64,000 bases of DNA. Origin: Bryobacterales bacterium. GTDB lineage: Bacteria > Acidobacteriota > Terriglobia > Bryobacterales > Bryobacteraceae. Location of the stretch: positions 16,399 through 80,398 of the forward strand of contig JADJWL010000006.1 of the NCBI GenBank assembly GCA_016716385.1, written 5' to 3'. The notes beneath the pieces were generated by a model. That model was given only the letters and a program-made list of their open reading frames with translations, ran no database searches and was not told where the DNA came from. This document shows positions 1-64,000 of this stretch, piece by piece. A program made the position numbers and the translations under genes. How positions within the stretch are numbered: position 1 is the first letter of the stretch; each line of letters begins with the position of its first letter.

Positions 1-986
1 AGGCGCTGACGCCCGAGGCCGAAATACAGTATGCCAGGATGGGGCTGAAGCCGGGTCCCTTCGCAAGCGTCAACCTGTTCGCTCCGGTGCGCAAAAGCGA
101 GCGCCTCGCAATTCCCGACACGGGGACGCGGAGCGAGGGCGTCACCGGCTACTGCTGGTCCATCGAAGAGTTCTGCCGAGACCGCTACCTCCGCTTCCTC
201 TTCGCCGACGCCGACGACGAAACCAGCCACATGTCCGCCGTGCTGGACCGGGTCGAGTCGCACCTGGCCCGCGAGAACGTCGCCGGCCTGGAGACGTTCG
301 ACGACCTCGTGGCCCTGATCGGCGCCAATCTCGACGCCTGGACCCAGAGCGCCGCCGCGGGCACCCGCATGGCGTTCCTGCGCCGCCTGGAAGCCGCCGC
401 CGCGCGCGCCGGCCACCTGATCCGCGGGGATCTCGATGTGCCGGAGCGGCACCGGATCGACTTGCAGCGCGCGCAGGTCACCGTGATTGACATCCACAAC
501 CTGCACGACCGCGCCAAGCGCTTCGTGGTCGGCGCGGTGCTGAAACGGATGTTCGAGGACAAGGAGAAGTCGGGACGGTCGCGCCCGCTCGTGTTCGTCG
601 TGCTGGACGAGTTGAACAAGTACGCGCCGCGCGACGGCTGGAGCCCGATCAAGGACGTGATTCTCGATATCTCCGAGCGCGGCCGCAGCCTCGGCGTGGT
701 GCTGGTGGGCGCGCAACAGACGGCGAGCCAGATTGAGCGGCGGGTGGTGTCGAACTGCGCGTTCCGCGTAGTGGGGCGTCTGGACCAAGCTGAGGCGCAG
801 CACGGCGAGTACGGTTTTCTGCCCGCGCCGAGCCGCGCGCGCGCCGGCATTCTGAAGCCGGGTTCGGTAATCGTGGCGCAGCCGGAAATTCCGGTGCCGC
901 TTCTGGTGCAATTCCCGTTTCCCGCCTGGGCGACACGTCCCGCCGAGGTACGCGCCGCCGCCGGCGATCCATTCGAATTAGCGTAA
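1..986 (+). CDS. HerA/DUF87-type P-loop ATPase, C-terminal part (5' end lies upstream of the window)
   Basis: Frame is open from base 3, so the ATG at 39 is probably internal. Walker B-like 'LVFVVLDELNKYAP', 'VVLVGAQQTASQI' and the C-terminal 'LLVQFPFPAWATRP' resemble bacterial HerA-like (COG0433) ATPases. Confidence 0.7.
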   Translation, partial: ALTPEAEIQYARMGLKPGPFASVNLFAPVRKSERLAIPDTGTRSEGVTGYCWSIEEFCRDRYLRFLFADADDETSHMSAVLDRVESHLARENVAGLETFDDLVALIGANLDAWTQSAAAGTRMAFLRRLEAAAARAGHLIRGDLDVPERHRIDLQRAQVTVIDIHNLHDRAKRFVVGAVLKRMFEDKEKSGRSRPLVFVVLDELNKYAPRDGWSPIKDVILDISERGRSLGVVLVGAQQTASQIERRVVSNCAFRVVGRLDQAEAQHGEYGFLPAPSRARAGILKPGSVIVAQPEIPVPLLVQFPFPAWATRPAEVRAAAGDPFELA

Positions 987-992
987 ACACTC

Positions 993-2024
993 ATGCACGT
1001 CATCAATCTGCGAAGCGATACACAGACCTTCCCCACGGCGAAGATGCTGGAGGCGATGACTACCGCGCCCCTCGGCGACGACACGTACGACGAGGATCCG
1101 ACAGTCCACAAGCTGGAGGCGATGGCCGCGGCGCTGCTGGGCAAGGAAGCCGCGCTGCTCACGATCAGCGGTCACATGGCCAACCTCTGCGCGCTGCTCG
1201 CGCACGCGAAGCCCGGCGAAGAGGTGATCCTCGACCAGGACTCGCACATCTTCTATTACGAACTGGGCAGCATGGCGAGCGTCGGGGGGCTGATGCCGTT
1301 TCCGATTCCGAGCCACAACGGCGCGCTCGATCCGGACGAAGTGCGCCGGGCGATCCGCGGCCGCAACCTGCACTATCCCGTGCCAAGGGTGCTCTGTCTC
1401 GAGAACACGCACAACCGTAGCGGCGGGCGCAGCCAATCGCTCGAAGCCCACCGCGCCGTGTGCCGCGTGGGACGCGAGGCGGGACTCAAGATCCACCTCG
1501 ACGGCGCGCGCATCTTCAACGCCGCGGTCCGCCACGGGGTCCGCGCGGCGGACTTCGCGGCTGAGGTGGATTCGCTGATGTTCTGCCTGTCGAAGGGACT
1601 GAGCTGCCCGCTGGGTTCGCTGCTGGTGGGTTCGCGCGACTTCATCGCCGAGGCGGACCGCCGCCGGAAGCTCGTCGGAGGCGGGATGCGGCAGGCGGGT
1701 GTGATCGCGGCCTGCGGCATCGTGGCGCTCGAAGAGATGATCGAACGGCTGGCGGACGATCATGCCAATGCGCGGCGGCTCGCCGAAGGGATCAAGGCGA
1801 TCCCGAGGCTTGCGGTTGACCTCGATTCGGTCGAGACGAACATGGTGAACATCGACCATGCGGGGGCCGGTCTCACGACCGAGGAAGTCGTGGAGCGGTT
1901 GAAGCGCGTGGGGGTGCTCGCGAGTTCGCGCCCGCCGCGCCACATCCGGCTGGTGACACACCGCCACTACGGCCCCGCGGACATTGACGAAGCGCTCGGT
2001 CGGATCGCGGACGCGATGCGCTAA
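993..2024 (+). CDS. ltaE: low-specificity L-threonine aldolase (PLP, beta-eliminating lyase family)
   Basis: Full-length 343-aa ORF with 'LRSDTQTFPT', 'LGDDTYDEDPTV', 'LENTHNRSGG' and PLP-lysine context 'CLSKGLSCP'. Confidence 0.9.
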   Translation: MHVINLRSDTQTFPTAKMLEAMTTAPLGDDTYDEDPTVHKLEAMAAALLGKEAALLTISGHMANLCALLAHAKPGEEVILDQDSHIFYYELGSMASVGGLMPFPIPSHNGALDPDEVRRAIRGRNLHYPVPRVLCLENTHNRSGGRSQSLEAHRAVCRVGREAGLKIHLDGARIFNAAVRHGVRAADFAAEVDSLMFCLSKGLSCPLGSLLVGSRDFIAEADRRRKLVGGGMRQAGVIAACGIVALEEMIERLADDHANARRLAEGIKAIPRLAVDLDSVETNMVNIDHAGAGLTTEEVVERLKRVGVLASSRPPRHIRLVTHRHYGPADIDEALGRIADAMR

Positions 2025-2043
2025 GCTACCAGGACACAGCACC

Positions 2044-2739
2044 ATGGGAATTCCAATTGAGCGGCGCGAACTGAGCCGGATGAGCGAGATGTTCGGTGTG
2101 ATCGCGCCCCGCTATGACCTCATCACGCGCCTGTTTTCGTACGGCATGGACCGCCGATGGAAGCGCCTCGGCGTCGAGCGCGCAAACCTGCCGGAGAACC
2201 CGGTGATCCTCGACCTGGCGAGCGGCACGGGGGATTTCTCGAAGATCGTGCGGTCACGGCAGCCCGGCGCGAAGCCCATCGCGACGGACCTGACTCACGG
2301 CATGCTCCGTCTGGCGCGCGACACCGGAGTCGAGCACGCGGTCTGCGCCGACGCGATGCGGCTGCCGTTTCCGGACGAATCGTTTGACTGCGTGTTCGTG
2401 GGGTACGGCCTGCGCAACTTCCCGGATCTGCCGGGGGCGGTCGCGGAGATTGAGCGCGTGACGAAGCCCGGAGGCAAGCTGGTGAGCCTGGACTTCTTTC
2501 TGCCGGAGAATCCGGTACTGCGGAAGATTTATCTGGGCTACCTGTTCGTGCAGGGCGGCTTGTGGGGCCTGATCCTGCACGGGCGTCCGAGGATTTATAC
2601 GTATATCCCCGACTCGATCCGCAGCTTCCTGTCGCAGAGGGAGCTTTGCCGCCTGCTGGAGCAGAAGGGCTACGCGACGGTCGATACGCGGGGGTTCATC
2701 TTTGGGGGGATCGCGCTGCACTGGGCGGCGAAGGGATAG
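2044..2739 (+). CDS. ubiE: demethylmenaquinone/ubiquinone C-methyltransferase (UbiE/MenG family)
   Basis: 'MFGVIAPRYDLITRLFSYGMDRRWKR' N-terminal signature and SAM motif 'ILDLASGTGDF'. Start moved to ATG 2044 because ORF start 1984 lies inside ltaE. Confidence 0.85.
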   Translation: MGIPIERRELSRMSEMFGVIAPRYDLITRLFSYGMDRRWKRLGVERANLPENPVILDLASGTGDFSKIVRSRQPGAKPIATDLTHGMLRLARDTGVEHAVCADAMRLPFPDESFDCVFVGYGLRNFPDLPGAVAEIERVTKPGGKLVSLDFFLPENPVLRKIYLGYLFVQGGLWGLILHGRPRIYTYIPDSIRSFLSQRELCRLLEQKGYATVDTRGFIFGGIALHWAAKG

Positions 2740-4042
2740 TGCCCTGCCGTCGTTCCTCGACAAGGACCGGCTCCGCCATCGCCCGCCCCACCGGGACGCG
2801 CGTGTCGGTCCGCTGCTCCGGCCACTCGGGACCATCGAAATACAAGTAGGCCCGCCCCTTGGCGCGAAACGCCGCGCGCCGTGGGGTGACCGAGAGCTTC
2901 ACGCTGACTTGCAGGATATCCGGTTTGCCCGGTTCGGCCGCCACATCGGTGTAGTACGCCATCACGGCGTGACCCGGCTCCACCGCGACGCTCGACGTAT
3001 AGGCGCCGTCCGCCACGTACGCGTCGATGACGTGGCGCTCCCCGAATGTCTGCCCGTTGTCGCGTGACACGTAGGCCACCACCAGTTTCCGCTCCTGGTC
3101 GCGGCCGGCCAGCAGGATCGTCGTCGCGTCCAGGCGCGTCATCAGCGGCTTCTGCAGGATGCAGCGGCCGAGCATTTCGTAGAGATTCTCGGGCTCGCTC
3201 CAGGTCCGGCCGTTGTCCCGCGACCAGCGGCGCCACAGCGCCTTCGGATAGCCGCTCTCTCCCGGCCGGCGACGCGCGCGGTGCAGCGCGAGGATGACCC
3301 CCGGCGCCGTCTCCATCAGGCCAATCTCATCGCCGCGATTCTCTTCAGGCTGCGTCAGCGCCGTCAGGACCCGCCACGCCCGGCCGTCTTCGGAGTGCCA
3401 GAACAGGTTCCAGCAGGGGCCGATCCCGCTGGGAGGAAACGTCGCCGCCACCGTGAGCAGACCGCCCTGCGTCGCGATGGCGTCCGTCATGTAGTACGTC
3501 GAACGGTCCGCCGACGGGTCGAAACGCTCGAACTTCGCCCACGACTCCCCGTGGTCATCGGACCAACTCCACAGGAGCGAATCGCGCACGATCGGGTTGG
3601 TCTGCCAGCCGACCGCCGACACAAACAGGATGACGCGGCCGGACGGCGTCACCACCGCCGTCGGGTTGTGCGCGCCGTGCGTCGGACGCGGGTCGCGATG
3701 GACGATTCGTTCGGCCGACCAGGTGCGCCCGCGGTCCCGCGACATGCGCAACGCCAGGACTGCGGCGTCGGACGCGTGCGACTGGCCCACGCGATAGAAG
3801 AGCAGCAAAGCGCCGTTCGCTGCCCGCACCATGTAGGGGAAGCCGTAGTGCACGTCCCGTGCCGCCGCCACCGGGCGGGATGCGGAGATTTCGAGCGTTT
3901 CGGTCCAGTGGGGCAGGGCAGCGCCGGTCTCGTCCACCACCTTGATGCGTCCGGCGCGCGCGCCCTCGGGCAGCTTCACGTATTGCAGGTCCCCCACCTC
4001 GAACACGGCGCGCTTGCGGTAGTGCGGTTCATGCCACGGCAT
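2696..4042 (-). CDS. BNR/Asp-box repeat protein, sialidase-like beta-propeller, no obvious signal peptide
   Basis: Five Asp-box motifs (SxDxGxTW-like): 'SRDRGRTWS', 'SDDHGESW', 'SEDGRAW', 'SRDNGRTWS', 'SRDNGQTF'. Confidence 0.8.
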   Translation of the reverse strand: MPWHEPHYRKRAVFEVGDLQYVKLPEGARAGRIKVVDETGAALPHWTETLEISASRPVAAARDVHYGFPYMVRAANGALLLFYRVGQSHASDAAVLALRMSRDRGRTWSAERIVHRDPRPTHGAHNPTAVVTPSGRVILFVSAVGWQTNPIVRDSLLWSWSDDHGESWAKFERFDPSADRSTYYMTDAIATQGGLLTVAATFPPSGIGPCWNLFWHSEDGRAWRVLTALTQPEENRGDEIGLMETAPGVILALHRARRRPGESGYPKALWRRWSRDNGRTWSEPENLYEMLGRCILQKPLMTRLDATTILLAGRDQERKLVVAYVSRDNGQTFGERHVIDAYVADGAYTSSVAVEPGHAVMAYYTDVAAEPGKPDILQVSVKLSVTPRRAAFRAKGRAYLYFDGPEWPEQRTDTRVPVGRAMAEPVLVEERRQGTIPSPPSAARSPQR

Positions 4043-4057
4043 CCCTAGTAGGATGCC

Positions 4058-5587
4058 ATGTTGACAAACAGCCCGGCGTTCGAGTTTCCTTTCTCAATGG
4101 CCCTCACCGCGCTGGACACCCTGGTCATCGCCGCCTACCTCGCCCTTCTGTTCGGGATCGGCCTCCGGTTTTCCAGGCGGCAGACCTCGCGCGACGAATA
4201 TTTCCTGGGCAACCGCGACATGCACTGGTTCCTGGTCGGAGGCAGCATCATGGCCACGCTGCTTTCCACCATCACGTTCCTGTCGGTGCCGGGCGAGATG
4301 ATCCGCTACGGGCTCGCGTATTTCGTCGGGACGTTGGCCTTCCCCTTCATCATTCCGTTCCTGAACCGGATGCTGATCCCGGTGCTGATGCGGCTGCCGA
4401 TCACCAGCGTGTACGAGTACCTGGAGCGGCGCTTCGACCGGAGGACGCGCAAGCTGGTGGCGGCGATCTTCATCGTGCGCACGGTCCTGTGGTCGGGACT
4501 GATTCTGTACACGGCGAGCTTTGCAGTGGTGGAGATGGCCGGTTGGCCGCTGCTGCCCACGATTGCCGCACTCGGCGTGCTCACCACGATCTACACGACC
4601 GCCGGCGGCATGCGTACGGTCATCTGGACCGACAACATCCAGCTATGGATTCTGTTCGGCGGCTCCCTCGCCGTGGCACTGGTCGTGGGCTTCCGCACGG
4701 GCGATAGTCCGGCGGTCTGGTGGCAGGCGTTTCAGCAGGCGGGACGCACCGAGGTCCAGGTATTCAGCTTCGACCTCACGGTGCGGATGACGCTGGTCGG
4801 CGTGATGCTGCACCAGTTCTTCTGGAATCTCTGCACGCACGGGTCGGACCAGGTGGCCGTGCAGCGCTACTTGAGCACGCCTTCGCTGGCGGCGGCGCGC
4901 CGGTCGCTGTGGGTGTTCACCTGGGTGAAACTGTCGCTCTACGTCTTTCTGTTGGGGAGCGCGCTGGCGCTGTTCCATTTCTACGTGGGCTCGCAGCCGG
5001 GCACGTCGGCGCTGGAGGCCGACAAGTTCCTGCCCCGCTTCATCGCGCGGGAACTGCCCGCGGGCGTCTCCGGTCTGCTGCTGGCGGCGCTGCTGGCGGC
5101 GGCGATGTCGAGCCTGAGTTCGGCGATCAACTCCGTGTCCGGGGTGGTGGTGAACGACTTTGTCCCGGCGGCACGGACGCACGCGAGCCTGTTTCTCGAC
5201 AAAGCGCTGGCTGTTGGCGCGGGTCTGGTGGGAACCGCCGCGGCGCTTGCCCTGGTTGGACTGATTGCGCGGACCAACTGGAACCTGATCGAGCTGACCG
5301 GGCGCGTGAACCACATCTTCGTCGGACCGATCGGCGCCTTGTTTTTCCTCGGTATTCTGGCGCGCCGTGTGGGCCGGCAGGCTGCCGCGTTCGGCTTCGT
5401 CGCGGGATCGGCGGTGAGCCTGTACATCTGTTTCGGCAAGGAATGGTTTGGACTCGAAAAGAGCATTTCATTCCTGTGGGTGGTGCCGGGGTCGTTCGCC
5501 GCGACGTTTGCTGCCGCGCTGCTCTGCGCTCCCTGGTTTCCAGCGCCGGACCGGGAGCGGATTGCGCAGCTTGTCTGGCGCGGCTAG
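4058..5587 (+). CDS. sodium:solute symporter (SSS) family transporter
   Basis: 509-aa polytopic membrane protein with 'SRDEYFLGNRDM' and 'TAGGMRTVIWTDNIQ', typical of the SSS family. An alternative start at ATG 4097 (MALTALD) is possible. Confidence 0.85.
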   Translation: MLTNSPAFEFPFSMALTALDTLVIAAYLALLFGIGLRFSRRQTSRDEYFLGNRDMHWFLVGGSIMATLLSTITFLSVPGEMIRYGLAYFVGTLAFPFIIPFLNRMLIPVLMRLPITSVYEYLERRFDRRTRKLVAAIFIVRTVLWSGLILYTASFAVVEMAGWPLLPTIAALGVLTTIYTTAGGMRTVIWTDNIQLWILFGGSLAVALVVGFRTGDSPAVWWQAFQQAGRTEVQVFSFDLTVRMTLVGVMLHQFFWNLCTHGSDQVAVQRYLSTPSLAAARRSLWVFTWVKLSLYVFLLGSALALFHFYVGSQPGTSALEADKFLPRFIARELPAGVSGLLLAALLAAAMSSLSSAINSVSGVVVNDFVPAARTHASLFLDKALAVGAGLVGTAAALALVGLIARTNWNLIELTGRVNHIFVGPIGALFFLGILARRVGRQAAAFGFVAGSAVSLYICFGKEWFGLEKSISFLWVVPGSFAATFAAALLCAPWFPAPDRERIAQLVWRG

Positions 5588-5611
5588 GCACCACGCTATA
5601 CTGGCAGTTCT

Positions 5612-7546
5612 GTGTTTCATCTGCTCGAAAACCGCATTCAACAGGCCTTTCAGGATCACATCGCCGTCCGCTACGGCACGGACACCGCTGTCGCGATTGA
5701 ACAGCCGAAGCAGCCGGAGTTCGGAGAACTGGCCGTCCCGGTCGCGTTCCAACTGGCGAAGGTCCTGAAGCAGGCGCCGAAAAGGATCGCCGCCGAACTC
5801 GTCGAAGAGATTGGCCCCATCGACGGTGTCGCCGCGCTCGAAGTCGCCGGCAACGGCTACATCAACATCCGTCTCGACCGCGCCGTTTACGCGAGCGGCC
5901 TGCTGCGCGGCCTCGACGCCGCGCCCGTGGTTCCGGGCAAGATCATCGTCGAACACACGAACATCAACCCGAACAAGGCTGCGCACATCGGCCATCTGCG
6001 CAACACGACTCTCGGCGATACCTACGTCCGGATGCTGCGCGCGCGCGGCCGCTCGGTCGAAGTGCAGAACTACATCGACAATACCGGCGTCCAGGTGGCG
6101 GACGTCGTGGCCGGGTTCCATTTTCTGGAGCGCAAGACGCCGGCCGAAGTCGCCGCGCTGGCCGCGCAGCCGCGCTTCGATTACTACTGTTGGGATCTCT
6201 ACGCGCGCGTCTCCGCCCATTACACGGAGAGCGAGATCGGCAAGGGCTGGCGGACCGAGACGCTGCATGCCATCGAGGCCAACCAGGGCGAACTTGCCGA
6301 GCTCGGCCACATTGTGGCGGACGCGGTTGTCGAGGCGCACCTGGACACAATGCTGCGGCTGGGCGTCGAGTACGACGTGCTGCCGCGTGAGAGCGAGATC
6401 CTGCACCTGAAGTTCTGGGCCGCGGCGTTCGAGTTGCTGAAGGAACGCAACGCGATCTACCTGGAGACAGAAGGCAAGAACGAAGGATGCTGGGTGATGC
6501 CCGCGGCGGCGTTCCGCGAAGATACCGACGACAACAAGGTCATCGTCCGGTCCAACGGCACGGTTACCTACGTCGGGAAAGACATTGCCTACCAGCTCTG
6601 GAAATTCGGACTGCTGGGCAAGGATTTTCACTACAAACCCCTGCGCACCTACTCAAGCGGGCACGTGGCTTGGGTGACCACCGATGAACCCACCGGGTAC
6701 GACGCATCCTTCGGAGGCGGCGAAGCGGTCTACAACGTGATCGATGTGCGCCAGAGCTACCTGCAGGACGTGGTGGCGGCGGGATTGCGCGCGCTCGGAT
6801 TTTCGCAGCAGGCCGAACACAGCCACCATTTCGCCTACGAGATGGTCGCACTTTCGCCCCGCTGCTGCGCTGAACTCGGCATTGGGCTCTCCGAGGAAGA
6901 CCAGCGCCGCCCGTATATCGAAGTCTCCGGCCGCAAGGGTCTCGGCGTGAAGGCCGACGACCTCATCGACAAGCTGATAGAAGAGGCGCTGGCCGAAGTC
7001 ACATCGCGCCACCCGGAGAGCCCGGAATCTGAACGCCGCGACGCTGCTGTGGCGATCGCCATCGGCGCGCTGCGCTACTTCCTGCTGAAGTTCACACGCA
7101 ATACGGTCATCGCCTTCGACTTTCAGGAGGCGTTGAGCTTCGAAGGCGAAACCGGTCCGTACGTGCAATATGCCGCCGTCCGGGCGCGCAACATTCTGCG
7201 TAAACTGGGCGAGCGGGGAGAGACGCTGCCGGACTTTGCCGCAGTCCTGCCGCCAGAGGCTCTGGCGCGCCAGTTGGCGGCGGAAGACTTCTGGCAGATC
7301 CTGCTCGCGGCGTCCAAAGCGGACACGGCCGTCGAACGGGCGATCGCCAGCGGAGAGCCCGCGCATGTGGCGCGTTACGCATTCCAGGTGGCGCAGACGT
7401 TCAACAATTTCTATCACCAGTACCACATCCTCCACGAGCGCGACCCCGAGCGCCGGGCGTTTCTCCTCTGGATGACGCAGTTCTTCGCCAATCAACTGGA
7501 GCGCACGCTCGAGATCCTTGGCATCCGCGTTCCGGTGTATATGTAA
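5612..7546 (+). CDS. argS: arginine--tRNA ligase
   Basis: HIGH motif 'NPNKAAHIGHLRN', 'YIDNTGVQVAD', and a C-terminal anticodon-binding domain ending '...VPVYM'. Confidence 0.95.
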   Translation: MFHLLENRIQQAFQDHIAVRYGTDTAVAIEQPKQPEFGELAVPVAFQLAKVLKQAPKRIAAELVEEIGPIDGVAALEVAGNGYINIRLDRAVYASGLLRGLDAAPVVPGKIIVEHTNINPNKAAHIGHLRNTTLGDTYVRMLRARGRSVEVQNYIDNTGVQVADVVAGFHFLERKTPAEVAALAAQPRFDYYCWDLYARVSAHYTESEIGKGWRTETLHAIEANQGELAELGHIVADAVVEAHLDTMLRLGVEYDVLPRESEILHLKFWAAAFELLKERNAIYLETEGKNEGCWVMPAAAFREDTDDNKVIVRSNGTVTYVGKDIAYQLWKFGLLGKDFHYKPLRTYSSGHVAWVTTDEPTGYDASFGGGEAVYNVIDVRQSYLQDVVAAGLRALGFSQQAEHSHHFAYEMVALSPRCCAELGIGLSEEDQRRPYIEVSGRKGLGVKADDLIDKLIEEALAEVTSRHPESPESERRDAAVAIAIGALRYFLLKFTRNTVIAFDFQEALSFEGETGPYVQYAAVRARNILRKLGERGETLPDFAAVLPPEALARQLAAEDFWQILLAASKADTAVERAIASGEPAHVARYAFQVAQTFNNFYHQYHILHERDPERRAFLLWMTQFFANQLERTLEILGIRVPVYM

Positions 7547-7549
7547 AGC

Positions 7550-8101
7550 ATGCCTCCGGCGATCGCTGGGCTGATCGGAGAACTTGACGCGGCTTCCGCG
7601 GAGGCGCGCCGCCTCTGGGACACAGTGCCGGCAGACCGTCTGGGCGCGCGCCCTTCGCCGGATGTGTGGTCGCCCGCGGAGAATCTCGAACACCTGAGCC
7701 TCACCGCTGAACGGTTTCTTCCCGCTCTGCGCGAAGGCGTGGAATCGCTGCCGCGGGACGCACGGCGCCCGTCGGGTCCGTTGAAGCCCGACCTGATCGG
7801 CAGGCTATTCCGCTGGATCCTGGAGCCGCCCGTGCGCCTCCGCGTCAAGACAACTCAGCCTTTCGAGCCGCTTCTGGACGCGGGCAGTTCCCCGGACGCA
7901 GCCCTGGAACGGTTCCTGGCGCTTCAGGGGCAACTGCGCAGCCTCTATGAAGCCGCGGATGGGTGGGCCGCGGACCGCGTGAAGGTCACGTCCCCGTTCG
8001 CGAAGAGCGTGAAATATTCGCTCTACTCGGCGCTTCTGATCATTCCCGCGCATGAGCGCCGGCACCTCTGGCAGGCCCGCCGGGCCGCCGGGGTACAATA
8101 A
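7550..8101 (+). CDS. DinB-family (DinB_2) four-helix-bundle protein
   Basis: '[13 protein letters not shown]' and C-terminal '[13 protein letters not shown]' His-containing motifs typical of the DinB superfamily. Confidence 0.75.
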
Positions 8102-8111
8102 AAAGATCCCG

Positions 8112-10769
8112 ATGAAGCAACTGAACAGTTTCGGCGCCGCGGCGACGCTGCGTGTGGGCGCCTCCGAATATCGCATCTTCCGTCTCGACGCGCTGGAGAA
8201 GCGCGGCTACTCGCTCACCCGTCTGCCCTTTTCGGTGCGCATTCTGCTGGAGAACCTGCTGCGCCAGGAAGACGGCCGCGCAGTTCCCGCCGCCGACGTG
8301 GAAGCCGTTGCCTCCGGCAAGGCGGCTGGTGTCAAGGAAATCGCCTACATGCCGGCGCGCGTCCTGTTGCAGGACTTCACGGGAGTCCCCTGCGCTGTCG
8401 ATCTCGCCGCGATGCGCGAAGCGCTGGCCGCGCGCGGGGCCGACGCGTCGCGCGCCAACCCGCTGCTGCCCGCTGACCTGGTCATTGACCACTCCGTGCA
8501 GGTCGACGAATTCGGGACAGCCGGTGCTCTCCATGCCAACGCGCTGCTCGAATACCAGCGGAACCAGGAGCGCTACAGCTTCCTGCGCTGGGCACAGAAG
8601 GCGTTCAGCAACTTCCGCGTGGTGCCGCCGGCGACCGGCATCGTGCACCAGGTGAACCTCGAATACCTCGCGCCGGTCGTCTTCCGCGACGGCAGCGGCC
8701 AAGCCTATCCCGACACGGTGGTTGGCACGGATTCTCACACGACGATGATCAACGGACTCGGCGTGGTGGGCTGGGGCGTGGGCGGCATCGAAGCCGAGGC
8801 GGCGATGCTGGGCCAGCCCATCTCCATGCTGCTGCCGCCGGTGATCGGCTTCCGGCTCACTGGACGCCTGCCGGAGGGCAGCACGGCCACGGACCTCGTC
8901 CTCACCGTCACGCAGATGCTGCGGAAGAAGGGCGTCGTGGGCAAGTTCGTGGAGTTCTACGGGTCGGGAGTCGGGGAACTGAGCCTGGCTGACCGCGCCA
9001 CCGTCGCCAACATGGCGCCCGAGTACGGCGCCACCATCGGCTTCTTCCCGGTCGACGAGGAGACGTTGAACTACCTGCGCTTCACAGGACGCCCCGCCGA
9101 TCTCGTGGCCCTCGTCGAGGCCTACTACAAGGAACAGGGCCTTTTCCGCACGAACGAAACCCCCGATCCCGAGTTCGCCGATACCCTCGAACTCGATCTG
9201 GCGACCGTTGTTCCCTCAATGGCCGGACCCAAGCGCCCGCAGGATCGCGTGGAACTACCCAACGTCAAACAGAACTTCCTCGACTTCGCCAAAGACCTGC
9301 CGCCGGCGCAGGCGGAGATCGACGTCAATGGCGGCCGCGTCACCATCGGACACGGCGCCGTGGCGATCGCCGCGATCACAAGCTGCACGAACACGTCGAA
9401 CCCGTCGGTCATGATCGGCGCGGGATTGCTGGCGAAGAAGGCCGTCGAGCGCGGCTTAAAGCGGAAGCCGTGGGTGAAGTCGAGCCTGGCGCCGGGTTCG
9501 AAGGTTGTGACCGAATACCTCGCCGCCGCGGGACTCACCCCGTACCTCGATGAGCTCGGCTTCAACCTGGTCGGCTACGGGTGCACCACCTGCATTGGCA
9601 ACTCCGGTCCGCTGCCGGATGCTGTGGCCTCGGCGGTGAAGGACAACAATCTGACCGTTGCCTCGGTGCTCAGCGGTAACCGCAATTTCGAAGGCCGCGT
9701 GAATCCGCTCGTGAAGGCGAATTACCTGGCCTCGCCGCCGTTGGTCGTGGCCTACGCGCTCGCCGGCCGCATCGACATGGATCTGCAGAACGAACCTTTA
9801 GGCCAGGACAAGGACGGCAAGCCGGTCTACCTGCGCGAGATCTGGCCGAGCACCGCGGAGATCAGCGCCACCGTGCGCGAGGCGCAGAAGCCCGAGATGT
9901 TCCTCAAAGAGTACGGCTCCGTCTTCGACGGCGACGCCGCCTGGCAGAGCGTGAAGGTTCCCGAAGGCGACCTGTTTGCCTGGGACGATGCCTCGACCTA
10001 CGTGCGGCGCCCGCCGTACTTCGATCACCTCGTCGACCCCGCGCATTCGATCACCGACCTGACCGGTCTGCGCGCGCTGGCCGTGCTCGGAGATTCGGTG
10101 ACCACGGACCACATCTCTCCCGCCGGCTCGATCGCGGTGGAGAGCCCTGCCGGCCAGTACCTGATTTCACTGGGTGTCCAGCCGCGCGACTTTAACTCCT
10201 ACGGATCGCGCCGCGGCAATCACGAAGTGATGGTGCGGGGAACGCTCGCCAACATCCGCCTGCGCAACCAGCTCGCGCCCGGCACGGAGGGCGGCTGGAC
10301 CCGCCACCAGCCGGGCGACGAGCCAATGTCCATCTACGACGCCGCCATGCAATACCAGAAGGAGGGCGTGGGCTCGCTGATTCTGGCGGGCAAGGAGTAC
10401 GGCTCCGGTTCGTCACGAGACTGGGCGGCGAAGGGCGTTGCGCTGCTGGGCGTCAAGGCAGTGATTGCCGAGAGCTTCGAGCGTATTCATCGCACGAACC
10501 TGGTCGGGATGGGCGTGCTGCCGATGGAGTTTCCCGCGGGGGAGACACGCGAGTCTCTGGGACTGACGGGCCACGAGGTCTTCCACATCGAGGGGATACC
10601 CGCCGCGGTTGGCGGGACGCGCAAGGCAACGGTGCGCGCGGTCGCGGCCGACGGCACCGAGAAGCGGTTCGATGTCGTAGTGCGGGTGGATACGCCAGTC
10701 GAAGCCGAGTATCTCCGCGCCGGCGGCATCCTGCCGTACGTTCTGCGGCAACTGGCCGAAAAGGCGTGA
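8112..10769 (+). CDS. acnA: aconitate hydratase A
   Basis: '[26 protein letters not shown]', Fe-S cysteine motifs '[10 protein letters not shown]' and '[10 protein letters not shown]', and '[11 protein letters not shown]'. Start set at MKQLNSF (ATG 8112), since ORF start 8052 overlaps the DinB gene. Confidence 0.95.
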
Positions 10770-10773
10770 GCGG

Positions 10774-11790
10774 ATGCTCCGCCGCCGGTTTCTCGCCGCT
10801 CTGGGCGCCGTGCCTTTGTCCATGACCGGTCAAACGCTTGTGAAACCGAAGGCGCTGCGCCCCGGCGATACCGTAGGGCTGGTCACACCGTCGACCTATG
10901 TCTCCGACCCGGACCTGATCGCTCTCGCCGAGCGCACCATCCGCTATTTCGGACTGACGCCGAAGTTCGCTCCGAACGTGCGCAAACGCGCGGGCTACCT
11001 CGGCGGCTCGGTCGACGAGCGCGTGGCGGATTTGCATGCGATGTTCGCCGATCCCGAGGTGCGGGCGGTGTTCGCCATCCGCGGCGGCTACGGATCGGCG
11101 CAACTGCTCGACCGCCTCGACTACGCGCTGATCCGCCGGAACCCGAAGATCTTCCTGGGCTATAGCGACATCACCGCGCTACACTTGGCGATCCGGCGCA
11201 ACACCGGTCTCGTGACGTTCCACGGACCCACGGCGCTGTCGCGCTTCACGGAATACACGCAGAAGCACTTTCGCGCGGCGCTGTTTGAAACAGAGCCTGT
11301 CGGCGCTCTCACCAACCCGCCGGACTCCGACCCGCTGCGTCCGGCGCATACCCTGCGCACGATTCGCGGCGGCGTTGCACGTGGACCTCTGACCGGCGGC
11401 AACCTGACGCTGATTTCGACGACGCTCGGCACGCCTTACGAAATCGAGACGCGCGGCCGCATCCTGTTCCTCGAAGACGTGGGCGAGCAGCCGTATAGCA
11501 TCGATCGCATGCTCACTCATCTGCGACTCGCGGGCAAGCTGCGCGAAGCCGCGGGAGTCATCTTCGGCGAATGCGCCGACTGCCGGCCGCGCGACTTCCA
11601 GCCGTCGTTCAACTCGACGTTCACCCTCGGAGAGATTCTCGACGAGATCCTCGGGCCGCTGGGAATTCCGGTGTTATCGGGACTCACGCTTGGTCACACG
11701 GCGGATCAGCTCACGCTGCCGCTTGGCGTCCAGGCGGAATTGGACGCGGACCGCGGCGAGTTGCGCCTCCTCGAAGCCGCGACCGTCTAG
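10774..11790 (+). CDS. LD-carboxypeptidase (peptidase S66, muramoyltetrapeptide carboxypeptidase-like), exported
   Basis: 'AIRGGYGSAQLLDRLDY' and nucleophile-Ser motif 'FLGYSDITALH', C-terminal 'GHT' His region, and an N-terminal signal-like segment. Confidence 0.85.
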   Translation: MLRRRFLAALGAVPLSMTGQTLVKPKALRPGDTVGLVTPSTYVSDPDLIALAERTIRYFGLTPKFAPNVRKRAGYLGGSVDERVADLHAMFADPEVRAVFAIRGGYGSAQLLDRLDYALIRRNPKIFLGYSDITALHLAIRRNTGLVTFHGPTALSRFTEYTQKHFRAALFETEPVGALTNPPDSDPLRPAHTLRTIRGGVARGPLTGGNLTLISTTLGTPYEIETRGRILFLEDVGEQPYSIDRMLTHLRLAGKLREAAGVIFGECADCRPRDFQPSFNSTFTLGEILDEILGPLGIPVLSGLTLGHTADQLTLPLGVQAELDADRGELRLLEAATV

Positions 11791-14700
11791 ACCGCCGCCG
11801 ACATCGTCGACAGGGGGGCGTCGAGTACCTCGCGCACCTTGGCTGCGAGACTCTCCTGCGAGAAGGGCTTCGGTAGAAAAGCGACGCCCTGGTCCAGCAC
11901 CAGGTGATGGCTGATCGCCGAGTCCGGGTACCCCGACATGTAGAGGACGCGCATGTGCCGGCGGAGGCCCTGGAGTTCAGCGGCCAGCGCCCGGCCGTTC
12001 GTATCCGGCATCACCACGTCCGTCAACAGAAGGTGAATCGGCCCCTCCTGGGTCTCCACGATCTCCAACGCCTCGCGGCGGCCGCCCGCGGTCAGTACCG
12101 TGTACCCGCGCTGTTCGAGCAACTCGCGCACCAGTGCGCGCAGACCGTCTTCGTCCTCCACCACGAGGATGCATTCCGAACCTCGGACGCTGTCCGGCGC
12201 CTTGGAATCCGTCAGGTGCTGCGCACCAGCGTCGACGGCGGGGAAGTAAATCTTGAATGTCGTGCCCAGGCCCGGTTCGCTGTACACCCAGATGTTGGCA
12301 TGGTTTTGCTTGACGATGCCATAGACCGTGGACAGGCCCAATCCCGTTCCTTTGCCGAGTTCCTTGGTCGTGAAGAACGGCTCGAAGACGCGGGACCGGG
12401 TCGCTGCGTCCATTCCGTGGCCGTTGTCGGTGACCGCCAAAAGCACGTGGGGTCCGGGCTGAGCGCCGACGTGCATTCGCGTATACGGCGCCCCCAGGGT
12501 TACATCTCCTGTTTCGATCACGATCCGCGCGCCGTGGGGAGGCACGGCGTCGCGCGCATTGACGACCAGGTTGAGCACAATCTGTTCCACCTGACCGGGA
12601 TCGATGTGGACCCTGCCCGCCAGAGGCTTCAGTTCGGTCACGAGATCGACATGCTCACCAATCAGGCGCCGCAGCATCTTCGTCATGTTGGTGACGACTT
12701 CGTTGATGTCGAGCACCCGCGGCTGGATCACCTGTCTCCGGCTGAACGCCAGCAGTTGCCGCGTCAGGGCCGAGGCCCGTTCGGCTGCCTGCACGATCTC
12801 CCGGCCGTGATCGAGAGCGCGGCTGCCCTCGGTCAACTGGCTCATGATGAGCTGCGCATAGCCTTTGATGACTGTCAGGAGGTTGTTGAAATCGTGGGCG
12901 ACGCCGCCGGCCAACTGGCCGACCGCTTCCATCTTCTGGGCCTGGCGTAGTTGATCCTCGAGGCGGCGCTGTTCGGTGATGTCGGTCACGGCGGCGACGG
13001 CACCGCACACCGTGCCGTCGGCTGCCCGCAACGGCGCCGACGAGATACTCAGCATCACGGGCGTCCCGGCGTTCGTGTGACCGAGCCTCTCGATTGCCAG
13101 CGATTCCCCGCGGCGGAGCGTCTCCAACATGCGCAGGTCCTCGGGCGCGCTCCCGGATCCACCGAACGGCAGCGGTCTGCCGCGGACTTCGTCCTCGGTC
13201 CAGCCGAACAGTTTTGTGGCGGCCGTCGTCCACATCGTGACGCACCCGGAAAGATCGAGACCGATGATGGCGACGGGAGAAGCTTCGATCAGGCTGCGCA
13301 ACGTTTCATTGACCGCCCAGAGCTGCTCTTCCGCATGTTTGCGCGCGGTGATATCGCGCAGGTTCACCAGGAAGCCACTAATGGGCGCGTCGGCGGTCAG
13401 ATCTCTCGCGATCGCCTCGAGGACCCGCACAGACCCATCTTTGTGGCGGAAGCGGAGCTCATGCGACCTTGAACTCTGGGGTCCCGGCATCAACGCCGCA
13501 CCCAGCGCCTGACGGTCCGCCGGATCAGCGATCTCCGCCCAGGACGAGCCGGTGACTTCCTCGGTCCGGTACCCCAGAATGCGGCTCAGCGATGGATTGG
13601 CGTAGCGGACGATGCCCGCGCCATCGAGAATGGTGACGATGTCGGACGCGTTTTCGATCAGCGAACGGAAGCGCTCGTCGCTGCGGCGCAAGGCTTCTTC
13701 GGCCCGTTTTCGTTCGCTCGTGTCCCGGACGACGGCGGTGAACAGATGCCGCCCGGCTTCGGTGAACTCTCCGAGCGACACCTCGACCGGCACTTCGTGC
13801 CCTTCCTTGTGCAGCGCCATCAGCTCGACGGGCGTGGCGGCGAGGTAGGTGCGTCCCGTATTCAGGTCAAACCGGGCGGAAGCCTGACTTACGCGCCGGG
13901 GATAAGAAGGCAGCAGGTTGGTGAGCGGCGACCCCAGCATTTCCTCGACGGAGTATCCGAAGATCTTTTCAGCGGCGTGGTTCACGAACAGGATTTCCAG
14001 GTCGTCATCCACCGTGATGATCGCATCCGTCGCAGTTTCCGCCACGATCCGGTAGCGCTCTTCGCTCTCGAGCAGCGCTTCCTGCGAGCGTTTGTGTTCG
14101 GTGAGATCGCGAATGATCCCCTGGAACCCGACCACGCTTCCGCCATCCATCACAAGCTGCACGTTCTGACCCAGCCACACGTACGACCCGTCGCCGGTCA
14201 GCGCGGGGAACTCGGCGTACGTGGTGTAGATGCGATGCAGGAACTGGCGCAGGTAGTGCCGCCGGACCATCGGGCGGAAGTCCGGACGGATAAGGTCGAG
14301 GTACGAGGTCCCGATCAACTCCGCCGGTTCGCGCTTGAGAACCAGGGATGCCGCCGGATTGAAAAACGTGAAGCGCCCGTAGATATCGGTCTTGCAGATG
14401 ATTTCGCTGGCGTGCTCCACCAGGTACCGGTAGCGGCTCTGGCTGTCCCGGAACGCCTCTTCGGCGCGCTTGCTGGCCGTGATGTCCATCAGCACGCCGC
14501 GCAGCCGGCGCCCGGGTCCATCGCCGGCGGTCCGTACGCTCGACCGCATCCAGACGACACGCCCGTCGGCGGTAATCAGGCGGAATTCGTAGCTGGAACG
14601 CTGCGCATGCGTGGGGTCGCAGAGGGCAAAACGCGAGGCGTCACGGTCCTCCGGATGAAGGTGCGCTTTGAAGAAGCCGTCTTCGCGCAACCACTCCGAT

Positions 14701-14849
14701 TCCGGGTATCCGAGGATCGCCTCAGCTCCGCTGCTCACCCAGAGGACCGGCTCGCCGGAAGGATCCGCTTCCCACACGATCACGCGCAGATCTTCAATGA
14801 ATTCAGCCAGCCGTCCTTCCGGAACACTCTGATCGGTGCGTGATGCCAT
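11787..14849 (-). CDS. hybrid sensor histidine kinase with about five PAS domains, HisKA, HATPase_c and a C-terminal receiver
   Basis: Repeated PAS cores (e.g. '[18 protein letters not shown]', '[18 protein letters not shown]', '[16 protein letters not shown]'). H-box '[11 protein letters not shown]', G-boxes 'DNGHGMD' and '[11 protein letters not shown]', receiver 'ILVVEDEDG...LLLTDVVMP'. Confidence 0.9.
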
Positions 14850-14861
14850 CCGAAACCCAGT

Positions 14862-16250
14862 CTACTCGAACGGAGGGATTCGAGGCAGGCCCTGGCGAAT
14901 TCGATCTGCATACTGCCGGGCCTGCCGCAGGATCGCGGCGGCGTCGAGCGTCAGCGCGCGCCGGTCGCGCACGATCCAGCGGCCATGAATGACAACATCG
15001 TTCACGTCCGAGCCCTTCAGTGCATAGACGATCTGCGAGTGGATGTCGTACAGCGGGACAGCGTGCGCGGCGTCGAGGCGGACTGCGATGAAGTCGGCGA
15101 GTTTGCCTTGAGCGAGTGAACCGATGCCATGGTCCATGCCAAGCGCGCGGGCTCCGCCGAGCGTCGCCATCTCCAGGATCACCTTCGCGGGCAGCACCTC
15201 CGGGTCGAGCCGCGTCACCTTTTGCAACTTGGCGGCCAGATCCATTTCTTCGAACATGTTGAAGTCGTTGTTGCTGCCGGCCGGCCCATCGGTTCCCAGG
15301 CCGACCGCGATGCCCGCCGCCAGCAGCTTCGGCACCGGCGCCACGCCGCTCGCCAGCTTCATGTTGCTCGACGGGCAATGCGCCACCCCAACATTGCGTC
15401 TGGCGAGCACCGCAATATCGGCGTCATCCAGCCAGACACCGTGCGCTGCCAGGGTGCGGCCCGCAAGAAGGCCGAGCGACTCCAGCACGCGTACGGGGCT
15501 CTTGCCGTGGGCCGCGCGGCTGTCTTCATTCTCCTGCGCGGTTTCGGACAGGTGGATCAGCAACGGTGCGTCGAACTCGTCGGCCAGCGCGCGCGCCGCG
15601 CGGAGGTCCGCGGCGGAGTTCGTGTAGAGCGCGTGCGGCGCCACGGCGGGCACGATCAGCGGATCGTTCCGGTAGCGGTCGAGGAACCGGCGGGCTCGGG
15701 CGAGTGCATCGGCCGGAGTTTTTGCGTCGGCGACGGGAAACCGGATCACGGTTTGTCCCAGGACGCCGCGCATTCCGGCGCCCTTGACCGCTTCGGCCAC
15801 CTGTTCCTCGAAGTAGTACATGTCGGCGAACGTGGTCGTGCCGGAGAGCAGCATCTCCAGGCAGGCGAGGCGCGTGCCCCACAGGACGAAATCCGGCGAC
15901 ACATGGCGCGATTCGGTCGGGAAGATGTAGTTCTCGAGCCAGTCCTGGAGGCGCCTGTCATCGGCGATGCCGCGCAGCAGGGACATCGCGGCGTGCGTAT
16001 GGGTGTTGATGAGCCCGGGCAGGATCGCGGCGTCCGGACGCCGCACACGCAGGCGGGGGCGAAAGCGCGCCTCCACCTCCGTGCGAGGTCCCACAGCGAC
16101 GATGCGTTCTCCGCGAACCGCCACCGCACCGTCCTCGATCACGCGGCCGCCGTCCATCGTCACGACGTAGCGCGCGGTCCAGAGAGCGTCGGCGGGTTCG
16201 GCCGCGATCGCGCTCCAGCCGAGCAGCAGCAGGCTACAGCAAATGCGCAT
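14862..16250 (-). CDS. amidohydrolase, MtaD/TRZ-ATZ-type nucleoside (MTA/SAH/adenosine-like) deaminase, with hydrophobic N-terminal signal-like segment
   Basis: 'LINTHTHAAMSLLRGIADD', 'HLSET..E', 'AHGVWLDD' and 'LGTDG' metal-ligand motifs of the amidohydrolase superfamily. Confidence 0.85.
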   Translation of the reverse strand: MRICCSLLLLGWSAIAAEPADALWTARYVVTMDGGRVIEDGAVAVRGERIVAVGPRTEVEARFRPRLRVRRPDAAILPGLINTHTHAAMSLLRGIADDRRLQDWLENYIFPTESRHVSPDFVLWGTRLACLEMLLSGTTTFADMYYFEEQVAEAVKGAGMRGVLGQTVIRFPVADAKTPADALARARRFLDRYRNDPLIVPAVAPHALYTNSAADLRAARALADEFDAPLLIHLSETAQENEDSRAAHGKSPVRVLESLGLLAGRTLAAHGVWLDDADIAVLARRNVGVAHCPSSNMKLASGVAPVPKLLAAGIAVGLGTDGPAGSNNDFNMFEEMDLAAKLQKVTRLDPEVLPAKVILEMATLGGARALGMDHGIGSLAQGKLADFIAVRLDAAHAVPLYDIHSQIVYALKGSDVNDVVIHGRWIVRDRRALTLDAAAILRQARQYADRIRQGLPRIPPFE

Positions 16251-16620
16251 CGAACGGCCTCGGCAGGAGTTGACCCAGGCGGAGCGTTTCCGACGCGCCC
16301 TCCAGGTTGGCCAGGACGATCTCCACGTCCCCGCAGAACTCCCACAGGATCTGGCGGCAGGCGCCGCACGGCGGAGTCAGCACAACAGTATCGGCGGCCA
16401 CCGCCACGCGCCGGAAGCGCCGCGATCCCTCCGACATCGCCTTCCACACGGCGACCCGTTCGGCGCACACCGTCAGCCCGTAGGACGCGTTCTCGATGTT
16501 GCAGCCGGCAAAAATCCGGCCCGTTTCATCTTCGACGGCCGCGCCCACGGCGAACCTTGAGTAGGGGGCGTGCGCGTTGGTCCTCGCCGACAGAGCGGCG
16601 GCAACCAGAGGATCGTTCAT
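16234..16620 (-). CDS. cdd: cytidine deaminase
   Basis: Zinc motifs 'CAERVA' and 'PCGACRQ' in a 128-aa homotetrameric-type Cdd. Its start overlaps the punA stop (ATGA). Confidence 0.9.
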   Translation of the reverse strand: MNDPLVAAALSARTNAHAPYSRFAVGAAVEDETGRIFAGCNIENASYGLTVCAERVAVWKAMSEGSRRFRRVAVAADTVVLTPPCGACRQILWEFCGDVEIVLANLEGASETLRLGQLLPRPFDAHLL

Positions 16621-17432
16621 GACGCCTCAAGCTTTGGGAGTACTGACCGCAGCAGACGCACCAGCGTCTCCCGCACCCGTTCTCCGGTTTCGAGGACTTC
16701 CGAGTGATCGATTGGACCCGGCAGAATGCCGGCGGCCATGTTCGTCACGCAGGAGATCGCCAGCACCCGCAGCCCCATGTGGCGCGCCACCAGGACCTCC
16801 GGCACCGTCGACATGCCGACCAGGTCGGCGCCGATGGTCCGCAGGTAGCGGATCTCGGCGGGTGTCTCGTAGTTCGGCCCGAGCAGCGCCGCGTAGACAC
16901 CTTCGGGCAGATCGATTCCCATCTCCGCCGCGGCGTCGCGAGCGATCCTGCGACAGTCCGCGGAGTAGGCCTCGCTCATATCGGGAAATCTCGGTCCCAG
17001 CGCGTCGTCATTCGGACCAGCCAGCGGATTGGTTCCCTGCAAGTTGATGTGATCGGAAATCAGGACGAGCCGCCCTTGCGAATACGAAGGGTTGATACCC
17101 CCGGCGGCGTTCGTCAGCACGACGGCGCGCAGGCCCAGCGCCGCCGCCACCCGGATACCGAACGTCACCTGTTGCGGCGAGTATCCCTCGTAGAGGTGCG
17201 CGCGCCCGGCCATCACCAGGACCTCGGTTCCGTCCACCCGCCCGGCGGTCAGTTTGCCCGCGTGTCCGGCGGCGGTCGGGACCGGCCAGCCCGGGATCTG
17301 GCGGTATGGCACCTCCGCGCGGTCTTCGAGCGTGTCCGCGAACGCGCCGAGACCGCTGCCGAGCACCACGGCAATGCCGGGGCGCCGCGCCCCGAAACGT
17401 TCTTTGAGAACCGCGACCGCCGCATCCGTCAC
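16617..17432 (-). CDS. punA: purine nucleoside phosphorylase (trimeric PunA/PNP type)
   Basis: 'VVLGSGLG', 'GRAHLYEGY' and 'VLTNAAGGIN', with 'GPRFPDMS' typical of PNP-I. Start set at GTG 17432, which overlaps the nupC stop as GTGA; the longer ORF to 17744 runs inside nupC. Confidence 0.85.
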   Translation of the reverse strand: MTDAAVAVLKERFGARRPGIAVVLGSGLGAFADTLEDRAEVPYRQIPGWPVPTAAGHAGKLTAGRVDGTEVLVMAGRAHLYEGYSPQQVTFGIRVAAALGLRAVVLTNAAGGINPSYSQGRLVLISDHINLQGTNPLAGPNDDALGPRFPDMSEAYSADCRRIARDAAAEMGIDLPEGVYAALLGPNYETPAEIRYLRTIGADLVGMSTVPEVLVARHMGLRVLAISCVTNMAAGILPGPIDHSEVLETGERVRETLVRLLRSVLPKLEAS

Positions 17433-18652
17433 AACAGAATTCCCACAATACACGCTGACATAAAATTTGCCATCGATCCGGCGGCGACCGCCTTCAGGCC
17501 GAGCCGTGCCAGATCGCTCTTGCGGTTCGGCGCCAGTGCGCCGATGCCGCCGATCTGAATCGCGATGGAACTGAAGTTGGCGAAACCGCAGAGGGCGAAC
17601 GTAGCGATGGTGAATGACTTCGGATCGAGTTGTTCCTTGAGCGGCGCCAGTTGCAGGAACGCCACGAACTCGTTCAGCACCAGGCGCGTCCCCAACAGGT
17701 TGCCGATCGCCGTGGAATCCGCCCAGCTCACACCCATCAGCCACGCCACGGGCGCAAACAGAATCCCGAACGTCTGCTGCAGCGTCTCCGGAAACCAGCC
17801 GAAGCCGGGAAGTCCGTGGACCCAGCCGAAGATGCCGTTGGTCATCGCGATCAGCGCGAGGAACGCGATCAGCATGGCGCCAATGTTCAGCGCCAGGTGC
17901 AGTCCTTCGCCCGCGCCATGTGCCGCTGCGTCGATCACGTTGACAGCGGTCTTCTCGACCCGCACTTCCACGCGTCCGGCCGTTTCCGGCGTGTCCACTT
18001 CGGGCATCATGATCTTGGCCAGCATGATCGTCGCCGGCGCTGTCATGATCACGGCGGTAAGCAAGTGCACGATGTCGACCCCCGCGATCTTAACGTAAGC
18101 CGCCATCACGGCGCCCGACACGTGTGCCATGCCGCTCACCATGATCGTGAAGAGTTCGGACTGCGTGAGGCGCGGCAGAAACGGGCGGATCGTGAGAGGC
18201 GCTTCGGTCTGCCCCATGAAGATGCTGGCGGCGACATTCAGCGATTCGGCGCCGCTCGCGCCCATCACCCTCTGCATCCCGATCGCCATCCCCCGGACGA
18301 TCCACTGCATCACGCCGAGGTAGTACAGGATCGAGAAGAACGAAGCGATGAAGATGACGATCGGCAGCACCTGAAACGCGAAAACGACGCCATAGGGGCC
18401 GGACTGCGCACCGAGTGGACCGAACAGGAACTCGCTGCCCACCTCGGCGTAACCAAGCAGGGCATTCACGCCTTGGCCGACGGTCTGAAACACACGGCCG
18501 AAACCGGTCTTGAGCACCAGGAGCGCGCAGGCCAGTTGCAAGCCAAGGCCCCAGTAGACGACGCGTGGACGGATCGCGCGGCGGTTCGTGGAGGAGATCC
18601 AGGCGATGGTGAGAATCGCCGCCAGTCCCAGCAGGCCCGCGAACCGGTCCAT
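17429..18652 (-). CDS. nupC: NupC/CNT-family concentrative nucleoside transporter
   Basis: 407-aa polytopic protein with 'FAFQVLPIVIFI', 'IFMGQTEAPL' and 'GFANFSSI', characteristic of NupC. Confidence 0.9.
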   Translation of the reverse strand: MDRFAGLLGLAAILTIAWISSTNRRAIRPRVVYWGLGLQLACALLVLKTGFGRVFQTVGQGVNALLGYAEVGSEFLFGPLGAQSGPYGVVFAFQVLPIVIFIASFFSILYYLGVMQWIVRGMAIGMQRVMGASGAESLNVAASIFMGQTEAPLTIRPFLPRLTQSELFTIMVSGMAHVSGAVMAAYVKIAGVDIVHLLTAVIMTAPATIMLAKIMMPEVDTPETAGRVEVRVEKTAVNVIDAAAHGAGEGLHLALNIGAMLIAFLALIAMTNGIFGWVHGLPGFGWFPETLQQTFGILFAPVAWLMGVSWADSTAIGNLLGTRLVLNEFVAFLQLAPLKEQLDPKSFTIATFALCGFANFSSIAIQIGGIGALAPNRKSDLARLGLKAVAAGSMANFMSACIVGILL

Positions 18653-18662
18653 CGCCCGCCTG

Positions 18663-19967
18663 TCAGCTCACGACTTCGAGAATCGTCTCGCGAACGTCGG
18701 GCGGCTGGCCGGAGATGCGGAACGCATCTTCCACCAGGTCCGCCGCCTCTTCGACATGGTCTTCCGCCGTGTAGTAGATGCGGCACAGCACCGACCCGCT
18801 GTCCACGCGGTCGCCCACCTTCACTTCGAGGATCAGGCCGACCGCGGGATCCACCGCCACGGCGGCGTCGCCCCTGCCACCGCCGATCATCAGCGCCGCG
18901 CGCCCGATGTCCTGGGCATTGATCGCGCTCACGTACCCGGTTCGGGGCGCGACGATCTCGCGCATTCCGGTGGCATTGGGCAGCAACTCGAAGCGGTCGA
19001 GGGCGCGCGGGTCACCGCCCTGCGCCTGCACCACTTCCTTGAACTTGATGAACCCGAGTCCGCGGACGAGGTTATCCTGCGCCATCTCCCGGGCTTCGTC
19101 GATGGTCGCCGCCTTCTTGCCGAGGTGGATCATGCGCGCGGCGAGTTCGAGCGACAGGCGTGTCAGGTCGCCCGGTCCGGCATTCTGGAGCGTCTGGGAG
19201 ACTTCCATGATCTCCAGCGCATTGCCGACGGCGAACCCCAGCGGTTGCTCCATGTCGGTGATCAGCGCCAGCACACGCTTGTCCATTCGGCGGCCGATAC
19301 CGACCATCGCCTGCGCGAGGCGCCGGGCTTCGACCTGTTTCTTCATGAACGCGCCCGCGCCGACCTTCACGTCCAGCACGATCGCGTCGAGCCCCGCGGC
19401 GAGCTTCTTCGACATGATCGACGACGCGATGAGCGGAATCGATTCCACCGTCGCGGTCAGATCGCGCAGGGTATAGAGCTTGCCGTCGGCCGGCGCGATC
19501 TCTTCGTTCTGGCCGACGAAGGCAAGGCCGTACTGGCTGAGCACCCCGCGAAACTCGTCGACCGTGAGATCGGTGCGGAAACCCGGGATCGCCTCAAGCT
19601 TATCCAGCGTGCCGCCGGTGTGACCCAGCGCGCGGCCGGAAATCATCGGCACGATGACGCCGGAAGCAGCCGCCAGGGGCGCCGCGATCAGGCTCGTCTT
19701 ATCGCCGACGCCGCCGGTCGAATGCTTATCCACCTTCACGCCGGGCACCGGAGACAGGTCGATCACACCTCCGGACCCAAGCATGGACTCAGTGAGCGCA
19801 CTCACCTCGCGGTCCGTCATCCCCTGGAAGTAGACCGCCATCAGGAAGGCGGACATCTGGTAGTCCGGGATCTCAGCCCGGACATAGCCCTCAACCAGAA
19901 AAGAGACTTCTTCGCGCGAGAGTTCTTCACCGTCGCGCTTGCGCTGGATTAGGTCGACAGTTCGCAT
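18663..19967 (-). CDS. pdp: pyrimidine-nucleoside (thymidine) phosphorylase
   Basis: 'LIQRKRDGEELS', 'DYQMSAFLMAVYFQGM', 'DKHSTGGVGDKTSL' and 'SGRALGHTGGTLDKLE'. Confidence 0.92.
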   Translation of the reverse strand: MRTVDLIQRKRDGEELSREEVSFLVEGYVRAEIPDYQMSAFLMAVYFQGMTDREVSALTESMLGSGGVIDLSPVPGVKVDKHSTGGVGDKTSLIAAPLAAASGVIVPMISGRALGHTGGTLDKLEAIPGFRTDLTVDEFRGVLSQYGLAFVGQNEEIAPADGKLYTLRDLTATVESIPLIASSIMSKKLAAGLDAIVLDVKVGAGAFMKKQVEARRLAQAMVGIGRRMDKRVLALITDMEQPLGFAVGNALEIMEVSQTLQNAGPGDLTRLSLELAARMIHLGKKAATIDEAREMAQDNLVRGLGFIKFKEVVQAQGGDPRALDRFELLPNATGMREIVAPRTGYVSAINAQDIGRAALMIGGGRGDAAVAVDPAVGLILEVKVGDRVDSGSVLCRIYYTAEDHVEEAADLVEDAFRISGQPPDVRETILEVVS

Positions 19968-20039
19968 GAAAATAAAACAGTTAGCGTAGCACCTGAAGGA
20001 CTGGAAAGTAAAGCAGCCGAGGGGTTTAAAATAGAGGGC

Positions 20040-20939
20040 ATGCCCCTGCTGGCCATCTTGCTTGGCCTTGCGCTGATGGTCCCGTGTTCCGCGGCGACGC
20101 CACAGGACGAGGCCCGGGCACGCGAAATTCTGCAGCGCGTGTCGGCCGAGGCTGACCGGTTTTGGCGGGCGGCGCGGGACGTTTTCGCCCGCGAAACGCT
20201 TGTGCAGCGCGCCCGCAAGCCGCCGCCGCGGTTCCGCCGCAGGGGTGCGGGCAACCAGACCGGCAACGATTCAGGCCAATACATTTCTCGCGAAATTGTT
20301 TCAGAGTACACGTTCGGCGTGCTCGCGGAATCGCCCGGCTCGCTGTACGAATTCCGTCAGGTTCTCGCTGTGGATGGCCGCCCGACCGTGTCGGCGGAGA
20401 CGGCCCGCCAGACTCTGGCGATCGGGATGCGCTCCGGCGATGACCGCGTGAAGCGGGCGATGCTCGACCGCTTCCGGCAGCAAGGCCTGCCCGGCGGCGC
20501 AACGGATTTTGGACAGATGATCCTGATGTTTACCGGCGCGCAGCTCGGGCGTCTCGAGTTCGCCATTGGAGAGGAGGCATGGGCCGGTCCGGACCGTGCG
20601 CTCGTCCTTGCGTACCGGGAGAAGCCGGGTCACGAGTCCTTCACGATCTTTCAGGGCCGGCATGCCATGCGCCAGCCGCTTCAGGGGACACTGTGGGTGC
20701 GCCGCCAGGACTCGGTGCCGCTCCGCATCACGATGATCTCGCGTCACCAGGAAGATGAGCGGCTGCGGGTCCACGAGGCAACCGTGGACTACGCTCCCTC
20801 GGCGTTTGGGCTCGTACTGCCGGTATCCGTGGTGCACCGCGACACGGCCGACGGGATCCTGCTGATGGAGAACCGGTTCGTTTACGAAGAGTACCGGAAG
20901 TTCACAGCCGATTCCGAGGTGAAGTTCGATGTCCAGTGA
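20040..20939 (+). CDS. hypothetical secreted protein
   Basis: Cleavable signal-like N-terminus 'MPLLAILLGLALMVPCSAA'. No recognisable motif. Its 3' end overlaps the mtaB start by 11 nt. Confidence 0.55.
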   Translation: MPLLAILLGLALMVPCSAATPQDEARAREILQRVSAEADRFWRAARDVFARETLVQRARKPPPRFRRRGAGNQTGNDSGQYISREIVSEYTFGVLAESPGSLYEFRQVLAVDGRPTVSAETARQTLAIGMRSGDDRVKRAMLDRFRQQGLPGGATDFGQMILMFTGAQLGRLEFAIGEEAWAGPDRALVLAYREKPGHESFTIFQGRHAMRQPLQGTLWVRRQDSVPLRITMISRHQEDERLRVHEATVDYAPSAFGLVLPVSVVHRDTADGILLMENRFVYEEYRKFTADSEVKFDVQ

Positions 20940-22227
20940 CGCCCGCACCTTCCACGTGCAGAACTTCGGCTGCCGCGCGGCGCAGGCGGACGGGGCGGCG
21001 CTCGCCTCACGACTGGCTGTCGCCGGACTGTCCGAGACGGCTCGCGGCAAGGCGGACCTCGTTGTCCTCAACACCTGCACGGTGACGGCGGCTGCCGACG
21101 AAGACGTGCGGCACGTCATCCTTCGCGTGCACCGCGAGAATCCGGCGGCGCGCATTCTCGTAACCGGCTGCTACGCGCAGCGCGCTCCCGACGAACTCGC
21201 GGCGCTGCCCGGCGTGTCCTGGGTGGTCGGCAATTCGCACAAGACGGCAATTCCAGAGATGTTCGACGGAGGCCGGACGCCCTACCACGGCGAGGTGCGC
21301 GTGGGCGATATCTTTGAACAGCACCAGTTTCTCTCCGCGCCGGTCGAGGAAGCGGCGGGCGACCGCACGCGCCCCAACCTGAAGATCCAGGACGGCTGCA
21401 ACAATCGCTGCTCGTTCTGCATCATTCCGTCGGTCCGTGGCCGCAGCCGCAGCATGCCGGCGGACGCCGTGGTGGTGCAGGTCCGGACGCTGGCGGCGCG
21501 CTACCGGGAGGTCGTGCTGAGCGGCATCAATCTCGGGCGCTGGGGTCGCGAAGCTGGTAGCGGCATGCGGCTGGCTGACCTGGTGGAACGCCTGCTACGC
21601 GAAACCGGCATTGAACGGCTCCGGCTGAGTTCTATCGAGCCGATGGACTTCTCGGATCGTCTCCTGGAACTGATGGCCGGATCCCCGAGGATCGCGCGGC
21701 ACGTTCATGCGCCTCTGCAATCCGGCTCCGATGCGGTGCTGCGGCGGATGCACCGCAAGTACCGGCCGCGCCACTACGCGAAGCGGGTCGAGACGGCGCG
21801 GCGCCTTATGCCGGACGCCGCCATTGGCGCTGACGTGATGGTGGGGTTTCCCGGTGAGACAGACGCCGAGTTCGAGGAGAGCCGCGCATTCATCGAGAAC
21901 CTGCCGTTTACTTACCTGCATGTCTTCACCTACTCGGAGCGGCCGGGAACGCCCGCCGCAACCGCTCCCGGCCCCGTGCCCCTGTCCGTGCGCAAGGGGC
22001 GCAACCGGGTTCTGCGTGAGCTGGCCGCGCGCAAGAACCTCGGCTTTCGCCGGAGCATGGTGGGCCGCGAGCTTTCCGTCGTGACGCTCCGGAATGGCGC
22101 GCTCAGCAGCAACTTCCTCCAGGTTGAGCTTGCCGCTCCGGCCGCTCCGAATGAACTCCGGACAGTCCGCATCGGCGGTGTGAGCCTGGACGGTCTGACC
22201 GAAGCTTCGCCCTTCCCCGTTCTCTGA
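20929..22227 (+). CDS. mtaB: radical-SAM methylthiotransferase, MtaB/MiaB-like tRNA modification enzyme
   Basis: N-terminal UPF0004 domain ('FGCRAAQADG', 'NTCTVT', 'GCYAQ'), radical-SAM 'GCNNRCSFCIIP', and a C-terminal TRAM-like region. Confidence 0.88.
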   Translation: MSSDARTFHVQNFGCRAAQADGAALASRLAVAGLSETARGKADLVVLNTCTVTAAADEDVRHVILRVHRENPAARILVTGCYAQRAPDELAALPGVSWVVGNSHKTAIPEMFDGGRTPYHGEVRVGDIFEQHQFLSAPVEEAAGDRTRPNLKIQDGCNNRCSFCIIPSVRGRSRSMPADAVVVQVRTLAARYREVVLSGINLGRWGREAGSGMRLADLVERLLRETGIERLRLSSIEPMDFSDRLLELMAGSPRIARHVHAPLQSGSDAVLRRMHRKYRPRHYAKRVETARRLMPDAAIGADVMVGFPGETDAEFEESRAFIENLPFTYLHVFTYSERPGTPAATAPGPVPLSVRKGRNRVLRELAARKNLGFRRSMVGRELSVVTLRNGALSSNFLQVELAAPAAPNELRTVRIGGVSLDGLTEASPFPVL

Positions 22228-22232
22228 CTTCT

Positions 22233-22259
22233 GTGAAAAAGCAGGAACAACTTTTTCAC
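22233..22259 (+). terminator. AT-rich perfect 9-bp inverted repeat (GTGAAAAAG-N9-CTTTTTCAC) 6 nt after the mtaB stop
   Basis: Read directly; conspicuous in a GC-rich background. Terminator or protein-binding dyad. Confidence 0.4.
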
Positions 22260-22290
22260 AAATGTTTCGCCTGCCCGTCACGGCTTTGTC

Positions 22291-23166
22291 ATGGCGCGGA
22301 CGGTACGTTCGGGTATGCGTTGCGACATGCACGTCCACACGCGCCACTCCGGCATGTGCAATATCCCGCTGCTGGATCGCGTTTGCCGCGAATGCTACTC
22401 CGACCCCCGCGCTGTGCGGGAAGCCGCACTGGCCCGCGGCATGCATCTGGTGACCGTGACCGATCACGATTCCATCGACGCCGCAGAGGAACTGCGCCGG
22501 CATCCGGACTTCTTCCTCAGCGAGGAGGTGACGTGCACGCTGCCCACGGGCACGGGGTTCCACATGGGTGTCTACGACATCCACGAGCGAGACCACGTGG
22601 AGTTGCAGCGGAGACGCGACGATTTCGAATCGCTTGCCGCGTACCTGCGCGAACGGAACCTGTTCTACACGGTCAACCACGTCTTTTCTTCGCTGACCGG
22701 TCCGCGCAGAGCGGACGACTTCCAGTTGTTCCGCGCGTTCCCCGGCGTCGAAACCCGCAACGGCGCGATGCCCTGGCGGACGAACCGCCATGCGGAAGAA
22801 CTCGCTCTGCGTTTCCGCCAGGCGCCGGTTGGGGGCAGTGACGCCCACAGCATCGCCTACGTGGCGCACGCGTATACCGAGATCCGCGGCGCCCGCACCA
22901 AGGAGGAGTTCCTGTCGGGCATTAAGTCCGGCGCCGGCCTCGTGGGCGGCGCCTCCGGCAGCGCGTGGGCGCTCACGCGGACGGTGCTCGACATCGTCGC
23001 GGCCATGATGCGCGAGACGCCCTGGACCGTTGCGCTCTCCCCGCTGGCATTGGTGCTTCCCGCCGTGATGCTGGGCAACTACGCCCGCGAACGCTGGTTC
23101 GCCTGGCGCTGGATGCGGGCGCTGTCGGCCGGCGAAGGCGCCCGGCTGCCGGTTACGGCGCGTTGA
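22291..23166 (+). CDS. PHP-domain metal-dependent phosphoesterase
   Basis: 'CDMHVHTRHSGMC', 'VTVTDHDSID' and 'GGSDAHS' PHP motifs. The start could instead be the internal MRCDMHVHT. Confidence 0.75.
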   Translation: MARTVRSGMRCDMHVHTRHSGMCNIPLLDRVCRECYSDPRAVREAALARGMHLVTVTDHDSIDAAEELRRHPDFFLSEEVTCTLPTGTGFHMGVYDIHERDHVELQRRRDDFESLAAYLRERNLFYTVNHVFSSLTGPRRADDFQLFRAFPGVETRNGAMPWRTNRHAEELALRFRQAPVGGSDAHSIAYVAHAYTEIRGARTKEEFLSGIKSGAGLVGGASGSAWALTRTVLDIVAAMMRETPWTVALSPLALVLPAVMLGNYARERWFAWRWMRALSAGEGARLPVTAR

Positions 23167-23204
23167 ATGCGCAACTGAGTTGCCGTTGTGGTATAAGACG
23201 GTTT

Positions 23205-24215
23205 GTGCCCAGTTTCCTTCCCACGCGACGCCAGTTCACCGCCGCAGCCCTCGCCGGCTTCGCGGCAGCCTGCTCCCGGCCGTCGGCTCCACGAGAGATC
23301 ACGATCTATTCGGGCCGAGGCGAAAACCTGATCGGTCCGCTCCTGCAGAAAGCTGAGACCGCGCTCGGCGTGAAGATCAATGTGCGCTATGGCAACTCGG
23401 CGCAGATGGCGCTTGCGATTCTGGAAGAGGGGCAGAACACGCGGGCCGACATCTTCATCGCCCAGGAGTCGGGCGCACTAGGTGCACTCGCGCGGGAGAA
23501 TCTGCTGACGCGCCTGCCGGATGAAGTGCTGAACCGTGTCGACCGCCGGTTCCGGTCGCCCGAGGGACTGTGGGTGGGCCTCTCTGGGCGAACCCGGGTC
23601 ATCGACTACAACACGAAGCTGGTCCCGAAAGAGGATCTGCCCGCCTCGGTCTCCGATTTGACGCAGCCGAAGTGGAAGGGCAAAGTGGGCTGGGCGCCGG
23701 CGAACGGAAGCTTCCAGGCGTTTGTGACGGCAATGCGGCTCACCGAGGGCGACGAGCGCACACAGGCGTGGCTGCGGGCGATGAAGTCCAACGGCGCGCG
23801 CGACTATCCCAGCAATGCACCGATCGTCGAAGCTCTCGGCCGCGGCGAGATCCACCTGGGGCTGGTCAACAATTACTACCTGTACCGCTTCACGGCCGGG
23901 AATCCCGATTTCCCCGTTGCCCACCATTACACGAAAGGCGACGCCGGGTGTCTCGTTCTGGTGTCCGGAGCGGGCGTGTTGACCACAGCCGGGGAGCGCA
24001 GCGCCGATGCGCTCAGCGTAATCCGCTACCTGCTCTCTGAACCGGCTCAGCAGCACTTCGCCGATGAGAACAACGAGTATCCGCTGGTCTTTTCCGTGGA
24101 GGCTCCAGCGAACCGGGTCCCGCTGAGCGAGATCGATCCGCCGGACATCGACCTCAGCCGCCTCGGCGATCTCGAAGGAACGTTGAAGCTGTTGAACGCC
24201 GCGGGCGTGCTCTAG
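23205..24215 (+). CDS. ABC transporter substrate-binding protein, Fe(III)/FbpA-AfuA-like, Tat/lipoprotein-type leader
   Basis: GTG start chosen downstream of the PHP stop. Leader 'PTRRQFTAAALAGFAAACS', then the periplasmic-binding fold 'ITIYSGRGENLIGPL', 'GWAPANGSFQAF' and 'VNNYYLYR'. Confidence 0.8.
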   Translation: MPSFLPTRRQFTAAALAGFAAACSRPSAPREITIYSGRGENLIGPLLQKAETALGVKINVRYGNSAQMALAILEEGQNTRADIFIAQESGALGALARENLLTRLPDEVLNRVDRRFRSPEGLWVGLSGRTRVIDYNTKLVPKEDLPASVSDLTQPKWKGKVGWAPANGSFQAFVTAMRLTEGDERTQAWLRAMKSNGARDYPSNAPIVEALGRGEIHLGLVNNYYLYRFTAGNPDFPVAHHYTKGDAGCLVLVSGAGVLTTAGERSADALSVIRYLLSEPAQQHFADENNEYPLVFSVEAPANRVPLSEIDPPDIDLSRLGDLEGTLKLLNAAGVL

Positions 24216-24222
24216 GACGCCG

Positions 24223-25863
24223 GTGCGGGTTCCGCTGGCATGGCAGGCCGGCCCGTACGGCCGCGGATCCTGCGCGGCGGCCCTCTACCTGGCCAGTACC
24301 CTTTCGCTCGCTGCGCTGTCGGTGCCGCTTCTCTACCTGGTGCTGCGGGCCGCCGGTATCGGGCCGCTTGCGCTCGTCGAAGTGGTTGCTTCGGCGCAAG
24401 GTCTGCGCGTGCTGGCCAACAGCCTGTTGCTTGCTGCCGGCGTGGCGCTGGTCAGCCTGCTGATCGCCCTGCCGATGGCGATCCTGACGGCCCGGACGGA
24501 TCTGCCCTGGCGCCGCTTCTGGACGATCCTTGGCGTGCTGCCGCTGGCTGTACCCAGCTATGTCGGCAGTTTCGCCATCATCGCCGCCTTCGCGCCCCGT
24601 GGCAGTTACCTGCAAGTACTGCTCGAGCCGTTCGGCGTTGAGGAACTGCCGTCGATCATCGGCTGGCCGGGCGCGATCGCGGGGATCGCGCTGTTCACCT
24701 ATCCCTACCTGCTGCTGACACTGCGCTCGGGGCTCTTCGGCATCAATCCCGCGACGGAAGAGGCGGCGCGCAGTCTTGGACTGCGCCGCCGCGATACGAT
24801 CTTGCGGGTTCTGCTCCCGCAGTTGCGCCCGGCTCTGGCGGCAGGCATGCTGCTTGTCGCCCTCTATTCCTTGCGCGATCTCGGAACGCCCGCGCTCATG
24901 CGCGTTGATACGTTCACGCGCGTCATCTATCTCCAATACACGCTGAGTTTCGACCGCAACCGGGCGGCGGCGCTGGCGATCATGCTCGCGGTCACGGTAA
25001 TGATCCTGCTATGGGTCGAGTCGCGGACGCGGACGCGGGCCGCCTACTGGAGCCGCCGGGGCACGGCAAGGCCACAGCCGGTGCTTCGTCTGGGCGCGTG
25101 GAAATGGCCCTCGGTGCTGTTCTGCGCGGCGGTTGCGTCGCTGACGCTGGCGTTGCCCATCGGCGTCTCGCTCCTCTGGTTCACGCGTGGGGTCCGGACG
25201 GGGGCGCTGGGTCCGTTGCATTGGGCGCGAACTCTTGAGGTGACAGTCAACAGCCTGTCTCTCTCCGGTCTGACCGCGCTTGCCGTCGTTCTGTTCGCCC
25301 TGCCGGTGGCGATCCTCGCCGCCCGCGCTCCGGGAAAGTTGACGGCTTCGGTCGAGCGGTTCGCCTACGTCGCGTTCGGACTGCCGGGGATCGTCGTCGC
25401 TCTGGCTCTGGTGTTCGCCAGCGCCCAGTTCCTGCCCGTGCTCTACCAGACGCAGGTCCTGCTGTTGTTCGCCTGTTTCGTTCTCTTCTTCCCGCAGGGT
25501 CTCGGCGCGATTCGCGCCACACTGCTGCAACTGAACCCGCAGCTCGAGGAATCGGCTGCATCCCTTGGGTACGGGCCGTGGCGCACTTTTGGAAGCGTTA
25601 CGTTACCCCTCGCGGCGCCCGGACTGGTGACCGGCGCGTTGCTCGTCTTCCTGACCGCGATGAAGGAGTTGCCGGCGACGTTGCTGCTGGCGCCGACGGG
25701 GTACGACACACTCGCCACCCGCGTGTGGAAAGCCACCGAAGATGTCTATTTCGCCGAAGCGGCGGTTTACTCGCTTGCCATCGTCGTGGTTTGCGCGGGC
25801 CTCATCCTCGCGGTGATCCGGCGCGGCGGAGCGGCAATTCCCGTGGACGATGTGCCACAATAG
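24223..25863 (+). CDS. ABC transporter permease, duplicated (two-domain) FbpB/AfuB-like
   Basis: 546-aa protein with two MetI-like halves, each carrying an EAA-type loop ('EEAARSLGLRRRDTI', 'EESAASLGYGPWRTF'). Confidence 0.85.
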   Translation: MRVPLAWQAGPYGRGSCAAALYLASTLSLAALSVPLLYLVLRAAGIGPLALVEVVASAQGLRVLANSLLLAAGVALVSLLIALPMAILTARTDLPWRRFWTILGVLPLAVPSYVGSFAIIAAFAPRGSYLQVLLEPFGVEELPSIIGWPGAIAGIALFTYPYLLLTLRSGLFGINPATEEAARSLGLRRRDTILRVLLPQLRPALAAGMLLVALYSLRDLGTPALMRVDTFTRVIYLQYTLSFDRNRAAALAIMLAVTVMILLWVESRTRTRAAYWSRRGTARPQPVLRLGAWKWPSVLFCAAVASLTLALPIGVSLLWFTRGVRTGALGPLHWARTLEVTVNSLSLSGLTALAVVLFALPVAILAARAPGKLTASVERFAYVAFGLPGIVVALALVFASAQFLPVLYQTQVLLLFACFVLFFPQGLGAIRATLLQLNPQLEESAASLGYGPWRTFGSVTLPLAAPGLVTGALLVFLTAMKELPATLLLAPTGYDTLATRVWKATEDVYFAEAAVYSLAIVVVCAGLILAVIRRGGAAIPVDDVPQ

Positions 25864-25882
25864 CGGTTGACATCCAGTTGCA

Positions 25883-26911
25883 ATGCCCGCAGGCGCACAT
25901 CTCTCCCTCCGGAACGTGACGAAACGCTTTCCCGGATCCGCCCGGCCGGCGGTGGACCGCGTGCGGATGGAAGCGGACGAACGTGCGTTTCTCGCGCTGC
26001 TCGGCCCGTCCGGCTGCGGCAAGACGACTCTTCTGCGGTTGATTGCCGGCTTTGAATCGCCGGACTCCGGCAGCATCGCCCTTGGCGGGCGCACCGTTGC
26101 TGGAGACGGTGTCTGGCTGCCTCCGGAGCGGCGGGGAGTGGGGATGGTTTTTCAGGACTTCGCCCTGTTTCCCCATCTCACCGTCTCCGGCAATGTCCGG
26201 TTCGGACTCGGACGGCATCCCGAAGCCAGGTGGCGCGAGGCGCATGTGCTGGAACTGGTGGGGATGACCGGCCTCGAACACCGCTATCCGCACGAGCTTT
26301 CCGGCGGCCAGCAGCAGCGCGTCGCGCTCGCCCGCGCGCTGGCGCCGCAGCCGCAGGTGATTCTCATGGACGAACCGCTCAGCAATCTTGATGTCCAGAT
26401 GCGGTTGCGCCTGCGTCAGGAATTGCGCACGATCCTCAAAAGCGAGGGCGTTACCGGTGTCCTGGTCACCCACGACCAGGAGGAGGCGCTTTCCCTGGCG
26501 GACTGGGTCGCCGTCATGCATGACGGGCGCATCGAACAAATGGGCCGGCCCGAAGAAGTGCACGAAGCGCCGGCGACACGGTTCGTCGCGGCGTTCGTCA
26601 CGCAGGCAAACTTTGTCGACCGCGCCGCCGCCCCGCGCGGCCTGCTTCCCGCGGACGCAGAGGGGGAAGTCATGATCCGGCGGGAGGACCTTGTTCTGAC
26701 CGCCGATCCCGGCGGCCCCGCCACCGTCGTCGACCGCCAGTTCCTGGGCCGTGACTACTGCTATCGCGTGGAGTCCCCCGGACTCGTTCTGTTCGCACGG
26801 ACTCCGGCTGCTTGCGTGCTTGAGCCGGGCATGAGAGTCCGTCCCTCGGTCCATCCCTCGCGGATCCGGACCTTCGACCAGGCGCCGGCCGAGACGGTCG
26901 CGCAGATCTGA
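25883..26911 (+). CDS. ABC transporter ATP-binding protein (FbpC/PotA-like)
   Basis: Walker A 'GPSGCGKTT', signature 'LSGGQQQRVALARAL', Walker B 'ILMDEPLS' and H-loop 'VTHDQEEA'. Confidence 0.9.
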   Translation: MPAGAHLSLRNVTKRFPGSARPAVDRVRMEADERAFLALLGPSGCGKTTLLRLIAGFESPDSGSIALGGRTVAGDGVWLPPERRGVGMVFQDFALFPHLTVSGNVRFGLGRHPEARWREAHVLELVGMTGLEHRYPHELSGGQQQRVALARALAPQPQVILMDEPLSNLDVQMRLRLRQELRTILKSEGVTGVLVTHDQEEALSLADWVAVMHDGRIEQMGRPEEVHEAPATRFVAAFVTQANFVDRAAAPRGLLPADAEGEVMIRREDLVLTADPGGPATVVDRQFLGRDYCYRVESPGLVLFARTPAACVLEPGMRVRPSVHPSRIRTFDQAPAETVAQI

Positions 26912-26912
26912 G

Positions 26913-28133
26913 CTACCGTACCGCCGTCACCTGCACCTGCTCCAGTTGCTGCTGGATCACCTGCACCGTCGTACGGGCCGGCGGATTCTTCGGGAAGTAC
27001 TCCCTGAAGATGGCGTTCATCGCGTCCATCTGCCCGATGTCTTTCAGGTAGACGTGCGCGTCGACGACGTGTTCGAGATCCATGCCCGCCACGCGCAGGG
27101 TATCGCGGATCGTATTGAGGGAATCCCGCATCTGCGCCTCAAGAGTATCGCCGGATCCGGACTTCCCTGACGTGTACAGAGTGTCGCCGGCCAGGACGCC
27201 GCCGTTCGACGACGTCGGGCTGGGTCCGGCGAAACCAGGCAGCGCGCGTCCCCGGTTTGCGCGGTCGCGCGTGGCGATGAACGTGATCTCGACGCCAATC
27301 GTCCCCGGCAGTTTCGACACGCAGAAGCTCGCCCGGCTGGGCGCGAGACCGAGCGGAAAGTAATCCTTGTAGACCGAGTTCAACTTGCCGTAGGTGGGGC
27401 CGCGGTAGCCGTCCGGGTCGAGGAAGTAGACGTTCGTGAAGACGGCGTCTTTGTGCTCGAGGCCGGCGGCGGCCAGGATCTGGCCGATGTTCTCCATCGT
27501 CTGCTTTGTCTGGCCCTCGATTGCCGGATCGAGCTCGTTCGTCTTGGGTTGACGCCCACCGCTGCCCGACACGTAGAGCGTATCGCCGGCCCAGACGCCC
27601 GGCCGGTAGGGACCCATCGCCACCGGGATGGTCCCTTCGGGCGGGATCACGTGGCTGATCTTGCTCTTGTCGGCGTAGGCGATACAACTCACCTCGATGT
27701 TCGAGCCGCCCGGCAGTCCGGGAAACTCGAGCGTCGTGCGTGCGGGATAGTGGTCAGGACCGAAGTAGCTCCCATAGACTTCGTTCATTTCCTTGTACTG
27801 GCCCATGTCGGCGAGCTGCACGTGGCAGGTCACGACGTTGCCGTAATCCATGCCCGCGGCGCGCAGCACGTGGCCCATGTTGTCCATGGCCATGCGGGTC
27901 TGCGCGGCGATGCCGGAGGGCTGTTCGCCCGTTTGCGGGTCCTTGTCGACCTGCCCCGCGATGTAAAGCGTTTCGCCGGCGAGCACGCCGGGCGTGTAAG
28001 GCTTGCCGGCCTTGAACTCAGCCGGGTAGATGAACTTTCGCGGACTCGAGTAGGGGCTTGGGGCCGTGGTCGGCGATGAGCAGGCGGTCGCTGCCGCGAG
28101 CGCGCACGCGAGGAGAATCAGCCGGGTTTTCAC
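26913..28133 (-). CDS. lipoprotein made of three tandem RidA/YjgF/L-PSP domains
   Basis: Lipobox 'LLACALAAATACS'. Three roughly 125-aa repeats each have 'G(D/E)TLY(I/V/T)(A/S)G' and a C-terminal 'P(A/S)R(T/A)' arginine motif ('YPARTTL', 'APSRASF', 'PPARTTV'). Confidence 0.85.
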   Translation of the reverse strand: MKTRLILLACALAAATACSSPTTAPSPYSSPRKFIYPAEFKAGKPYTPGVLAGETLYIAGQVDKDPQTGEQPSGIAAQTRMAMDNMGHVLRAAGMDYGNVVTCHVQLADMGQYKEMNEVYGSYFGPDHYPARTTLEFPGLPGGSNIEVSCIAYADKSKISHVIPPEGTIPVAMGPYRPGVWAGDTLYVSGSGGRQPKTNELDPAIEGQTKQTMENIGQILAAAGLEHKDAVFTNVYFLDPDGYRGPTYGKLNSVYKDYFPLGLAPSRASFCVSKLPGTIGVEITFIATRDRANRGRALPGFAGPSPTSSNGGVLAGDTLYTSGKSGSGDTLEAQMRDSLNTIRDTLRVAGMDLEHVVDAHVYLKDIGQMDAMNAIFREYFPKNPPARTTVQVIQQQLEQVQVTAVR

Positions 28134-28188
28134 GCCGTTAGATTATCAGATCGAATTAGAGTAGAGTGCGAGGTAACGAGGCAATCGA

Positions 28189-29439
28189 ATGAAGCTCAAC
28201 CGGCGAAGACTCCTGCAATCGGCCCTGGGCGCCACGGCATCGGCCGCGGCTGCCGCCGCTCCTGACTGGAAGAAGATCCGCGGGGACTTCCCCTGGATCC
28301 AGCGCAATGTGTGGCTGACGGCGGCGGACTACCACCCGGTCGGCTCGCACACGCTGCGGGCGATGGAGCGGTACCTCGCGTCGCGCGTGCAGGGTCCTGG
28401 CGCGAACCGGTCGCCCTTCACGGGGGACGAGCAGCGCGAAACCCGCGAGATGTTCGGCAAGCTGATCAACGCCAAGCCCAGCGAGATCGCGTTCGTCCAG
28501 AACACGACCGACGCAGAGAACATCGTCGTGGCGGGCATGGACTTCGGCCAAGGCGGCAACGTGGTGATCGACGACTTGCACTACCAGGCGTCGAAGTACC
28601 TGTACCACATGCTCGCCAAGAAGGGCGCCATCGAGTTGCGCGTGGTCCGGCACGAGCCGGGCGAACCGTGGACCATCACGGCGAAGCAGATGGAGCGCGC
28701 CATCGACCGCAAGACAAAGCTCGTCTCGATCGCGCTGGTCTCCAACATCAACGGTTTCCTGCACGACGTGAAAGCGACGAGCGAGATCGCGCATGCGCAT
28801 GGCGCCCTGGTGTACGGCGACATCATCCAGGGCGCGGGATGCATCCCGATTGACGTGAAGGCGATGGGCATCGACGCCGCCGGCTGCGGCAGCTACAAGT
28901 GGCTGATGTCCGACAAGGGCTTCGGTTTTCTCTACGTGCGCGAGGATCTTCACGACACCCGCATCAAGCGGACCCGCTATGGCGTGCGGCAGTACAGCAA
29001 CCCGAACCGCGCGCAGGCCGATTCCCAGTTCACGCTTCTCCCCGGGGCGGTGTGTTACGAAGCAAGTGGGACGTTTTCGAGCTGTGCGGGCATCGGTATG
29101 CATGCGTCGCTGCGGTATATCCACGATCTCGGCATGCCGAACATCCGGGCGCACGCGAAGCGGCTCACGGACCGCCTGCAAAAGGAACTGCCGGGAATGG
29201 GCTACGCCCCGCTGACGCCGCCGGACAATCCCACGCCCATTGTCAGCTTCCTGACGCCGGACTACGAGAAGGCGATCGCGAAGGTGCAAAAGGCGTTCGG
29301 CGAGACGGTGATCGCATTCCGCCGCTGGGAGGTGACCGACGACCGTGGGCGAGTCGACATCGTCAAGGGGATGCGCATTTCGCCGTCGGTGTACAACAAC
29401 GATGACGACGTCGACCGGCTGTTGAACGCGCTGTCGTAA
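28189..29439 (+). CDS. class-V aminotransferase-fold PLP enzyme with twin-arginine signal
   Basis: Tat motif '[22 protein letters not shown]', 'DDLHYQASKY', 'ALVSNINGF', 'VYGDIIQGAG' and putative PLP lysine in 'GSYKWLMSDKGFGFLY'. Confidence 0.8.
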   Translation: MKLNRRRLLQSALGATASAAAAAAPDWKKIRGDFPWIQRNVWLTAADYHPVGSHTLRAMERYLASRVQGPGANRSPFTGDEQRETREMFGKLINAKPSEIAFVQNTTDAENIVVAGMDFGQGGNVVIDDLHYQASKYLYHMLAKKGAIELRVVRHEPGEPWTITAKQMERAIDRKTKLVSIALVSNINGFLHDVKATSEIAHAHGALVYGDIIQGAGCIPIDVKAMGIDAAGCGSYKWLMSDKGFGFLYVREDLHDTRIKRTRYGVRQYSNPNRAQADSQFTLLPGAVCYEASGTFSSCAGIGMHASLRYIHDLGMPNIRAHAKRLTDRLQKELPGMGYAPLTPPDNPTPIVSFLTPDYEKAIAKVQKAFGETVIAFRRWEVTDDRGRVDIVKGMRISPSVYNNDDDVDRLLNALS

Positions 29440-29504
29440 ACCGGGTGGGCGGTAGCCAAGGTCACAGAGCGATCCGCTCCTCAGCGCCCCGTTACACTGG
29501 AGGT

Positions 29505-30692
29505 ATGAGGATCCTCCTGTTCAGTGGCAAGGGCGGCGTCGGCAAGACCAGCCTCGCCGCGGCTACTGGACTCCAGTTGTCCCGTCTCGGCTACGATACC
29601 CTCGTCATGAGCGTGGACCCGGCGCATAGCCTGGCCGACGCCTTCGACCTCGGCGACAGCCTTTTCCACAGTAAGACCGGCGATCCTTACCGGCTTACAG
29701 ATAAACTCGCCATCCACGAAGTCAACATCCAAAAGGAAATCAAGCGCCACTGGCGGGAGATCAGCTCCTACGTGATATCCGTTCTCCGGACCACGGGCAT
29801 CAACGAAGTCGAGGCTGAAGAACTGGCGATTCTCCCCGGCATGGAAGAGCTCTCGGCCATGATGTACGTGAACCAGCACCGCCGCGAAGGACGGTTCCAG
29901 GTGGTCGTACTCGATTGCGCTCCTACGGCCGAGTCGCTGCGCTTCGTCAGCATGCCGACCACGCTCGACTGGTACATGAAGCACATCTTCCCGTTCCACA
30001 GGGGCCTGGCTAAAGCCGTGCGGCCGATCGCCAACCGCGTGTCTCCGGTGGAACTGCCCACGGACAGCTACTTCGCCAACATTGCCGATCTGTTCGCAAA
30101 GCTGGACGGCATCCCGGAACTGCTCGAGGATCCCAACGTGACCAGTGTCCGGCTGGTGACCAATCCGGAGAAAATGGTGCTGCGGGAGACGCAGCGCGCG
30201 TTCGTCTACTTTTCGCTGCACGGACTGACCGTGGACCAGATCCTGGTAAACCGTGTGCTGCCGGAGTCCGTCCAGGACAGCTTCTTCGAAGAATGGCGGG
30301 CAAACCAGGCGCGCATCATCGAGGAGATCGAAACCTACTTCGCGCCGGTCGGGATCAAGCGCGTGCCGCTGTTTACGCGCGAGGTCCTGGGCCAGCAACG
30401 ATTGGAAGAACTGGCCAATACGATCTTCGCCGATGGAGAAGATCCCGCCGCCGTCCTGCGCACCGAAGCTCCCTACCACTTCGTCAAAGCCAACGGCCAC
30501 TACGAAGTGCGGGTGGCGTTACCGTTCGCGGCCAAGGGAGAGGTAGGCTTGTTCAAGAAGGGCGATGAACTGGTGGTGGAGGTTGGCACGCTGCGCCGCC
30601 ATATCGGGCTCCCGACCACGATGAGCAACCTGACCCCGACCCGGGCGCGGCTGGAGAACAAAGTCCTGACAGTGGAGATGAAGGAGGTATGA
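29505..30692 (+). CDS. ArsA/GET3/TRC40-family ATPase with C-terminal Hsp20/CS-like beta-sandwich
   Basis: Deviant Walker A 'SGKGGVGKTS', 'SVDPAHSLADAF' and 'VVLDCAPTAESLRF'. The C-terminal 'YEVRVALPFAAKGEVGLFKKGDELVVEVG..RRHIGLP' is alpha-crystallin-like. Start set at MRILLF with GGAGG upstream. Confidence 0.85.
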   Translation: MRILLFSGKGGVGKTSLAAATGLQLSRLGYDTLVMSVDPAHSLADAFDLGDSLFHSKTGDPYRLTDKLAIHEVNIQKEIKRHWREISSYVISVLRTTGINEVEAEELAILPGMEELSAMMYVNQHRREGRFQVVVLDCAPTAESLRFVSMPTTLDWYMKHIFPFHRGLAKAVRPIANRVSPVELPTDSYFANIADLFAKLDGIPELLEDPNVTSVRLVTNPEKMVLRETQRAFVYFSLHGLTVDQILVNRVLPESVQDSFFEEWRANQARIIEEIETYFAPVGIKRVPLFTREVLGQQRLEELANTIFADGEDPAAVLRTEAPYHFVKANGHYEVRVALPFAAKGEVGLFKKGDELVVEVGTLRRHIGLPTTMSNLTPTRARLENKVLTVEMKEV

Positions 30693-30919
30693 ACCCGATG
30701 AACGAAGCGAATCAGAATCCCGAATCCCAAGGCTGCTTCTGCATGGGCGCCGGACCCCAGGCATCGGAGCTCCTCCGTCACCTGATTCCCGACCAGGCGC
30801 GCGAGCACTTCCGCAACTCGCGCATCGAAGTCCTGAAGGGCTTGCGCAGCCTGATCGATCAGCGTATCGAGCAATTGAGCCGGTCCCACAAGAAAGGGAC
30901 CACCGTCATCATCGAGTAA
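30689..30919 (+). CDS. small hypothetical protein translationally coupled to the ArsA-like ATPase
   Basis: ATGA overlap with the upstream stop and a perfect AAGGAGG at 30681-30687. The second ATG at 30698 has better spacing. 'GCFCMGAGP' is followed by a predicted helix; no known motif. Confidence 0.5.
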   Translation: MNPMNEANQNPESQGCFCMGAGPQASELLRHLIPDQAREHFRNSRIEVLKGLRSLIDQRIEQLSRSHKKGTTVIIE

Positions 30920-31433
30920 GTGCGGCTTCGATGGCCTGGGCGAGTTCCGGCGAGTCCGGTTTCACGCCGGAGTCGAATCGCTGGATGATCTGTCCGTCCT
31001 TGCCGGCCAGATACTTCGTGAAGTTCCACTTGGGTTCGCCTGCTTTGGTCGAGAGGAATCCGTAGAGCGGCGTCTGGTCGCCGCCCTTCACGGAAATCTT
31101 GCTGTACATCGGGAACGTGACCTTGTAGTTCCGCGTACAGAATGTCTTGATCTCCTCGTTCGTGCCCGGTTCCTGGGCTCCGAAGTTGTTGGCCGGGAAG
31201 CCCAGCACAACCAGCCCCCGGTCCTTGTACTTCTGGTAAAGCGCCTCCAGCCCTTCGTACTGCGGTGTGTATCCGCACTTGCTGGCGACATTCACCAGCA
31301 AGAGGACCTTGCCGTTGTACTGGGCGAGGGGGGCGGGCGCGCCGTCGATGGACGGAAGTGTGAATTCATGCACGCTGGATGCGGCAAAGAGCGCGGTGGA
31401 CATCAGCAAAGCTCCTATCGTGATTCGGAACAT
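30909..31433 (-). CDS. gpx: glutathione peroxidase (Cys-type), exported
   Basis: 'LLVNVASKCGYTPQY', 'VLGFPANNFGAQEPG' and 'WNFTKYL' motifs. The catalytic residue is a Cys codon, not TGA. Confidence 0.9.
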   Translation of the reverse strand: MFRITIGALLMSTALFAASSVHEFTLPSIDGAPAPLAQYNGKVLLLVNVASKCGYTPQYEGLEALYQKYKDRGLVVLGFPANNFGAQEPGTNEEIKTFCTRNYKVTFPMYSKISVKGGDQTPLYGFLSTKAGEPKWNFTKYLAGKDGQIIQRFDSGVKPDSPELAQAIEAALTR

Positions 31434-31481
31434 GCTCGCTTAGATGCGCGGCAGGGGGTTCAGGGTGCGCTGATTCCGCGA

Positions 31482-31510
31482 TTGCCTGGAGCCCGTGTTT
31501 CCCGTATACT
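31482..31510 (+). promoter_or_regulatory. sigma70-like promoter candidate for the GYD gene (TTGCCT-17-TATACT)
   Basis: Hexamers were read directly in the gpx/GYD divergent region, about 37 nt upstream of ATG 31548. Confidence 0.35.
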
Positions 31511-31547
31511 CAGGACACTTCAGAACTCGAAGGCAGCAGGGAGGAAT

Positions 31548-31874
31548 ATGCCGAAATATCTCGTGCAGGCAAGATATACCGCGGAAGGACTGCAAGGTCT
31601 GGTCAAGGATACGGCTTCCGGCCGGAAGGCGGCCGTCCAGGCCGCGTTGAAGGCAGTCAAGGGCAAGGTTGAATCGATGTACTTTGCCTTCGGAGCCGAC
31701 GACGCCGTGCTGATTGTCGAGGCGCCCGACAACGTGTCGGTTGCCGCGGTCGCGATGGCGGCCGCTTCGAGCGGACTCGTCAGCATCCGGACGACGCCGT
31801 TGCTGACGGTCGCCGAAGTCGACCAGGCGGTTGCGATGCAGCCCAAGTACCGAGCGCCGGGCCAAGGCAAGTAG
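31548..31874 (+). CDS. GYD-domain protein
   Basis: 'MPKYLVQARYTAEG' and 'ESMYFAFGADDAVLIVEAPD' are typical of the GYD family. GGAGG lies 5 nt upstream of ATG 31548, and the longer ORF start 31368 lies inside gpx. Confidence 0.75.
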   Translation: MPKYLVQARYTAEGLQGLVKDTASGRKAAVQAALKAVKGKVESMYFAFGADDAVLIVEAPDNVSVAAVAMAAASSGLVSIRTTPLLTVAEVDQAVAMQPKYRAPGQGK

Positions 31875-31903
31875 GCAGCCCTGGCGGCCGGCGGGGTCGC
31901 ACC

Positions 31904-32653
31904 ATGTTGCGTCAGATCGCGCCAGTGGTGTTGTTTTTCGCGCCCGTCGTGGCCGCACAGGAAAGCTCCGCCATCCTTTCGAATCCATTCAATACTCCCG
32001 CCGACCGGATCGAAGGGGCGCGCCTGTTCCGCTCCCAGTGCGCCAATTGCCACGCCGAGGACGGACGGGGCACGAGCGCCGGCCCTGATCTGTCCTCGGG
32101 CGCCTTCAAGCGGGCTTCGTCGGACGAGGGCCTCTTTCAGATTGTCGCCAAAGGCTTGCCGGGCACCGTCATGCCCGGCTTCAGCCTGTCCGGACGGGAG
32201 ATCTGGCAAGTGCTGGCGTTCATCCGCTCGCTCAGTATCAGCAGGGCGCGCGAGACCGTCACCGGAGATGCTTCCCGCGGGGCCGCGCTGTTCCGGACCC
32301 ACGGCTGCGGAGGCTGCCACGACGGCCTGCTCGGACCGGCTCTCGGGGAGTCCGTGCGGCGCAAGCCGCTGTTCGAGTTGCGGCGGTCGATTACCGACCC
32401 GCAAGTTGAAGTCGAGTCCCGCTGGTGGCGGCTGCGCGCCGCGACCCATGACGGCGCGGCGTTGTCGGGTCGCCGCCTCAACGAAGATACCCATTCGGTG
32501 CAGTATGCGGACCCTTCGGGCCGGTTGCGCACCGTGTCCAAGGCTGACCTCACCCAGTACGAAATCGTCCGCAAGTCGCCGATGCCGCCCTTTGATTTGA
32601 CGGATGGCGAACTCGACGATTTGCTGGCGTATCTTGTTTCGGGAGCGCCATGA
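31904..32653 (+). CDS. c-type cytochrome with two CXXCH motifs, exported
   Basis: Signal-like N-terminus and haem motifs 'CANCH' and 'CGGCH'. Its stop overlaps the next start (ATGA). Confidence 0.75.
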   Translation: MLRQIAPVVLFFAPVVAAQESSAILSNPFNTPADRIEGARLFRSQCANCHAEDGRGTSAGPDLSSGAFKRASSDEGLFQIVAKGLPGTVMPGFSLSGREIWQVLAFIRSLSISRARETVTGDASRGAALFRTHGCGGCHDGLLGPALGESVRRKPLFELRRSITDPQVEVESRWWRLRAATHDGAALSGRRLNEDTHSVQYADPSGRLRTVSKADLTQYEIVRKSPMPPFDLTDGELDDLLAYLVSGAP

Positions 32654-34266
32654 GACTCTTTTCCGTTCTTCTTCTGGCGGCCACACTGGCGGCGCAGGTT
32701 CCGTACTCCCGGCTGCGCGATGCCGCGAAAGAACCGGGTAGCTGGCTGACCTACAACGGCACGTACTTCAGCCAGCACTACAGCGCCCTCGACCAGGTCA
32801 ACCGTGCGAACGTCTCGAAGCTGGGGCTCCAGTGGGTCTTTCAGGCGCGCTCGCTCGAGAAGTTCGAAACGACGCCGCTGGTGGCCGACGGGGTCATGTA
32901 TCTTACCGAACCGCCGAATAACGTGATCGCGGTGGACCCTGCCACGGGCCGCCCGTTCTGGATGTACGAGCATACGCTGCCCGAAGTCACCTATCCCTGT
33001 TGCGGCAAGGTGAATCGCGGCGTCGCGATCCTCGGCAATTCGATTTACCACGCGACGCACGACGCCAAGGTGGTCGCTCTTGACGCCCGGACCGGACGCA
33101 AACAGTGGGAGACCACGGTGGCCAACTACCAGGAAGGCTACGCGCTCACGCACGCGCCGCTGGCGGTCAAGGACAAGATCATCATTGGACCGGCGGGCGG
33201 CGAACTGGGCATCCGCGGCTTTGTGCTCGCTCTCGACGCCAGGACGGGCAAGGAGGTCTGGCGCTTCAAGGTGATTCCCGAACCCGGTGAGAAAGGAAAT
33301 GATTCCTGGGGCGGCGACTCCTGGAAGCACGGTGGTGGGTCGATCTGGCTCACCGGGTCCTACGATCCCGAGTTGAATCTCACCTATTGGGGCACCGGCA
33401 ACCCGGGGCCGGACTGGAATCCCGCCGTCCGGCCCGGCGATAACCTCTACACCGATTGCGTCGTCGCGCTGGACGCCGATACCGGCGAATTGAAATGGCA
33501 TTTCCAGTTCACGCCCCATGACGAATGGGATTGGGACGCCGTGCAGGTCCCGGTTCTGGCTGACCTGGAGTGGGCCGGCAAGCCACGCAAGGTGATGCTC
33601 TGGGGGAACCGCAACGGATTCTTCTATGTGCTGGACCGCGCGACCGGTGAGTTCCTGCTGGGCAAGCCGTTCGTGAAGCAGACGTGGGCCAGAGGTCTGG
33701 ATGCCCAGGGCAGGCCGGAGAAGATTCCGGGCATGGGTCCGAGCCGCCAGGGAACGAAGGTGTGGCCTGGAGTGCAGGGCGGCACCAACTGGTACGCGCC
33801 ATCGTTCTCCCCGTTGACGAAGCTCTTCTATCTGACCGCCTGGGAGGATTACCACGGCACGTACTTCACCTGGGACCAGGAGTACGAGCCCGGCAAGTGG
33901 TACGTCGGCGGCGGAGTCAAGGCGCCGGTCCCCCCGACGCGGCGCGAGCCGATCGTGACCCGCGGCACCGAGGATGGGTACGCGACGATTCGCGCGCTCG
34001 ATCCCAGGACTGGCGAACGGGTATGGGAATACCCGATGGCCGATATGAGCGAGAGCGGGCTGCTCACGACGGCAGGCGGCGTTCTGTTTTCGGGAAGCCG
34101 CGAGGGCTGGTTCTTCGCGCTCGACGCCGCTTCCGGCAAGCTGTTGTGGCGGATCTATCTCGGCGGGCAAGTGATTGCTTCGCCAATCACCTACCTGGTG
34201 AACGGGAAGCAGCAGATCTCGATAGCCGCCGGATCGTCGCTGTTCACCTTTGCCGTGCTGGAGTGA
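32650..34266 (+). CDS. PQQ-dependent dehydrogenase, methanol/ethanol (quinoprotein ADH) family
   Basis: Signal peptide, vicinal 'YPCCGKVNRG', 'GPAGGELGIRG', 'YWGTGNPGPDWN', 'TPHDEWDWDAV', and W-repeat propeller motifs throughout. Confidence 0.9.
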   Translation: MRLFSVLLLAATLAAQVPYSRLRDAAKEPGSWLTYNGTYFSQHYSALDQVNRANVSKLGLQWVFQARSLEKFETTPLVADGVMYLTEPPNNVIAVDPATGRPFWMYEHTLPEVTYPCCGKVNRGVAILGNSIYHATHDAKVVALDARTGRKQWETTVANYQEGYALTHAPLAVKDKIIIGPAGGELGIRGFVLALDARTGKEVWRFKVIPEPGEKGNDSWGGDSWKHGGGSIWLTGSYDPELNLTYWGTGNPGPDWNPAVRPGDNLYTDCVVALDADTGELKWHFQFTPHDEWDWDAVQVPVLADLEWAGKPRKVMLWGNRNGFFYVLDRATGEFLLGKPFVKQTWARGLDAQGRPEKIPGMGPSRQGTKVWPGVQGGTNWYAPSFSPLTKLFYLTAWEDYHGTYFTWDQEYEPGKWYVGGGVKAPVPPTRREPIVTRGTEDGYATIRALDPRTGERVWEYPMADMSESGLLTTAGGVLFSGSREGWFFALDAASGKLLWRIYLGGQVIASPITYLVNGKQQISIAAGSSLFTFAVLE

Positions 34267-35434
34267 CGTCTTCAAGCTTGCCGAACATGATGCGCTCCTT
34301 GCGACTGGGCGACGAATCGCCCTGTGTCACCGAAACCCAGATCGCGCCGCCGTACTCACGGAACGTCGGATACTGGAATGATTTCGGCGTCGCGAACCGG
34401 TACTTGCGTTCCCAGGTCTTGCCGTCGCGCGAGACGTCGAGGTTGAACACGGACCGGCGCACGCCATCGATGCGCGTGTTCTCCTGCCAGCCGAGGTAGT
34501 AGACGCCGCCGAACCGGTCGAAGGTGGGCTTCGAATTGTCCCCGTTGGGGATGAACTCCACGTGACGGCCCGGCGTCCAACTTCTGCCGTCGCGGCTAGT
34601 GGTCACCGTGTAATTGCCGTCGCCTCCGTCCTGGCGGCAGATCGCCATCCAGGTGCCGTCAGGCAAGCGGTTCACGGAGGACTCGCTGAGGTCCAGTTCC
34701 TGCGGTTCGTTGTAGTGTCCGATGATCTCGAAGGTATCGAGGGCGTCGTTCACCACCGTGAGCGCATTCTGCTTGCCGGGATAGTTGTTGATGGCGAGGT
34801 AGGTGCGTCCGTCGAACGTCTTAAAGGAATCGAACAGGTAAAGCCCGTAGTCCTTCGGCTCTTTCCTGAAGCCGCGGGTGTCGGCGTGGAAGTGTTGCGG
34901 CTGCATGTCCACGATGCCGGCCGCCGTCTTCAGCTTCACCCGGTGGATGTCCGCTTCGAACGCCATCGAGGGCAGGTCGAAATCGCGATACCAGGTCTGG
35001 GACTGCCGTACGCCCGGCTGTTCGCTCGCGAAGTAGCAGCGCAGCGTGCGTGCGTCCTTGCGGATGATGCGCGGGACGAAGCAGGCGCCCACCGGCAGCG
35101 TGACGTTGGAGAACGACTGTTCGGATCTCGCAATCGGGATGATGTTCTCAACCGTGAGAGTCTTGAGATTCACGATCGACATCGCCGCATAGATCTCGGG
35201 CCGGTTCGCACTCTCGCCGTGATCGACTTCGTTCACCTCCGCCACGATGTAGGCGCGGCCTTCCACCAGAACCATCTCGGAGTCGTGGGCGCCTTTCACT
35301 TCGGGTGCGGTGACGGAGATCAGCCGTTCCATGACCCGGCTTCCCGCGCGGACGGGGTCCCATCCCGGGGGCACAAGGCTCTGGGCGGACACGCAGGCTG
35401 CAGTCAGGATCAGGAGGGAGGCGGTCCGGGTCAC
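34244..35434 (-). CDS. exported BNR/Asp-box (sialidase-like) repeat protein
   Basis: Signal peptide 'LLILTAACVSAQS' and Asp boxes 'TTSRDGRSWT' and 'VSRDGKTWE'. Its 3' end overlaps the PQQ gene by 23 nt (convergent). Confidence 0.75.
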   Translation of the reverse strand: MTRTASLLILTAACVSAQSLVPPGWDPVRAGSRVMERLISVTAPEVKGAHDSEMVLVEGRAYIVAEVNEVDHGESANRPEIYAAMSIVNLKTLTVENIIPIARSEQSFSNVTLPVGACFVPRIIRKDARTLRCYFASEQPGVRQSQTWYRDFDLPSMAFEADIHRVKLKTAAGIVDMQPQHFHADTRGFRKEPKDYGLYLFDSFKTFDGRTYLAINNYPGKQNALTVVNDALDTFEIIGHYNEPQELDLSESSVNRLPDGTWMAICRQDGGDGNYTVTTSRDGRSWTPGRHVEFIPNGDNSKPTFDRFGGVYYLGWQENTRIDGVRRSVFNLDVSRDGKTWERKYRFATPKSFQYPTFREYGGAIWVSVTQGDSSPSRKERIMFGKLEDVTPARQR

Positions 35435-35456
35435 GCCCCAAGGATACCGGAAGCGA

Positions 35457-35531
<75 letters not shown>

Positions 35532-35586
35532 GGCGGCCTCGTCTCTTGCAACATAGCGCGCGCCCTCGCACCGTGTCAACGACGGT

Positions 35587-35683
35587 TGGAGACCGGGCTG
35601 GGAATCGAACCCAGCAGCGCATGCCTGGCACGCGCTCAACGGGTTTGCAGCCCGCGGGAAGCGCCAGCTTCCTGTACCGGCCC
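35587..35683 (-). tRNA. non-canonical ~96-nt tRNA-like gene with GCA (Cys) anticodon, 6-bp D stem/4-nt D loop and ~21-nt variable arm (tRNASec/allo-tRNA-like)
   Basis: Minus strand: GGCCGGU-ACA-GGAAGC-UGGC-GCUUCC-C-GCGGG-CUGCAAA-CCCGU-UG-AGCGCGUG-CCAGG-CAUGCGCU-G-CUGGG-UUCGAUU-CCCAG-CCCGGUC-U-CCA. The T, anticodon, D and variable arms pair cleanly. The acceptor has 6 bp plus a U-C mismatch, or an alternative 8/4 register with a bulge. Confidence 0.6.
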
Positions 35684-35724
35684 GCTTGACAGCTTCGCGA
35701 TTCAGTGCGCAGAGGCGCGACGAG

Positions 35725-36066
35725 TCATGCATCGCGGCCGTGTTCGCTCACTTCGCCATGCAACTCGGCGACATGCTTCCGCAGCAACGCCAGGGTCCGG
35801 CGGCCGTTTGCGGTCAGCCGGTACTCTTTGCGGCCATTCTCCCCGTCTGAGCTGCGCAGCCAGCCGTGAGCTTCCATGCGGCGCAGGAGTGGATACAGCG
35901 TTCCGGGGCTGATGGCGTAACCGTGACGCCGCAACTCCTCGGCAATCCACTGGCCGTATATCGGACCCTCTGCCGCGTGGTACAGAATATGGACCTTCCA
36001 GAAGCCAATGAGGATCTCGCGAGTTACCGGATCGCTTGTGCGGATTTGGCGCTTCGCGCTTGACAT
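35725..36066 (-). CDS. PadR-family transcriptional regulator
   Basis: Winged-helix 'YGQWIAEELRRHGYAISPGTLYPLLRRMEAHGWL' and 'RKEYRLTANG'. Confidence 0.85.
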   Translation of the reverse strand: MSSAKRQIRTSDPVTREILIGFWKVHILYHAAEGPIYGQWIAEELRRHGYAISPGTLYPLLRRMEAHGWLRSSDGENGRKEYRLTANGRRTLALLRKHVAELHGEVSEHGRDA

Positions 36067-36084
36067 ACGGCTCTCGCCCTCATA

Positions 36085-36114
36085 CTATCGGATTTCGTAG
36101 ACGGTTGTCGATAG
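36085..36114. promoter_or_regulatory. candidate PadR operator (inverted repeat CTATCG-N18-CGATAG) in the padR/tolC divergent region
   Basis: This is the only clear dyad in the 70-bp divergent intergenic region. Its function is inferred from position only. Confidence 0.3.
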
Positions 36115-36136
36115 CCATTCGCGCCATCGAGGGAGA

Positions 36137-37513
36137 ATGACGATACTCAAAGGCCGCGCGCGGGCGATTCTGCTTTTCTTGCCGATTGTGCCCGCCTACC
36201 CGCAACTGCCGATGGGGCTCGCTGACGCCGTGGAGCGCGCCCGCGAGCACTACCCGTCCGTCGCCGTCTCACGCTCTCAGGTGGAGGCGGCCGCGGCGGG
36301 GATCCGGCTGGCGCGGACCAGCTACCGGCCGAGACTCGACTCGATTGCGCAGGTGAACCGGGCGACGCGGAACAACCTGTACGGCATGCTGCTGATGCAG
36401 CCGGTGATCTCGCCGATCAGCGGGCCGCCGGTCGAGGAGACCAGCACTGCGAGTGTGTTCGGCAGCGCCGTGGGCTTGCTCTTTGACTGGGAGCCTTTCG
36501 ATTTCGGCCTCCGCCGCGCCCAGGTCGAGCTGGCCGAGAGTGCGCGCCGGCGCACGGATGCCGCGGTGGTTCGCAGCCAGTTCGAAGCTGGCGCGGCGGC
36601 GGCCGATGCGTATCTGACCGTGATGGCGGCGCGCGAGACCGTCAAGGCGGCCCGTGCCGGCGTGGAGCGCAGCCATGTCTGGCTCAAAGTGGTCCAGGCG
36701 CTCGTGCGGGCGGAACTGCGTCCCGGTGCGGATGAGGCGCTGGCTCAGGCTGAACTGGCAGCCGCCGAAGCCCAGGTGATTCAGGGCGAACTGGCGATTG
36801 CCGACGCCACCGCGCTCCTGGCCGGGCTGACCGGTAGCACACCGGCTACGCTGCAGGTGGACGAGGGGCGCATGCTGGCAATGCCGGAGGAACAGACTGC
36901 GCCGGGAGGAGAACTGGCGGCGAATCCTCTTGCGCGCGAACAGAGCGCCGCCGTCGACGAAGCGCGGTCCAGACTCAGGACGCTGGACAAGCAGTGGGTC
37001 CCGCGGTTCTCCGTGCAAGGGACGAGCTATGCCCGCGGCACCGGCGCTCGTCCCGATTTCACCGTCCTGGGCGGTGCGAACGGTCTCGCCCCAACTTTCT
37101 ACAACTGGGGCCTCGGCTTCTCCGTCCAATTTCCCCTGCTGGAAAACGAACCGGTCCGCGCGCGCCAGGCGGAACAATCGGCCAACATCCGCACCGAGGA
37201 GAATCGCTACAAACTTATCCTCACGGAACTCGAAACGCGCCGCAACAGGGCCCTGGCCGCGGTCGACGCCGCGCGCCGGATGGCCCGCCTCACGCCAACA
37301 CAACTGGCCGCCGCACGCACCGCGGAAACCCAGGCTCAGGCCCGCTACAAAGCAGGTCTGGCGTCTGTGATGGAAGTTGCGGACACGCAGCGCCTGCTCG
37401 CGCAGTCGGAGATCGATGACGGTCTGGCGCGTCTTAACGTCTGGCGGGCTGTGCTTGCATTGCGTACGGCGGAGGGAGATCTGGAGCCCTTCCTGCGGAT
37501 GGCGGGGAACTAG
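36137..37513 (+). CDS. TolC-family outer-membrane efflux protein
   Basis: 458-aa protein with a signal-like N-terminus and two repeated coiled-coil/beta halves. 'SYRPRLDS', 'PNW..G' style motifs and 'YKAGLASVMEVADTQR' are typical of OEP family proteins. Confidence 0.85.
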   Translation: MTILKGRARAILLFLPIVPAYPQLPMGLADAVERAREHYPSVAVSRSQVEAAAAGIRLARTSYRPRLDSIAQVNRATRNNLYGMLLMQPVISPISGPPVEETSTASVFGSAVGLLFDWEPFDFGLRRAQVELAESARRRTDAAVVRSQFEAGAAAADAYLTVMAARETVKAARAGVERSHVWLKVVQALVRAELRPGADEALAQAELAAAEAQVIQGELAIADATALLAGLTGSTPATLQVDEGRMLAMPEEQTAPGGELAANPLAREQSAAVDEARSRLRTLDKQWVPRFSVQGTSYARGTGARPDFTVLGGANGLAPTFYNWGLGFSVQFPLLENEPVRARQAEQSANIRTEENRYKLILTELETRRNRALAAVDAARRMARLTPTQLAAARTAETQAQARYKAGLASVMEVADTQRLLAQSEIDDGLARLNVWRAVLALRTAEGDLEPFLRMAGN

Positions 37514-37516
37514 ACC

Positions 37517-40500
37517 ATGTGGCTGATCCACATCGCCATGCGCCGGCCGGTGACTGTGCTGATGGTGATTGCCGGCGTAGCGCTCTGCTCCATCCTCGCG
37601 ATCCAGCGCATGAAGGCCGACATCTTCCCGCAACTGGGCACGCCGGTCATCTACGTCGCGCAGCCCTACGGCGGCATGGATCCGGCGCAGATGGAAGGGT
37701 ACCTCGTCAACTATTACGAGTATCACTTCCTTTACATCAGCGGCATTGATTACGTCGAGTCGCGCTCCATCCAGGGCGCTTCGATCATGAAGCTGCACTT
37801 CCACGAGGGCACGGACATGGCACAGGCCATGGCCGAGACGGTGGCGCAGGTGAACCGGTCGCGCGCATTCATGCCGCCAGGCACGGTGCCGCCCTTCGTA
37901 ACCCGCTTCGACGCCGGCAGCGTCCCCGTTGGCTACCTAGTGTTCTCGAGTGAGACGCGCAATGTCGATGAGATCTCCGACCTGGCGCTGTTCCGCGTAC
38001 GTCCGATGTTCTCGCGCCTTCCGGGCGTCTCGGCGCCGCCTCCGTTCGGCGGCACTGCGCGCAGTCTTGTCGTGCGGGTGGATCCGGACAAGCTGCGCGC
38101 GTACGGCCTTTCTCCAGACGAAGTCGTTCAGGCGATCGCTACTACCAACACTTTGTCGCCCTCCGGCAATCTGCGAATGGGCGACCTCAACCGGATCGCG
38201 CCGCTCAACGCGACCGTGATCGAAGCCGCGGAGTTGAACGACATCCCGATCCGCCGCGGCGTAGGCCCCACGGTCTTCCTGCGCGATATCGGCTACGCCG
38301 AGGACGCGGCGGACATCCTCACGAGCTATGCGCTGGTGAATGGACGCCGCGCCGTCTACATCGCCGCAACCAAGCGCGCCGACGCCTCCACTCTCGACGT
38401 CGTCCGCAACATCCGCCAGGCGCTGCCGTCGTTCCGCGCGGCGATTCCCGAGGATATCGCAGTCTCGTTCGAACTCGACCAATCGTTTTACGTCACCAAC
38501 GCTCTGCGGGCGCTGCTCCAGGAGGGTCTCATGAGCGCCGCGCTGACCGGACTCATGATTCTGTTGATGCTGCGCAGCCTGCGGACCGCGCTGGTGGTGG
38601 TCACGACGATTCCTGTCGCGCTGCTTTCGGCGGTTGTTGCGCTCTGGGCCTTCGGACAATCTTTGAACCTGATGACACTGGGCGGCCTGACGCTGGCGAT
38701 CGGCATTCTCGTGGATGAATCGGTGGTTGCGGTGGAGAACATCCACACGCATCTCGGGCGCGACAAGTCGACCGCACGCGCGGTGCTCGAAGCCAGCCGC
38801 GAAGTGGTGGTTCCACGTCTGCTGGCTATGTTGTCGGTGGTGGCGGTATTCGCGCCGTCGTTCTTCATGGCGGGCGTGGCCCGAGCGATGTTCGTCCCGC
38901 TCGGTCTCGCGGTTGCCTTCGCGATGATCGCGTCCTACTTTCTGGCGAGCACGCTAGTGCCGGTTCTTGAAACGTGGCTGAACCGGGGTTACCGGAAGCG
39001 CGAGGAGGCCGCCGGGTGGTTCGACCGGTTCGGCGGGTTCTCCGCGCACTTGATGGCGTATCGGTGGGTCATCCTCGGCGTCTACCTCGTCTCCGCTTCC
39101 GCGATCGTCTTCTTTGTGGGCCGCGGCTTGGGCACGGACATCTTTCCGCCAATGGACACGGGGCTCGTCCAGATGCGCCTGCGCGCGCCGACGGGGACGC
39201 GCGTCGAGCGCACCGAGCGCATTGTGCAGCAGGTTCTGGCAGAGATTCACGCGCAAGCTGGAGAGTCGAATGTTGCCAGCTCGCTTGCGTTTATCGGCGT
39301 GCAGCCTTCTGCATATCCCGTGAACCTGATCTTCCTGTGGACCAGCGGCCCCCACGAGGCCGTGATGCAGGTTTCGTTGCGGCCCGGGGTCTCCACCGCG
39401 GAGCTCCAGGAGCGGCTGCGCCGCCGGATTCCCGAGATCTCTCCAGGGACCAGCGTCACCTTCGAAGCAGCCGATCTGGTTAGCCAGGTAATGAGCTTCG
39501 GCGCGCCGACGCCGGTCGAGGTCGCGGTGACCAGTCCGAATCTTGCAGTGAATCGCCAGTACGCCGATTCGATTGCCGCGGCATTGGGCAAACTGGATAC
39601 CTTGCGTGACGTCGCCCTGGGCGAGCTGCTCGACTACCCAGCTGTGAACATCCGCGTCGACCGCGAGCGCGCCGCTCAGCTTGGCGTCACCATGACCGAT
39701 ATCGGGCGGGCGCTTGCGCCGGCGACGTGGTCGAGCCGCTTCACGACACCGGTGTACTGGGCCGACCCGAGGTCCGGCATTGCCTACCAGGTGCAGGTCG
39801 AGATCCCGCAGTCGCGGCTTTCCTCCGTGGAAGACCTGCAGCGGATTCCCGTGCGGACAGGCACTCTGTTGAGCGACCTGGCGGACTTGAGTTTGGGGAA
39901 TACGACGGGCGAGTATCATCGCTACAACATGCAGCGCATGATCACTGTGAATGCCAACATCCGGGGGACGGATCTCGAAACCGCCTCCCGGCAGATCGAC
40001 GCGGTGCTCCAGGGGCTTCCGGAGCCGCCTCGCGGAGTCAGTGTCACGGTGCGGGGACAACTCGCGCCGCTGGCAGTCATGGTCGAGAATCTGACGCTTG
40101 GTTTATCGCTGTCGATCGTTGCGGTGTTTCTGCTTCTGGCTGCGTATTTCCAGTCGATCCGTGTCGCGTTCACGGTTCTGCTGGCGATCCCCTCGGTGCT
40201 GGCGGGGGTCAGCCTGGCGCTGCTGGTCACCGGGACAACGCTCAATCTGCAATCGTTCATGGGGGCGATGATGGCGGTCGGCATCTCGGTTGCGAACACG
40301 ATCCTGCTGTGCACATTCGCCGACCAGGCGCGGCGCGGCGGGCTCCCCGCCGCCGAAGCCGCGGCCGAAGCCGCGCGCACCCGCATCCGGCCCGTTCTGA
40401 TGACCAGCATCGTGATGATCTCCGGCATGATGCCTCTGGCCTTAGGTTCGGCGCAGACGGCGCCGCTCGGCATCGCCGTGATCGGGGGGCTGGCGGCAGC

Positions 40501-40621
40501 GACCTTCACGACGCTGTTCGTCATTCCCGCGGCGTTCGCCATCGTCGAAGGCCGCAGCAGCACGGCATCGCCGTCGATCGATCCGGATGATCCAGGGAGT
40601 CCGCACTATGACCGGGCGTAA
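37517..40621 (+). CDS. RND efflux transporter permease (AcrB/CzcA superfamily)
   Basis: 1034-aa protein with 12 TM segments and two large periplasmic loops, plus '[22 protein letters not shown]' and '[17 protein letters not shown]'. Confidence 0.95.
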
Positions 40622-41711
40622 GAATACCGTTCTCAGCTTCTGCATTCTCGGCCTCGCCTCCAGCGCATTCGCCCAGGAGCCGGTACGGGCGAAACTGGTC
40701 GAGGTGATCTCGAGGCCGCTCGAAGGAACGTCCACACTGCCCGGCGAGCTTGCGTCCTTCCGCACGATCGGCGTCCATGCGCGCGTCTCGGGGTTTGTCG
40801 AGTCGGTTCGGGTCGACCGGGGCTCGAAAGTCCGCAAAGGCGACGTCCTGGCCACGGTCACGGCGCCGGAAATGGAGGCGCGGGTCGCGGAATTGCGGGC
40901 GCGCGTCGTCGAGGTGGAGTCGCGGCGGGCGGAGGCGCAAGCCCGGCTTGTCGCGGCGGAGAGTACGTTGAACCGCTTGCGCGAGGCGGCCAGGACGCCG
41001 GGAGTTGTGGCGGGCAACGACATCGTCCTGGCGGAGGCGGCAGTGGAAGCGGAGCGGGGCAGGATCGCCTCGATTGACAAGAGCGCCGAGGCGGCGAGGG
41101 CGTCGGTCGCTGCCTTTGAGGAAATGATGCGATACCTCGATGTCCGCGCGGAGTTCGACGGCGTCATCTCTGAGCGGCTCGCGCATGAAGGGAGCCTCGC
41201 CGGACCCGAGAACAAGGAAGGACAGCCGCTGTTCCAGCTTGACCAGGTGGATCGCCTGCGCCTGGTGGTGGCGGTGCCGGAGTCTTTGGTGGGAGGCATC
41301 CGGCGCGGTGCGCGCGTCACCTTCCAGGTGGCCGCCCACCGCGGAGAGGCCTTCACGGGCGTGGTCGCCCGGCCGGCGCTCACGGTAGATGCAAAGACGC
41401 GGACGATGCCGGTCGAGCTCGACGTGCAAAACCCCGGCGGCCGTCTGGCTCCGGGAATGTACGCCGAGGTTGCCTGGCCGCAAGGCCGCGGACGGCCGAG
41501 CCTGCTGGTGCCGCCGCGCGCGATCAAAGCAACGACCGAGCGCGTGTTCGTGGTCCGGGTGGCGGAGGGCGCCGCCGAATGGGTCGACGTGCGGCGCGGG
41601 GCGCAGGTGGGCGATCTTGTCGAGGTGTTCGGCGATCTCCGCGCCGGCGACCGGATCTTCGAGCGCGCCACCGACGAGGTCCGGCCGGGGGCCAGGGTGA
41701 CGGCGGAATGA
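40608..41711 (+). CDS. RND efflux periplasmic adaptor (membrane-fusion protein, HlyD family)
   Basis: Signal '[16 protein letters not shown]', lipoyl-like '[14 protein letters not shown]', a coiled coil, and beta-barrel '[17 protein letters not shown]'. Start at ATG 40608 has GGGAG 8 nt upstream. Confidence 0.88.
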
Positions 41712-42220
41712 AACGTCTGATCCTCTCTGGGACGTGGGTCCTCGCCATGCTGATGGCTGCTCAGCAGGTCCCCGAACTGGGTTCGAAGACGAGGATTCCG
41801 GTCAAGGCGATATCGGTCGTGCTCTTCCAGCCGGCCACGCCTGAGGCGGTCAAGGCCCTAGCCGGGCGGCTGGAACCGCTTGGCGTGCAGGTGACGGCGA
41901 GCAGCGAGACGGCTCCGTACGCCCTCCTGGTGGACAAGGGCCGTTTCGTCCGCCGCGTCTTCCGCGAGCGCCAGAGCATCCCGGAAGAGGTCAGACTGTG
42001 GCTTGCGGGGAGGGCAATGTACCGCTCGCAATGCGCCCGCTGCCACGGCGAGGATGGCCGCGACGAAGGCTACCCCGGGACCAAATCGATGGCGGGCATC
42101 GGCAACCGGTATTCGGAAGACGAGATCGAACGCCGCACCGGACTGGCGGGCTTCGTCGACCTGAGCTCTTTGACCGTTGAGCAGCGCCGCGCCTTGACGA
42201 TCTTCACCGCGGGCCTGTGA
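41708..42220 (+). CDS. exported protein with C-terminal mono-haem cytochrome c domain
   Basis: ATGA overlap with the MFP stop, signal 'WVLAMLMAAQQ', and a single 'CARCH' haem-binding motif. Confidence 0.65.
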   Translation: MKRLILSGTWVLAMLMAAQQVPELGSKTRIPVKAISVVLFQPATPEAVKALAGRLEPLGVQVTASSETAPYALLVDKGRFVRRVFRERQSIPEEVRLWLAGRAMYRSQCARCHGEDGRDEGYPGTKSMAGIGNRYSEDEIERRTGLAGFVDLSSLTVEQRRALTIFTAGL

Positions 42221-42252
42221 AGGCCCCCGGGGCGGTAGAATCGGGGTAATCG

Positions 42253-43842
<1,590 letters not shown>

Positions 43843-43875
43843 CGCTCCCGCCCGCCTACCAGGCCGCGCGGGAAC

Positions 43876-44280
43876 GTGCCCAGACCGATGGAACAGCGAA
43901 TTCGGGTGCTGGTTGCGAAACCGGGGCTCGACGGACATGACCGGGGCGCGAAAATCATCGCCCGTGCCCTCCGCGATGCGGGCATGGAGGTGATCTACAC
44001 GGGCTTGCGCCAAACCCCCGAGATGATCGTCGAAGCCGCGCTCCAGGAAGACGTGCAGGTGATCGGGCTGTCGATCCTGTCCGGCGCGCATGGCGCCATC
44101 GTGCCCCGCGTTCTCGAATTGCTCCGGCAGAAGGAGATGGACGACGTGAAGGTCATTGTAGGCGGGATCGTCCCCGACGAGGATGCCAGCGAATTGAAGC
44201 GGCTCGGCGTGGCCGGTGTGTTCCAACCCGGCGCCAGCCTCAACGAGATTGTCGAGTTTGTGCGGAGTCTGGTGGTATGA
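43876..44280 (+). CDS. acyl-CoA mutase small subunit, cobalamin-binding domain
   Basis: B12-binding 'DGHDRG' (DxHxxG), 'GLSILSGAH' and 'VGGI'. The start may be the MEQRIRV at 43888. Confidence 0.9.
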
Positions 44281-45587
44281 ATACACGCCCCGCGAAAGGA
44301 TTGGATGGAATGCAGGAGAAGTTGAAGATTGCGGTGTTTATCGACTTTGACAACATCGAGATCGGTGTGAAGTCGACGCTGCAGCGGGAGTTTGACGTCG
44401 CGGCCGTGCTGGATGCGCTGAAGGAGCGCGGCGAGATTGTGACCAAGGTGGCTTATGCCAACTGGGGCCGCATGGAGACGTCGACGAAGCGGATGGCCGA
44501 GCACGCGGTGCAGATGGTGCAGCGCGACCCCTCTCCGCGCGGGGACAAGAACGGCGCGGACATCAACCTGTCGCTGGACGCGCTGGAAATGGCCTTCACG
44601 CACGATCATATCAACGCGTTCGCCATCGTCAGCGGCGACAGCGATTTCATCGCGCTGGTCAATAAGTTGAAGCAGTACAACAAGGTGGTGTTCGTCGTGG
44701 GTGGCCGGGCGTTCACGAGCACGATTCTGCAGAAGAACTGTCACGAGTTCGTCAGCTATGAGTCGCTGCTGGACGACGGACCGAAGCGGAGCCCGCAAGG
44801 TGGCAGCGGCGGCAGCCAGGGCGACCGCGGGCCGCGCCCGCCGCGCCGGCAGCCGCTCGAACTGGCCCAGGCCATGCCTCTGGTGGACCGGGCGCTGCAG
44901 GCGCTCGAGCGCCGCGAAGTGCGGCCGCAGCTTGGCCTGCTCAAGTCGACCATGCTGCAACTCGATTCGAGTTTCAGCGAGAAGGCATACGGCGCCGGGT
45001 CATTCAGTGACTTCGTGGAGAAGCTGAACAAGGCCAACCTGATCACGGTGACCGGCGGCGAGGGCCGGTATCTCATTGCTCGCAAGGGCCTGTCGGAGCC
45101 GGACAAGAAGACCGTTCACCCCGAGGAAGCGCTGCCCGCGTTGCGGGAGGTGTTGGAGACGCACCGCCTGGAGGTGGATGGCGGAATCCCCTCGGATACT
45201 CTGCAGGAATGGGTGAAGGGGGAGTTCCCGGACTTTGACTGGGCCCGCTTCGGATTCCAGGAGTTCGGCGAACTATTGAACTACGCGCAGGATCAACTGG
45301 TCGTGCGGCTCGAACCGACCGAGGAATCGGGAGTGATCGTCTTCCTGGGAGCGGAATTCCACCCGCCGGCGGAGCCGGAACGGGAACCGGAGCCGCTGTC
45401 GGATGAAGAGGATGACGGGCCGCAACCGGTCGTGCCGGGCCAGCCGACCGCGGTCGAAGTGAACGATCCGCCGCCGCCGAAGGCTCCGGTGAAGCGGACC
45501 GCCCGGAAGCGTACCCCGAAAGTTGTGGACGGCAATACTGTGAAGCCCCCGCGTCCGCGGCGTCCGCGGAAGAAGCCGGACGCTTAG
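44277..45587 (+). CDS. NYN (LabA/PIN-like) ribonuclease domain protein with two OST-HTH/LOTUS domains and a basic disordered tail
   Basis: NYN core '[12 protein letters not shown]', 'GADINLSLD' and '[17 protein letters not shown]'. LOTUS-like '[14 protein letters not shown]' and '[12 protein letters not shown]'. ATGA overlap with the mutase small subunit. Confidence 0.8.
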
Positions 45588-45613
45588 GCTCCACTCCACT
45601 CCTGAACTCGCCT

Positions 45614-45652
45614 GGCGGGCCGATATGTCCTAGTAAGGACAGAAGGCCCGCC
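45614..45652 (+). promoter_or_regulatory. nested GC-rich hairpin abutting the flbD start codon and containing its AAGGA Shine-Dalgarno
   Basis: GGCGGGCC-GAUA-UGUCC-UAGUAA-GGACA-GAA-GGCCCGCC is immediately followed by ATG 45653. It has an outer 8-bp stem and an inner 5-bp stem. Confidence 0.5.
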
Positions 45653-45871
45653 ATGATCAAACTCACCCGCCTCAACCACGAGCCCCTAGTCCTGAACTCG
45701 GATCTCATCGAGTACATGGAAGCGACCCCCGACACCGTGATTACTCTCACGACCGGGCAGAAGCTGATGGTGCAGGAGCACGCGGATGAAGTCATCGAAC
45801 GCGTGATCCGCTTCCGGCGCGCGGTCCTGGAGCCGGCCCTGCGCACGGCGGGAGCGGGCGATGCCTCGTAG
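45653..45871 (+). CDS. flbD: flagellar protein FlbD
   Basis: 'MIKLTRLNHEPLVLNSDLIEYMEATPDTVITLTTGQKLMVQE' matches the FlbD family pattern, and it sits upstream of motA/motB. Confidence 0.85.
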   Translation: MIKLTRLNHEPLVLNSDLIEYMEATPDTVITLTTGQKLMVQEHADEVIERVIRFRRAVLEPALRTAGAGDAS

Positions 45872-46673
45872 TATGTCCGCCAGGCGTCCAGGCCGTCTGG
45901 ACGTTGCCACGGTTGCGGGTCTGGCACTGGCCGTTGGCGGCATCGTCGGCGGGCTGGTTTGGGAAGGCGGCCACGTTCAGGAGATCCTCAAGCCGACGGC
46001 AGCCGTGATTGTCCTCGGGGGCACGTTCGGCGCCGTGCTCGTCACCAGTTCCATGAAAGCCGTGAACGGTGCGATCCGCGCGTTTGCGGACTTGTTCTTC
46101 GAAGAAACGCACTCGCCGGAGGCTCTGGTCGAGGAGATCGTGGGCTACGCCGCCAAGGCGCGCAAGAGCGGCGTGGTCTCGCTCGAACAGGATGCCGAGA
46201 CCGTCGCCGATCCCTTTCTGCAAAAGGCACTCACTCTGGCCGTTGACGGCACAGATCTGCAGGAGCTGCGCCGCATGATGGAACTCGAGATCGAGGTGGA
46301 GGAGCATCAGGTGGACACTTACGCGCGGGTCTTCGAGAGCGCCGGGGGGTACGCGCCGACCATCGGCATTATCGGCGCGGTTCTCGGCCTGATCCAGGTC
46401 ATGAAACACCTGGCTGACATCGACGAAGTCGGCAAAGGCATCGCCACGGCCTTCGTGGCGACCATCTACGGCGTCGGGTTCGCGAATGTCCTCTTCCTTC
46501 CCGCCGGCGGGAAGTTGCGCGCCCGCGCGCAGGAACGGAGTCGCCAACGAGAACTGGTACTGGAGGGAGTGATCAGCATCGTCGAAGGAATGAATCCGAA
46601 AATGATCCGGTCGAAACTGGCCGCCTACTGTGCCCATGATCCTGCTGTCCCGCGCAAAGCGGCCGCGGCGTGA
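45861..46673 (+). CDS. motA: flagellar motor stator protein MotA (MotA/TolQ/ExbB channel family)
   Basis: Four TM segments, plug/cytoplasmic loop, and the conserved C-terminal 'TIGIIGAVLGLI...ATAFVATIYGVGFANVLFLP'. Confidence 0.85.
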   Translation: MPRSMSARRPGRLDVATVAGLALAVGGIVGGLVWEGGHVQEILKPTAAVIVLGGTFGAVLVTSSMKAVNGAIRAFADLFFEETHSPEALVEEIVGYAAKARKSGVVSLEQDAETVADPFLQKALTLAVDGTDLQELRRMMELEIEVEEHQVDTYARVFESAGGYAPTIGIIGAVLGLIQVMKHLADIDEVGKGIATAFVATIYGVGFANVLFLPAGGKLRARAQERSRQRELVLEGVISIVEGMNPKMIRSKLAAYCAHDPAVPRKAAAA

Positions 46674-46683
46674 GAGTCCCGTC

Positions 46684-47487
46684 ATGGCCCGCAAAAAGCT
46701 CCATCGCACGCACGAGAACCACGAACGGTGGCTCGTTTCTTACGCCGACTTTATCACGCTGCTGTTTGCCTTCTTCGTCGTGATGTTTGCCTCGTCGCAT
46801 GCTGACAAGGGCCGCGCCGAAGTGGTCTCGGAGTCCATCCGCCGGGCGCTGCAGGAGGATCAGTTCGTCTCGGCCATCTCCGGGATCCTGGGCGGCACCA
46901 TCGGCAAGAAGGATCGCGGCAACTACCAGATGAAGGGTCCGGGCGGGATGCACAAGGTCGTCCCGGTGACCGACGCCGCGCCGCCGGTACGTCTCGGCGA
47001 ACTCGTCCCTTCCCTCGATCTGCTCAAGGAGGAACTCAAGGCCGAGATCGATTCCGGCATGCTGCAAGTCCACATGGAAGCCCGCGGGCTGGTGGTGAGT
47101 TTGCGCGAGGCGGCGTTCTTCGCTCCCGGGGACGACTCGGTCAACTCCGGCGTGTTTCCGGTGCTGGAGAGGGTCGCCGGCATCGTCTCGGCGCTGCCCA
47201 ACCGGATCCGCCTCGAAGGGCACACTGACTCGGTCCCGATTCACACCGCGCGCTTCCGGTCGAACTGGGAATTGTCCTCCGCCCGCGGCGTGGCGATGCT
47301 GAGGGCGTTGCAGGAACGATTCGGAGTTCCCGCCAGCCGCATGTCCGTTGGCGGATACGCGGAAACGGTGCCGGTCGAATCGAATGACACCCCCGATGGA
47401 CGCGCCCGGAACCGGCGCGTCGATATCGTGATCCTGAACGAATACGGCGTCCAGGGCGAGCCCAGCCCTACCGAACCGTCACCGTGA
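46684..47487 (+). CDS. motB: flagellar motor stator protein MotB (OmpA-like peptidoglycan-binding C-terminus)
   Basis: 'WLVSYADFITLLFAFFVVMFA' with the conserved Asp, and OmpA-like 'GHTDSVPI...NWELSSARG...RNRRVDIVIL'. Start set at ATG 46684. Confidence 0.88.
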   Translation: MARKKLHRTHENHERWLVSYADFITLLFAFFVVMFASSHADKGRAEVVSESIRRALQEDQFVSAISGILGGTIGKKDRGNYQMKGPGGMHKVVPVTDAAPPVRLGELVPSLDLLKEELKAEIDSGMLQVHMEARGLVVSLREAAFFAPGDDSVNSGVFPVLERVAGIVSALPNRIRLEGHTDSVPIHTARFRSNWELSSARGVAMLRALQERFGVPASRMSVGGYAETVPVESNDTPDGRARNRRVDIVILNEYGVQGEPSPTEPSP

Positions 47488-48094
47488 CGCTGCGCCGCGC
47501 CGTCCGTCCCGATTCCCCCGTCACGGTCAGCGTGTAGGTGGTCGTGCCCTGAGGAACCACGGCAAAGCAACCCATGGGAACCTCGCCCAGCATGGCCACA
47601 TCCGGCGTCAGCGACGGCGTCCCCCCTTCAATCCGAAAACAGAGCGTTGCCCCTTCCCCTGGCGCAACCGTCTCCGGCTTGCCGCTGAAAGAAAGGACGC
47701 GCGGGCCTTCGGGCTGCGGGGGTGGCTCCGGGAGAGGAACTGGCGGTGGAGCGGGGCGTGCTGAGGCGTCCACCCGGACGGTGACGCTCTGCGAAGCCTC
47801 GCCACCCGGCCCGCTGACATGCAGGGTATAGGTGGTTTCCCGCCTTGGATTGACCGGGATGCAGCGGCTCAACGCAGGCCGCAGTTCCCGGACGGGCGGA
47901 TCGATCCGGACTTCGTCGACATTCTCCACGCCGTAGCAGAGCAGCGACGTGTCTCCCGGGGTGACGATCCCCGGGGCTGCGTAGAAATTCAAGATGCGGG
48001 GCGCTGGAGGCTCGGGCGGCTCCTGCGGAGTGGGGGGCGGACTGCCCCCGCACCCCGTCCAGAGCACGACCGCGGCGATCCCAAGGCCCCGCAT
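47468..48094 (-). CDS. lipoprotein with two tandem Ig-like repeats separated by a Pro-rich linker
   Basis: Lipobox 'VVLWTGCGG'. Two roughly 80-aa repeats ('PRILNFYAAPGIVTPGDTSLLCY...TTYTLHVSG' and 'PRVLSFSGKPETVAPGEGATLCF...TTYTLTVTG'). Confidence 0.6.
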   Translation of the reverse strand: MRGLGIAAVVLWTGCGGSPPPTPQEPPEPPAPRILNFYAAPGIVTPGDTSLLCYGVENVDEVRIDPPVRELRPALSRCIPVNPRRETTYTLHVSGPGGEASQSVTVRVDASARPAPPPVPLPEPPPQPEGPRVLSFSGKPETVAPGEGATLCFRIEGGTPSLTPDVAMLGEVPMGCFAVVPQGTTTYTLTVTGESGRTARRSVTVTVR

Positions 48095-48098
48095 CGGA

Positions 48099-50204
<2,106 letters not shown>

Positions 50205-50477
50205 AGAGCCTCCATACCCGGATCCGGTTCATTCCGGACCACGGATGCTTCTGAGAATGGAGTTGACGAGCGGAGGGTGGCCCCGGCGGTCGAGGCGTGG
50301 CTGCGGACCCTACTTGCCATAGGGACCGCTACCGGCATGTACGCGAAGCTTCCGAGTCGATCGATCACGACCCCGGCTACGACTCGCCGGAAATGGACGG
50401 TGCGTCAACCGGATCAGGATGAAGAACGGTGGATCTCGCCATAGCTCTCCCGCCTGCCCCGGGCGGCGCGGAGAACG
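50205..50477 (-). promoter_or_regulatory. structured rpsO-pnp intergenic leader (273 nt), the largest non-coding gap in the window
   Basis: Several stable hairpins are readable on the minus strand, including GGUCCGG-AAUGAA-CCGGAUC just upstream of the pnp GGAGG. A regulatory role is inferred from the known E. coli rpsO-pnp arrangement. Confidence 0.4.
50445..50473 (-). terminator. GC-rich hairpin directly downstream of rpsO (attenuator/processing-site candidate, no U-tract)
   Basis: Minus strand UCUCC(G)CGCC-loop-GGCGGGAGA gives a 9-bp stem with one bulge, starting 5 nt after the rpsO stop. Confidence 0.4.
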
Positions 50478-50747
50478 CTAGCGGCGGAGGCCGAGCTTCT
50501 GAATAATTGCGCGATACCGTTCGGGGGTGTTTTCCCGGAGGTAGGTCAGAAGCCGGCGACGCTTTGCGACCATGATCAGCAAACCGCGCCGGGACGAATG
50601 GTCTTTCTTATGCGTCTTGAAGTGCTCCGTGAGTTGGGCGATCCGCTCACTCAAGAGCGCGATCTGCACTTCTGGCGAACCGGTATCGGACTTGTGAGCC
50701 CGGTGGGTATCCACGATTTGCCGCTTTAGTTCTGTCGCCAGTGCCAT
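50478..50747 (-). CDS. rpsO: 30S ribosomal protein S15
   Basis: 89-aa protein with '[37 protein letters not shown]'. Confidence 0.95.
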
Positions 50748-50855
50748 TCCTAAGAGTAACTGCTCCTTGTCTTCTCTATCTCGTTTCTATACGGAGTGTA
50801 GGATACCACAAACGGCGGGTCCGCGCGGAATTGGTTGAGTGGGACAATTTGAAGC

Positions 50856-52511
50856 ATGACGAGCTGGGGAATCGCAGCCCTCTGCCTGGCGCTGCCGGCG
50901 CTGGCCCTGGATGCCGACCTGATCGTGATCAACGCCGCTGTCCGCACGATGGATCCTGCGCGGCCTCGCGCGGAGGCGATCGCTGTCCGGGCCGGCCGGA
51001 TTGCGGCGGCAGGGACGAACGCGGAAATCCGCGCGCACGCCGGTCCCGCCACCAGGATCGTGGATGCCGGCGGCCGTCTGGTGCTGCCGGGGTTCAACGA
51101 TGCCCACGTGCACTTCCTTTCCGGCGGGTTCCAACTTTCTAACGTCGATCTGCGCGACGCAGACACGCCGGAGGAATTCAGCCGGCGGATCGGGGCCTTC
51201 GCGGCCAGGTTGCCTTCGGGCCGCTGGATCCTCGGCGGCAACTGGGATCACGAGAACTGGCCAGGATCTCCGCTGCCGACGAAGGAAATGGTCGACCGGG
51301 TCGCCAGCAACCATCCCGTCTGGATCCGGCGCCTCGACGGCCACATGGCGCTTGCCGGCAGCAGCGTGCTGCGACTCGCCGGGATCACTCGCGACACGCC
51401 CGATCCTCCCGGCGGATTGATTGTTCGCGACCCCGGCGGCGAGCCGACCGGCGTGCTCAAAGACGCGGCGATGGACATGGTCTCGCGCATTGTGCCGGAG
51501 GCCACCTGGGAGGAGAAACTCGCCGCCGCCCGCGCCGCCACGGATTACGCCGCCAGCCTGGGCGTCACCAGCGTGCACGATCTGTCGGCGGGGACGGATG
51601 TCGGCGTCTACCAGGAACTGCTGGTCCGCGGCGAGTTGAAGACACGGATCTATGCGGTCTCGCCGCTCCCGGCTTGGGAGAGGCTCGCGCGTACTGGATT
51701 GCGCGCGCCATTTGGCGCGCCCATGCTGCGCGTCGGCGGCCTAAAGGGCTTCTCCGACGGCAGCCTGGGCTCGACCACGGCGCTGTTCTTCGACCAGTAT
51801 CTGGACGAGCCGGGCAGCCGCGGCCTGCCATCCGACCAGATGCTGCCGGAGGGCGCGATGCTGAAACGCGTTGTCGGAGCGGACCGCGCCGGACTGCACG
51901 TGATGATCCACGCCATCGGAGACCGTGCGAACCACGAGGTGCTCTCGATCTACGAGCAGGCCGCCAGGGAGAACGGGCCGCGCGACCGCCGCTTCCGCAT
52001 CGAGCACGCGCAGCATGTGCGCCGCCGCGACCTTCCGCGGTTTGCCAACGGCGGCGTCGTGGCCAGTGTGCAGCCGTACCACATCATCGACGACGGGCGT
52101 TGGGCGGAGAAGCGCATTGGCGCGGAACGCGCGCGCACCACCTATCCTTTCCGGCAATTCCTCGACCTTGGTGTGCGGCTGGCCTTCGGGTCGGACTGGA
52201 CCGTGGCGCCGCTGAATCCGCTGTTGGGCATCTATGCCGCCGTGACCCGCCGCACGCTCGACGGCAAGCGTCCTGACGGCTGGGTGCCGGAGGAGAAGAT
52301 CTCGCTGAGCGAGGCCCTCCACGCCTACACTGCCGGATCGGCGTACGCCGAGTTCGCCGAAAAAGAAAAAGGGACGCTTGCGCCCGGCAAACTGGCCGAC
52401 CTCGTCATCCTATCCGAGGATCTCTTCGTGATCCCACCCGAGCGGATCGATGGAGTCCGCGTTCTGTTGACGATGGTGGGCGGAGAGATCGTGTTCCGGG
52501 ACGGACTCTAG
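50856..52511 (+). CDS. exported amidohydrolase (Amidohydro_3 / YtcJ-like metal-dependent hydrolase)
   Basis: Signal peptide, then '[15 protein letters not shown]', '[12 protein letters not shown]', 'RIEHAQH' and 'AFGSDW'. Confidence 0.85.
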
Positions 52512-52536
52512 TAGAATTGGGGTCTTTCCCGGACCC

Positions 52537-52860
52537 ATGCTGGTTGGCTTGCTTGCTATCGATCCGACGCGTCTGCACCTGTACTGGGAAGGAGCGCATG
52601 CGGAGCTGACATTCCGTCTGCGCAGTGGAACGGAGTGCGTCGCGGAGAAAAACGGTCTGCCGGGATCGGGAAACTTCTATCTGGAAGGACTGGAGCCTGG
52701 GACAAGATACCGGGCCGACTTCTACTCCGGAGGCAGGCTCCGTGCGCGATCGAACGCAGTGGAACTGCCGCCCGCGGGGGCGCGTCCCCGGAAAGCGCCC
52801 GCAGGGACTATGCTGGACGCATGGAATCCGCCCGCCTCGCCCTCTTCTTCGTGGCCGTAA
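52537..52860 (+). CDS. small hypothetical protein (DUF4912-like N-terminal 'DPxxLxLYWE' motif)
   Basis: 'LLAIDPTRLHLYWE' and 'LEPGTRYRADF' look protein-like. However, the C-terminal third is low-complexity and overlaps the next gene by 40 nt. Confidence 0.35.
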   Translation: MLVGLLAIDPTRLHLYWEGAHAELTFRLRSGTECVAEKNGLPGSGNFYLEGLEPGTRYRADFYSGGRLRARSNAVELPPAGARPRKAPAGTMLDAWNPPASPSSSWP

Positions 52861-53927
52861 CCTTGACAGCGCAAACCCCGGCGCCCCAGCGCAAGTTCGG
52901 CGTCCAGGTACAGCCCGGCCCGATGGATTCGATCCTGCTCAAAGACTATGCGCCGGCGTCCTCGCTGGTGGTTCCCGAGACCCAGGTTGACAAGGCGCGC
53001 TTTCCGGTGATCGATGTCCACACGCACACCTTCCAGGCGGACATTCGCACGCCGCAGGACGTCGCCGCGTGGGTGAAGACGATGGACGAAGTGGGCATCG
53101 AAACCTCGATCGTCTTCACCGGTGCGACTGGCGAGGCCTTCGACCGCCAGGTCGAGCTCTATAAGCCTTTCGGCAAGCGCTTTCAGCTCTGGTGCTCGTT
53201 TGACTCGAGCAACATCGATGCGCCGGACTATAGCGAGCGTGCCGCGAAGGAGTTGGAGCGCTGCTTCCGGGCCGGTGCCCGCGGCGTCGGCGAACTCACG
53301 GACAAAGGCTCCGGCATGCAGCGCGGCAGCCTGCCGCCCGGCAAACGACTGCACCCGGACGATCCGCGTCTCGACGCGCTCTGGCGGAAGTGTGCGGAGT
53401 TGAATCTGCCGGTGAACCTGCACATCGCCGATCATCCTTCCTGTTGGAAACCGCTCGGACCGGACCAGGAACGCACGCCCGACTTCCAGCACTTCAATCT
53501 TCACGGGAAGGATGTGCTGTCCTACGAGGAGTTGATCGAACGCCGCAACCGGATGCTGGAGAAGCATCCGAAGACGACGTTCATCGCCTGCCACCTGAGT
53601 AATCAAGGCCACGACCTGGCGGCGCTCGCGCAATCGCTCGACCGGTATCCGAACCTCTTCGTCGATATCTCCGCGCGCGACTATGAAGTGGGCCGCCAGC
53701 CGAGGAATGCGGCGAAGTTTCTCAGCCGCTACAAGGACCGCGTGCTGTTCGGCACGGACATGGGGCGCGCCCCGAGCATGTACCGCGGCTGGTGGCGGCT
53801 GCTCGAGACTGCAGACGAATACATGCCGGGCCGCATCTGGTGGATGTACTATGGTTTGGAACTGCCGCCGGACGTGCTGCGGAGCTTGTACCGCGAGAAC
53901 GCACGCCGCTTGCTCAACTGGAATTGA
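52821..53927 (+). CDS. exported amidohydrolase (Amidohydro_2, TIM-barrel metal hydrolase)
   Basis: Start at MESARLALFFVAVTLTAQ (signal), then 'FPVIDVHTHTF', 'LPVNLHIADH' and 'VLFGTDM'. Confidence 0.8.
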   Translation: MESARLALFFVAVTLTAQTPAPQRKFGVQVQPGPMDSILLKDYAPASSLVVPETQVDKARFPVIDVHTHTFQADIRTPQDVAAWVKTMDEVGIETSIVFTGATGEAFDRQVELYKPFGKRFQLWCSFDSSNIDAPDYSERAAKELERCFRAGARGVGELTDKGSGMQRGSLPPGKRLHPDDPRLDALWRKCAELNLPVNLHIADHPSCWKPLGPDQERTPDFQHFNLHGKDVLSYEELIERRNRMLEKHPKTTFIACHLSNQGHDLAALAQSLDRYPNLFVDISARDYEVGRQPRNAAKFLSRYKDRVLFGTDMGRAPSMYRGWWRLLETADEYMPGRIWWMYYGLELPPDVLRSLYRENARRLLNWN

Positions 53928-53942
53928 ATCGCAGAAGAGGAG

Positions 53943-55238
53943 TTGTCAACGATGAGCACCATTTCCCGCCGTTCTTTCTTTCAAGGAGCCACCGCCGCCC
54001 TGGCCGCGACGCAGGTGGTGGGCGCCAACGATCGCATCCAACTTGGACTGATCGGCATCGGGGGCCGGGGCATGGCGCACCTGGGCACCCTCGTCACCTT
54101 GCAGGAGACGCGCGTGGCCGGCCTGTGCGACGTCAACCAGGCGGCGCGCGAACGCGCCCAGGCGCGCCTGCAGAAGGAAACGTCGACCAAGGCGAAGGAA
54201 TACTCGGACATGCGCGAGATGTTCGCCGACAAGAGCATCGACGCGGTGTCGATCGTCACGCCGAACCACTGGCACGCGCTCGCCACCATCTGGGCGTGCG
54301 AGGCGGGCAAGGACGTGTACGTCGAGAAACCGGCCAGCCACAATGTTTATGAAGGCTGGCGCATGATCGAAGTCGCGCGGAAGACGAACCGCATGGTGCA
54401 GGTCGGCTCGCAGAGCCGCTCGGTGCCGCACGTGCAGCGCGCGATGCAGGTGCTGCGCGACGGTACGATCGGCGAGGTCTACCAGGCGAAGGGGCTGTGC
54501 TTCAAGCGGCGCAAGACGATCGGCAAGGCGCCCGCCGAACCCGTGCCGCCGGGTCTCGACTGGGACGCCTTCCTCGGCCCGGCGCCGATGCGCCCGTTCA
54601 CCAAGAACCGCTTCGCTTACAACTGGCACTGGTTCTGGGATACCGGCAACGGCGATCTCGGCAACCAGGGCGTGCACCAGGTCGACATCTGCCGCTGGGG
54701 TCTGGGCGAAGTGATGTTCCCGCTCTCGTTCGTCTCGACGGGCGGCAAGTACATCTACGATGACGACCAGGAGACGCCGAACACGCAACTCGCGCACTAC
54801 GATTACGGCGGGCGCGAGATCGTCTTCGAGGTCCGTGGGCTGGTGACCGGGCCGGAGGCGGGCTTGCCGGTGAAGCCCGGGAACACCGTGGGCAACCTGT
54901 TCCTCGCCGCCGACGGCTGGATGTGGCTCGACGGCAGCGGGTTCACCGTCTACAAGGGCGAGTCCAACGAGAAGATCATGGAGGAGAAAGTCCAAGGACG
55001 CGACAACTCCACCGGTCTCCACATGCAGAACTTCTTCGCCGCCTGCCGCAGCCGCGACCACCGCAAGCTGAACGCCGATATCGAAATCGGTGCGATGTCC
55101 GCCGCGCTGTGCCACCTCGCGAACATCGGCTACCGCGTGGGCCGCAAGCTCTACTGGGACGCCGCCAGCCGCAACTTTGGCGATCCGCAGGCGAACCAGT
55201 TGATCACGCGCAACTACCGCAGACCGTACGTTGTCTGA
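53943..55238 (+). CDS. Gfo/Idh/MocA-family oxidoreductase with twin-arginine signal
   Basis: 'SRRSFFQGATAALAA' Tat motif, Rossmann 'LGLIGIGGRG' and 'EKPASHN'. Confidence 0.85.
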   Translation: MSTMSTISRRSFFQGATAALAATQVVGANDRIQLGLIGIGGRGMAHLGTLVTLQETRVAGLCDVNQAARERAQARLQKETSTKAKEYSDMREMFADKSIDAVSIVTPNHWHALATIWACEAGKDVYVEKPASHNVYEGWRMIEVARKTNRMVQVGSQSRSVPHVQRAMQVLRDGTIGEVYQAKGLCFKRRKTIGKAPAEPVPPGLDWDAFLGPAPMRPFTKNRFAYNWHWFWDTGNGDLGNQGVHQVDICRWGLGEVMFPLSFVSTGGKYIYDDDQETPNTQLAHYDYGGREIVFEVRGLVTGPEAGLPVKPGNTVGNLFLAADGWMWLDGSGFTVYKGESNEKIMEEKVQGRDNSTGLHMQNFFAACRSRDHRKLNADIEIGAMSAALCHLANIGYRVGRKLYWDAASRNFGDPQANQLITRNYRRPYVV

Positions 55239-56350
55239 GCAGTATCGCGGGCGATCACAAGTTCTTCCTGCGTGGGAATCACGCGGACTTCCACCGGGGA
55301 ATCGGGGCGCGAGATCAGCGCCTCGGTGCCCGCGGCGGCACGGTTCGCGTCTGGATCGAGCCGGATGCCAAGTGCATCCAACCCACCGCAAATGCCTTCG
55401 CGAATGCCGGCGGCGTTTTCGCCGATGCCGCCTGTGAACACGACGCCGTCCGCGCCATTGAGCGCCGCCAGGTACGCGCCGATATACTTGCGGGCCCGGT
55501 AGCAGAACATCGCGACGGCGAGGCGCGCCCCGGCGTGACCCGCGTCCGCAGCTTGGCACAACGTGCGCATGTCGTTCGACAGCCCCGAGACGCCGGCGAG
55601 GCCGCTCTCGCGGTTGAGCAGCGCATCGACGGCGTCGGGCTGCATCCCGCAATCGCGGATCAAGTAGAGTACGACGGCCGGATCGAGGTCGCCGCTGCGC
55701 GTTCCCATCACGAGTCCTTCGAGCGGCGTGAATCCCATCGATGTGTCGATGCTGCGTCCGCGGTCGACCGCCGTGACCGACGCTCCGTTGCCGAGGTGGC
55801 AGGTGATCAGCCGGAACTCCTCGGGCGCCCCGCCGCGCAGTGCGGCGTAGCGGCCGGTGACGTAACGGTGCGACGTGCCGTGAAAACCGTAGCGCCGGAT
55901 GCCGTGATCGTCGTGATAGCGCGGTGGGATCGCGTAGAGGTGATGTTCGGGCGGAATCGTCGCGTGGAACGCGGTGTCGAAGACGGCCACGTTCGGGCGT
56001 CCGGGCAGCAGCCTGCGCGCCGCCGCGTAGCCCTTCAGATGATGCGGCATGTGGAGGGGCGCCAGCGGAATCAGCGTCCGGATCTCCGCCTCGACTGCGT
56101 CGTCGATGACGACCGCCTCGCGGAAGCGCTCTCCGCCATGCACGAAGCGATGTCCCACGGCGCGAACGTCAGCCTGGCACTGGAGCGTATCCAGGGCCGC
56201 GAGAAACGCGTCTTCGTGGCTGCTGTAGTCCGCGCCGGGCTCGCCGATCCGTTCGGCCGAAGCGCGTCCCACAATCCGGCCCGCGCCGGACGTGTCGGCC
56301 AGTGCGGTTTTCAACGAAGAACTGCCGCTGTTGAGGACGAGGACGATCAC
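55214..56350 (-). CDS. ackA: acetate (propionate) kinase
   Basis: 'IVLVLNSGSSSLK', 'AVGHRFVHGG', 'VFDTAFH', 'YGFHGTSH', 'CHLGNGASV' and 'FTGGIGEN'. Start set at GTG 56350, which overlaps the upstream stop as GTGA; the longer ORF to 56725 lies in the upstream gene. Confidence 0.9.
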   Translation of the reverse strand: MIVLVLNSGSSSLKTALADTSGAGRIVGRASAERIGEPGADYSSHEDAFLAALDTLQCQADVRAVGHRFVHGGERFREAVVIDDAVEAEIRTLIPLAPLHMPHHLKGYAAARRLLPGRPNVAVFDTAFHATIPPEHHLYAIPPRYHDDHGIRRYGFHGTSHRYVTGRYAALRGGAPEEFRLITCHLGNGASVTAVDRGRSIDTSMGFTPLEGLVMGTRSGDLDPAVVLYLIRDCGMQPDAVDALLNRESGLAGVSGLSNDMRTLCQAADAGHAGARLAVAMFCYRARKYIGAYLAALNGADGVVFTGGIGENAAGIREGICGGLDALGIRLDPDANRAAAGTEALISRPDSPVEVRVIPTQEELVIARDTAQTTYGLR

Positions 56351-57432
56351 TGGCGCTCGACACGTAGCGGATTCCGGAGCCGCTTCTCCCAGCCGAGAAA
56401 TTCCGCCAGCGGATTGTCCCGCTGCGCGCGGAAGAGCACGTAGGCCACCTTCTCTTCGTAGCGCTCGCCGGGCTCCAGCAGCGTGGGCGTGCGGCTGATG
56501 AGATGGCGGTCCCAGTACCGGCCGTTGTTGGCGCCGTCGTTGATGCTGGTGTGCGCGTTGACGGTTTTCGTGGCGACGTAGTGCAGATTCACGGCGCCGT
56601 ATCCGTAGCCTTTGTCGAGGTTCAGAAAGCAGACCCAGGGCGTGTCCGGCGGAATCGGCTCCTTCTCGAGGATGGCGTGCCGCTCTTCGAGACCTACGAG
56701 TCGGGGTTCGGGACTGCCGGGCCATGCAACGTGGGTAAACGCCGCGTCCATCGTCATCTCCTGGTTGCGGAGCCAGAACATCTCGATCGGCGCGACGATC
56801 TCCATCTTCGACTCGAAGAGGAAATACGGCGCTTGGGCATAGAACGTGTAGGTGGCGTCCATCTTCACTTCCGGGTAGGCCGCGTGGTGCCCGGAACGGT
56901 GGAGGACATACGTGGCGGCTTCCTGGGTATGGGTGAACTCCTGGACTGGGTGCCAGGTGCCGATGCTCGAATACCCATTCGCGCCAACCCTCTGAAAGCT
57001 TGGGGCCCAGTGCATCCGGTTCTGGGTGCGGAGAAACGTCACGTCGAAGGGCTTGTACGTGAGTGCGCGCAACGTGCCGCTGTCTTCCTCCGCTTCCCGA
57101 ACCACCCGCTTCGAGAGGTTCGCGACGAACACGCCGTTTTCGACGACAGAACCGACCGGGTCGGTGCGCTCGACGCGCAGCATGTCCTGAGGCGCGGCCT
57201 CAGCCGCGCTGACGGTGCGCGACTCGCCCGCGCGAACACTGACAAACAGGGTTTGTCCCTCGACGGGAACGGGCTCAAACTCGCGGTCGATCCCCGCGGT
57301 TTCGGTGATCTTGAACTTCGGCTGGCCGCATGCGACGGTCACGGCCGCAATCACGATGAGGCAACACAGATTCGTCAGGCGCACACTGCTTGCGATTGTA
57401 CCCGATGGTGCGAGCGGACCATCCGGCAACAC
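56347..57432 (-). CDS. hypothetical lipoprotein
   Basis: Lipobox 'IAAVTVACGQ', then a roughly 330-aa globular region with no motif I recognise. It is tightly coupled to both neighbouring genes. Confidence 0.6.
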   Translation of the reverse strand: MLPDGPLAPSGTIASSVRLTNLCCLIVIAAVTVACGQPKFKITETAGIDREFEPVPVEGQTLFVSVRAGESRTVSAAEAAPQDMLRVERTDPVGSVVENGVFVANLSKRVVREAEEDSGTLRALTYKPFDVTFLRTQNRMHWAPSFQRVGANGYSSIGTWHPVQEFTHTQEAATYVLHRSGHHAAYPEVKMDATYTFYAQAPYFLFESKMEIVAPIEMFWLRNQEMTMDAAFTHVAWPGSPEPRLVGLEERHAILEKEPIPPDTPWVCFLNLDKGYGYGAVNLHYVATKTVNAHTSINDGANNGRYWDRHLISRTPTLLEPGERYEEKVAYVLFRAQRDNPLAEFLGWEKRLRNPLRVERQ

Positions 57433-58770
57433 TCAGAAACGCCGTTTCGGTTTCGGCGGCGGTGGAACCGCTCCGAAGTACAGGACAACATCGACCTTTT
57501 TCTCCGCTTCGTTGATCTTCAACTCCGCGCTGGTTTTGCCCAGGGCTTCGAAGATGCCGTCTTCCTGGACGCGGCTCAGGAAGAAGTCCGGGTAGTCGGC
57601 GTTGAACGGCTGTCCCGGCTTCGGAAGCCATAACTTCTTGATCGCTGCCTCGCCGTTGATGTCGAGCCCGACGATCTCCAGTTTTCCGAAATCGAAGCGG
57701 TCGCCAGATTCGAGCACGACCGTCAAGTCGACCGTCAGTTTCTCCGCGTCGAGCTTCCGCTGGATGTCGAGCTTCGCGTTCATGTAGCCGGAGCGGCGCA
57801 ACGCGCGGCGCATCCGCTCGACCCCGGCGGCGGCTTCCTCCATGTTTGCCGTCTCGCCGGATTGGAAGCGTCCTTCGCGCAGCAGATCCGCGGGCGCCAC
57901 GGGCGAGAAGCCGTCCAGCGCGACGTCGCCGAGCGTGAACGGCTCGCCCTCCGCGACGCGCACGTGCACGATCACACCGCGCACGCCGTCCTTGGCCGGT
58001 TCAGCGCGCAGATCCTCGAAGCGAACGTCGAGGTAGCCCAGTTTCTCGTAGTGCGGCCGGACGCCGCGGTCCAGCCGCTGCCGGAACAGCGGCTCCCGGA
58101 ACGGCGATCCGTAGGCGATGCCGGCGAACAGGTCGAGCAGCTTCTCGTTCGAGAGCACGCGGCTCCCCTCGAACACGATTTCCGCGACGGCCGGATCGCC
58201 CGCAGCGGAGCGGAAAAGGATCTCCAGTTCGTCCGGCCGCTCCGCCACGACGCGCGCCACAATCTTTCCGGGTGCTCCTTTGCTTTCCAGGAACTCTTCT
58301 ACCGAGGCCGTGTACCGTTTCAGGAGGACATCGGTCGCTGGGATCTCGTTGTCGAACAGGGGGTGTCGTGCGCGGATCCATGCGACCAGTTCCTCCTCTT
58401 CGACGCCGAGGGGGTCGAAGCGCACGGGGTAGGCCGGCTCCGCCTCCTGCACCTCGAAGACGACCTTGTATCCGCGGCCGTCCGCCGAGGGCTCGTAGCG
58501 GTATCCCACTTGCTCGAAGTGGCCGGTGGCGAGCAGACGATCGCGGGCCGCGTCAAACGCTGCCTTCTCCCCGGGGTCGCCCCTCTTGAGGCCCGCCGCC
58601 GCGATGATGCGGTCCGCCGGATACCGTTTGTTGTCTTCGACGGCGATCTCAACGATGGGAAACTGCGCCGGTCCGGCGGCGGGCCGCGGTTTCGGGCGCG
58701 CCGGACGCCTCTGGGCATCCGCTGCCGCGGGCATGAGCAGGAGAACAGCCACCAACCAGACCATCATCAC
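57433..58770 (-). CDS. exported POTRA-repeat protein (BamA/TamA-like periplasmic module) without a beta-barrel
   Basis: Signal peptide, then about four or five POTRA-like units (e.g. 'IVEIAVEDNKRYPADRIIAAAGLKRGD...LLATGHFEQVGYRY', 'VAEIVFEGSRVLSNEKLLDLF', 'FGKLEIVGLDINGEAAIKKL'). The protein ends after 445 aa with a Pro/Lys tail. Confidence 0.7.
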   Translation of the reverse strand: MMMVWLVAVLLLMPAAADAQRRPARPKPRPAAGPAQFPIVEIAVEDNKRYPADRIIAAAGLKRGDPGEKAAFDAARDRLLATGHFEQVGYRYEPSADGRGYKVVFEVQEAEPAYPVRFDPLGVEEEELVAWIRARHPLFDNEIPATDVLLKRYTASVEEFLESKGAPGKIVARVVAERPDELEILFRSAAGDPAVAEIVFEGSRVLSNEKLLDLFAGIAYGSPFREPLFRQRLDRGVRPHYEKLGYLDVRFEDLRAEPAKDGVRGVIVHVRVAEGEPFTLGDVALDGFSPVAPADLLREGRFQSGETANMEEAAAGVERMRRALRRSGYMNAKLDIQRKLDAEKLTVDLTVVLESGDRFDFGKLEIVGLDINGEAAIKKLWLPKPGQPFNADYPDFFLSRVQEDGIFEALGKTSAELKINEAEKKVDVVLYFGAVPPPPKPKRRF

Positions 58771-58806
58771 GACAGACTCCTTTCCGCGTCCAAGGGTTAC
58801 GCGTCC

Positions 58807-60027
58807 TCAAATGACGTCGGCAAAACTGCGCCGCAACTTATGGAACCAGGCGTAGCCGCCGAGAAATGCCACGGCCGCCATCCCCCAGAGCTTGGCCAGC
58901 GCCACGGGATCGGGCATGCGCGCTTCCAGCAGGACATCGCGGTAGCCGCGCACCAGGATGTAGATCGGGCTCTGTGACAGCACAGGCAAGGCGGCTGGAG
59001 GCAGCGACGCCTCGGGGTAGCAGATCGGCGTGAGGAAGAACCAGAGGGTGAGCAGAAGTCCGATCATTTGCCCGAGGTCGCGCGCAAAGACGCCCAGCGC
59101 GCTCAGGAACCAGCACAGGCCGACCGTAAACGCTGCCTGCGGGATGAGCAAGACAGGCAGCCAGAGCGCTGTCATGGGGACGGCGCCCCGCAGGTAGAAC
59201 AGGGCCAGCATCAGCAGTGCCAGGGCTACCGCGCCGGTGAACAAGCCTGCGACCGTGAGGTTGGCGGGCAGGGTCTCGACAGGAAACACCAGCTTCTTGA
59301 CGAAATTGCGGTGCTCCAGAAGCACCGACGGCGCGCGTCCGGCGGCCTCGCTGAACGGCAGCCAGGGCAGCATCCCGGTGAGGAAATACAGCGCGAACCC
59401 GGTGCGGCTCGTATCCCCCGCGAACCGCGCTTCCAACACGACGCCGAAGACGAAGAAGTACGTCAGCATCAGAAGCAGCGGCCAGAGCACGGTCCACAGG
59501 CTGCCGCCGAGCGACCCGCGGTAGCGGCTCACCACGTCGCGCCGGGCCATCGTGCGGATCAGGCTGCGGTGAGTCCAGAGGGTGGCGAACGGCAGCGTCA
59601 AGGCGCGCCCGAGCGAGCCCAGGATGCGCTCGGCGGCGAGACGCCACGGCTGCATCACATATGACCGCAGCACGCGGACCGCACCGTCGCAGACGTCGAA
59701 ATCGGCCATCAGGAACGGCGCGCCGCGCTCGTGAAACCACGCCACGCCCTCGCGCAGCGGACCCGAGATCAGGCGGTAGCGGCCGTCCCCTGGCGGCACC
59801 ACGCCTCGGAGCGAGACGTTCGCGCGGCCGCCGGGAGCGACGGCGCCGACGACCGGCAGATGGATCCCATCCTCCACGAGCATGCCGGTCTCACGGTCGA
59901 AGATCTGTAAGCCGAAGGCGTAGCCCTCCTCGGGACTCCATGTCTCGCGGGAGCGGTTCTCGGCGGTGAACGCCGCTTCCACGGCGCCATCGGACACCGC
60001 CACGCGCGCATCGCGGAAGCCGATCAT
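58807..60027 (-). CDS. ABC-2-type (Wzm/TagG-like) polysaccharide-export permease with ~125-aa N-terminal extra domain
   Basis: 'RDVVSRYRGSLGGSLWTVLWPLLLM' ABC-2 signature and six TM segments. The N-terminal beta-rich domain is in the same ORF, and the start overlaps the uvrC stop. Confidence 0.8.
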   Translation of the reverse strand: MIGFRDARVAVSDGAVEAAFTAENRSRETWSPEEGYAFGLQIFDRETGMLVEDGIHLPVVGAVAPGGRANVSLRGVVPPGDGRYRLISGPLREGVAWFHERGAPFLMADFDVCDGAVRVLRSYVMQPWRLAAERILGSLGRALTLPFATLWTHRSLIRTMARRDVVSRYRGSLGGSLWTVLWPLLLMLTYFFVFGVVLEARFAGDTSRTGFALYFLTGMLPWLPFSEAAGRAPSVLLEHRNFVKKLVFPVETLPANLTVAGLFTGAVALALLMLALFYLRGAVPMTALWLPVLLIPQAAFTVGLCWFLSALGVFARDLGQMIGLLLTLWFFLTPICYPEASLPPAALPVLSQSPIYILVRGYRDVLLEARMPDPVALAKLWGMAAVAFLGGYAWFHKLRRSFADVI

Positions 60028-61826
60028 GCGCGGATCTCCTGGCTTTCGTAGAACCGGTGCACGCGGTTGGCTGCCGCTTTCCCGACAACTCCGGCCAACT
60101 CATCCATCGTGGCCTGGCGCACCAGTTCCGGGCTGCCGAACTGCCGCAGCAGTTTCTGCACGGTGCGCGCACCCACGCCGGGGATCTGGTCGAGTTCCGA
60201 CACCAGCCGCGTGGCGTTGCGCCGCGTGCGATGGAAGGTGACGGCGAAGCGGTGGGCTTCGTCGCGCACCTGCTGCACCAGGTGCAGGATCGGCGAGAAG
60301 CGGTCGAGCACCACCGGCTCGTCTTCCTGCCCCAGCACGTAGATGATCTCCTCGCGCTTGGCGATCGACGCGAGCGGCTGGTTGATCACGCCCAGTTCTT
60401 CAAGAGCCGCGGCCGCGGAGTGCAACTGCCCGAGCCCGCCATCGATCAGGATCAGTCCCGGGAACGGGGCGTTCTCTTCGAGCAAACGGCGGTAGCGGCG
60501 TCCCACAACCTCGCGCATGCTGGCAAAATCGTCGTTGCCAGCCACCGTGCGGATGATGAACTTCCGGTAGTCGGACTTCTTCGTCTTCCCGTCTTCCCAC
60601 ACGACCATGCTGGCGACTTGGTCCGTGCCCTGCGTGTGGGAGATATCGAAGCATTCGATGCGCGAAACCGCCTCCGGCAATCCGAGAGCGTCCCGCAACG
60701 CTTCCTGAATTGCCTTGGACGACGGTTTCAACACCCGGAAGCGGGCTTCGAAGCTATGACGCGCATTGCTCATCGCGAGGGCGAGCATGGCCTTCTTCTG
60801 TCCGCGCTGCGGCGTATGGATCTCCACCTTGCGGCGGCGGCGCTCGCTGAGGAATTCTTCCAGCGTCTCGCGGTCTTCGAATTCGGCCGGGACGTGGATC
60901 ACCGAGGGCAGGTAATCCTGATCGAGGTAAATCTGCTTGAGCAGGGAAGAGAAGAACGCCGGCTCGTCGAACTCGATCTGATCTTCCCAAAAGAACTCGC
61001 GGCGGTCGACGATGCGGCCGTTGCGCAGGTGGAAGAGGTTCACGGCAACCAGCGGCGGTTCGGCATACGACGCGAAGATGTCGATGTCGCCTCCGCTGGC
61101 CGCGGCCATCTTCTGGCGCTGCGCCAGTTCCTCGATGGTCGCGAGCAGGTCGCGCAGCGCAGCCGCTTCTTCGAAGCGCAGCTCTTCGGCGGCCGTCTCC
61201 ATCCGCACGCGCAGTTCGCCGGCGAGGTCCCCGTGACGCCCTTCGAGCAGCAGACGCGTGTCGCGGACAGCGCCGGCGTACGTCTCATCGGTTGTGAGTC
61301 CCTCCACGCAGGGCCCGTGGCAGCGGTGGATGTGATACTCCAGACACGGCTTCAGGTGCTTCTTCGTTAAATCCACCTTGCAGGATGGCACTTTGAAGCG
61401 CCGGTGGATGAAGTTGAGCAGCCGGTAGGCGAGGTTGCCGGGGAAGTACGGCCCGTAGTAGGTGGCGCCGTCCTTCCGCAGGCGGCGGGTGACGTAGACG
61501 CGCGGGTACGGCTCCGCGGTCAGCTTGATGTACGGGTACGTCTTGTCGTCGCGCAGCAGGACGTTGAAGCGCGGCTTCCACTGCTTGATCAGGTTGTTCT
61601 CAAGCGCCAGCGCTTCCTTTTCGTTGTCGACGAGGATGAACTCGATGTCGCGCGCTTCGCCGATGAGGGTGCCGGTCTTGACGTCGGAGAGCTTGTCGAA
61701 GTAGCTGCGGACGCGGGCGCGGAGGTTCTTCGCCTTGCCCACGTAGATGACCCGTCCGTTGCCGTCCTTGTAGAGGTACACGCCAGGCCGGGCTGGTAGC
61801 TGGCTTACCTTCTCACGGAGGGTCAT
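60024..61826 (-). CDS. uvrC: excinuclease ABC subunit C
   Basis: GIY-YIG 'GVYLYKDGNGRVIYVGKAKNLRARV', UVR domain, endonuclease V-like 'IECFDISH', and a C-terminal (HhH)2. Confidence 0.95.
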   Translation of the reverse strand: MTLREKVSQLPARPGVYLYKDGNGRVIYVGKAKNLRARVRSYFDKLSDVKTGTLIGEARDIEFILVDNEKEALALENNLIKQWKPRFNVLLRDDKTYPYIKLTAEPYPRVYVTRRLRKDGATYYGPYFPGNLAYRLLNFIHRRFKVPSCKVDLTKKHLKPCLEYHIHRCHGPCVEGLTTDETYAGAVRDTRLLLEGRHGDLAGELRVRMETAAEELRFEEAAALRDLLATIEELAQRQKMAAASGGDIDIFASYAEPPLVAVNLFHLRNGRIVDRREFFWEDQIEFDEPAFFSSLLKQIYLDQDYLPSVIHVPAEFEDRETLEEFLSERRRRKVEIHTPQRGQKKAMLALAMSNARHSFEARFRVLKPSSKAIQEALRDALGLPEAVSRIECFDISHTQGTDQVASMVVWEDGKTKKSDYRKFIIRTVAGNDDFASMREVVGRRYRRLLEENAPFPGLILIDGGLGQLHSAAAALEELGVINQPLASIAKREEIIYVLGQEDEPVVLDRFSPILHLVQQVRDEAHRFAVTFHRTRRNATRLVSELDQIPGVGARTVQKLLRQFGSPELVRQATMDELAGVVGKAAANRVHRFYESQEIRA

Positions 61827-61851
61827 TGCGGAAGGAGATTACAATCAGATT

Positions 61852-62244
61852 ATGTCACGGAGTTGGATGTGGCTGCTCGTCCCGGTGGCCTGTGCCGGGC
61901 TGGCGCAGGAGCCTCCCCGGGTGGAGGAACCGCCCGAGGAAGACGAGACCATCGCCGCGCGTGAATACAGCTTCAATCCGCTGCAGGCTGCCAAGGAGTT
62001 GAAAGTAGGCAACTTTTACTTCAAGAAAGGCAACTACCGGGCCGCCGCTCTGCGCTTCGAGGAAGCCGCGAAGTGGGACTCCGGGTTCGCCGACGCCTAC
62101 CAGCGGTGGGGCGAGGCGCTGGAAAAGCAGGATGACGCCAAGGGCGCCGTCGCCGCCTATCGCAAGTACCTGGCAGTCGCGCCCGACGCCAGAAACGCCG
62201 GGGAGATCCGCAAGCGGATCGAAAAGCTTACGCCGCGGAAGTAG
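61852..62244 (+). CDS. small exported TPR-repeat protein
   Basis: Signal 'WLLVPVACAGLAQ' and TPR-like 'GNFYFKKGNYRAAALRFEEAAKWD...AYQRWGEALEKQDD...AVAAYRKYLAV'. Confidence 0.7.
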   Translation: MSRSWMWLLVPVACAGLAQEPPRVEEPPEEDETIAAREYSFNPLQAAKELKVGNFYFKKGNYRAAALRFEEAAKWDSGFADAYQRWGEALEKQDDAKGAVAAYRKYLAVAPDARNAGEIRKRIEKLTPRK

Positions 62245-62803
62245 AACGCCGCTTCAGCAGGCGGCTCAGCGCCGACAGCAGCCGCCGCACGCCCTTCTCC
62301 CAATCCGGAAACAGATCGATGTACTGGGTTTCGCGCTTGATGCGCCGGGGGATCGTGCACGGCTCGAGGCGGAGCGGAAGCAGGAACGCGTCGTCAAGCG
62401 GAAGGCGGCGGGCGCAGTCGAGCGCGTAGCGGATTTCCGACTGGAATGTTCCGCGCTTGCTCGCCGACGCAGTGGAAAATAACAGAGCGGCGAAGTCCGC
62501 CGTCTCGATCGCCTCTTCGATCGCGCGCGGCCAGTTCTGGCCGGGCAGCAGTTTGCGTTTGTCCATCCAGGGATCGAAGCCGGCCGCGGCCAGGGCGTCG
62601 AAGAGGCGGAGTGCGGACGCAGCGTCCTCCTCCACGTAGCCGATGAAGATTCTGGGCCGCTGGATCGAGATGAAGCGGTAGCCTCCGCGCGGCGCCCGTT
62701 CGAAGCGGCCGAGTCCGTCGATCTCGATCCGCCGCCCTTCGCGCAGGAGGTCGCGCAGCAGCGCGGTGACATCGCATTCCGCCAGCGGGTCAGGGCAGCT
62801 CAT
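62228..62803 (-). CDS. TIR-domain protein with short N-terminal HU-arm-like segment
   Basis: TIR_2-like 'RIFIGYVEEDAASALRLFDALAAAGFDPWMDKRKLLPGQNWPRAIEEAIETADFAALLFSTAS..SKRGTFQSEIRYAL', preceded by 'RRIEIDGLGRFER'. GAGGAG lies 4 nt upstream of the ATG. Confidence 0.7.
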   Translation of the reverse strand: MSCPDPLAECDVTALLRDLLREGRRIEIDGLGRFERAPRGGYRFISIQRPRIFIGYVEEDAASALRLFDALAAAGFDPWMDKRKLLPGQNWPRAIEEAIETADFAALLFSTASASKRGTFQSEIRYALDCARRLPLDDAFLLPLRLEPCTIPRRIKRETQYIDLFPDWEKGVRRLLSALSRLLKRRSTSAA

Positions 62804-62993
62804 CGGACTCCTCGAACTCGAAGCGCCAGGCTTGGCCGGGCACGAACTGGCCCAATCCCGGCAGGGGCGCCGCCTGCCCTTTGCGCAGCCGGGCCACGAT
62901 CCGGTTCACGACACGGTCGATGCGGTCGGCGGCCTCGGCCTCGGTCAGGCTGGACTGGCGCGCCAGCCGCCGTGCAAGCGCGGGTTTCTTCAT
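62790..62993 (-). CDS. small HU/IHF-like (truncated HU fold) protein
   Basis: 'MKKPALARRLARQSSLTEAEAADRIDRVVNRIVARLRKGQAAPLPGLGQF' follows the HU helix-helix-beta-arm pattern. At 67 aa it lacks the C-terminal half of HU. It overlaps the TIR gene start by 14 nt. Confidence 0.5.
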   Translation of the reverse strand: MKKPALARRLARQSSLTEAEAADRIDRVVNRIVARLRKGQAAPLPGLGQFVPGQAWRFEFEESDELP

Positions 62994-63120
62994 GGCGTCT
63001 TCAGGCTAGCAGGGGCAGGCAAGCCCGCTGCCTCCGTCCCCCGCCTGGATCAGGCCGGATCCTCAGACTGTTCAAGCAGTTGCCGCCGAACCGGGCTCTC
63101 TCGCAAAGATGTGACCGGGG

Positions 63121-63149
63121 TTGACTCCGCCCGTCCAGTTCAATACGCT
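63121..63149 (+). promoter_or_regulatory. sigma70-like promoter candidate for rrf2-cysK (TTGACT-17-TACGCT)
   Basis: Hexamers were read directly. The -10 ends 17 nt before ATG 63167, implying a very short leader. Confidence 0.35.
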
Positions 63150-63166
63150 CCTAGTGAGATCAGTCC

Positions 63167-63592
63167 ATGAATATTTCGGTTAAGGGCGAGTACGCTCTCC
63201 AGGCGGTGTTCGATCTGGCCGCGCAGCCGGCGGGAACTCCCGTCAAGATCGCCGACATCGCGACCCGTCAGAACATCCCCCAGAAGTTTCTGGAATTGAT
63301 TCTGGCGAGCCTCAAGCAGGGCGGCTTTGTCGAATCCAGACGCGGCGCCGAGGGCGGTTACCTGCTGGCCCGTCCGCCCGCAGCCATTACGGTGGGGGAA
63401 GTGCTACGCTTTTTCGAGGGGGCGCAGAACGGACGGACGCGGGGGCGCCGCAAGACGGATTCTCCTTTCGCAGAGTTATGGCGCCAGGTGGATGACGCGG
63501 TCTCTTCCGTCGTGGACCACGCCACGTTCGCCGATCTGCATCGCCAGTGGACCGAAAAACAGCAGAAGTTCGTGCCGAATTGGGAGATTTAA
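63167..63592 (+). CDS. Rrf2-family transcriptional regulator (CymR/IscR-like)
   Basis: '[15 protein letters not shown]', wHTH '[43 protein letters not shown]'. Confidence 0.88.
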
Positions 63593-63596
63593 CCGC

Positions 63597-64000
63597 GTGA
63601 TTTTCGCCGACAACTCACTAAGCATCGGGCGTACTCCGCTCGTCCGATTGAACCGGGTCACCGATGGCGCTCCTGCCACGGTGTTTGCCAAGATCGAAGG
63701 CCGCAATCCGGCCTACTCCGTCAAATGCCGCATCGGCGCGTCGATGATCTGGGACGCCGAGAAGCGCGGCATCCTGGGGCCGGGGAAAGAGATTATCGAG
63801 CCGACGAGTGGAAACACCGGCATTGCGCTTGCCTTCGTGGCGGCGGCGCGCGGCTATCCCTGCACGCTGACCATGCCCGAGACGATGTCGCTCGAGCGGC
63901 GCAAGGTGTTGCGGGCGTTTGGGGCGAAGCTCGTGCTCACCGAGGGCATGCGCGGCATGGCCGGTGCGATCGCCAAGGCCGAGGAAATTCTGCACTCCGA
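63597..64000 (+). CDS. cysK: cysteine synthase A (O-acetylserine sulfhydrylase), 5' part; continues beyond the window
   Basis: My own translation from GTG 63597 reads '[42 protein letters not shown]...[20 protein letters not shown]', with the PLP lysine in SVKCR. It is absent from the ORF track because it has no ATG and no stop in the window. Confidence 0.92.

Follow-up and report, generated by a model that had tools for sequence, protein, structure and literature searches.

The 64-kb window, i.e., the whole stretch of DNA analysed here (64,000 nucleotides), belongs to a Bryobacterales (Acidobacteriota) MAG, as named with a 100%-identical protein (MBK9167829.1). It carries a long tRNA-Cys(GCA) gene that has the shape of a tRNA-Sec and is separated by 55 nt from a canonical tRNA-Cys gene downstream, and this long gene is real and under selection. 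The kind to which it belongs, selC*/tRNAReC, has already been published; the acidobacterial branch described here has a shortened acceptor helix. Judging from its sequence, the long tRNA is most probably charged by the ordinary CysRS. We tentatively favour, at a little less than an even chance, the explanation that it is a functional, vertically inherited tRNA-Cys derived from tRNA-Sec, forming an acidobacterial selC*/tRNAReC branch, and that after charging by CysRS it would be delivered by EF-Tu to UGU/UGC codons. The locus comprises the following features.

35725–36066, minus strand: PadR-family regulator gene (Pfam PF03551, E = 3e-18)
35587–35682, minus strand: long tRNA-Sec-shaped tRNA-Cys(GCA) (ARAGORN, Rfam RF01852, fold, at least 95 homologues with covariation)
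35682, 35590 and 35589–35587, minus strand: G1, U73 and the encoded CCA of the long tRNA-Cys
35550–35579, minus strand: sigma-70-like promoter match TTGACA, 18 nt, TATGTT (consensus scan; a motif match)
35457–35531, minus strand: canonical 75-nt tRNA-Cys(GCA) (ARAGORN; Rfam RF00005)

A preliminary description made from the letters of this DNA had reported the second tRNA-like sequence and its 55-nt distance from the canonical gene, which the coordinates bear out, and its transcription of the long gene is identical to the minus strand at 35587–35682. By sequence reading the gene measures 96 nt with the CCA and 93 nt without it; its 5' half reads GGCCGGU-ACA-[GGAAGC-UGGC-GCUUCC]-C-[GCGGG-CUGCAAA-CCCGU]-UG, and its 3' half reads [AGCGCGUG-CCAGG-CAUGCGCU]-G-[CUGGG-UUCGAUU-CCCAG]-CCCGGUC-U-CCA. 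ARAGORN found exactly two tRNAs in the 64 kb, the long and the canonical one, and called the long gene tRNA-Cys. Of the two Rfam families suggested, RF00005 was assigned to the canonical gene (69.2 bits) and RF01852, tRNA-Sec, to the long gene (58.9 bits, the gathering score being 47; E-value across the window 2e-9). Folded unaided, the long RNA adopted a cloverleaf (−51.5 kcal/mol, z = −3.4), and the compensatory changes that were to be looked for in relatives occur in the D, variable and acceptor stems. Additionally, a structure-aware pattern consisting of the GCA loop, a long gap and the T loop matched once in the window and in none of 100 shuffles. The long RNA is divided as follows.

35676–35682, minus strand: acceptor 5' strand GGCCGGU (positions 1–7), pairing with 35591–35597
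35673–35675, minus strand: connector ACA, 3 nt, between the acceptor and the D stem (sequence reading)
35657–35672, minus strand: D arm of tRNA-Sec type, 6-bp stem GGAAGC/GCUUCC with the 4-nt loop UGGC
35639–35655, minus strand: anticodon arm, 5-bp stem GCGGG/CCCGU with the loop CUGCAAA (anticodon GCA at 35648–35646)
35616–35636, minus strand: variable arm, 8-bp stem AGCGCGUG/CAUGCGCU with the loop CCAGG (covariation and fold)
35615, minus strand: G48, about 90% conserved
35598–35614, minus strand: T arm, 5-bp stem CUGGG/CCCAG with the loop UUCGAUU
35590–35597, minus strand: acceptor 3' strand CCCGGUC (positions 66–72) and the discriminator U73 (35590)

The combination of Sec-type D and variable arms with GCA and U73, which the preliminary description had emphasised, is thus present in the sequence. 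In canonical class I tRNA-Cys the variable loop has 4–5 nt, the D stem 3–4 bp and the D loop 7–11 nt, whereas the long tRNA has a variable region of 21–23 nt and a D stem of 6 bp closing a 4-nt loop. The connector between the acceptor and the D stem, which is 2 nt in canonical tRNA and in tRNA-Sec, is constant in length in alignment A1 while its letters vary, and the D-loop GG is invariant in the same alignment. The would-be sixth pair of the anticodon stem is C/U and is marked as non-canonical in the cmscan alignment to the Rfam model; the stem therefore has 5 bp and not the 6 bp of selC*. The fold program lengthens the variable stem to 9 bp with a 3-nt loop. The acceptor of the window copy contains a G2·U71 wobble and, in the 7/5 register, the U7/C66 mismatch mentioned in the preliminary description. 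By analogy with the triple C15:G20a:G48 of A. aeolicus tRNA-Sec (PMC3711452), G48 would form a Sec-type core triple with C15:G20a, or it may instead pair with C66 and thereby extend the T stem to 6 bp.

The collection of the acidobacterial form comprises at least 95 distinct copies, taken from MAGs of Acidobacteriota and from metagenomes of soil, peat and rhizosphere; among the matches listed they are spread over several acidobacterial classes. The search patterns demanded the GCA loop, and variants with a UCA anticodon would escape them, so the clade-wide conservation of the anticodon carries no independent weight. Of the 95 distinct copies among the matches listed, 94 have U73; the sole exception (L216) is of Bacillota type and was later excluded, and its automatic read is possibly off by one base. 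In the same set, acceptor pairs 1–6 are intact in 94 of 95 copies, and the CCA is encoded in 33 of 95.

In the alignment of 92 copies, 96.2% of the cells were paired, against 36–53% when the partners were slid, and 12 pairs comprising 153 cells showed changes on both sides, values reached in none of 500 shuffles. All five of the outer variable-stem pairs tested show compensatory changes, and five of the six D-stem pairs changed on both sides, with 98.9% of cells paired. The T stem is paired in 100% of cells, and its pair 51:63 changes from G-C to C-G in eight copies with no mismatches. In the acceptor, pair 2:71 appears as G·U, A-U and G-C, and pair 6:67 shows a C-G swap.

Pairing at the base of the acceptor defines the length of the branch. 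The preliminary description had offered a register starting one base upstream, with an 8/4 shape and a bulge; it needs a G(−1)-U73 pair, and the −1 base varies among the relatives (C 39, T 26, G 20 and A 10 in the 95 distinct copies among the matches listed), so that this register is a coincidence of the window copy. The 8/4-with-bulge shape likewise finds no support in the pairing and branch length of the relatives. A different 8/4 register, formed via position 8 and G65, was rejected, position 8 being variable and C49-G65 invariant, and an 8/4 arrangement of the long tRNA would take two terminal mismatches. In every copy examined, the acceptor/T stack has 12 bp, either as 7/5 or, with C66-G48, as 6/6; in the alignment, 7:66 is paired in 33 of 92 copies and 48:66 in 51 of 92. 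This is not the lengthened acceptor of tRNAReC/selC*, which has 8 bp (8/4 with the A51a bulge, or 8/5). A relative from the same GGCCGG lineage (L168) carries one extra 3' nucleotide and is 8/5. The acidobacterial form has one nucleotide fewer on the 3' acceptor strand than such 8/5 relatives and consequently a 12-bp helix instead of 13 bp.

The survey mentioned in the preliminary description exists: Mukai et al. (2017, NAR, PMC5389517) defined this kind as selC* tRNA-Cys, separately from allo-tRNA, and discovered it with the tRNA-Sec covariance model. The statement that Acidobacteria were among the hosts is correct for the allo-tRNAs (8/4, 9/3) and does not extend to selC*, for which Acidobacteriota are unlisted in the texts compared. 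According to reviews, Vargas-Rodriguez et al. (2018, RNA Biol) gave the kind its later name tRNAReC and showed, for Desulfotomaculum nigrificans, charging by CysRS, delivery by SelB and UGA-to-Cys recoding. Under the operational definition of 2026 (at least 80 nt, GCA or UCA anticodon, U73; PMC13582414), the long tRNA, with 93 nt without CCA, GCA, U73 and a long variable arm, would count as a tRNAReC. It resembles the published members in its long variable arm, Sec-type D arm, U73, GCA and match to the tRNA-Sec model, in being additional to a canonical tRNA-Cys, and in its sequence similarity to L141 (Thermosulfurimonas) and L168 (a Desulfovibrionales MAG), which have the GGCCGG acceptor and the layout in common with it. 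At the same time, it differs from them in an acceptor of 6–7 bp instead of 8 bp, a 12-bp stack of 7/5 or 6/6 without the bulged A51a, a 5-bp anticodon stem, a 3-nt connector, the lack of an adjacent selB* or cysS* at the acidobacterial loci, and a host phylum that lives mostly in oxic soils, whereas the published selC* hosts are anaerobes (PMC5389517). These differences make dependence on SelB doubtful.

The allo-tRNAs of Acidobacteria, Clostridia and Proteobacteria share with the long tRNA the phylum, a D stem of 6 bp that closes a tetraloop, a long variable arm and an acceptor/T stack of 12 bp, which lets allo-tRNAs use EF-Tu. They are split as 8/4 or 9/3 and not as 7/5 or 6/6, they are Ser or Ala acceptors, and their 35 anticodons are mostly mismatched to their identity, whereas the GCA of the long tRNA fits its U73 identity; the long tRNA has no G3:U70 pair, and U73 together with GCA would point to Cys, in agreement with the anticodon. 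Bacterial tRNA-Sec (selC, RF01852) has the same D arm, variable arm, G48 and C:G pair closing the D stem, and the Rfam score of the long gene lies above the threshold of this family, but tRNA-Sec carries UCA instead of GCA, G73 instead of U73 and a 13-bp (8/5) branch instead of 12 bp. The tRNA-Sec(GCA) of Aeromonas salmonicida, which keeps its Sec identity (SerRS, SelA, SelB) and inserts Sec at UGC according to the summary of Mukai et al. 2016 given in PMC11415595, likewise unites the Sec shape with a cysteine anticodon; by contrast, the long tRNA of the window carries U73, the discriminator for CysRS, and its acceptor branch is shorter.

In the window, the padR gene is divergent from an RND efflux operon. 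It shares its strand with the long tRNA, and 42 nt separate its stop codon from this downstream tRNA, which makes co-transcription possible; crude ORF calls and consensus promoter scans suggest that the two may indeed form one transcript. These scans found four promoter-like sites, against 0.2 expected in shuffles, including one upstream of padR (36111–36082) and none between the padR stop and the long tRNA. From the motif in the spacer, the canonical tRNA-Cys would be transcribed independently of its long neighbour. The preliminary description had proposed a search of the full genome for sel genes or a second cysS; in the 64-kb window, to which the present search was confined, selA, selB, selC (tRNA-Sec), selD and cysS are all absent. 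A candidate selenoprotein gene was rejected, the sole in-frame TGA junction of the window lying between two adjacent genes and the GPx being the Cys form. In another member of the host's order, Solibacter usitatus, SelA and SelB are encoded along with two Sec-containing FdhA. A link with SepRS/SepCysS was also dropped: the bacterial survey paper names neither Acidobacteria nor long-arm tRNA-Cys.

Among the relatives, synteny is kept within lineages and differs between them. The adjacency to a canonical tRNA-Cys occurs in the window and in none of 114 related loci, and in these loci (610 kb in total) no selB, cysS or tRNA-Sec was found as a neighbour. In about six Bryobacterales/Solibacteraceae lineages the gene lies between cysK and a CymR-like Rrf2 regulator gene, the gap to the downstream rrf2 start being 3–24 nt in this clade, and in four loci a tRNA-Val(CAC) follows 55–70 nt downstream. 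By crude ORF calls, 67 of 95 loci among the matches listed have a co-directional ORF as their nearest upstream neighbour; the gap from its stop to the tRNA has a median of 30 nt and is at most 70 nt in 48 of the 67, and the upstream genes differ.

In the explanation that we favour, the anticodon-side body of a Sec-tRNA (the 6-bp D stem and its tetraloop, the long variable arm and G48) would have been retained, while the GCA anticodon and U73 would supply CysRS identity; related tRNAs whose D and variable arms are Sec-like accept cysteine from CysRS (PMC5389517 and a review). EF-Tu would then take the Cys-charged RNA to UGU/UGC as a minor second tRNA-Cys, and the gene would be expressed probably by read-through from whichever gene lies upstream, here that of the PadR regulator. 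Charging by CysRS, the choice of elongation factor and the expression are all inferred. According to a review, 13 bp suits SelA and SelB, whereas 12 bp is preferred by EF-Tu, and the title of Baron and Bock (1991) states that acceptor-stem length decides between SelB and EF-Tu binding; the 12-bp stack makes EF-Tu delivery the preferred mechanism, and in E. coli EF-Tu accepts 12-bp allo-tRNAs that come from an acidobacterium. The cysK/Rrf2 neighbourhood would speak for Cys identity, and the lack of a dedicated partner beside the gene and the ordinary tRNA-operon context with tRNA-Val(CAC) for this explanation. Against EF-Tu, the experimentally studied members of the kind all work with SelB and read UGA instead of UGY, and Sec machinery exists in the same order. 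Moreover, there are 12-bp (8/4) forms of tRNA-Sec and selC* that are presumed to depend on SelB or SelB* (PMC5389517), so that branch length alone leaves SelB possible, and the Sec-type D arm and long variable arm are clearly selected, which suggests a partner reading these features. On balance, EF-Tu delivery to UGY appears slightly favoured over SelB-dependent UGA-to-Cys recoding.

The latter, i.e., the published tRNAReC/selC* mechanism, in which SelB carries the CysRS-charged tRNA to UGA with a SECIS, GCA mispairs and Cys replaces Sec, would safeguard formate dehydrogenase and other selenoproteins under scarce selenium; for this locus we regard it as possible, though doubtful. Agreement with the operational definition, a tRNA-Sec model score above the gathering threshold, as in the first selC* discovery, the demonstration in D. 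nigrificans (as summarised in a review), the GGCCGG acceptor and layout common to L141 and L168, which come from lineages with published selC*, and the Solibacter usitatus genes argue for it, and the conservation of the Sec-type arms is easier to explain if Sec-pathway proteins handle the RNA. [quoted passage not shown] A Ser or dual Ser/Cys identity is quite unlikely. SerRS would recognise the long variable arm, its main determinant, and place Ser at Cys codons (regulated mistranslation), or SelA would convert Ser to Sec at UGC/UGU; the D arm is of tRNA-Sec type, both G73 and U73 were deemed compatible with Ser identity in allo-tRNAs (PMC5389517), acidobacterial allo-tRNAs put Ser at Leu codons in E. 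coli, and tRNA-Sec(GCA) recodes UGC. Yet U73 is nearly universal in the copies listed, Ser was inserted in the 2017 suppression tests only by an allo-tRNA variant with G73, the review gives 13 bp as the branch length that SelA requires, and proteome-wide Cys-to-Ser replacement would be costly for a gene so broadly conserved. The strong Cys-versus-Ser ambiguity proposed in the preliminary description is thus less likely than it suggested.

A mainly non-translational role, raised as regulatory and non-coding for such tRNAs by Mukai et al. (PMC5389517), is unlikely too. The gene would then be a tRNA-shaped 3'-end element of mRNA, excised by RNase P and RNase Z and setting the upstream 3' and downstream 5' ends, or its charging state would report cysteine supply, e.g., in the cysK-rrf2 operon. 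The frequent same-strand upstream ORF at a short gap, the close rrf2 start in the cys-operon clade, and a padR-tRNA interval without a promoter-like site next to a canonical tRNA-Cys with its own are consistent with this. But close co-directional neighbours are common in bacteria anyway, processing does not need U73, an anticodon loop with A37 and A38, the D-loop GG or a perfect T loop, the CCA is encoded in a third of the listed copies as in ordinary tRNAs, and mRNA processing and translational use can coexist. As for a decaying duplicate or pseudogene without function, the unpaired U7 and C66 at the acceptor base and one related copy without its 5' half (L281) are all that point to it; the covariation already makes it very improbable, with at least 95 distinct copies in several acidobacterial classes, compensatory changes in four helices, an invariant or nearly invariant T loop, D-loop GG and U73, and a stable fold.

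Several of these proposals can be combined with the favoured EF-Tu explanation. A Sec-derived tRNA-Cys would have lost one 3' acceptor nucleotide (8/5 to 7/5), moved from SelB to EF-Tu translation and spread as a second, class-II-shaped tRNA-Cys through soil Acidobacteriota, its expression being tied to its neighbours (the PadR stress regulator here, the cysK/CymR-like operon in Solibacteraceae), and its Sec-type arms would serve a partner (SerRS, a SelA-like or a modification enzyme) in conditional Cys/Ser decoding or cysteine sensing. This joint proposal as a whole is rather doubtful.

Natural examples of programmed recoding by a tRNA of non-standard structure are few, and tRNA-Sec-like tRNA-Cys are among them; they also serve as chassis in genetic-code engineering. 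The acidobacterial clade indicates that such tRNAs are common among soil bacteria and not in anaerobes alone, and, given its shortened acceptor helix, this branch may work differently from the studied examples, being a natural intermediate with a Sec-type body and an acceptor branch whose length suits EF-Tu. [quoted passage not shown] For annotation, covariance models label such genes tRNA-Sec, and a MAG may wrongly seem to use selenocysteine.

Two further lines concern the surroundings of the gene. A conserved neighbouring protein partner was considered and rejected, the neighbours being lineage-specific and mostly members of abundant paralogous families (kinases, response regulators, TonB-type receptors), and the downstream 396-aa gene (sialidase-like BNR protein) was discarded as a marker of orthologous loci, its homologues being scattered over Planctomycetota and Verrucomicrobiota. 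Matches of the pattern CTGCAAA-N(22-45)-GGTTCGAWTCC to viral contigs, among those listed, are probably chance or tRNA-cluster matches.

Both tRNA genes of the window were called tRNA-Cys(gca) by ARAGORN, which found no third tRNA within the 64 kb, and they lie in tandem on the same strand:

35682–35587, minus strand: long tRNA-Cys, 96 nt, with G1 at 35682 and the A of the encoded CCA at 35587 (sequence, ARAGORN, Rfam)
35531–35457, minus strand: textbook tRNA-Cys(GCA), 75 nt, after a 55-nt spacer following the long gene (ARAGORN, Rfam)

At the curated Rfam thresholds, the short gene matched the general tRNA model (69.2 bits) and the long gene the selenocysteine tRNA model RF01852 (58.9 bits, gathering score 47, E = 2e-9), with no further RNA match in the window. 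A search for a GCA anticodon loop separated by a long gap from a T loop gave one match in the window and none in 100 shuffles, and the long tRNA-Cys alone folds as a cloverleaf at −51.5 kcal/mol (z = −3.4 against shuffles). The long tRNA-Cys is thus a real gene and not a chance resemblance. Its transcription in the preliminary description is identical to the minus strand read at 35300–35900, and the account given there of a tRNA-Sec-like tRNA-Cys proved accurate, being confirmed by the gene finder, by a covariance-model score above the gathering score and by the fold.

Scanning of the genome collection with the pattern GGCTGCAAACC-N(20-42)-GGTTCGAWTCC gave at least 120 matches, and those listed fall into clear groups: a delta-proteobacterial type (Desulfacinum, Desulfomonile, Syntrophobacteraceae), whose acceptor has 8 bp and whose T stem has 4 bp and a bulged A; Bacillota types from Desulfotomaculum relatives and Sulfobacillus; one or more Actinomycetota types; and the window-like group, which starts with GGCCGG or GACCGG and comes nearly entirely from Acidobacteriota MAGs (Terriglobia, Bryobacterales, Solibacteraceae, Vicinamibacteria, Acidobacteriaceae). 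A metagenome scan specific to this last group added at least 99 contigs from soil, peat, rhizosphere and sediment, so that both scans together provided at least 115 copies of the acidobacterial type, 95 of them distinct. One copy (L281, 528–583 region) is probably a truncated pseudogene, since its 3′ two-thirds are retained and its 5′ part is unrelated; another match (L297) differs from the acidobacterial type in acceptor sequence and architecture. The loose pattern of GCA loop, long gap and T loop also matched at least 120 viral contigs (L001–L120).

Acceptor pairs 1–6 with 67–72 are intact in 94 of the 95 distinct copies, and CCA is encoded in 33. Pairs of the cloverleaf were counted in an alignment of 92 copies, from which three outliers had been removed: 96.2% of the cells were paired, against 36–53% when the 3′ partners were slid by 1–3 columns, and changes on both sides were found in 12 pairs (153 cells), the observed values being reached in 0 of 500 shuffles. 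The compensatory changes that the preliminary description had proposed to seek in orthologous loci are present in five of the six D-stem pairs and all five tested pairs of the variable arm, and acceptor pair 2:71 varies yet stays paired (G.U, A-U and G-C in equal thirds). At T-stem pair 51:63, G-C is swapped for C-G and a mismatch was never seen. That such a gene should be a pseudogene is extremely improbable.

The statement in the preliminary description that such tRNAs had been published was essentially right: Mukai et al. (2017; PMC5389517) described two classes of Sec-like tRNAs among false positives of tRNA-Sec searches. Allo-tRNAs have an 8/4 or 9/3 branch (base pairs of acceptor stem/T stem), varied anticodons and, in most cases, Ser or Ala identity, and occur in Clostridia, Proteobacteria and Acidobacteria (PMC5389517). 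The selC* tRNA-Cys, with U73 and a GCA or UCA anticodon, came from anaerobic Firmicutes, Thermodesulfobacteria, Nitrospirae and delta-proteobacteria, all with complete Sec machinery and some with selB* and cysS* adjoining the gene (PMC5389517). A 2020 review still lists only these four phyla, and Armatimonadota, Desulfobacterota and JAPLJL01 are added in a 2026 survey (PMC13582414); in the accessible literature, no report of selC*/tRNAReC from Acidobacteriota was found. The window RNA is a relative and variant of selC*/tRNAReC rather than a typical member, because it has the length (at least 80 nt), GCA and U73 of the operational definition, the tRNA-Sec covariance-model match and Sec-type D and variable arms, but lacks the longer-than-canonical acceptor and anticodon stems of selC*. 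It differs from allo-tRNAs in the absence of their defining branch, and from true tRNA-Sec in having neither UCA, nor G73, nor 13 bp. The long tRNA-Cys is a genuine, conserved RNA gene belonging to a rare kind that has been published; the class itself was already known from selC*/tRNAReC, and what appears to be new, judged by comparison with the accessible literature, is the phylum and the geometry of the acceptor branch. How abundant this clade is in soil Acidobacteriota is likewise not evident from that literature. Sulfobacillus genomes (L135, L191, L202, L207), which belong to aerobic acidophiles, carry 8/5 Sec-like tRNA-Cys(GCA) with U73, so that even outside Acidobacteriota the kind extends beyond strict anaerobes.

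The sole weak point of the cloverleaf is position 7:66, which is U.C in about half of the copies, including that of the window, and paired in 33 of 92. Nucleotide 66, as C or U, can pair with the nearly invariant G48 to give a 6-bp T stem (51 of 92 copies), and the window RNA adopts this pairing in its minimum-energy fold. Alternatively, G48 may be part of a Sec-type core triple, such as C15:G20a:G48 of Aquifex aeolicus tRNA-Sec (PMC3711452); the D stem's closing C:G pair is retained in 89 of 92 copies. Whichever role G48 has, the coaxial acceptor/T helix is 12 bp in the acidobacterial copies, and explicit enumeration gave 7/5 or 6/6 branches, not 8/4, for these, 13 bp (8/5) for those of Sulfobacillus and Ca. 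Solincola, and 12 bp with 8/4 possible for the Coriobacteriia type. The 8/4-with-bulge register proposed in the preliminary description requires the G that stands at −1 in the window and is ruled out, the base at −1 being approximately random across the 95 distinct copies (C 39, T 26, G 20, A 10). A gene of the GGCCGG lineage from a Desulfovibrionales MAG (L168:1201-1291) has one extra nucleotide in the 3′ acceptor strand, giving an 8/5 branch (13 bp) with a U/U mismatch, and seems to represent the state from which the acidobacterial 7/5 form arose. The simplest history would be the loss of one 3′-strand nucleotide from an 8/5 ancestor, leaving a 7-bp acceptor and a 3-nt connector, since 10 nucleotides still precede the D stem on the 5′ side of the window RNA, the same number as in E. 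coli tRNA-Sec. In long tRNA-Cys(GCA) genes of Coriobacteriia/Actinomycetota MAGs (L159:5607-5702, L204:835-930), the junction pairs are all U-A, and the 12-bp branch can consequently be drawn as 7/5, 8/4 or even 9/3; these genes may bridge selC*-like and allo-tRNA-like geometries.

Cysteine is the best-supported identity of the long tRNA, because it combines U73 and GCA, the main CysRS determinants (PMC5389517), because relatives with Sec-like arms are still cysteinylated (PMC5389517; PMC11415595), and because U73 is fixed (94 of the 95 distinct copies). The preliminary description correctly noted Cys identity elements beside Sec-type arms, but the Cys-versus-Ser ambiguity drawn from this was probably overstated: among the alanine-type variants tested in 2017, only the G73 one inserted Ser, and G73 appeared necessary for this (PMC5389517), whereas U73 is fixed here, and a Ser or Sec identity is accordingly rated as quite improbable.

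We tentatively favour a route in which CysRS would charge the long tRNA with cysteine and EF-Tu would deliver it for ordinary UGY decoding. Acceptor length determines SelB versus EF-Tu according to the title of Baron and Bock (1991, cited in PMC3711452), and a 2024 review states the same, with 12 bp preferred by EF-Tu; in E. coli, the 12-bp allo-tRNAs of the acidobacterium Silvibacterium undergo processing and charging and work with EF-Tu (PMC5389517); and no selB paralogue accompanies the long gene at 114 loci. The preferred branch length and the missing paralogue also make the published SelB mechanism doubtful, though distinctly conceivable, for the long tRNA. In that mechanism, which goes back to Vargas-Rodriguez et al. 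(2018) and is described in PMC11415595 and PMC13582414, the GCA-anticodon member of D. nigrificans, renamed tRNAReC, is charged by CysRS, is not used by EF-Tu and is brought by SelB to UGA plus SECIS, where Cys is inserted. Its applicability gains from the existence of 12-bp (8/4) tRNA-Sec and selC* species (PMC5389517), from Solibacter usitatus, of the same order, which has SelA, SelB and two Sec-containing FdhA, and from continuing selection on the Sec-type arms, a hint that these are still recognised by a partner from the Sec pathway or elsewhere; a mainly non-translational role is improbable. With the 12-bp variant, the choice between SelB and EF-Tu becomes directly testable.

Within lineages the synteny around the long gene is maintained, and from one lineage to another it changes, a pattern consistent with vertical inheritance. 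The nearest upstream ORF, which varies by lineage (response regulator, Ser/Thr kinase, CysK, acetyltransferase or a protein of unknown function), is co-directional in 67 of 95 loci (L123–L339; median gap 30 nt), which hints at co-transcription, although ORF calls were crude and co-directional neighbours are commonplace. At four loci, two from Vicinamibacteria MAGs (L214, L237) and two from metagenome contigs (L241, L295), a tRNA-Val(CAC) lies 55–70 nt downstream on the same strand, an arrangement resembling an ordinary tRNA operon. A cysteine row is present in about six Bryobacterales/Solibacteraceae lineages. There, a cystathionine-gamma-synthase/lyase family enzyme is followed by CysK (TIGR01139, 450 bits, cut-off 351; 85–97% identical among the lineages), then by the long tRNA-Cys and lastly by an Rrf2 regulator (nearest named family CymR), with gaps of 23–35 nt and 4–25 nt flanking the tRNA:

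L224:3396-6130; L302 (2935–5686); also L230, L271, L273, L275, L312, L339: cysteine-row loci
63167–63592: window rrf2, CymR-like, orthologue of the cysteine-row rrf2
about 63.6 kb to the window end (64000): window cysK, orthologue of the cysteine-row cysK

This row, one context among at least six, weakly supports a cysteine connection; in the window, its orthologues (63167–64000) stand in the opposite order, rrf2 then cysK, tRNA-free and 28 kb from the tRNA pair.

The window is a stretch of ordinary chromosome, with genes for ArgRS, aconitase, PNPase, MtaB, UvrC and methylmalonyl-CoA mutase, among others. Neither selA, selB, selD, cysS, serS or tRNA-Sec nor any selenoprotein candidate was found in the 64 kb; the glutathione peroxidase is the Cys form (NVASKCGYT), and the sole in-frame TGA junction was rejected as a selenoprotein, being two separate genes. 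A PadR-family regulator gene, divergent from a TolC/RND/adaptor efflux operon (36137–41711), ends 42 nt upstream of the long tRNA on the same strand. Two matches from a consensus scan for promoters are relevant here:

35550–35579, minus strand: sigma-70-like promoter (TTGACA, 18 nt, TATGTT), near-consensus, in the spacer before the canonical tRNA-Cys
36082–36111, minus strand: promoter-like consensus match upstream of padR

None was detected between padR and the long tRNA, and on these consensus matches the long gene may be co-transcribed with padR and the two tRNA-Cys genes transcribed separately. Directly downstream of the pair, a 396-aa BNR/sialidase-family protein (34244–35434, minus strand; 100% identical to MBK9167829.1, exo-alpha-sialidase from a MAG of the Bryobacterales, an order of Terriglobia in Acidobacteriota) has nearest homologues at 64–74% identity, some from Planctomycetota, Verrucomicrobiota and Chloroflexota, which suggests horizontal transfer. 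Further along, a 406-aa protein of three tandem Rid/L-PSP (enamine/imine deaminase) domains (26913–28133, minus strand) adjoins a class-V aminotransferase resembling cysteine desulfurase (28189–29439), in one row with an ArsA-like ATPase carrying an HSP20-like domain (29445–30692).

What the first reader, a model, noticed from the sequence alone, without database searches (positions are those of the whole stretch)
62228..62993. Two-gene cassette: truncated HU-like protein translationally coupled to an HU-arm/TIR-domain protein
SEEN: on the minus strand a 67-aa ORF follows the HU/IHF helix-helix-beta-arm pattern (LARRLA..LTEAEAADRIDRVVNRIVARLRKGQAAPLPGLGQF). It overlaps by 14 nt a 191-aa ORF that has its own GAGGAG Shine-Dalgarno 4 nt upstream of its ATG. 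The second protein starts with another short HU-arm-like segment (LLRDLLREGRRIEIDGLGRFER). It continues into a clear TIR_2-type domain (IFIGYVEEDA..LFDAL..AGFDPWMDKRKLLPGQNW...IEEAIETADFAALLFST.S..S...FQSEIRYAL), including a Glu at the position where TIR NADases carry their catalytic Glu. The cassette sits between housekeeping genes, converging on a TPR gene with a 17-nt 3' overlap and diverging from rrf2-cysK. No other defence genes are nearby and there is no obvious GC shift. ESTABLISHED: bacterial TIR domains are NAD+-consuming or signal-generating effectors in Thoeris, CBASS/Pycsar-associated and other anti-phage systems. Divergent HU-family domains fused to conflict-system effectors have been noted in comparative-genomics work. 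INFERENCE: a minimal nucleic-acid-sensing (HU-like) plus NADase (TIR) module that does not match any named architecture I know. Both ORFs carry a 'GLGxF' arm, so the pair could also be a tandem-HU-TIR gene split by a frameshift.
Basis: partly seen in the sequence, partly recalled or inferred. Interest (0 to 1): 0.6.

Follow-up and report, generated by a model that had tools for sequence, protein, structure and literature searches.

The report
Split armless HU pair with TIR enzyme
Two overlapping genes encode a tiny, very basic HU-type protein that lacks its DNA-clasping arm and a TIR (NAD-cleaving type) enzyme whose first 50 residues are another piece of the HU fold. The pair is inherited vertically in almost every genus of one family of soil Acidobacteria, so it behaves like a fixed cellular module and not like a mobile phage-defence cassette.

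Summary

New results:
- The small protein equals HU residues 1-56 plus a tail. It has no arm and no alpha3, and it is very basic (median pI 10.8).
- The N-terminal 50 residues of the TIR protein are homologous to HU alpha2-beta3 (hhalign 97%) and lack alpha1.
- The two genes are adjacent in all 101 loci examined. They lie in different frames in 98 of the 100 loci that could be scored, and dN/dS is about 0.1 for both. The frameshift-split idea is therefore rejected.
- The pair is present in 34 of 39 genera of one family (records labelled Bryobacteraceae, Solibacteraceae or Bryobacterales). It is absent from 260+ other genomes of the phylum, from phage and viral collections and from plasmids.
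- Synteny with uvrC/TPR and rrf2-cysK recurs, and divergence tracks that of uvrC.
- No third gene is linked.

Best reading: an obligate split-HU heterodimer that binds nucleic acid and controls the self-association, and so the NAD-cleaving activity, of a SPARTA-like TIR. The biological role (fixed abortive-infection or stress switch, toxin-antitoxin-like pair, or nucleoid signalling) is not resolved. I found no published description of this architecture.

The parts
63003..63011 (-). Extended -10 promoter element TGcTAGCCT, 9 nt upstream of the HU-like ATG. It implies a leaderless or nearly leaderless mRNA.
   Evidence: consensus T(-18)G(-17)nT(-15)A(-14)nnA(-11)T(-10) stands out in a GC-rich background. 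TAnnnT starts at -17..-11 in 84 of 94 distinct loci. There is no conserved Shine-Dalgarno. Searches give the window sequence. Inferred from conservation; not mapped experimentally.
62790..62993 (-). Gene 1: a 67-aa armless HU-like protein. It corresponds to HU residues 1-56 (alpha1, alpha2, beta1, start of beta2) plus a short variable tail.
   Evidence: Pfam PF00216 scores 27 bits, above the 22.4 cut-off. All 71 orthologues tested hit PF00216 and 70 of 71 hit PF18175. The family profile matches residues 1-56 of B. stearothermophilus HU 1hue, E 1.2e-10. Median pI is 10.8. dN/dS is about 0.12.
62808..62813 (-). Shine-Dalgarno GAGGAG of gene 2, lying inside the 3' end of gene 1.
   Evidence: Purine-rich GGAG-like motifs recur 5-12 nt before the TIR start in other genera.
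62790..62803 (-). The 14-nt overlap of gene 1's stop with gene 2's start (translational coupling).
   Evidence: In the 100 loci scored the junction is an overlap of 1-20 nt in 89, and direct abutment or a gap of 1-61 nt in the other 11.
62660..62803 (-). Gene 2, residues 1-48: an HU-derived N-domain (one helix plus three strands, equal to HU alpha2-beta3, with no alpha1).
   Evidence: hhalign of the HU family against the N-domains gives probability 97.1%, E 7.7e-11. MAFFT aligned the two on its own. The AF2 model has helix 12-21 and strands 26-28, 32-36 and 42-46.
62264..62659 (-). Gene 2, residues 49-180: TIR domain of the SPARTA-like type.
   Evidence: TIR_2 E 1.7e-24. Foldseek top hits are the TIR domains of SPARTA TIR-APAZ, e.g. 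8isy_B at 9.7e-7 and 30% identity. The PDB profile search gives the same result.
62435..62437 (-). Codon GAA for Glu123, the catalytic-position glutamate.
   Evidence: It aligns with E77 of the SPARTA TIR-APAZ chains (that E77 is the catalytic residue is from my own knowledge of the SPARTA literature). It is invariant in 94 distinct orthologues.
62228..62803 (-). Gene 2 as a whole (191 aa).
   Evidence: dN/dS is about 0.11.
61852..62244 (+). Convergent neighbour: a small exported TPR protein. It is a syntenic marker, not part of the module.
   Evidence: TPR_2/TPR_19 hits. It lies next to the pair in 12 of 21 genera and 34 of 80 species loci. It is retained where the pair is absent.
63167..63592 (+). 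Divergent neighbour: an Rrf2-family regulator, followed by cysK. It is a syntenic marker, not part of the module.
   Evidence: Rrf2 108 bits. It lies near the pair in 7 of 21 genera and 32 of 80 species loci.

Best explanation
This is a self-contained two-gene operon fixed in the chromosome of one acidobacterial family. Gene 1 makes the helical half of an HU fold (alpha1-alpha2-beta1) with a strong positive charge. Gene 2 makes the complementary sheet-rich half (alpha2-beta1-beta2-beta3, no alpha1), joined by a 4-residue linker to a TIR domain that keeps its catalytic Glu and an invariant BB loop. SHOWN: the folds, the homology of the two HU pieces, the invariant Glu, obligate linkage, coupling, purifying selection, vertical inheritance and the lack of any third linked gene. 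INFERRED: the two HU pieces pair 1:1 as a 'split, armless HU' heterodimer, made in matched amounts by translational coupling. This basic platform binds a nucleic acid or nucleoid ligand. Ligand-dependent clustering or release lets the TIR domains self-associate, which is what switches on TIR NADases such as SPARTA, SARM1 and TIR-STING. The output is NAD+ cleavage. With no linked receptor gene, the TIR is most simply the effector itself, giving NAD+ depletion and growth arrest on infection or DNA stress. On this reading the module is a domesticated, lineage-fixed relative of abortive-infection TIR systems.
For: - Folds and catalytic residue.
- The N-domain is homologous to HU alpha2-beta3: (probability 97.1%).
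- Complementary truncations: the small protein ends at HU residue 56, and the N-domain starts at the position equivalent to HU residue 20.
- The pair is adjacent in 21 of 21 genera and 80 of 80 further species loci, nearly always overlapping.
- dN/dS is about 0.11 and 0.12.
- Distances of HU and TIR co-vary (r 0.75) and track uvrC (r 0.63, p<=5e-4).
- No third conserved neighbour exists.
- The small protein is much more basic than the same part of canonical HU: core charge +4.9 against 0.
- Published precedent: proteins with a single HU-CCDC81 domain are encoded in two-gene operons with a stand-alone HU, read as a heterodimeric unit (PMC5499826).
- The closest solved TIRs are SPARTA NADases, which are activated by oligomerisation on nucleic acid (the activation mechanism is from my knowledge of that literature).
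Against: - No direct evidence of heterodimerisation. The pseudo-fusion model gave good pLDDT, but coordinates and PAE are not available, so the interface could not be read.
- Inter-protein covariation is only weakly enriched for the N-domain (p about 0.02).
- Both HU pieces lack the DNA-clasping arm, so nucleic-acid binding rests on charge alone.
- Near-universal vertical inheritance with stable housekeeping synteny is atypical for abortive-infection systems.
- The pair is dispensable: five genera lack it, one of them with a near-complete two-contig genome assembly.
- NADase activity is untested.
Confidence: 0.4

Rival explanations
1. Toxin-antitoxin-like switch. The small HU-like protein is an inhibitory cap (antitoxin). 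It occupies the HU-type dimer interface of the TIR protein and keeps it monomeric and inactive. When the cap is lost, by proteolysis or a shut-off of host expression, the N-domains homo-associate and the TIR depletes NAD+.
For: The layout is that of type II toxin-antitoxin modules: a small basic protein encoded first, with an overlapping and coupled downstream enzyme gene. The N-domain lacks alpha1, so it may need a partner. NAD+-degrading toxins with cognate antitoxins are known (RES-Xre and MbcT-MbcA; from my own knowledge).
Against: The pair is single-copy, vertically inherited, syntenic, and absent from plasmids, phages and viral contigs. Toxin-antitoxin modules are typically patchy, multi-copy and mobile. 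I know of no HU-fold antitoxin. PADLOC and NCBIfam give no toxin-antitoxin hit.
Confidence: 0.2
2. Domesticated physiological regulator. The split-HU/TIR complex sits on the nucleoid and turns a chromosome state (damage, supercoiling, HU occupancy) into controlled NAD+ turnover or an NAD-derived signal. It has no role in phage defence.
For: The distribution is family-wide and vertical, purifying selection is strong, and the neighbours are stable housekeeping genes that include uvrC. It is not carried on mobile elements.
Against: No receptor for a TIR-made signal is linked. Adjacency to uvrC holds in only about half of the loci, and uvrC-TPR persists where the pair is lost. The pair is dispensable in five genera. 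The TIR clade it belongs to is otherwise found with variable N-terminal modules, which is typical of conflict systems.
Confidence: 0.2
3. An ordinary mobile anti-phage cassette that senses foreign nucleic acid.
For: The TIR domain is closest to defence TIRs (SPARTA, TIR-SAVED, Thoeris models) in PADLOC and the PDB.
Against: It is not patchy: 34 of 39 genera in one family have it and none elsewhere in the phylum. There are no hits in phage, viral-contig or plasmid collections apart from unrelated TIR-only proteins. There is no defence island and no GC shift. Divergence follows uvrC.
Confidence: 0.08
4. One gene broken by a frameshift (a pseudogene or sequencing error), or a spurious small ORF.
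For: Both products carry a GLGxF motif. Two metagenomic representatives read as a single chain.
Against: Of the 100 loci scored, 98 have +1 or +2 offsets of varied overlap length, and two have the same frame with a stop codon. dN/dS is about 0.1 for each ORF. A conserved SD and a conserved promoter are present. The two 'fused' representatives show frame-hopping garbage on inspection.
Confidence: 0.01
5. A non-enzymatic TIR. The TIR serves only as a protein-protein scaffold on an HU-like nucleoid protein.
For: Many TIR domains act as scaffolds. No activity has been measured.
Against: Glu123 and the BB-loop motif GQNW (flanked by near-invariant P87 and P92) are invariant across 94 distinct sequences. 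Glu123 aligns with the SPARTA catalytic Glu.
Confidence: 0.06

Closest known systems
SPARTA / short pAgo TIR-APAZ NADase systems
   Same: They hold the closest solved TIR domains by sequence profile and by fold (27-30% identity). The catalytic Glu is aligned and the C-terminal beta-D/alpha-E region is similar. The logic is also shared: a nucleic-acid-binding partner encoded next to a TIR effector.
   Different: There is no APAZ domain and no Argonaute gene. The partner is an HU fragment. The protein has 191 aa, not about 450. SPARTA is patchy and often plasmid-borne (my own knowledge), whereas this pair is vertically fixed.
Bacterial HU-CCDC81 two-gene operons (stand-alone HU plus single-HU fusion protein; Burroughs et al. 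2017, PMC5499826)
   Same: A stand-alone HU gene lies beside a gene whose product carries one shortened HU domain fused to another module. Both have a truncated clasp and a conserved GXG turn. There are weak to moderate PF18175 matches.
   Different: Those proteins are fused to a TM segment plus LysM or SPOR domains, occur mainly in Bacteroidetes and have less basic clasps, and their stand-alone partner is a full-size HU. Here the fusion partner is a cytoplasmic TIR, the stand-alone protein is truncated and very basic, and the fused HU piece lacks alpha1. The paper never mentions TIR.
Thoeris ThsB and other stand-alone bacterial TIR effectors (AbTir, TIR-STING, TIR-SAVED)
   Same: A TIR_2 fold with a catalytic Glu. 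There are weak profile matches to ThsB, ThcB4 and SAVED-TIR models.
   Different: There is no ThsA, STING or SAVED partner and no conserved third gene. Scores are far below the family cut-offs: ThcB4 scores 28.6 bits against a cut-off of 220.
NAD+-degrading toxin-antitoxin pairs (RES-Xre, MbcT-MbcA)
   Same: A small upstream gene is coupled to an enzyme predicted to consume NAD+.
   Different: The folds are unrelated. Those pairs are mobile and patchy (my own knowledge). Neutralisation has not been tested here.

Membership tests
TIR domain (Pfam TIR_2, PF13676) | Profile match above the curated cut-off | tested here: met
   87 bits against a cut-off of 28, residues 52-176.
TIR domain (Pfam TIR_2, PF13676) | Flavodoxin-like TIR fold | tested here: met
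   AF2 model with pLDDT 78.8. Foldseek gives probability 1.00 to SPARTA, SARM1, PdTIR and MyD88 TIR domains.
TIR NADases | Catalytic glutamate at the start of alpha-C | tested here: met
   E123 aligns with E77 of the SPARTA TIR-APAZ chains. It is invariant in 94 orthologues.
TIR NADases | NAD+ cleavage activity | not testable with these tools
   Needs an enzyme assay.
SPARTA (short pAgo + TIR-APAZ) | APAZ domain fused to the TIR | tested here: not met
   The protein is 191 aa. PADLOC Aga_TIR models match only their TIR part, positions 2-133 of 430.
SPARTA (short pAgo + TIR-APAZ) | Adjacent short Argonaute gene | tested here: not met
   The neighbours are HU-like, TPR, uvrC and rrf2. No other conserved neighbour appears in 21 genera.
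Thoeris | ThsB-type TIR scoring above the family cut-off, plus a linked ThsA effector | tested here: not met
   ThcB4 scores 28.6 bits against a cut-off of 220. ThsB models give E 3e-4. No linked effector is present.
HU/IHF (Pfam Bac_DNA_binding, PF00216) | Profile match above the curated cut-off | tested here: met
   27 bits against a cut-off of 22.4. All 71 orthologues tested match.
HU/IHF (Pfam Bac_DNA_binding, PF00216) | Complete fold of about 90 aa with DNA-wrapping beta-arm and alpha3 | tested here: not met
   Only profile and HU residues 1-51/56 are matched, and the protein ends about 10 residues later. The same genome has three full-length HU/IHF genes scoring 84-115 bits.
HU-CCDC81 bacterial clade (PF18175) | Profile match above the cut-off, and a C-terminal disordered-TM-LysM/SPOR architecture | tested here: not met
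   24.6 bits against a cut-off of 35. The fusion partner is a TIR, and no LysM or SPOR hit was found. The architecture is taken from PMC5499826.
HU-CCDC81 bacterial clade (PF18175) | Two-gene operon of a stand-alone HU with a single-HU fusion protein | tested here: met
   The published description was read.
Type II toxin-antitoxin modules | Small upstream gene overlapping a downstream enzyme gene | tested here: met
Type II toxin-antitoxin modules | Mobile, patchy, often multi-copy distribution | tested here: not met
Type II toxin-antitoxin modules | Toxicity neutralised by the partner | not testable with these tools
   Needs expression assays.

The most novel reading that the evidence does not exclude
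An immune-type TIR NADase has been domesticated as a family-wide, vertically inherited cellular component. A heterodimer assembled from two complementary fragments of the HU fold, a 'split HU' not described before, reads a state of the cell's own nucleoid or of incoming DNA. It converts that state into NAD+ cleavage or an NAD-derived signal.
Probability: 0.2. Interest if true: 0.8.

Novelty: new variant of a known kind. Interest (0 to 1): 0.55.

Why it matters
Bacterial TIR enzymes are known almost only as parts of mobile, patchily distributed anti-phage systems. Here a TIR with an intact catalytic signature has been kept for the whole history of an abundant soil family (562 species-level genomes hold a relative). 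It sits at a stable chromosomal site and is paired with a new kind of partner, two complementary pieces of the HU fold.

If the split-HU heterodimer is real, it would be a new way of building an HU-like unit and a new sensor or adaptor for TIR activation. If the module has a cellular role, it would be a bacterial example of immune-type NADase domestication.

The system is small (67 + 191 aa, no third gene), so it can be tested directly in vitro and in E. coli.

Tried and rejected
- **Frameshift-split single gene:** rejected.
- **Natural fusions:** I searched 1.84 billion representative proteins with a pseudo-fusion query. Only two single-chain hits appeared, and both look frame-scrambled.
- **Complex prediction:** the tool folds one chain only. 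I used locus L111, where the two genes are in frame and separated by one TAG. I read it with TAG=Q and used a block alignment of 94 rows. The model has pLDDT 82 and pTM 0.66. Neither coordinates nor PAE are returned, and Foldseek reports only the TIR part, so the interface stays untested.
- **Alignment artefact:** the first alignment attempt (A2) was unusable. MAFFT laid the HU sequences on the TIR N-domain. That result is itself informative about their homology.
- **Inter-protein covariation:** the mutual-information test was weak and inconclusive.
- **Mobile-element carriage:** IMG/VR, phage and plasmid searches were negative.
- **Literature:** searches found no paper linking HU and TIR.
- **Second copy in one genome (G031):** it carries its own TPR-uvrC flank, so it is more likely a mixed bin than a paralogue.
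Full report
**Observation**

- A 67-aa ORF lies at 62790-62993 on the minus strand.
- Its last 14 nt overlap a 191-aa ORF at 62228-62803.
- GAGGAG (62808-62813) lies 4 nt before the second ATG.
- A small TPR gene (61852-62244, +) converges with a 17-nt overlap.
- An Rrf2 regulator and cysK diverge upstream, and uvrC lies beyond the TPR gene.
- GC content is flat across the region.

**What the two proteins are**

ORF A passes Pfam's HU/IHF model (27 bits, cut-off 22.4). It also matches the HU-CCDC81 and HU-HIG models more weakly. All 71 orthologues tested hit PF00216.

A profile of the family aligns with residues 1-56 of canonical HU proteins, for example 1hue at E 1.2e-10. The protein stops about ten residues later. 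It therefore has alpha1, alpha2, beta1 and the GXG turn, but neither the DNA-wrapping arm nor alpha3.

It is much more basic than the same part of HU. The median pI is 10.8, and the core charge is +4.9 against 0 for HU. The genome also has three full-length HU/IHF genes.

ORF B is a TIR_2 domain (87 bits, residues 52-176). A model built from 18 homologues (pLDDT 78.8) matches TIR domains. The TIR of SPARTA TIR-APAZ is the best match both by fold (8isy_B, 9.7e-7, 30% identity) and by profile. In that alignment Glu123 falls on E77 of the SPARTA chains. That E77 is the catalytic residue is from my knowledge of the SPARTA papers.

Glu123, the BB-loop residues G88-Q-N-W91 (flanked by near-invariant P87 and P92), W79, D81, S110, F120 and R125 are invariant in 94 distinct orthologues.

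Residues 1-48 of ORF B form one helix and three strands. A profile-profile comparison with the ORF A family gives 97.1% probability (E 7.7e-11) over HU positions 20-65. MAFFT made the same alignment unprompted. The N-domain is therefore an HU remnant that lacks alpha1.

The shared 'GLGxF' is the conserved turn after beta1, not the arm.

**Two genes, not one broken gene**

I extracted the pair from 20 other genera and from 80 further species genomes.
- The HU-like ORF lies directly upstream of the TIR ORF in every case. One locus is cut by a contig end.
- Of the 100 loci that could be scored, the junction is an overlap of 1-20 nt in 89, and direct abutment or a gap of 1-61 nt in the other 11.
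- The frame offset is +1 or +2 in 98 of the 100 loci. The other two have the same frame with a stop codon between the genes.
- For pairs of loci with 75-97% TIR identity, median dN/dS is 0.11 for the TIR gene and 0.12 for the HU-like gene.
- A search of 1.84 billion representative proteins with a pseudo-fusion query found only two single-chain candidates. Both show frame-hopping sequence on inspection.

**Distribution and inheritance**

- A full-length orthologue is present in 32 of 37 genera sampled from the window's own family and in none of 24 genomes from two sister families. In G014 the gene is split across two contig ends, and in G008 it carries one in-frame stop.
- In a phylum-wide sample of 301 genomes and 186 genera, only the three family members have it. 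That brings the total to 34 of 39 genera.
- In GTDB species representatives, 562 stretches encode a relative. The best 80 are all labelled Bryobacteraceae, Solibacteraceae, Bryobacterales, Ca. Solibacter or Sulfopaludibacter, apart from generic labels and one 'Rhodospirillales' bin.
- The arrangement uvrC<-, TPR->, <-TIR, <-HU, rrf2->, cysK-> recurs. TPR and uvrC are adjacent in 12 of 21 genera and 31-34 of 80 species loci. rrf2 lies within the fetched flank in 7 of 21 genera and 32 of 80 species loci, usually with cysK.
- Pairwise distances of the TIR protein correlate with those of UvrC (Mantel r 0.63, p<=5e-4). Distances of HU and TIR correlate with each other (r 0.75).
- No other gene is linked to the pair across genera.
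- There is no match in IMG/VR viral contigs or in phage genomes. Plasmids hold only TIR-only proteins at 42% identity or less.
- Three family genomes that lack the pair, one of them a near-complete two-contig assembly, keep TPR-uvrC with other genes next door. The pair is therefore dispensable.
- In a tree of TIR domains, the pair's TIRs form one clade. It sits among TIRs with other N-terminal modules: TPR, unknown domains, triple TIR, FGE-sulfatase, TM.

**Expression signals**

Anchoring 94 distinct loci on the HU-like ATG shows a conserved extended -10 box, T(-18)G(-17)nT(-15)A(-14)nnA(-11)T(-10). TAnnnT starts at -17..-11 in 84 of 94 loci, and there is no conserved Shine-Dalgarno. In the window the box is TGcTAGCCT at 63003-63011.

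This predicts a leaderless or nearly leaderless mRNA for gene 1. Gene 2 would be translated from its own SD inside gene 1. This is an inference from conservation.

**How it most likely works**

The two truncations are complementary. The small protein keeps both helices but little sheet. The N-domain keeps the sheet but only one helix. It is joined to the first TIR strand by four residues.

Burroughs et al. (PMC5499826) describe bacterial proteins with a single shortened HU domain. These are encoded in two-gene operons with a stand-alone HU, read as a two-subunit equivalent of a tandem HU.

By analogy I infer an obligate 1:1 'split HU' heterodimer made through translational coupling. Its strong positive charge suggests nucleic-acid binding despite the missing arms.

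TIR NADases are switched on by self-association (SPARTA, SARM1 and TIR-STING; established knowledge). The simplest mechanism is therefore that the HU-type module controls clustering of the TIR on or off a nucleic-acid ligand, with NAD+ cleavage as the output. No receptor gene is linked, so the TIR is probably the effector itself.

I put 0.4 on this general mechanism. The role remains open:
- a fixed abortive-infection or stress switch (part of the best explanation);
- a toxin-antitoxin-like cap (0.2);
- a domesticated nucleoid-state regulator (0.2).

An ordinary mobile defence cassette (0.08), a scaffold-only TIR (0.06) and a broken gene (0.01) are disfavoured.

**Limits**

- Heterodimerisation is not shown. 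The pseudo-fusion fold (L111 read with TAG=Q) has good local confidence, but no coordinates or PAE are returned, and Foldseek sees only the TIR.
- Covariation between the two proteins is at best weakly enriched for the N-domain (42 of the top 100 pairs against 32 expected, p about 0.02).
- Activity, DNA binding and expression are untested.

**Comparison and novelty**

This is not SPARTA: there is no APAZ domain and no Argonaute. It is not Thoeris: there is no ThsA, and scores are far below cut-off. It is not a member of the described HU-CCDC81 architectures: there is no TM, LysM or SPOR, and the score is below cut-off. It works most like a nucleic-acid-partnered TIR effector.

I found no paper describing an HU-TIR pair. 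Earlier agents of this scan met orthologous pairs in four other genomes and reached similar readings. Those notes are not independent evidence, and I re-derived each point here.

Noticed in passing
window 63003-63011 (-), and the same position in 84 of 94 related loci: A conserved extended -10 box (TGnTAnnAT) ends 9 nt before the HU-like ATG. There is no conserved Shine-Dalgarno and no conserved -35. This predicts a leaderless or nearly leaderless transcript.
   Followed up: partly
L113 (G031:C35:33900-40500) versus L014 (G031:C15): One genome bin holds two copies of the whole HU-TIR / TPR / uvrC locus on different contigs (TIR 49% and 57% identical to the window's). The uvrC of the second copy is split into two frames. 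This is more likely a mixed bin (4% contamination) than a true paralogue.
   Followed up: partly
G008:C36:27937-28470: The TIR orthologue in this genus carries one in-frame TAA, so it is possibly a pseudogene. Together with the five genera that lack the pair, this shows the module can be lost.
   Followed up: no
L070 (JBLNCW010000091.1): A record titled 'Rhodospirillales bacterium' carries a typical pair (55% identity). It is 91% identical in TIR sequence to an 'Acidobacteriota' bin from a different record, L100. The bin is probably mislabelled or mis-binned.
   Followed up: no
window ORF B residues C130 and C149 (also C108 in most orthologues): Two cysteines flanking alpha-C and beta-D are 97-99% conserved in the family, and a third is 98% conserved. 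Their role (structural, redox or metal) is unknown.
   Followed up: no
window ORF A residues E20 and W56 versus ORF B residues T119, S122 and I124: The strongest inter-protein mutual-information pairs link two HU-like positions with residues flanking the catalytic Glu123. With about 70 effective sequences this may be a phylogenetic artefact.
   Followed up: partly
window 62790-62810 (C-terminal tail of ORF A): The window's small protein has an acidic tail (EESDELP, net charge -4). Most orthologues have basic Gly/Arg/Lys tails (mean +2.9, up to +8).
   Followed up: partly
window 62132-62482 (+) and other long antisense ORFs: A 116-aa ORF antisense to the TIR gene recurs in 18 loci. This is the expected by-product of a GC-rich conserved coding region, not a gene.
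   Followed up: partly
L115 (G197:C21) and L116 (G016:C225): The nearest TIRs without an HU N-domain are fused to other modules. One is TIR-TM-carboxypeptidase-regulatory-like (308 aa, from another family of the phylum). The other is TIR-FGE-sulfatase-like (418 aa). Both share the LLPGQ(D/N)W loop.
   Followed up: partly
window 62228-62244: The 17-nt convergent overlap of the TIR and TPR genes is not conserved. For example, L013 has a 10-nt gap.
   Followed up: partly
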